A stretch of DNA of 64,000 bases, from the NCBI GenBank assembly GCA_000004695.1, contig CM000151.3, positions 2,560,001 to 2,624,000 of the forward strand, given 5' to 3'. This DNA comes from Dictyostelium discoideum (lineage: Eukaryota). The translations under genes were made by a program, and so were the position numbers. Shown here in pieces: positions 1-64,000 of the stretch (positions are counted from its first letter, which is position 1; every line of letters begins with the position of its first letter). The notes below the pieces were generated by a model, which did not search any database, was not told where the DNA came from, and saw only the letters and a program-made list of their open reading frames with translations.

Positions 1-17531: not shown

Positions 17532-18303
17532 TTTTTAATTTATTTCTTAATTATTTTTTGTAAAAAAAAAAAAAAAAAAAAAAACTATTTTATATTTAAA
17601 TTTTTTATTTTTATTATTTTTGATTAGTACTATTTTTAGCCCTGTACAAAAAAAAAAAAATAAAAAAATAAAAATAAAAAAAAAAAAAATAAAAATTTTT
17701 CATATAAGATTATTTATGATAAAAATTGGATTTGTGGTGTTGGTGCAAAAATTATTTAAATAAAATATCTTTTTTTTTTTAAAATAATTAAACCCATTTT
17801 ACCACTAAAAAAAATATCTTTTTTTTGATTGTTATTTTTTAAAGAAAATCTTTTTGATTTCGTTTAGACAAAGCCATTTTTTTTTTTTTTTTTTTATAAT
17901 TATAAGAAAATTTTTTGATTAAAAAAAAAAAAAAGAAAAAAAAAAAATCCAAAAAATAGAATGATTAAATGTATTATATCATATGTAATTTGTTTTCACA
18001 GTAATAAAAACTTTCAAATATAAATTTGACACTTTAAAAAATTGAAGTTTTTTTTTTTTTTTTTTTTTTTTTTAATAATGATTTAATTTGTTTTTTATTC
18101 ATATGAATAAACTAAATTCAAAATTTAGTTTAAAAAATAATAAAAATAAAAAAATAATAAACAGAAAAATTTCTGCATTAAATTATTTTTTTCATTTTTT
18201 TTTATTTTTTTTTTTTTTTTTTTAATTTTTTTTTTTTTTAATTTACTTTTCCTACTTCCAATTTTAAAATTAAAAAAACAAACTTAATAGTCAATAAAAA
18301 ACA

Positions 18304-19413
18304 ATGACACTAACCAAAAAGTTAGCGGTTTCACAATTCATAACAACATCAAAGAATGATTATTATCATTTATTCTTAAATGGATCATTCTTTTTATATT
18401 ATATAATAATAGCTTTATTATTTTGTTTTTTCATTATTTTTAAAAGATATAGATCACCAAAAACAATAATTATTTCATTATGTTGTATTGTTAAAGTTTT
18501 CTTTTCATCATTATTTTTAACAGATTTTTTAAATTTTATTGATAATCAAAAATATAATTATTCAAAAAATTCATTTTATTTCAGTAAATTATTAAAATCA
18601 TTATCAACAATATCATCGATAACAACATCATCAACATTAAATTCATTTCACTTTTACTTATTTATATCATTTATAACATTTGCATTATATTTTATAATAT
18701 CATATAAACTATATGGTATAGTTTATAAGAAATCTGAAAACGAAATTAATAATGGTGGAATTATAAATGAAATTAGAAATAAATTATTAAATACAATTTT
18801 CAAAGGTAGAAGAGTTGCAATCGTTGAATTGATAGCATTGGTTTGGATATTTAGTTTACTATTTATGATTTTACAATCATCATTATTTGAAACATCAAAT
18901 ATTGAATCAGGAAAGAGTAAAAAAGTTTTAATATTTTCATTATTATCTTTAATTTCATTTGGTTATTTATTATTAAATATTAGAACTAGATCAAAGAATT
19001 TACAAATTTCAAGAAATTCATTTTTAGATAATCATTCAACAACAACAACAGCAATTAAAAATAAAGTAACATTTGAATTGTTTAATTTAGAGATTTCAAA
19101 AGATATTGTTATAACAAAATTAAATGATTCATTCGCACAATTCATTTATTATTCAACAATGTATTATTTTTCAATTACATTGGTTTATTATAGTATAACA
19201 ATATCAAGTGGATTTTGGAAATTAGCTTTAGATGGAGTATCTCCAACTTTTTCACTTGCAATTTCAACTTATCAAGCAATTGCAAATGTTTTACCAATAA
19301 TTGATATCATTTTCACAATAACTTTTATTATACATTCTATCACTTTAATAAATTATTCAAATCAAATTTATGAAATCGATAAAGTAATAATAAATAAAAA
19401 TAAATCAAAATAA
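18304..19413 (+). CDS. Predicted multi-pass integral membrane protein (369 aa), function unknown.
   Basis: ATG at 18304 and TAA at 19411-19413. There are at least 7 hydrophobic 20-25 residue segments (LYYIIIALLFCFFIIF, IISLCCIVKVFFSSLFL, FHFYLFISFITFALYFIISY, VELIALVWIFSLLFMIL and others) separated by short polar loops. No recognisable family motif. Confidence 0.5.
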   Translation: MTLTKKLAVSQFITTSKNDYYHLFLNGSFFLYYIIIALLFCFFIIFKRYRSPKTIIISLCCIVKVFFSSLFLTDFLNFIDNQKYNYSKNSFYFSKLLKSLSTISSITTSSTLNSFHFYLFISFITFALYFIISYKLYGIVYKKSENEINNGGIINEIRNKLLNTIFKGRRVAIVELIALVWIFSLLFMILQSSLFETSNIESGKSKKVLIFSLLSLISFGYLLLNIRTRSKNLQISRNSFLDNHSTTTTAIKNKVTFELFNLEISKDIVITKLNDSFAQFIYYSTMYYFSITLVYYSITISSGFWKLALDGVSPTFSLAISTYQAIANVLPIIDIIFTITFIIHSITLINYSNQIYEIDKVIINKNKSK

Positions 19414-20389
19414 AACAAAATAATAATTATATTTCAAAAAATAAATAAATAAATAAATAATTATTTATTGATTGTACTTTATTTTTAGAAATTGGTTTAT
19501 TTTTAATTAATTAATTAATTAATTTAGAAATTTGTTCATTTTTATTTTTATCAATTGATATTTGTGATAGTGTGTGTGTGTGATTTATTATTTTTGTGTG
19601 TGTTTACTTGTTTTTTTTTTCATTTTTATTTTTATTTTTTTTATTTTTATTTTTTTTTTTTTTGGGAGTTGTTTTATTGTTTTATTTGTTTTCTTTGTTA
19701 TTTTGGATATATTGAAAATATCAAATTTGATTTAATATTGCAACAACACAACACCCACTTACAATTTTAGGGGATTTATTGCCATATTTAGTAAATTAAA
19801 AAATTTATATAAACATATTCTAATTTTTATTAAAGTAAAAAATTATATTTAAGACCACACCCTATTTCTAACATATCAGTTACCTAAATAGCACCAACAA
19901 TGATTACAACAAAATACCTGAAATTATAAAAATGGATTTTCAATTTTTAGTTTATTTTTTTTTTTTTTTTTGAAGGTGTAAAAAAGGTGGGTTAGTTCCC
20001 CAAATGTACACACAAAAAAAAAAAAAAATAAATAATTAATAAATAATAAAAAAAAAAATTGAAAATAAAAAATATATTTATAGCAATTATAACAATGCTC
20101 CCACACAGCAACAATTAAATTGTTTATCTTTTTTTTATTTTATTTTTTTTTTTTTAAATTTTTTTCTTCAACAAATCTTGATATAATCAAATTATTATTA
20201 TTAATAATAAAAATTATTTATTTATTATTTATTTTTAATTATTGTTTTTTTTTATTATTACTGTTTTTATTTTTTTTATTTTTAATAATAGAAATAATAA
20301 TAATTTTCAAAATTATTTATTATTAAGCAATTGATCAAAATAAATAAAAGATTAATTAATTAAATAAAAATTTCACATATACAAAAAAA

Positions 20390-20443
20390 TAAATTAAAAA
20401 TAAATTAAAAATAAATTAAAAATAAATTAAAAATAAATTAAAA
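20390..20443. repeat. Tandem 11-mer (TAAATTAAAAA) x5, immediately 5' of the GTPase gene.
   Basis: Read directly at 20390-20443. It ends about 20 nt before the ATG at 20465. Confidence 0.8.
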
Positions 20444-20464
20444 ATAAAAAAAAAAAAAAATAAA

Positions 20465-20661
20465 ATGTGCAAAAAATTGAATATTTGTTTTTTAGGAGAT
20501 AAATGTGTTGGAAAGACAAGCACAATACACACAATGGTAAATTCTTTTTTTGATGACGAAAAATATAGCCCCACAATAGAATCAAAATTTACAAAACTAT
20601 TTTCATATAAAGTTTTATATAATTTAAATATATATGATACAGGTAAATATTTTTTTGTTTG

Positions 20662-20693
<32 letters not shown>

Positions 20694-21232
20694 CAATATT
20701 AATATTGATATTTTTTTTATTATTATTTTTTTATTATTAAAAAAAAGCCGGATCAATTGAGATGGAAAGTATATTATTAGATACAATTAAACAATGTGAT
20801 TGTTTTGTAATAATGTATTCAATATCTGATAGAGATTCATATGATTCAATTTATAAATATAGAGATTTAATTAAAGAAGCATTCCCATTTAAAGATAATA
20901 TACCCATTATATTATGTGCCAATAAAAACGATTTAAAATGGGAATCACAATTTTCACATAATGAAATTATTGATATTTCAAAATCATTTGGAAAACCATC
21001 AACAATTTCTTCGGCTAAATGTTTAAATTCTGTTATAAACACTTTCAAATTATTATTAGATATTGTTCAAAGAAATGAAAAACAAATTAAAAAAGATATA
21101 AAAAAGTATGAAAAAAATTTAAAAAGGAATGATAAATTAGAATTTGATTTAGAAAAAAAGAAATCAATTTTTAAACATGTTTTATTACAAATTAAATATC
21201 ATAAATTAGTTTTAAATAATTTAATTAATTAA
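20465..21232 (+). CDS. Divergent Ras-superfamily small GTPase (about 220 aa); join(20465..20642,20748..21232).
   Basis: Core motifs are present: P-loop GDKCVGKTS, switch I YSPTIES, DTAG, NKND in ILCANKNDL, and SAK. The DTAG motif is split by a phase-1 intron, with a GTAAAT donor at 20643 and an AG acceptor at 20746-20747. Without splicing the ORF stops. The catalytic Gln is replaced by Ser (DTAGS). There is a Lys-rich coiled C-terminal extension and no CAAX cysteine. Confidence 0.75.
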
Positions 21233-21379
21233 AATTTTTTAAAAAATTAAATTTTAATTTATATATATATATTTATTAAAAAAAGTTAAAAGAATAAAAT
21301 TTTTTTTTTAAATTAATTTTTGTTTTATTATTTTTTTTTATTACTATTTAATTTTAATTTTAATTTTTTTTTTTTTTTT

Positions 21380-21445
21380 TTAATTATTATTAATAATATA
21401 TGTAGTTGTTGTAGTTGTAGTTGATATTAAAGTGATTGTATTGGA

Positions 21446-21489
<44 letters not shown>

Positions 21490-22813
21490 CATTTGATAAA
21501 ATTGTTGAATTTGTTGATTGATCATTTGGTAATGGTTTTGGTAATGGTAAGTTATAAGATTTTGGTAATGTTATTGATTTAATTGTTGATGGAAGTATTG
21601 ATGGTAATGGTTTATTAAAATTTATACCAAATTCAATTTCAATTAAATTTGGGGGTAAATTTAATAATGGTTGATTAAAGTCATTTCCAAATTTAATAAA
21701 AGTTAATTGATAAAATTGTGATAAATTTCCTAATGATTTATTAAAATCATTACCAAATGTAATTGATTTTAAAGTATCTTTTGGTAAAATGGTTGCACCA
21801 GTGCCATTAATTATAATATCTTGATTAAAACTATCACCAAATGACAGTATTGAAACTTTTGAAGGGATGGATAATTTTTGATTGAAATCATTTCCAAATT
21901 TTAAATAAGTTAAAAATGGTGATAAATCACCTGGTTCAATGATTTGATTAAATGAATCACCAAATGTTAAATGGTATAAAACTTTTGGAATTGGGGACCA
22001 TTTTAAAGGTAAATTATACTTATTACCCAATTGCAAGAATCTGACAGTTGATGGAATTGAATCCTTAACGAATGGTGCAGTATAGTCATTACCAAATTGA
22101 ATTTTGATAACTCCCAATGGAATAACATTTGCCGGTAAAAACCAATTAAATTCATCACCAAATATAATGGTTATCACAGTATTTGGTATCACTCCTTCAC
22201 CAATTGGCATATTATACTTCTTTCCAAATTCAATTCTATGTAAATTACCACCTTCATTTTGAAAGAAGCCTTTTGGAATATGTTTATTAAATTGTTCACC
22301 AAATTCAATAATTTTTAAAAACTTTGGAACTGTACCTTCTAATAATATTGAATTATAACTATCACCATAACATAATACTTCAACTTGTTCTGATAATTCA
22401 CCAACTTTAATTGGTTTATCTTTAAATCTTAAAAAATGTTTTTTTTCTAACTTTTTATATAAATTATTATCATCACTATTAATAATATTGTTGTTTTCAT
22501 TATTATTTATTAAATTTCTATAATTTCTATTATAAGTTGTAATTTCAATTTTAACTGTTATATCGGTTTTACTATTAGTTTCATTTGCAAGTTTTAAGAT
22601 TTTTTTATATTCAGTATCAAATTTTGAACTATAATCATCTTCTTCATCTTCCTCTTCTTCAAATTTTCCTTCCTCTTCTTCATTTTCTTCTCCTTCTTCT
22701 TCTTCATATAAATTATCATCCCCAAAATTATTATTTTCATCACTTTCATTATCTACAAAAAATTCATCTCTTATTTGATTTTGATCTTCATTAATATTAA
22801 TTAATTGTACCAT
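21380..22813 (-). CDS. FNIP-repeat-containing protein with an acidic N-terminus (477 aa), single exon.
   Basis: ATG at 22813 (complement) and TAA at 21380-21382. N-terminal EEEEGEENEEEE and a poly-N tract precede about 12 FNIP units (FGDSFNQ.., FGNDFNQPL.., LPxxLxxIxFG..). There is a C-terminal poly-N/poly-T tail. Confidence 0.8.
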
Positions 22814-23067
22814 TCTCTTTTTTTCTTTTTTTTTTTTATTTTATTTTATTTTTTTTTTTATATTTTTTTATTTTTATTTGGATATTTTTTTTTTTTTTTT
22901 TTTATTTATTTTTTTTATTCTATTATTTTTTATATAATATTTTTAATTTTTATTATTTTTTGTTTTTTATAAATTTTTTTTTTTAAATATTCATATAAAT
23001 TTAATTTTTTAATATTTAGTATTTTAATAATAAATAATTAAAGACAAAAATTGTAATCATTGTTTTT

Positions 23068-23104
<37 letters not shown>

Positions 23105-23404
23105 CAAATTTTTAAACAATAATACAAATTTTTATATATATTTAGAATTATTTAATTTGTAAAAATATTCAATCTAACACACCAGTATATATGCATTTTT
23201 GCACATATAAACAAAACAGTAACAAGAACCCCCACTTTAAAATAATAATGTGTTAGAAAAAATAAATAAAAATAAAAAAAAAAATAAATTTAAAAAAAAA
23301 AAAAAAAAAAACATAAAAATAATAAATAAAATGGGTGTTGTTATTTATGATTCATCCTAAACGGTATTTAAATTATTTAATGCAGAGAAATTAGTATATA
23401 AAAA

Positions 23405-23450
<46 letters not shown>

Positions 23451-23645
23451 GGGTATAATTCTTAAAAATAATGGTGTTTTGGTTTAAATGTAGAATATTA
23501 TTTATATATATAATCAATCAAAAAAAATAAAAATATATGGGTAATTTCAGAAATAAATAAATACTCCCAAACAACATGCATCGTATTATAAATACAGATT
23601 TATAAAAACGTGTAAAAAAAATAATTAATCTACAATCAAGTAATC

Positions 23646-23710
<65 letters not shown>

Positions 23711-23910
23711 CAAATTATTCAAAAAAAAAAATAAAAAATAAATAGTAAATAATAAATAATAAATTTTCAAACTCATTTCATTATCTGATAATTCTGAAAT
23801 TCTTTTTTTAGTTTTTATTTTATTTTAAACAAATCATATCTGATCATTTTTTTTTTTCACTTTTTTTCCATTTTTTTTTTTTTTCCTTTTTTTTTTAATT
23901 TTTTTTTTTT

Positions 23911-23970
23911 ATTTTATTTTATTTTATTTTATTTTATTTTATTTTATTTTATTTTATTTTATTTTATTTT
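23911..23970. repeat. (ATTTT)12 pentanucleotide microsatellite, 12 nt upstream of the ATG at 23982.
   Basis: Read directly. Confidence 0.85.
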
Positions 23971-23981
23971 ATAATTAAATA

Positions 23982-24549
23982 ATGGAAGAAAGAAAAAAAA
24001 ATTATATTGAAGATTTTGATTGGTTTAATATGTATTTTAAAGAAATTGAATACAGTGAAAATGATTGTGTAATTGGTCAATGTAAAAGATGTAATTCTAT
24101 TTTTAAAACCTATTCAAAAAGAAATTTTGAACTTAATGATTTTGTTTTTCATATTAGTATGTTATATATTTTTTTTATTTTTTCCAAATTTAATAAAAAA
24201 AAAAAAAAAATATATTAATTATTTAATTTTACAAAAAATTATTTTAAAAGATACTCATTTAGAAAATGATATTAAAAAAAAACCAAAAAACAATTATATA
24301 AGAATAAAAGGTAAAAAATATATTCAAGATAAGGAAGGTCATACATTTTTTTATAATCATTTTATTCAATCAGCAACATGTAGTGGAGTTTTAGGTGGTT
24401 CATGTAAGAAATGTGATGAATATATAGAAACCTATGAAGAAATAGATTATTGTTTAGAAAAATTTGAAAATCATTTAAGTATGTATCTTTTTTTTAAATT
24501 TTTTATAAAAAAAAAACAAAAACAATGTCACCCCCCATACAAATCCTAA
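23982..24549 (+). CDS. Small protein with two tandem BED-like Cys/His modules; provisional join(23982..24156,24251..24549). A further intron at 24479 is possible.
   Basis: Exon 1 (MEERKKNYIEDFDWFNMYFKEIEYSENDCVIGQCKRCNSIF..FHI) is followed by a phase-1 GTATGT donor at 24157. The AG acceptor is at 24249-24250, giving exon 2 (THLEN..GHTFFYNHFIQSATCSGVLGGSCKKCDEYIETYEEIDYCLEKFENHLS). Both modules follow the pattern W/F..F..C-x2-4-C..C..(F/L)xxHx. Each module is followed by a near-identical GTATGTxT element, which suggests duplication of an exon-plus-donor unit. The 3' end is uncertain: either read-through to TAA 24547-24549 or an unplaced further exon. Confidence 0.35.
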
Positions 24550-24593
24550 ACACCTTAAATTTTTATTATTCACACAAACAAACATTTTCTAAT

Positions 24594-24624
<31 letters not shown>

Positions 24625-24693
24625 GATTATCATGGTTCTTATACAGAATATTTTTTTTCATTTTTTAATAAAAAATAATAATAATAATTTTAT

Positions 24694-26199
24694 TTATAAA
24701 TATTTAGTTTTAATTGGTGTATATTCCATTGGAAAATCAGGTTTTAAATGTTGTGGTAAAAATGAAGATAAATAATTATGATTCTTTTTATCTAATCTAA
24801 AATAATCATTTGAAGAAATTGAATTTAAAATTACATCATCACTAAAATTTGATCTGAATTTCTCTAAAATAGTAGCCAATTGAAATCGATATTGTGGCAT
24901 ATTTCTACAACAAAAATGGAAACCTTTATCTGAACAACCTTGATTACCATTCTTAACTAACCAATTGAAAATATCGAACCTACCTGAAAACAACGCATTA
25001 TCCATAACGGTTGTGGTTATTGTAAATATTGAATTAAAGTATTGGTTTCCACTTAAATATTTCATCATTTCCAATGACGATTGATTATGGTCATAACAAA
25101 TGTTTGATGAAATATCACCAATGAATGAAATAATACAAGTTTTACCATTTTTAAAATTTGATAGTTTTTCATAAACTTCTATATCCCCAATTGTCTCTTT
25201 TAACGATAAATCGTCATCTTCATCATCGGTGGCGGTGGTATTATTAAATAAATTCAATTTTTTGCAATAATAATCTAAAATTTCTTTATCACATCTGTAT
25301 ACTAATAAATATAAAAAACAATATTTATTTATAAATGGTGAAGTTTTAATTGAACTGAATTTATTACTAAAATAATCTTGATTTTCTAATAATAATTTCA
25401 ACAAATCAAATGAACCAAATTTAATAGTTTCAATAATAACTGTCGTTGTTAATTTTAATTGTTCATTATTAAACATTTGAAAAATGAATTTTATAAATTC
25501 CAAATTTAAATTATTACCACACGTTTTTATAATTGATACAATTGTATCTTCATTTTTTAAATAATTTTTTAAAATTTCAACATTATTTGATTTTTCTATT
25601 AATTCTTTAAAAAATTCAAAATCATTAAATTTAATTACAAGATTAATTTGTTGAAAATTTGAATTATTTATTAAATTATTATTTTTATTATTATTATTAT
25701 TATTATTTTTATTTAATTTTTCATCAATTAATAATAAATATTTAAAAAATTGATAATTTTCTTGACAACACACAAAATCAATTGAAATTTTTGTAATTTC
25801 AAAACTTTTTTCTTCAATTAAATATTTAATAATTAATTCATTTTTTGATTTCATTGAACTAAATAATGATTGTGAATTATTAAATTGTTGAATTGGTGTT
25901 AAATTTTCAAAAAATGATGGTACTTGACAAATTAAAATTTTTAAAATTTCAATTGATTGATTAAATTCTAGAAATCTTTGTAATAATGGATATGTTAATT
26001 GTTTTCTTTTATTTGCTTGGATTTTAAATATATAAATTAATAATTGAAAATGATTATTCATTACTATCCATTTAACTCCACATTGATTAAATTTCTTTAC
26101 TATAAATTTATTCTCTTTATTTATTATTGAAACTGATTCAAATATTTTATTTCTTAAATATTTATTATTAAATACTTTTTTAAATAATTGATAATCCAT
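24694..26199 (-). CDS. Hypothetical protein (501 aa), Asn/Lys/Phe-rich, no recognised domain.
   Basis: ATG at 26199 (complement) and TAA at 24694-24696. The continuous ORF has Dictyostelium-like codon usage and an internal poly-N tract. N-terminus MDYQLFKKVFNNKYLRNKIFESV. Confidence 0.55.
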   Translation of the reverse strand: MDYQLFKKVFNNKYLRNKIFESVSIINKENKFIVKKFNQCGVKWIVMNNHFQLLIYIFKIQANKRKQLTYPLLQRFLEFNQSIEILKILICQVPSFFENLTPIQQFNNSQSLFSSMKSKNELIIKYLIEEKSFEITKISIDFVCCQENYQFFKYLLLIDEKLNKNNNNNNNKNNNLINNSNFQQINLVIKFNDFEFFKELIEKSNNVEILKNYLKNEDTIVSIIKTCGNNLNLEFIKFIFQMFNNEQLKLTTTVIIETIKFGSFDLLKLLLENQDYFSNKFSSIKTSPFINKYCFLYLLVYRCDKEILDYYCKKLNLFNNTTATDDEDDDLSLKETIGDIEVYEKLSNFKNGKTCIISFIGDISSNICYDHNQSSLEMMKYLSGNQYFNSIFTITTTVMDNALFSGRFDIFNWLVKNGNQGCSDKGFHFCCRNMPQYRFQLATILEKFRSNFSDDVILNSISSNDYFRLDKKNHNYLSSFLPQHLKPDFPMEYTPIKTKYL

Positions 26200-26260
26200 T
26201 TTTAATTGATGATAAATAAAAAAAATAAAAAAAGTTTTTTTTTCCCCATTTGACCCAATG

Positions 26261-26291
<31 letters not shown>

Positions 26292-26709
26292 AAAAACAAA
26301 AGAAATCAAATTTGATTTCAAAGAAAATTTAAAAATAAAACATTTTTTAGTGTTGGTGTTTTTTATTATAAAAAAAAAAAAAAGTTTTTAATGTGTGAAA
26401 AAACTAATAATGATTTATTAATAAATTAATCATTATTATTTTAGTTATTTTATTTTTATTTTTTTTTTTGATAAAGTAATGTGTCAAAGTATTGTTTAAT
26501 GTTATGTCTGTAAGTTTGTTGTTTAATTTTGTCATTTTTTGTTATTAGTTGATTTGTTTGTTTTGTTTTTGTTATTTTTGTTTTTGTTTTTGTTTTTGTT
26601 TGTTATTATTTTAAAAAGATATAATTTTATATACAAATTTTTATAATATATATATATGAAAATTAATAATTAATAAAAAAAAAAAAAAAAAAATTTATAT
26701 GAAAATTTA

Positions 26710-28126
26710 TTAATTTAATTTACTATTTGTAGATGGATGAATTATTGTAGTTGAGGCTAAAGAAGAAGTAGTGGTGGTAGTAGTATTACTATAATTATTA
26801 TAATTATTGATATTATTAACATGTGGTAAAGAAAAACCTAATTTACAATTTAATCTATGATAAATTTCGTCTAAAATTGTTTTATAACAAAATAGATATT
26901 GTTCTAATTGTTGAACCATTCCAGGACGTTGCTCTCTAAGTTTCAAAACTATTGAAAATAAATTAAAATCGATTCTACTATTATATTTATCCATTATTGC
27001 ATATTTTAAGTCAGATTCTGCTGCGTCATCATCATCTTCCTCATTATTTGGTTCAGTTTGTGGCGTATTATTTGAACCATTTGAATTATTATTAATATTA
27101 TTATTATTATTTAAATTATTATTATTATTATTATTTATACCATTACTATTATAAATTGAAGATTTAAAATGATAACCAAGTCCTTTTAAATCTAAATTAT
27201 CACTTTGATATTCAGTGATTGGTAAATGAGTGAAAGGATCAACGACTTGATCAATTGGAGTAGCATCCAATTGTTTAAAGTAATGGTCCAACTTTTTCAT
27301 CATAATGACGGCTGTACAAAAGGTGCCGGTTCTACCAACTCCTGCACTACAATGAACGATGATTGGAACATTTCTATCTGATGATGGTATGATTTGATTT
27401 TGACGATTTGTGATACTATGTAACAACTGACGGAATGGTTGAGTGTGATCTGGGATGTTATGATCTGGCCAACCTTCATATTGATATTGAGTGATATCTC
27501 TTGTCTCACCCTCAAATGTAAGTCTAATGTTTCTTGTGATTATCTCTCTCTCTGGATCTTGGATAACCTCAACCAATTCGACACTGTATGTGCCAAATAC
27601 TTCATTACCATTACCATATATTGAAAATTGTTCACCTCCAATTTGTTCTGGCCAATATCTATCACATTTTATTCTACAGTTTTCAGACTCTCTTGAAAGC
27701 ATAACAATAATACGACATCGATTTTCCCATACCATTCTCCAAAAATCAGCAATTGTATTTGGTAATGGTCCTTGTGTACAAATAAATTGTTTTGGGTATG
27801 CTCCCTTTTTATTATTAATAAAAAATAAAAAATAAGAAAAAAATTAGAATTATATTATTAAAAAAAATTAATTAAATATATACTTACATCAATATAATTA
27901 GCATTAATATAATCTGAACCTTCTTTATCTTGAATCTTTTTTAATTGTACTCTTGTATGATTAACTGGTAAAATATTAGTATATCTATTCTTTGATGTGT
28001 TATGTTTTTTATCACCTTCACTGGTTTCACTTGGTCCAACAGATTCTTCCAATAACTATTTTTTTTTTTTTTAAAAAAAATGAAAATAAAAATAAAAAAT
28101 AAATAAAAGTAAGTCATTTTTGTTTT

Positions 28127-28162
<36 letters not shown>

Positions 28163-28480
28163 ATTAAAACTTACTCTAAATTCTTCTTTAATTTTATGAA
28201 TACATTTAATATGATTTTTTAAATTATAAATTGAAGATTTAATTCTTTCTTCATCAACAAGATCAAATGAACTATTATTGTAATAGGGTGAAGAAGAACC
28301 AGAATTTGTTGGTAATGAACCTAGTGATCCCATTCTACTGAATGAACTATGAGAAGAGGAACTTAATGATATTGAGCTATTGCTTCTAGTTGGTAATGGT
28401 CTCAATACACTAATATCAATCTTATTTGTTTTATTTTCAATGGATCCATTCATTTGATTTGAACTTTCAACTGATCCCAT
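26710..28480 (-). CDS. Non-receptor protein tyrosine phosphatase; model join(26710..27804,27888..28055,28175..28480), 522 aa. It is possibly the described Dictyostelium PTP1 (ptpA), which I recall as 522 aa, but this is not certain.
   Basis: Motifs from the N-terminal end: [15 protein letters not shown] (motif 1), then NANYID | [27 protein letters not shown], which is split by an intron with a GTAAGT donor at 27887 and an AAG acceptor before 27804. Next comes WPDH, and then the catalytic [13 protein letters not shown] signature. After the catalytic signature there is an Asn-rich acidic insertion of about 100 aa before the Q-loop QQLEQYLF. A second intron has a GTAAGT donor at 28174 and a TAG acceptor before 28055. 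The first in-frame ATG is at 28480. The frame stays open upstream to 28744 with no ATG; the track's M at 28711 is a GTG. Confidence 0.8.
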
Positions 28481-30731
28481 ATTATTATTATTATTGTTAT
28501 TGTTGTTGTTTTTTATAATTTTAAATTTGTTACCACCAATTATTAAATTATCGTTTTTAATACTATTATTAATATTGTTATTGTTATTGCTTGTATGTTG
28601 CTTAAATAATGTATGTATACTATTGCTGTTGTTATTACTTTGATTCTTTAACACTACAATTTTTTTTTTTAAAAGGTTTTTAATAGTTTTTTTAATTAAT
28701 ATTACTGCCACTCTCTTTAAAAAAATAAAAAAAAATAAGAATTTTTAAACGATATTAATCTATTTAAAAACTATATTTTTTTTTTTTTTTTTTTTTTTTG
28801 TTTATTTTTTGTTTTTTTGTTTTTTTTTTTTTTTGTTGTCCTAAATGTATTTAATAGTGATAATAATTATTTATGTATAATATTTAAAGATTATATATAT
28901 TTAATTATTATTATTATTATTATTATTATTTTAATTATTTAATTATTTAATTTTTTTTTAATTATTATTTATTTATTAAAAAGGGTATTTTTGAATGGGT
29001 GAAAGTGGTATGTATAGTGTGTGTGTGTGAGTGGGTGAGTGGGTAAACAAAACAAATAAAAAAAATGGGATTAAAAAAAAAAAAAATTTAAAAAAAATTA
29101 AAAAAAAAAAATTTTTTATATTAAAAAAAAATAAAAATAAAAAAAAAAAACTTAATTAAAAAAAAAAAAAAAAAACAAAAAACAAAAAAAATAATAAAAA
29201 AATAAAAAAAAAATAAAAAAAATAAAATAAAGAATTGTTTATTCACTTGGAAATATTCTTAGAATGTTTAAATAAAAAAAATAATTAATGATTAACAAAT
29301 AAATAAACTTGATTAAAGATTATTTTCTTTTAATATTTTTTTTTTTTTTTTTTATTTTCCAATTTACCCAAAATGCATACATGCATGTGTGAATAAAATA
29401 AAATAATTTAAACAAAATATACTGTAATACAAAAGTAGTAAATATGATTTGAGTTTACTTTTTTTTTTTTTTTTACTGTTATTTCTTTTTTTTTTTGATA
29501 ATGAAAATTTGTATAATTAATAAATTTCTTTTTTAATAATTATTATTTTAAAAAAATTAAAATTATTTATTTTTTTAATTTATATTAATTTTTAATTAAT
29601 TATTTTCTATTTTTATTTGATTATTATTATTTTTTTTAATTTTAACTTAATTTAATATTATATTATCCTTTTTTAATTTAATTATAAAATAATTATTTAT
29701 TTTTACTATTTATTTTTTTTATATTTTTTAAATAATATACTGGAATGGAAAAAATAAATTAAAAATACAAATTGAAAACCAAAAAAAAAAAAAATCAATG
29801 TATAAAAAAAAAAAAAAAAACAATAAATTAAATTAATAATAATGCTCCCACCCAGAGACAAAAAAAAAAAAAAAAAATTAAAAAAAAAAAAAATTAAAAA
29901 TAAATAATGGCGATTGTGATTTGATTGCCTAATTCTATCAAAAAATTCTAAAATTAACTTTATCTCCAAGAATTTATTTTTAAAACACTATTCTAATAAT
30001 AATAATTTTTTTATTTTTTTTTATTATTTATTTTTTTTTTAATTCAATCGCACATTAAGTGAAATCTTATGATTTTGATTTTTTACTATGTACAGCAAAA
30101 TAACAACAACTATGATGTTTTAATTTATCTTCGTACAACCTTCTGAGATTTTAAAGATTTAAAAATTATAAAAATAAATAAAAAAATAAAAAATAATAAA
30201 ACTTATTAGTTTTATTATTATTATTTTTTTTTTTTTTTTTTTTTTTTATTATTTTTTAAGAATTTATATAAATTTATATAGTTTTATTAATTTTTTTTTT
30301 TTTTTTTTGTTATTTTCCATATTTTTCCTTTAGAATTCCATCTATATTATATAGATATATAAATATAAATGAAGAACTCTAAAGGTTTAATTATGGTAAA
30401 TAGCAGAATAAAAAAATAAAATAAAATAAAAAAACTAAAATTATAAAAAAAATAAAAAATAATTATTAATAATGTCTTACTAAATATTTTAACAAAAAAT
30501 ATACAATTGTTTTTTTTATTTTTTTATTAATTTATTTTTTTTTATTTAATTTTTCCTTTTTTTTTTTTTTTTTTTTATTTTTCAAAAAATTTTCAAAAAA
30601 ATAAAAAAAAAATAAAAAAAAAATAAAAAAAAAATAAAAAAAATATTTTTTTTTTTTATTTTTATTTTTTAAAAAAACTATTAAAAATTTTTTTTTTTTT
30701 TTATTGTACAATTATCAAATAATTAATAATA

Positions 30732-31358
30732 ATGGCAGGTGGAAAGAGAGGTGGTAAAGTAGCACCAACCAAAACATTTGGTCGTGATTATGAAAGAAGT
30801 AAAGGAAAAATTAGTCGTGATCGTGTTTATGATGAAGAGGATATTATAAAGAGAAATCAAGAAAGCGATAGTGATGATAATTCTGGTTCTGAATCAGGTT
30901 CAGAAAATGAAACAAAAAATAATAATAATAAAAGTAAATTAGGTAGTGATTCAAGTGATGATGAACCAGTCATTGTCTCTAGAAATCCAAATGCCAAAAA
31001 ACCAGCAGCTAAAAGACCACCAACCACTAAAAAACAACAAGAGAGCGATAGTGAAGACGATTCAGATAAAGAAAGTGATAGTGAAGACGAAATCGCTAAT
31101 CCAAATAGAATGAAACAAGTTACTAAAAAACTAAGTGAAATCAATGTAAACGCTAAAGTTGAACTTTCACGTAGAGAAAAAGAAGAACTCGCAAGACAAG
31201 CCGCAACTCAAAGACAAAACGAAAAACAACAAAAAAGTGATCTCGAAAGATTACAAGTCATAAGAAAACAAAGAGAAGAAGCAGCAAAACGTAAAGAAGA
31301 AGAGAAAAAAGCAAATGAAGAAAAAATGGCCGAACGTAGAAGATTAGGTTTAGCTTAA
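30732..31358 (+). CDS. PDAP1/HASPP28-like 28 kDa heat- and acid-stable phosphoprotein homolog (208 aa).
   Basis: MAGGKRGGKVAPTKTFGRDYE, then acidic Ser clusters SDSDDNSGSESGSE and SDSEDDSDKESDSEDE that look like CK2 sites. Then NPNRMKQ..LSRREKEELARQ and a Lys/Glu-rich coiled tail ending RRRLGLA*. TAA at 31356-31358. Confidence 0.7.
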   Translation: MAGGKRGGKVAPTKTFGRDYERSKGKISRDRVYDEEDIIKRNQESDSDDNSGSESGSENETKNNNNKSKLGSDSSDDEPVIVSRNPNAKKPAAKRPPTTKKQQESDSEDDSDKESDSEDEIANPNRMKQVTKKLSEINVNAKVELSRREKEELARQAATQRQNEKQQKSDLERLQVIRKQREEAAKRKEEEKKANEEKMAERRRLGLA

Positions 31359-31481
31359 ACAAATTATAATTAATTTCCTTTTTCCACAAAAAATAAATAA
31401 AAAAAAAAAAAAAACAAAATATAAAAAAAAAAAAAAAAGTAATAAATAGTTATTTGATAATAATAACATTTATTTTTTTAT

Positions 31482-33219
31482 TTATAATTCATCATGAACT
31501 TTATGATCATCTTCAAATTGTTGTTCCTCAGCACCATCATTTTGGAATTGAGATTCTTCTTTTTGTTGTTGTTGTTGTTCTTTTTGTTCTTTTTGTTTTT
31601 GATCTTTTTCATCAGTTGAATTTGATTTACCTTTTGAAGATTTTGAAGATTTATCTTTTTTAGAGGAGGATGGTTTAACAGGTTTCTTTTTCTTTTTTAA
31701 AATTTCTTTAATTGTTCTTTCTAAATCATAAAGTTTAAATTTAATATCAAAAGAGGAAGTTTGTAAATCTTTTGAATAATCAGCTAATTTGAATTCAGAT
31801 TTCTTTTCTTGTACCCAATCGGAAACGGATTGAATTTTATCAGTAGTTTCTTTTAATTCCTCAGCGGTTACATTTAAATCCTTTGAAGCGATTTCAAACA
31901 TTGGTTTAACTTTATCAACAGTGTCTTCCAACTCTTCCAATGCGACAGGTACCAATTGGTATTGAGAGACACGGTTAACGATTTTGTCAGCTTTCTTTTT
32001 AATATCTTTCAATTGTTTACGGTATTCCTCGGTTTCAGTATTATCATTATCCAAAGCATCCGATAACCATGCAGATGTTTTATCCAATTCTTCAACCAAT
32101 TGATCTCTCTCTTGTTGAGTTGAACATTTCAAATATTCTTCATTAGATTCCAATTTATCTTTAGTTTCATAAATAAATGATTCTAAATTATTTCTCTCTT
32201 GTCTTAATTCTCTTAAAATTCTATCAACTTGATCCAATTTATTAATTCTATCATTACTTTCTTGACTTAATTCCTTTGATAATGGTTCAACACAACCATT
32301 ATATTTAATTGTGAAATTTAATGGTACTCTAATTGTTTTTTGAATATATTCAATAACTTTTTCAACAACTACAACTTCTTCTTCCTCTTCTTTTTCTTGT
32401 TGTTGTTGTTGTTTGGTTGTAGTTTCATCAGTAGTTTCTTCACTACCACCATCAGTTGTTTCAATTGTGGTGGTATTCTTTTTAGTTGTGCTTGTTGATG
32501 AGGATGTTTTATTTTGTTGTGGTTGTGGTTTAATTAATGAAACGGTGATTTCAGCTTCAGCTTTCTCTAAAACAACTATACCGCTAGTGGTTAAACGGAA
32601 AGAACAATGAATCTTTGGTTTACCAGTGAAATTATATTTTTCACCTGGTGTTGGTACATTTGAAACTGTATAAGTTGCTAATGGATTATTAATTGTTGGA
32701 TTATTTAAAAATAATGAAAATCCATTCTCTGATGAAAATGAAACAGTTTTCTTTATACCTAATTTTGAATTAACTTTAAATAATTGAATTTTTTTATCCT
32801 TTAATCCGCCTTGGTTAATAGTTGGTTGTTGTTGTTGTTGTTGTTCATTACCACTATTATTTAATTCATTATCTTCATTATCTTCAGTTTCTTCTAATAA
32901 AGTTTCACCAGCACCGCCACTATTAATTATATTATTATTAATTTCAACATCAACTGAATTTAATAAAATATCTTTAAGTTTAATTTCTTTAACTTTAAAA
33001 TAATGTGTTAAACTTGCTGCATAAAATGCAGCACCATTTGACATTGCTTCATCACCATTTAAATGTTTATCTAATGTATCTCTCTTTAAGTAATCTTTTA
33101 ATGCTTGTTGAATAAATGGAATTCTAACACCACCACCAATAACTTCAAAATATTCAATATCTTTCTATAATAAATAAATAAATAAACAAATATATTTAAT
33201 ATTAGTACTGTTAACAGTA

Positions 33220-33299
<80 letters not shown>

Positions 33300-33680
33300 T
33301 AATAAAATGAAGTGTATGAACAACACATACTAATTTAATACCAGTTGAAAGAATTAATTTTTTTAGTGGTAATAATGAACGTTCAATTAATGATTGTGAT
33401 AATTCTTCAAATTGTTGTTTTGAAATGGTTGCTTGGAAATCATGATCATCAACTAAACTACCAATAAAGATTTGAGCTTGTTGATTTACGCTAAGATTTT
33501 CTTTCATTTTTCCAACTTCTTTTAATAATTTAATTGTAATCTTAATATCATCAACATTGGCTGATGGAATTTGTTTCTTTAATAATGTTTTCAAATGATT
33601 TACAATTACCATATCAAAATCAAATCCACCTAATTTTTCATCCCATTCAATACCTTTAACTGATGCTGATGCTATAATTA

Positions 33681-33718
<38 letters not shown>

Positions 33719-34387
33719 AAAAATAAAAAAAAAATTAATAAATAATAAAAAAAAAAAAAAAAAAAAAAATGGGTGATTTGAAATTATACTTACAAACTGT
33801 TTTATTCTTTTTGACACCTTTGATTTGTTCATTATGAGATTCAAATTCAACTAATGATACAGAGGTATGTCTTGCACCCATATCGTAAAAGATAACGGAC
33901 TCATTCTTTTCTAAGAAAGTACGATCCATTGCAAATGATAATGCAGCTGCATTGACATCATGAATTAATGATAAAACATTTAATCCTGCTAATTGAGCAG
34001 CATCCAATAATGCTTGTCTTTGTTGTTGTGTAAAGTAAGGTGGAATTGTGATTGCACAATCCTTGATTGATGAACCTGCATATGACGATGCCATATCCTT
34101 AACTCTTCTTAATAACATACCTGTCAATTCCTCTGCTGAATAATTGGTATCATCATCGTATACAATTGAAACTGTATTTCTAACAGTATCATTCTTTACC
34201 TTAAATCCTAATGGTAATCCATTACTAATCTCTTCAACTAATCCTTCTTTATATTTAATACCTAAAAATGCTTGAATTAAATTATAATTTTGTTTTGGAT
34301 TTCTAGCCCACTAAAAATTAAATTAAAATAAATAAATAAAAAAAATAAATATAAAAATAAATAAAAATATTTTGGATTGTGTAAGTT

Positions 34388-34458
<71 letters not shown>

Positions 34459-34701
34459 TACAACACTAAATGAATCAGAAGAAAATAATCTTTCATCTTT
34501 AAACCAACCAACAGATGAAATTGTTTTTCTACCAGATTGTTCATTTAAAACGGTTTCAAATGCACCTGGTTTAATTAATGATACTTTAAATGTTTGTGAA
34601 CCTAAATCAATACCAATAACCATTGAATTTGCTGTTGTAGCTAATAAACCTAATACAACTACAAAAAATAATGATAAAAATATTTTTATATTTTTAACCA
34701 T
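31482..34701 (-). CDS. ER-lumenal Hsp70-superfamily chaperone of the GRP170/HYOU1 (Lhs1) type, about 925 aa; join(31482..33164,33331..33671,33794..34310,34462..34701).
   Basis: Signal peptide [26 protein letters not shown], then the Hsp70 NBD start [16 protein letters not shown]. Downstream are [55 protein letters not shown] and [20 protein letters not shown], followed by a long acidic/helical C-terminal extension and the ER-retention tetrapeptide HDEL*. Splice sites, all on the complement strand, are GTATGT at 34461, TTTTAG before 34310, a phase-1 GTAAGT at 33793, TTATAG before 33671, GTATGT at 33330 and TTATAG before 33164. Confidence 0.8.
33223..33300. repeat. (ATA)n microsatellite inside an intron of the GRP170-like gene.
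   Basis: Read directly. A second (ATT)12 tract is at 33680-33716 in the next intron. Confidence 0.85.
34390..34455. repeat. Uninterrupted T66 homopolymer. On the transcribed minus strand it is A66, inside intron 1 of the GRP170-like gene.
   Basis: Read directly. It is flanked by the GTATGT donor (34461..34456, complement) and lies about 80 nt upstream of the acceptor at 34311-34312. Confidence 0.9.
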
Positions 34702-35002
34702 TTTTTATATATATATTTATTTATAAATACAAATTTATAAATTGTAATTAATTCTCAAAAAAAAAAAATAAAAAAAACAAAAAAAATAAAAAATAAAAAA
34801 AAAGTGGGTGATCTGCTTCAAAATAAAAAAAAAATAAAAAAAAAATATAAAAAAAAAAAAAAAAAAACTTGTCATCCAAAACGATGACGAGGATCCAATT
34901 TATTTATTTTGCAAAAAAATAAAAACCTGGAAAATTCTTAGTTTATGAGTCATTATCCATTTTTAATATTTTTTTTTAATCACTAAGTAAATATTTAAAA
35001 TT

Positions 35003-35042
<40 letters not shown>

Positions 35043-35095
35043 ATATTAAATTTAAAAAAAAAAGTAAAATTAATTTAATTTATTTATTTATTTTA

Positions 35096-35228
35096 TTATT
35101 TTTTGACAATAATTCCAACTTCATCAATTATTAAATTAAAATCAATTTGTTGATTCTTTTTTTTATCATCCTCATTGTTCTTATTATTATTATTATTACT
35201 ACTATCAAAATTATTATTATTATTATTA

Positions 35229-35263
<35 letters not shown>

Positions 35264-35856
35264 ATTATTATTATTATTATTATTTATTATTTTTTTTTTT
35301 TTATAATTTGAATTTCTTTTTGAGGTGAAAAAATTTTTTATAAAAGTTAGAGTTTGCATAGGTATATGAATTCTTGGACCAGAATTTTTAATTCCATATT
35401 CAATTTCTTCACTAACTAAACGACAATGTATTTCAGTGGCAAATCTCATTGAATGTGAAGCTAATTCCATATGACCCATTGAAATGAGACGAACGATAAT
35501 AGAGTTAAATATTGGTGAACTTGAATCCCAAAGTGTAATTGGCTCTTTCGAGAGTGAAAATATACCTTGTGTAAAATTTGATTTTATAAGATTAGCATAA
35601 AATTCATCATCGAAAACTATAGCTCTAATGAGTTTTTTCGAATGACATTGAATTAATTCAAAGTATGCTTTTTTGTCATGATCCTTTAAAAATTGAATTC
35701 CTAATAAAAATGTTTTTCCATTCTTTATAATTCCCGTTCTAGCTTGATTTTCCAATTCTTGATAAACCATTTTAACACTTTCTTGAGAAATAGCTTTCTC
35801 TAAATTATAGTCTGCTATTTCTCTAGGTATTTTATTTGAATAATCTGCTAAATCAT

Positions 35857-35891
<35 letters not shown>

Positions 35892-35901
35892 TTTTCATTA
35901 A

Positions 35902-35971
<70 letters not shown>

Positions 35972-36702
35972 TTCATTAGTTATAAAATCAATATAAAAAT
36001 CATTTTCATCATTTTTATTATTTAACATTTCTTTATATTCATTAAATTGTTTGACTGATAGGCCTTCTCTTTTATTTAAAATATTATTTTTAATTGCACC
36101 ATTTAGTGTTTCATCATCTAAAGTTTGTAATTTTTTAATAAATAATTTTGGTGAACTTGGGCCAAGTGTTTTAGTTTTTAATTTATAAATTTCATTTTCT
36201 ACACCTGCTTCACCTACACCTACACCTACACCTGTACCTGCTTCACCTATTCCTACAACTCCTTCACTATTATTGTTATTATTATTACTGTTATTATTAT
36301 AATTATTATTATTTTTTTTTAAATATTTTTTTTCAAATCTACTATCTAAAAATAATTCTAAACGTGATAACCAAAGTAATTCTAATGATGAATAATTATT
36401 TGATTGTTGATTACGATGATAAAGTAAGAAATATTCAATGATAGTTTGAGATGGTTTAATATTTTGTGGATGTAAAAATATTTCACCATACCAATGTAAT
36501 GCTAAATCATAACGGTCGAGGAATAATAGATAATTGATGATAGTACCATAGATTCTATTTAATATTGGTTCACTTGACAATGTGTGTATCTTTTTTCTAA
36601 AAATTGAAAATAGTTCATCATAATTATTTAATTGACAATAGATTATAAATGTTGCAAATGTATGACTTGCTAAATAATCTGTATCAGTATTACTCTTTAT
36701 TA

Positions 36703-36750
<48 letters not shown>

Positions 36751-37376
36751 TATTATTACTATTGTTACTATTGTTATTGTTGTTGTTGCTATCATCAATA
36801 AAAGATGATTTTAAAAGATTTTGTGAACCCCAACTTTTATAAAATAATGAAAAGAAAGTATCTAAACGATTCATATCATTCTTTTTAACACATAAATCCA
36901 ATATAGCAAATTGCATTTTATTATTTAATAGGAAATCAGATTTATCACTTATTTGAGTAATTATTGGCATTACATTTTCAAGTAAACCTTTTTTAACTGT
37001 TTTTGATAATATTTCATAATGAATTTCAAAAGTTGGTGAATACTTTGTACAATAATATCCAAATATCCATTCATAGATTGGTTTTTGTTCAGCTCTAATT
37101 AATATTACCATTAAATTCTTATAAAAATTACTAATTGATGTAATTGGTAATGGTTTGTTATGTAAAAGTGTTTTATTATTATTATTATTATAATTATTAT
37201 AATTATTATTTTCATTTTCTTCACATTCATAAATATTACGTTTTTGAAATCCTGAAATAACTTTTGGCATTCTATTTTCAGGCATTCTAATTTCTAATAT
37301 CTTTTCAACAGATAATAAGAATTCTATTAATTCTAAATGTGAATCTGGTTGAGTATTTTCACTAATATTATTATTA

Positions 37377-37459
<83 letters not shown>

Positions 37460-37849
37460 TTGTTGTTGTTGTTCTTTATTAAATAATTTAATTAAAAACT
37501 CTGTATTAAAATGAAATCCAATAGGATTGCAATTACGCAATAATTTTGAATTTTGTAAATGATCTAAAAGAATTTGTTTACAAAGATCAATTTGATTTGT
37601 ATCTGTATAATATTGTTGAAATTTATCAAGTAAATTAAGTTCGAAACGATTTGGGTACTTTGTATTCAATGCTTTTTTATATAAATCAAGTGCAATCTCA
37701 TGATTACCCAATGCTAATTGACATGATATATATGAAATTGCAAGTTCATTATTATCTTTTTTCCCTGAATCAATATAAGATTTAATATTTGGTTCTACCA
37801 CACTTAACCAAAATCTTAATTTTTTAATTACATCTTCTTTTAATGTAAT

Positions 37850-37943
<94 letters not shown>

Positions 37944-38634
37944 CGTTCATTTTCTTTGTTTATAATTTTATTTAATCTATTTGTATAAAAATCTAAAATG
38001 ATTTTATATGATTCACTATTTAAATTTGAGGTTGATTTTTTTAATAATTCTTTGCTATCATCAACAGATATTTCGGTTGATAAAATTTCTTCAAAATGCA
38101 AAACATAGTTATGTCTTAAAAAAAAAAATAAAAATGGATTAATAGCACCTGGATGTTGAGGAAATTTAACAAATCTAACTTTTTTATATAAATCTAAAAC
38201 TTCTCTAACTCCAATTAAATCTTTTTCTAAATAACTTGAAAAACTATATATATAAATTTTTAATATTTTTTAGTTTTTTTATTAAATTTATTAAATTTAT
38301 TTATTTATACATACTTATATGGTGTTATTTCTGAATCTAATAAAATTGAAGTTGCTAAAGTTGATTTAATTTTTGTATATTTTGTTTTTTTATTCTTTTG
38401 AGTAATAGTTTTTGGTGGTTGAGATGAAATTTCATCTTTTATTTCTTTTGGATTTATAAATGATTCATTGAATTTATTAATGGATCTAGTTTTAACATTT
38501 TCACTTGGTTTCCATTTTAAAGTTGGTTTGGCTGCATTTTGTAAATCAGGAGATTCTGCTGTAAAACTTCTAATGATATTTAAGTGAGTAGGTTTGATTG
38601 AACAGATCCTATTTGCATATCTTATGCCAATCAT
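35096..38634 (-). CDS. Large helical-repeat (PPR/TPR-like) protein with an N-terminal presequence that looks like a mitochondrial targeting signal, about 1155 aa; join(35096..38243,38315..38634).
   Basis: ATG at 38634 (complement) with MIGIRYANRICSIKPTHLNIIRSF, which is Arg-rich with no acidic residues. A phase-2 GTATGT donor is at 38314 and a TATAG acceptor before 38243, giving a 71-nt intron. The body contains repeated ~35-aa amphipathic helical pairs (e.g. ISYISCQLALGNHEIALDLYKKALNTKYP, YGTIINYLLFLDRYDLALHWYGEIF). These are interrupted by poly-Q (from (CAA)n 37851-37944) and several poly-N tracts. A (GT)16 microsatellite abuts the start codon. Confidence 0.6.
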
Positions 38635-38642
38635 TATTGAAT

Positions 38643-38644
<2 letters not shown>

Positions 38645-38676
<32 letters not shown>
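38645..38676. repeat. (GT)16 dinucleotide microsatellite 11 nt upstream of the ATG at 38634 on the minus strand (AC repeat on the gene strand).
   Basis: Read directly. Confidence 0.9.
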
Positions 38677-38679
<3 letters not shown>

Positions 38680-38773
38680 TTTTTGAAAATTTATTTAAAT
38701 TGAAAATTTAAGAGGTGAACGTTTTTTTGGTTTATTTATTTTTTGGATTGGAAAAAAACGAAAAAAAAAAACG

Positions 38774-38804
<31 letters not shown>

Positions 38805-39293
38805 AAAAATAAATAAATGAATATAATTTAATTGTTTTTTTATTTTTGAAGCATTTTGTGTGTCTATACTAAGTTCATATTAAAAATAAAATCATTGTTA
38901 CAAATAAAACTAATTAAAAAATTAAAAATAAAATGAAATGTGAAGTTCAAAAGTTTCAAAAAAAAAAAATTTCTTCTAATTTTAATTTAAACCAAAAATT
39001 TTATTTTTTGTAATTGTTTTATGTAAAAAAAAAATAAAAAAAATGAAAATCAGAAATTTATAAGTTTTTTATTTTAAAGAATATTTAGTAGGTAATAAAA
39101 AATAGATTTTTTTTTAAAAAAAAAAAAAAATATGGACAAAATAAATATTTATTTTTTTCAAATGTTTTTGATAAAAAAAAAAAAAAAAAAGATTTTGAAT
39201 ATTGAAGAATTTACTATAAAAAAAGAAATGTAAGGTGAAGTGTATAAAAAGTAACAAAGAGTAAAAAAGTGGCAAAGATATTTTTTCCTAAAC

Positions 39294-39336
<43 letters not shown>

Positions 39337-39716
39337 ATAACTTTGTGAAGTGTTGTTCGAAGGACACAGAAATACACATTGGCTTCAATCGAATTTTTGG
39401 ACTATATATAAAAAAAAAAAAAAAAAATTTACTAATTGTATTTTTTTTTTATTTTTTTTTTTAATTATTTTTTTTTCCAAAACGATGTGTGATCACTCCG
39501 TTTTTAATTTTTATAATGTTTTTTTTTTAACTTTGGCGATGTGTTTTTTAAGTGTTTTTATTCCAATTTTCAATTTCTATTTTTGTATTTAAATTGAATT
39601 TTACAAACCATTTTTTTTTTTTTTTTCACCCCTTTTATGATTATAATTGTTTTATAATTTATCATCAAAAAAAAAAAATATATATATATATATATATTGG
39701 TAAAAGAATAATAAAA

Positions 39717-40921
39717 ATGTCTTTAGTACCACCAAATTTTTTAACTTTAAATGTTTGCCAAGATGCTTTTAATAATTTATTTTCATTATATTTTTCAGAA
39801 CATGATCATGACCATGAAGAAGATGGTGGTGGTGGTCATGAAGGACATATACATGCAGGTGTTTCATGTGAAGAAGATCCAGATAAACAATATAGTAGAC
39901 CGATACATATTGCAGCGATTTTCATTATTTTGGCTTGTTCCATTTTTGGTACAGTTATTCCAATTGTTGCCACTCATGTTAAAAAATTAAGAATTCCAAG
40001 ATATGCTATTATCGTTGGTAAATCAATTGGTATTGGTGTAGTTTTATCATGCGCTCTCATTCATATGTTATTACCAGCAGTTGTTGCACTTGGATCTGAC
40101 TGTTTACCAGATTCCTGGCATGAAGGATATGAAGCTTATCCTTACCTTTTTGCATTGTTAGCTGGTATTGTCATGCAATTTATCGATTTTACAGTTCTCC
40201 AATATTTAACCCACAAAGAACAAAAAAAATCAATGTCATTAGATTCATCAACCAAAACAGACAATTCATTAAAAGAAGTCCATACCACTGGAAATGTTGA
40301 AAATTGTCATGGCAGCCATGTTCATGGAGGTCTTTTAATGGATCCAGCTGCTTTAAAAACTATTGAAGCTTATTTATTGGAATTTGGTATTACAGTTCAT
40401 TCAGTTTTCATTGGTTTGGCTGTTGGTGTTGTTGATGATAAAATTTTAAAAGGTAAATTAATTAATAAACACAAAAAACTAATTATAATAATTAAATATT
40501 TATTTTTATTTTTATTTTTATTTTTATTTTTATTTTAGCATTATTGGTTGCATTAGCTTTCCACCAATTTTTTGAAGGTGTTGCACTTGGTTCAAGAATA
40601 GCAGACGCTAAATTAACATCACACTGGCATGAAGCTTTGTTGACTGCAATTTTCTCTTTTTCAGCTCCAGTTGGTATTGCGATTGGTGTTGGTGTTGCCT
40701 CAACACTCAATGTAAATGGTGCAACCTATTTAATTGTTCAAGGTGTTTTCGATAGTGTTTGCGCTGGTATTTTACTTTACATTGGTTTTTCTTTAATGAT
40801 CAAGGATTTCCCAGAAGATATGGAACAATTATGTAAAGGTAAAAAATTTGAATATTTATTACGTGCTGGTTTATTTATCGGTCTTTGGCTTGGCGCAGCT
40901 ATGATGGCTTTTATAGGAAAA

Positions 40922-40930
<9 letters not shown>
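39717..40930 (+). CDS. ZIP (Zrt/Irt-like) family divalent metal transporter, about 375 aa; join(39717..40452,40539..40930).
   Basis: MSLVPPNF.., then a His-rich N-terminal loop HDHDHEEDGGGGHEGHIH. Transmembrane segments follow, with the ZIP signature HSVFIGLAVG in TM4 and HQFFEGVALG in TM5. The two signatures are separated by a phase-1 intron (GTAAAT donor at 40453, TTTTAG acceptor ending 40538) that contains an (ATTTTT)n tract. TAA at 40928-40930. Confidence 0.8.
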
Positions 40931-40961
<31 letters not shown>

Positions 40962-41295
40962 ATTTTAAATTTAGTTTTAGGTAGGACAAAAACTAAAAAA
41001 AAAAAAAAAAGAAAATATTAAAAAATAAAAAAGAAAATGTAAAAAAATTAAAAAATTGTAAAGAATTAAGAAGTAATAATGATCATATATTTCTGGATTT
41101 TTAAAATTTTAAAAAAATAAAAAAATAAAAAAATAAAAATCCAAGTTTTAAAAATAATAAAGTTTTAAGTTATTATTATATAACTCCAATTTGTTTTACA
41201 AATTTTATAACCACTATTTTTTAAAGAAAATGAAAAATCAGATTATTAAAATCTTTATAAAAAACTCAGGGAATTATGATTTTTAATAATAATAT

Positions 41296-41328
<33 letters not shown>

Positions 41329-53528: not shown

Positions 53529-56500
53529 TTATTTTGTTAAATCTTGTAATTTTTTCAATAATAAATCAATGAGAGTTGATTTTTTATCGATTTGGTTTAA
53601 AATGACGTCAGATAATTTACCACCTAATTGATTAACTTCACGTTCAAAAATGGATTGTTTTAAACGTTTAAGGAATACTTCAATCTCTTGTGGAGATAAT
53701 TCATTTGATGGTGTTTGATTAATTTGTTGTTGAATTTGTTGTTGTCTTTGTTGTTGTTGTTGTAAAAGTTGTTGATGTTGATGTGGAGTTGCATAATTTG
53801 TTGAATAAGGTGTTGAATTTATTGGAATTTGTGATACCTGAGCTGATGGTGTATTATTTTGTTGACCTTTAAAGTAAGAGAAAACTGATGATAACATACC
53901 ACCACTATTTTGATTTGTTTTTGAAGATAAAAATGCTGATTCATTATTCTTTTTAATGTTTGAGGTAGTTGTTGAAGCATTTAAATCTGTAATCTTTAAA
54001 TTTGAACCACCTTGTTGTTGTTGTTGTTGTTGTTGTTGTGTTGTTGGATAATAAGCACTACTAGCTAAAGTTGGACTTATGGTGCCTCCAATTGCACTAC
54101 TATAGAAATTATTATTTGAATTTTGGAATAACAAATATAAAGAATTACAAAAGTAGAAAGAATGAGAAACAATCAATAACAATAGGATTTCAATATTTTC
54201 ATGGATGATAGAGATTTGAGTTTCAATATCAATGATTTTCTCTTTCAAAATATTTTCAACCATATGATTTCTTTGAGTTGGGCCAAATGCAGGATAATCT
54301 TCACCAGTTTGTAAGATCTCTTGATATTGATAGTTGGTTAATTGATCATAGGATTGTAATAATTTGAAACATTGACTTAAATCCACCTTATAGAATGAAT
54401 ATTGAAGAATATTATCAACCAATATATTAATAGCTAAATCAATTGATGGTAAAATATTAACTCCATTATTTCCATTATTATTATTATTATTACCATTATT
54501 ATTATTATTATTTCCATTGATAATACTATTATTCACTCCAAAGCCACCAAATATACTATTCTTATTTTGATTATTATTATCATTATTATTATTATTATTT
54601 TTATTATTAAATTTATAACTATTATTATTAATTATATTATCATCATCATTATCCATATCACTATTCATACTATTATTATTATAATTATTGTTGCTATTAT
54701 TATTATTGTTATTATTAATATTATTATTATTACTATTATTACGATTAGTTGATCTTAAACTTGAAAATGATTGGAATTGTTGATAAATATTTAAATTTGA
54801 ATTAAAACAAACGAAACCAAAATTTGAATCTTGAACAATTGAAACTTTTCTGCAATATAATAATAAATCATGAATGATTGAAGTGATAGTTTCTTTAATT
54901 AAAATTTGGAATTGATTCTTTCTCTTTGATTTCTTACCATTGATGCTACCATTATTATTATTATTATTATTGTTATTATTATTTGAGTTTTTACTTGTTA
55001 AACCAATATTAACACCACCAATATTAATATCATCAGGAATATTCTTAAATTGATTTTCAATTGAACTCTTTGGTAAATAACTAAAATCAATTTTCTCGGT
55101 TAATAATTCTTCATCAATATTTTCAGGTTTAACCAATTCAATGATTTGTTTTGAATTTACTGAATATTTAACTAATAAATTAATTAAACAATAATGGAAT
55201 CTATTAAATTGTGTTCTATTATGGCTACTTGTAGTTGAAGTTGAAGAAGAGGTGGTAGTTGATTTTTTAAAGAATAAACTTGAAACTTTTGAAAATAAGA
55301 AACAAGTTAATTTTAAAACTTTTAAGCTTGATAAAGTTGGATGACTAAAACTACTTTGATCTGATAAAATAATGATGAATAAATCTGAATGATTTGAAAG
55401 GAAATCAAATAATTCTTGATAAATTTCATTTCTATCACTACCAATTAAAACTGTACCACCAACATTGTTATTATTATTAATATTACCATTATTCTTTGAA
55501 GTATTATTACAATAACAACATAATGAAGCGAATAATTGTAAAATTGGTAAAAGTATCTCTATAAATTTACCAAAGATTTTATCGGTTGGAATATAATTTA
55601 AAAATGGTGATTTAACAAAACTACCAATTACATTATTATTCATTAAGAGGTGAACACCATCCATTTGTTGAGAAATCTTTAAGAGTAAGGACATTTGTGA
55701 TTTATAGACATGTAAATCCTTTGGATCAATGTTTTCCCAATTATCTGATAAATATTTTGAACAAGTATCATTGATCATATTGATGATGAATCCTTTGTTT
55801 TGTAAAAACATTAATGATCTATGTCCACAAAGATTGTCAATTGATAAAATACTTTGCATACAACTTATAGCGGTAATTCTCCAACCTCTACTAAATGAAT
55901 TACAATCACTCGATAAGATTCTAATAAATTTATCTTCAATTTTACTAATGATTAAACCAATATTTAAATTACCATATCCTTGTTCTTTATCTTGATTATT
56001 TTTATTTTTACTTTTATTATTCATTTCAACGACATTATTAATTGAGGTTGATAAAGGTGATAATGATGGAGTTGTTGGAGTTGTAGCTGATAAATCCAAA
56101 TATTGAATTAAACAAGTATAACTAATACCTCTTATTGCTTGATGTGGTGATTTTAAAACAGTTTGTAATAATCCTTCAAAGATTGATTTCATCTTTTGTT
56201 CAATTACATTTGAATCTGTGCTATTGGTAGTGAGTGAAGAATTGATAAATAATTGATAACTATCTTTTTTCAATTTCAATGTGAATAAAATGGTTAAAAT
56301 TGTATAACCAATTGATAATGTTGATTCAATTGGATTACGTTCATTTGAGAAATCAATAACTATTCTTTGTAATAATGATAATAATAATGATTCATCCAAT
56401 GTATCAATTTCAATTGTATTTTGAGCTAAAGAAATATTAATAAATGATTTCCAACCATCTAATGCTTTTAATTTACTATTATATAATTGAATACTTGAAT

Positions 56501-56626
56501 TAATTAAACAACATTCTTCTAATTCTCTTTCAATTTCAAATTCATTTGAAAATCTATTAAAATCATTCTTTAAAACCTCTCTAATTTTAATAATATCTAA
56601 TAATTGACTTGTACCACCATTAGTAA

Positions 56627-56696
<70 letters not shown>

Positions 56697-59600
56697 GTTA
56701 TTATTGTTATTATTATTATTGTTATTATTATTATTATTATTATTATTTGAATTTAAATTATTAATATTAATATTTGTTGTAAAATATTCAATTAAATTTG
56801 GATACATTGAAAATATTCTTGGTCTATTAATTTCAGGTAATTGAAATTCAATTGTATTATAGAGTGATAAGATATTAATTGGTGAAATACCCATGATTAA
56901 ACCATTATTAATTGTACCATTAAGACCACCAATACCACCATTCATTGAAGGTTGATTTAAGTTCATCAATGATGGAAAGATTAAACGAGTTAAGAATTGT
57001 TTCATTTCGATTGAATAAGAATTTTGAATTGAAATGGAACAAGTCTTGAAAACCCATGACATTGAAGAGATCAATGCTTCAGTTCTTCTCTCTGATGAAC
57101 CATTGATTGTAATTGCATTTCTTAATATTAATAAACTATCATGATAATAGTTTGGAAATTCCTCTTGAATATATTTGATCATTGGTTTCCAAGTGATTGG
57201 ATCACTTGACATTTTCCAAATGATTTCATGATAACAATCGACCAAATGTGGATATCTCTCTACGAATTGTGAATTCATAACATTCTTTATGATCAAAGTT
57301 AAACATGATTTACTATTTGGTATGAAATCCTTTGAAAGATCTAAATTTGATGAACAACCCAATAGGAAATGAGCCAATGTATATCTTCCACTACTAATAT
57401 TTGAAAGACATAACATAATCAATTGAGCTATTGTCCATTGTACGGAATTACTTGCATATCTAATGAATGAAATGGTTTGATCATAGTTTGTACCAGAGAA
57501 ATCCTCGAAATTGGATTCATTGAATTCCATCATCTTTATAAACTTGGAAAGTATTAAATTTGGATCACTATCCAAGAAAACCGTTGAAATTTGATGAGTA
57601 TAACATTCGAAACTATAGATTAATCTAATTGCACGTAATGAAATAGCTGGTAATTCATGGTCAATCAATTTGGCAATTGACACAATTGGTCTGCTATAAT
57701 CCATATTTGATAAATTAACAACTAAACTCTTTGCATTTTCAATATCGTAAACTGTATTATCAGAGATTAACAATAACAAATCTAAACATTTCAATACTAA
57801 TAAATTAAAATCATCATTATCTTGTTGTTGTAATTGTTGGAATACTAAATTTAAAATTACTCTTGATGAATCTTGATTATAACCTTGTTGTTGTTGTTGC
57901 TGTTGTTGTTGAATTTGTTGTTGAATTAATATTGATTGATCATTTGAATAATCAATTATCTTTATAATATTCTCTAATGTTGTTTTTTTACTTTGTTGTT
58001 GTTGTTGTTGTTGCTGTTGATATTTATTTTGCTGTTGTTGTTGTTGTTGATACAAATTACTAGATAAAGAAGAACGATTTAATTCAATATATAATTGATA
58101 ACATGGATGTTGTTTATCAATTTGAAAATTTTGAATTGATTGATTGAATTGAATGATTGAGAATTCAAATATTTTCATCAAAGTTAAAGCAAATTTCCAT
58201 TTTTCATCCAAAGTATTAAATGATTTTATATTTAATAAATTGAATAAATCCATACAACTATCTAAATAGGATTTGAGTTTCAAAGATTCTTGATAATGAT
58301 TACTCTTATCGAATAGGAATGATGATTGTTGAATCAATTGTAATAACAACTCTAATGATTGTTGAGTGAAAGATAATTCATTTAGCCCACCAATTGCACT
58401 AAGACCACTATTGAATAGATTGGTTTCATTTATTAATCTCCAAATATCAGCTACATAAATTGGATATTGAGAATATGATGTAATCACTGATAATGCACTA
58501 GATTTTAATTTTGAATCAACTTGTGATACTGCAAATTGAAATGCTAATGAAATCAATGGTCCAATCTTTAAAAATACATTTCCAACTGCCATTGAAGATT
58601 CAACCAATCTTGAAATCAATTGGAAAATACTTGAAAGTGCATCACTATCTTTCTCTGATAATAATAATTGTGTAATCTTTACAGGTGATGTTGTATTTGC
58701 TGTATTTGAACTTGTTGTTGAATTTGGTGTATTTGGTGTATTTTGTTGTTGAGGTTGTTGTTGAGGTTGTTGTTGTTGTCCTACACTTTGTTGCATTGAC
58801 GATTGTTGTCCTTGGTATTGCATTGTTGGTTGGAATTGTTGATATGGTGTATTTGGTATTTGTTGGTTATTATAACCTTGTTGTTGTTGTTGTTGCTGCT
58901 GATGTTGTTGGTGTTGTTGTGGAGTTGATGAAATTTGTTGAGTTGTAGTCGTTGATGAATTCATTTGATTCGATTGAATTGATTGACTAAATTCAATACT
59001 ATTTAAAGCATGAGCATAGGATGAAAAATTTTGGAATAATTTTGCCCATGTAAATTGCGCACTACCTTGAGCAAAGAAATTGAAAACTTCATTTGTATTA
59101 CATCTAGCTAATGACCCCATTAATTTAAATGATGAAATGATTAAATCATCATGAATTCTAAACCAAAGATTTTGAAAATAATTAATTTGTTCACAAATTC
59201 TCCAAAATTCAATTGAACTATTATTATGATTATCAAATATATTTGACATTACTAAATTAAATGAATTTATAAATTCCATATCTTATTTTATTTTTTTTTA
59301 AAATAAAAAATATTAATATAAAATGTCTTTTTCTTTTTAAATTTAGAAAATAAAAAAATAAAAAAATAAAAAATAAAAAAATAAAAATACATACTAGTTG
59401 GGTGACTTGATAAATTTGATAAAAATCTACAAGATAAAATATTTATAAATGAACCAAATAGGATATTTAAAGGTGACAATTGATATTCTTGTGTTTGAAC
59501 TGCTTGTAAAAGGAATTTATATGAATCATTTTCAGGGGTAATACGATTATTATTATTATTACTATTACTATTACTATTACTATTACTATTACTATTACTA

Positions 59601-60949
59601 TTACTATTATTATTTTCTTTTGCAATCTATTAAAAAAAAGAAAAAAAAAAATTGTTAATTAATAATAACTTAAAATATTTTTTTTAAAAAAAAAAAAAAA
59701 TTACATACTAAAATTATATTAAAAATTGCATATAATGAAGATTTAATTGGATGTTGGTTATCAATTTGTTTAATTTCATTTTCAATTGAATCAGTTGAAC
59801 TAATTTCATTAAAAGTATATCTTTTTTCAATTGCATTAAATACTTGACTATTTTTAACATTATCAAAAACTGCAAAAATTGTGAAATATAATGTAAACAT
59901 AATTTCAAATAATGATTTCTTTAAAATTGAATCTTCCCTCTTTTCTTTCTCAATTACTTGATTTAAAACTCTGATATATAATTTAATAATATCTTCTTTA
60001 ATTGTAAACTAATAATATTTAAATTTTAAATTTTAAAATTAATATCTTTTTTTTTTTAAAAAAAAAAAATAAATTAATACTTACTTGAATTGAAATTAAA
60101 AATAAACATTCAACAATTTGAATACATTCTTTTACTCTAAAACAACATTCTAATGGATTTACAGTACCATTCATATCTTTAACTTTCTCTTCTAATGTTT
60201 TAATTAAAATTGTTACTATATTCTTATCATTAGTTTGCTCTGAAATTAATTCACCAATAAATGATTGTAATATATCATGTTTCATCTTTGAATGATTAAT
60301 ATCATTAACAGAATCTCTACTTTGTAATGTCTACAATATATATTGATAAAATAAAAAATAAAAAAAACTAATTAGTAAAAGTAATTAATTAATTAATTAA
60401 TTTTTTTTTTTTTTTTTTTTTTTATTATAAAATTTACATGTAATATTTCTCTTAAAAATTGTAAATAGCATGATCTATTTTGGTAAATAAATTTTTCTGA
60501 TAATTCAATTAATTCTTTTTCATCTCTTGTGGTACTCTTTTTTTTTTTTTTTTTTTTTAATAATATAAAAACTAAATTAGTAAATTTATAAATATTATTT
60601 TTTTTTATTTTTTAATAATATTACATACATGATCAACTACTGAATATAAAATTCTGCAAGCTAAATATTCATCAATATTAAATCTATCAGATATTTGAAA
60701 TGCAATTGCAATGAATGGATCTGCTACAGTACCAATGAAACCATTATCTAATGGGAATGACTTTTTTTGAGTGATTTCTTTACGAATTCCAACTGAATCA
60801 TTTCCTTTTTGTTTAAATGAAATGAATTTTTTAGAATCTGTGAAATTTGATTTTTGTGATTGTAAATATTTTAATAATGAACCTGATTCTTCAGTTCTTA
60901 TATTATAATTTAATTTTTGAATTGGATTATCAAATATTTCTTCATCCAT
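53529..60949 (-). CDS. Nucleoporin Nup205/Nup192-family protein, about 2315 aa, 6 exons; join(53529..59281,59395..59626,59709..60008,60085..60330,60438..60536,60629..60949).
   Basis: N-terminus MDEEIFDNPIQKL..LLKYLQSQKSNFTDSKKFISFKQKG..AIAFQISDRFNIDEYLACRIL parallels the human Nup205 N-terminus (..DFISLFKNPP..KEAFILSDLFDIGELAAVELL). A mid-protein block YTLAHFLLGCSSNLD..CLTLIIKNV..PHLVDCYHEIIWKM..ALISSMSWVFKTCSISIQNS parallels Nup205 LALYLLGFELKKP..CLHAILNIL..PQLAELCYQVIYQL..SMLNQMSWLMKTASIELRVTS. Introns on the complement strand: GTATGT at 60628 and AAAG before 60536; GTAAAT at 60437 and TTGTAG before 60330; GTAAGT at 60084 and ATTAG before 60008; GTATGT at 59708 and AATAG before 59626; a phase-1 GTATGT at 59394 and TAAG before 59281. 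The body has large poly-N/poly-Q insertions and an (NS)8 tract from an (ACTATT)n hexamer. TAA at 53529-53531. Confidence 0.75.
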
Positions 60950-60972
60950 TTTTTTATTTTATATTTATATAT

Positions 60973-61027
60973 GATTTGATTTGATTTGATTTGATTTGAT
61001 TTGATTTGATTTGATTTGATTTGATTT
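60973..61027. repeat. (GATTT)11 pentanucleotide microsatellite about 24 nt upstream of the Nup205-like ATG at 60949 (AAATC repeat on the gene strand).
   Basis: Read directly. Confidence 0.9.
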
Positions 61028-61202
61028 TTTCGTTTAAAAATCTATATGAATATGAAATAATGAAAGAAGGGTGTTTTTTATTTGTGCTTGTTAAATTTAA
61101 AATTTATGTAAAACACCCTTTATCATACAAGTTTGATGATCATCAAAAATGAAAAATGAAAAAAAAAAAAAATAAAAAAAAAAAATGAATTTTTTCAAAA
61201 AA

Positions 61203-61233
<31 letters not shown>

Positions 61234-61918
61234 CGCTCTTTTGTCGAAAAATTAAATAAAAAAATATAAAAAAATTATAAAAAAAAAAAAATAAACAAAT
61301 AAAAAAAAAAAAAAATTACTATATTTATCTAAACACACTTTATTGAATGAATCTCAAAAAAATGCCCACCTCAAAGTACATAAATTTTAAAAATAATATC
61401 AATGATTGTGTTTCAATGAATAATCATATCTGTTTTAAAAATGATATTTTTCAAAAAAAAAAAAAAAAAACAAAAAAAAAAAAATAATAATAATAATCAT
61501 TTTTATTTTATTAATTATTGCAGTGCATTAATTTATTTATATTTTTATTATTTTTTAAACTAAAACAATAAAATAAAAAAAATAAATAAAAATAGAAAAA
61601 TAATTAAAATGAAAATAAATAAAGAATTAAAACCGACAAAAAAAAAAAAAAAAAAAACCTAAAAATATCTGAAAAATCTTTTTTATTTTCTCCTACTGGC
61701 CAATAATATTTTTTTTTTTTTTTTTTTAAATTTCATTTTTTTGTCATTTTTTTTTGATTGTTTTTGTTTGTCTTTGATTTTATTATTTTATTTTTTTTTT
61801 TTTTTTTTTGTCTTATGTGCTTTTTTTATTCATATTATATAAATTACATTTATGTATAATCACACACACACTAAAAATTAATAAATAAAAACATCAAAAA
61901 AAAAAAAAAAAAAAAAAA

Positions 61919-62635
61919 ATGAAATCAATCACTTTTATTATTGTTTTAATTTTTGTTGGTTGTGTTTTTAGTGTTTCTGTCAATAATAAAAATTTGATTT
62001 CAATTGTTGGAAAACATCATAAAGACGATAGTAGTACTGGCAGTAGTACTGAATCAACCTCAACTTTTCAATCTGGTAATATTTTATTAACAGATCCAAC
62101 TTCTTTAAATCCAAACCAATTTTATGAATTTACAACAAGTGGTGATTCAATTTATAATTATACAACATTTTTATCAACTGTAAATATATTTATAAACAAA
62201 AAAAGAAAAAAAAAAAAGAAAAAAAAAGAAAAGAAAAGTGTTTAGAAAATTAATAATTTTATTAATATATTCATCCTCTGATATAACATATAAAATCACA
62301 AAAAAAAAAAAAAAAAAATATATATACATAGAATGAATCAGAAAGATGTGTACCAGTTGATATGGGATTTTTAGGATCAACATTATTATTATTAGATGCA
62401 CATCAAGGTGTTTATCAAGCTAATGAAAATGGAGTTGTTAAAGGAGTTTGGAATAATTTAAAAACCAACACTAAAGGTAAAGTTGGTTGTGGACTTTCAA
62501 GATTAAATGTTGACCAACTAAATAATAAAGTTTACATTGCAAGTTTAAATAGTAATTGTGATTATTCTTATCAACCAGCAGTATTTGTTTATACAACCGT
62601 AAGTTTATTAAATAAAATTAAATTAGTAAAAATAA

Positions 62636-62679
<44 letters not shown>

Positions 62680-63505
62680 TTTTTTTTTTAAAAAAAAAAA
62701 GGATGGAAACTTAGATTTTATAATTTCAAATTCAGAATTTAATACAACAACTGGTATTGCAGGTGATAGTGATGGTAATATTTGGATTACAGATATAAAT
62801 GTAATTTATGTTTATGATAATTCTGGTAAATTATTAAAACAATTTAATCCAATCAATGAGAATGATAGAATAGCTTATAATGGTATAACCATTTCACAAG
62901 ATTCTCAAGATAGTATCTACGTTTCAGTACCATCCTATCAAGGTGATATGATCATTCAAATTAGTAAATCTGGTGAATTAATTAGATCAATTAAATTAAT
63001 TGGTATTTTTAATGGTCAAGTTAGTGGTTTACCTGGTTCATTAGCATTAACTAAAAATCATATTTATGTTGAAGTACCATATGCTTCTAAAAAAGAAAAT
63101 CCACCATCATCATCAGAATCATCATCATCAGAATCATCCGAGTCATCATCAGAATCATCATCAGAATCAAGTGGATTTTCAACTGGTTCAGCATCAGGCT
63201 CAGCATCAGGTTCATCAGGTACATCAGGTACATCAGGTACTGGACTTTCATCACCATTATCATTTGGTGGACATGGTAGTTTTAAAAATATTCAAAGAAA
63301 TGGAAATGATGGTGGTGATGATGATGAATTTTATTTTGGATCAGAATCAACATCTGATTCAGAATCATCCCATAAAGCTAAAACAGATATTATTCAATCT
63401 TATAATTTAGCTGATGGTTCTTTCAATAAGGCATGGGGTGGTCATAGTTGTAATCCAAAGAATATACTTTGTATTCCATTTAGTGGTTTTGTAATTGTCC
63501 CATAA
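61919..63505 (+). CDS. Secreted NHL-repeat (six-bladed beta-propeller-like) protein with an acidic Ser-rich tract, about 443 aa; join(61919..62179,62332..62598,62702..63505).
   Basis: Signal peptide MKSITFIIVLIFVGCVFSV. Phase-0 introns are GTAAAT at 62180 with ATAG before 62332, and GTAAGT at 62599 with AAAAG before 62702. NHL-like units appear: GIAGDSDGNIWITDINVIYVYDNSGKLLKQF, RIAYNGITISQDSQDSIYVSVPSY, GDMIIQISKSGELIRSI. Then a PSSSESSSSESSESSSESSSESSG..SGSASGSSGTSGTSGT tract, and a Cys-containing C-terminus ..WGGHSCNPKNILCIPFSGFVIVP*. Confidence 0.6.
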
Positions 63506-63575
63506 GAAAAAACAAAAACAAAAATAAATAAAATAAAATTTATTATTTAATTTATTTATTTATTTGTTTGTTTAT

Positions 63576-64000
63576 TTACAATTCTAATAATTCTTTTTTT
63601 GATGGTGCAAAATAAAAACTACCAGTTACTGGTGTTGTATATTTTAAGAGTAGGTCATGTTTACCATCTAATTGACCAAACATACTTTGAAGTTGTTTTT
63701 CAATATTATGTAAACTACAAGCGTATGCTATAAACATCAGACCTTTTTCACCAGTAATTTGACCATAGGGGAGAGATTGCCTAACTATTTTCAAATCTTT
63801 ACCATTTTCACTTAGATCAGTACGTGAAACATGTGAAGTAATTGGACGTTTATCTCTTGGTATTTCAATTGAATCTTTTTTAGTTCTTCCAACTGTATCT
63901 TGCTGAACTGATAATGGTTCAGGATACCATTTCTTTAAGTTGTGAACATACCGTTGAGTGAAAACGTAACTGCCAAATTCATTTGGCTGGCCGGCTGCAA
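63576..64000 (-). CDS. C-terminal ~140 codons of a DyP-type (dye-decolorising) haem peroxidase; the gene continues past the window end.
   Basis: The complement frame is open from 64000 down to TAA at 63576-63578. The translation is ..AGQPNEFGSYVFTQRYVHNLKKWYPEPLSVQQDTVGRTKKDSIEIPRDKRPITSHVSRTDLSENGKDLKIVRQSLPYGQITGEKGLMFIAYACSLHNIEKQLQSMFGQ..GSFYFAPSKKELLEL*. It contains the proximal-His region SHVSRT and the RxxLPYG...GLxFxxY DyP C-terminal signature. Confidence 0.7.
   Translation of the reverse strand, partial: AAGQPNEFGSYVFTQRYVHNLKKWYPEPLSVQQDTVGRTKKDSIEIPRDKRPITSHVSRTDLSENGKDLKIVRQSLPYGQITGEKGLMFIAYACSLHNIEKQLQSMFGQLDGKHDLLLKYTTPVTGSFYFAPSKKELLEL

Follow-up and report, generated by a model that had tools for sequence, protein, structure and literature searches.

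Two similar GC patches in A+T-rich promoter spacers of Dictyostelium discoideum are probably unrelated members of a common class

Gene context of the two patches

The window analyzed here, a stretch of 64,000 nt from the AX4 genome of Dictyostelium discoideum, contains two short GC-containing patches in spacers of 14–15% local G+C (∼85% A+T), compared with 21.8% G+C for the window overall. Site 1 lies between a 369-aa membrane-protein ORF and a small GTPase gene, 371 nt 5' of the start codon of the GTPase gene (20465). Site 2 lies in a 2-kb divergent spacer between a protein tyrosine phosphatase (PTP) gene on the minus strand and the PP28/PDAP1 gene on the plus strand, 873–891 nt upstream of the PDAP1/PP28 ATG (30732), ∼1.1 kb upstream of the long PTP ORF, or ∼460 nt upstream of the place, near 29383, where automatic gene models predict a short PTP first exon. 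A first-pass annotation had placed both copies several hundred bp upstream of gene starts, which is roughly right, and its sequences and positions for them (20094–20112 and 29841–29859) were correct. The features are as follows.

18304–19413, plus strand: 369-aa membrane-protein ORF
20094–20112, plus strand: site 1, AATGCTCCCACACAGCAAC; its minus strand reads GTTGCTGTGTGGGAGCATT and includes TGTGTGG, an instance of (T/G)G(T/G)G(T/G)G(T/G), or KGKGKGK
20113–20165, plus strand: T-rich tract (T8, T13, T7) between site 1 and the next conserved block, of varying length between taxa
20166–20195, plus strand: conserved block CTTCAACAAATCTTGATATAATCAAATTAT, putative 5' end of the GTPase mRNA
20465–20642 and 20748–21232, plus strand: exons 1 and 2 of the small GTPase gene, joined as DTAG
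29841–29859, plus strand: site 2, AATGCTCCCACCCAGAGAC; its minus strand reads GTCTCTGGGTGGGAGCATT and includes TGGGTGG (KGKGKGK)
29860–29906, minus strand: A18-TT-A14 (poly-T on the minus strand), abutting site 2
29907–29990: block B (ATGGCGATTGTGATTTGATTGCCTAATTCTATC..., ATGGCGATTGTGATTTGATTGCCTAATTCTATCAAAAAATTCTAAAATTAACTTTATCTCC...), conserved and non-coding, adjoining site 2 and used as an internal control for constraint
30732–31358, plus strand: PP28/PDAP1 gene

The exact 11-mer AATGCTCCCAC occurs twice in the entire 64 kb when both strands are searched, starting at 20094 and 29841, both on the plus strand. Across the 19-mers the two sites are identical at 16 of 19 positions, leaving three mismatches where four to five had been counted in the first pass. 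A longer match on the opposite strand, also reported then, is present but requires a 1-nt gap and adds A/T bases only. Beyond the core, an ungapped alignment of the flanks is at background level.

The window's small GTPase shares a sequence cluster with AX4 XP_644529/Q556U0, to which it is identical. That AX4 protein, identical to the product of 20465–21232, carries two GenBank accessions, EAL70603 and EAL70767, which is consistent with the window lying within the duplicated segment of AX4 chromosome 2. For the D. firmibasis orthologue, the automatic gene model puts the first exon elsewhere, far upstream. Directly 5' of where GTPase translation starts, ATAAATTAAAA is repeated five times in tandem (20381–20445); at the equivalent position D. 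dimigraforme and D. firmibasis have no such copies. Right after site 1 comes a perfect palindrome rich in A/T, AACAATT-A-AATTGTT (20110–20124); it is kept in the D. discoideum complex with its centre base changed and is degenerate in D. citrinum.

In Dictyostelium, sense-strand poly-T tracts end ∼2 bp before the transcription start and poly-A tracts begin just past transcript ends (Chang et al. 2012, PMC3371697). Both sites adjoin long homopolymer tracts of the sort that mark transcription starts in such poly-T-demarcated Pol II core promoters (PMC3371697), site 1 upstream of a sense poly-T and site 2 directly after a minus-strand poly-T. By this rule, the T tract ending at 20165 would put the GTPase start near 20167 on the plus strand, with site 1 at about −73 to −55, and the minus-strand poly-T ending at site 2 would put a start on the PTP side at ∼29858, with site 2 at about +1 to +18. 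The local layout differs accordingly: T tracts follow site 1, whereas A tracts follow site 2. Because the sites would hold different places in the poly-T promoter layout (∼−65 versus ∼+1 relative to the predicted starts), they do not appear to be one positional element.

For the block at 20166–20195, past the T tract, mean pairwise identity is 1.00 in the four closest taxa and 0.93 when six are compared. At site 2, the taxa with block B, leaving aside the more diverged D. firmibasis, agree best at the junction poly-T|GTCT(CT)GGG. The gap to the next conserved block varies among taxa from 46 to 83 nt for site 1 and from 57 to 75 nt for site 2.

Variation at the orthologous loci

Orthologous loci were located through the PP28 and GTPase proteins, and the surrounding DNA was then compared in nine other assemblies: three further D. 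discoideum, two cf. discoideum, two D. citrinum, D. dimigraforme, and D. firmibasis. The two sites read as follows.

AX4 (window): site 1 AATGCTCCCACACAGCAAC; site 2 AATGCTCCCACCCAGAGAC
L001: site 1 outside the locus covered; site 2 as in AX4
FIW (ACTFIW): site 1 as in AX4, with AATGCTCCCAC intact; site 2 AATGCCCCCACCCAAAGAC, its 11-mer reading AATGCCCCCAC
FIY: site 1 as in AX4; site 2 AATGCCACCCACCCAGAGAC, with an indel
D. discoideum ACTFIR: site 1 AACGCTCCCAC; site 2 AATGCCCCCACCCAAAGAC, its 11-mer reading AATGCCCCCAC
cf. discoideum FIZ: site 1 AATGCTACCAC; site 2 AATACCCCCAGAGAC, with an indel
D. citrinum (two assemblies): site 1 AATGCCTCACACAAC (AATGCCTCACAC; CTCACAC); site 2 A(A/T)ACCCCGCCCAGAC
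D. dimigraforme: site 1 AATGCTTCACACACAA (AATGCTTCACAC; TTCACAC); site 2 missing along with block B
D. firmibasis: site 1 CAGTGACAAACACAA (CAGTGACAAACAC; ACAAACAC); site 2 AATCACTCACACTTAGAAAC

Only AX4-type sequence (the window and L001) carries the whole 11-mer at both sites, and both sites are polymorphic within nominal D. discoideum. D. citrinum, D. dimigraforme, and D. firmibasis are without the CCC core of site 1. In AX4 the two sites have an 11-nt word in common; in all other taxa the longest such word is 4–5 nt, and identical positions drop from 16/19 to 10/19–20. In FIW, FIY, and ACTFIR the two sites still match at 9–10 of 11 positions or differ by a 1-nt indel, so that the similarity predates AX4; this earlier likeness could reflect a young, weakly selected site. 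Site 2 evolves by both indels and substitutions, with +1 and −4 nt indels among the relatives, and looks like a C run prone to slippage (CCCA versus CCCACCCA).

Compared with its surroundings, site 1 is no better conserved and site 2 far worse. Among the four closest taxa, mean pairwise identity of the 11-mer is 0.95 at site 1, against 1.00 for its flank. At site 2 it is 0.40 (0.32 when D. citrinum is included), against 0.84 for the upstream flank, 0.98 for block B (0.97 with D. citrinum), and 0.94 for block C (30040–30150), making site 2 the least conserved stretch of its own neighbourhood. The conservation invoked in the first pass therefore does not hold: the 11-mer is polymorphic within D. 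discoideum and lost in sister species, with nearly invariant blocks next to it. Several patches of the same class are kept out to D. firmibasis, namely GAACCCCCAC at 23231, GACCACACCC at 19866, and the GT/G cluster at 28997–29045; the pair GAAGGTGTAAAAAAGGTG (19973–19990) is kept to D. firmibasis in the multiple alignment, though not in pairwise blastn. Conservation at the two sites would thus have been detectable.

The conserved blocks have features of their own. Block A (19735–19935), ∼200 nt of non-coding DNA upstream of the GTPase gene, is conserved across all seven taxa, D. firmibasis among them; in that species its upstream neighbour is a Sec7 gene and not the 369-aa ORF. Within it AAATAGCACCAACAATGATT is nearly invariant, ACACCCAC and GACCACACCC form CA-rich patches, and indels are not multiples of three. 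It has no Rfam match and no conserved structure, and may represent either an enhancer module or a transcript missing from the annotation. Block B is 97–98% identical across the D. discoideum complex and D. citrinum, recognisable in D. firmibasis, and deleted in D. dimigraforme together with site 2; an upstream ORF there (ATGGCG...) was rejected because its ATG is ATA in D. citrinum.

Conservation of block C extends to all seven taxa, at a mean identity of 0.88. It contains box C/D-like pieces (TGATGT, CTGA, and terminal AAATC/GATTT) as well as TACAGCAA, which matches 8/11 of the class I RNA motif and has no stem. A box C/D snoRNA was rejected here: in D. dimigraforme and D. firmibasis the D box CTGA reads TTGA, the C box departs from the canonical form, and Rfam returned nothing. 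RNAalifold gave just −3.6 and −5.7 kcal/mol for blocks A and C, and pair changes on both sides were limited to two pairs of a weak 3-bp helix in block C.

Patch class and the likelihood of coincidence

We defined spacers as positions with <17% G+C in 300-nt windows, which total 18 kb and contain 44 GC islands. With bases shuffled within islands, the probability that any two of the 44 share a GC-rich 11-mer was 0.06. Two further nulls made the AX4 resemblance look more unusual and count against coincidence: a composition-based one, shuffling islands with their flanks, gave P = 0.003 for any island pair with at least 16/19 matches, at least nine of them on G/C, and a class-aware one, with the CCCAC core fixed over 14 spacer CCCAC sites, gave P ∼0.0009 for the flank agreement, although both thresholds are the observed values, set afterwards and uncorrected for other possible cores. 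Whether the match is unexpected, as the first pass described it, depends on the null. On its own, the AX4 sequence hints at a match beyond chance and does not establish one.

Both sites belong to a patch class that is strongly over-represented in the window's spacers. Against dinucleotide shuffles, CCCAC occurs 14 times where 1.0 is expected and KGKGKGK 19 times where 1.7 is expected, so that the CCCAC/GTGGG class is enriched ∼11–14-fold. Membership of both sites in this narrow class makes a chance resemblance easier than a plain composition model allows.

We consider it most likely, at roughly 65%, that the sites are labile promoter GC patches which belong to a common class and are otherwise unrelated, and that their extended identity arose by coincidence in the AX4 lineage. 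Variation of the 11-mer between strains and close species is what makes coincidence the most likely account, in preference to a shared regulatory or small-RNA element. The observation made in the first pass is real; its interpretation is largely wrong.

Each site would then be a C-rich patch (G/GT-rich when read from the opposite strand), independent of the other, labile in evolution, and of a type over-represented in A+T-rich Dictyostelium spacers. Site 1 would lie ∼55–75 bp upstream of the predicted GTPase start, and site 2 at the predicted minus-strand start on the PTP side. Both resemble half-sites of G-box/CA-rich elements, and each may contribute weakly to its own promoter. The resemblance of site 2 to site 1 appears to have been built up in small, separate steps, in which AATA became AATGC, a C became T, and CCCA was duplicated by slippage.

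A real motif would mean a cis-element or small-RNA promoter new to Dictyostelium; the evidence points against this. Where spacers are ∼85% A+T, the GC patches isolated within them are drawn from a narrow, enriched class (CCCAC/GTGGG) and change by slippage, so two spacers can show a striking short match and yet have no function in common. The D. discoideum-group assemblies that have newly become available decide such cases quickly by comparison.

Regulatory and small-RNA alternatives

The alternative that survives best, though we regard it as rather unlikely, is that AATGCYCCCAC is a cis-regulatory site of recent, lineage-specific origin, which two promoters 10 kb apart gained by convergence within the D. 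discoideum complex. Its appeal lies in the flank agreement, improbable under simple nulls, in the 9–11 of 11 matches between the sites across four D. discoideum-complex assemblies, and in the strong enrichment of spacer GC patches as a presumably functional class. These points are set against polymorphism at both sites within nominal D. discoideum, the standing of site 2 as the least conserved stretch nearby, the differing placement of the sites relative to poly-T/poly-A tracts and predicted starts, and the finding of no more intergenic copies in the window plus ∼140 kb of related loci of the same region. That one sequence-specific factor co-regulates the small GTPase gene and the PTP or PDAP1 gene through such a site is rather unlikely. 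Somewhat less credible is the specific version in which a recent D. discoideum-complex factor site was gained twice independently and couples the divergent small GTPase with the PTP/PDAP1 pair.

A protein-binding promoter element had also been proposed in the first pass. The part that stands is that the spacers around both sites contain promoters and that both are of the enriched CCCAC/GTGGG class; there is no sign that one specific 19–25-nt element is common to the two. Each site may thus be an ordinary promoter patch that binds protein. Both are like the G-box/CA-rich element (CAE) in being short G/GT-rich (C/CA-rich) islands in very A+T-rich promoter DNA, and unlike it in being single half-sites that are not kept in sister species.

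The G-box/CAE is recognised by the Dictyostelium G-box binding factor (GBF), whose sites are reportedly described in the original GBF papers as closely spaced pairs. The GBF response element has the consensus (T/G)G(T/G)G(T/G)G(T/G), and described GBF sites occur as closely spaced pairs (PMC2257962). It is unlikely that both patches are working GBF half-sites that confer post-aggregative induction on the neighbouring genes, even though TGTGTGG (20107) and TGGGTGG (29854) on the minus strand agree with the published pattern (PMC2257962), the pattern is 11-fold enriched in spacers, and conserved G-box-like elements lie close by (19973–19995 and 28997–29045). The pattern is very permissive, and neither site has a second half-site close by: the nearest other KGKGKGK is ∼110 bp from site 1 (the 19973–19995 pair) and ∼830 bp from site 2 (29018). 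D. citrinum has lost the pattern at both sites and D. firmibasis at site 1, and the AATGCT flank common to both sites is no part of the GBF element and is left unexplained by it. As lone half-sites, the patches are not established members of the GBF element family.

At 19973–20007, GAAGGTGTAAAAAAGGTGGGT comprises two G-box-like half-sites with an A run between them, followed by AGTTCCCCAAAT and a poly-A tract. This pair is conserved across the D. discoideum group, with the GTGTAAAAA(A/T)GGTG part also in D. firmibasis, and is a stronger candidate than the reported motif for a GBF-type site with a function. A second cluster, (GT)n plus GAGTGGGTGAGTGGGT at 28997–29045, lies ∼300 nt upstream of the long PTP ORF and is probably a G-box region of the PTP promoter. 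Its G/GT-rich character is kept in all taxa; the microsatellite varies in length and is strongly expanded in FIY.

Dictyostelium upstream sequence elements (DUSEs) lie ∼60 nt (60–63) upstream of snRNA and class I RNA genes. Their consensus is [AT]CCCA[AT]AA (PMC3188802; also a D. giganteum preprint), a CCC triplet characterises the DUSE of Group 4 dictyostelids (PMC7919456), and class I RNAs carry the 11-nt motif CCTTACAGCAA (PMC3188802). We judge it very improbable that the sites are degenerate DUSEs driving small ncRNA genes that start ∼60 nt downstream, at the blocks of 20166 and 29907, or that they form the core of an RNA family like class I. The idea draws on the CCCA core at both sites, which in AX4 lies 57–66 nt upstream of the next conserved block, and on CCACACAGCAA in site 1, which matches CCTTACAGCAA at 9 of 11 positions. 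This likeness to the class I motif, pointed out in the first pass, is genuine for site 1; site 2 reaches just 6/11, and the other class I features are missing.

As DUSEs, the sites miss two to three of the eight consensus positions (site 1 TCCCACAC 6/8; site 2 TCCCACCC 5/8 or ACCCAGAG 6/8). The CCC expected in Group 4 is not kept, being lost at site 1 in D. citrinum, D. dimigraforme, and D. firmibasis, variable at site 2, and missing with site 2 in D. dimigraforme, and the spacing to the next block drifts over the ranges already given. The DUSE consensus is not enriched in window spacers (1 observed versus 4.3 expected from dinucleotide shuffles). For a small ncRNA starting ∼60–63 nt downstream, no Rfam family was found within ∼1 kb (E ≤ 5), the downstream blocks have no conserved structure, as judged by inspection in the case of block B, and a hairpin at the start of block B is, by inspection, broken in D. 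firmibasis.

In a class I RNA the 11-nt motif adjoins a 5' stem whose complementary 3' terminal strand is 40–70 nt away, a run of T follows the gene, and a DUSE or TGTG box lies upstream. As a class I RNA core, site 1 has no terminal stem: 20113–20165 is nearly pure A/T, with no complement to the bases before the motif. No G/C-containing gene body follows it, no Rfam covariance model matches, and there is neither a CCCA for an upstream DUSE in 20013–20093 nor a TGTG box. Searched with Rfam at gathering thresholds, the whole window gave no matches; at E ≤ 5, 19400–20500 and 28700–30750 gave low-complexity artefacts only (XIST_intron on a T/A run; mir-3688, E 0.6), and a tRNA scan found none. 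The first-pass suggestion of a small-RNA gene family core thus fails for want of an Rfam match, a class I terminal stem, an upstream DUSE, and agreement with the DUSE consensus.

A dispersed repeat or mobile-element remnant was rejected after blastn of 600 nt per site returned nothing but A/T alignments of low complexity, which were not anchored on the motif. In one frame the two sites both translate to N-A-P-T-Q and differ by a synonymous ACA/ACC change; a coding micro-exon was rejected on account of close flanking stops (in frame after 13 codons at site 2) and the frame-breaking +1/−4 nt indels in relatives.

Elsewhere in the window, AAAAATGCCCACCTCAAAG at 61360–61376 is a third spacer patch like the motif (AATGC-CCCACC, with one base fewer). 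A series of GC-rich 11-mers (for example CAAATCGCTGG, GTGATGCCGCA, CCAAAATGCGG) recurs in the same order at 45348–45425 and 50633–50710, ∼5.3 kb apart, which indicates a local duplication or a paralogous gene pair.
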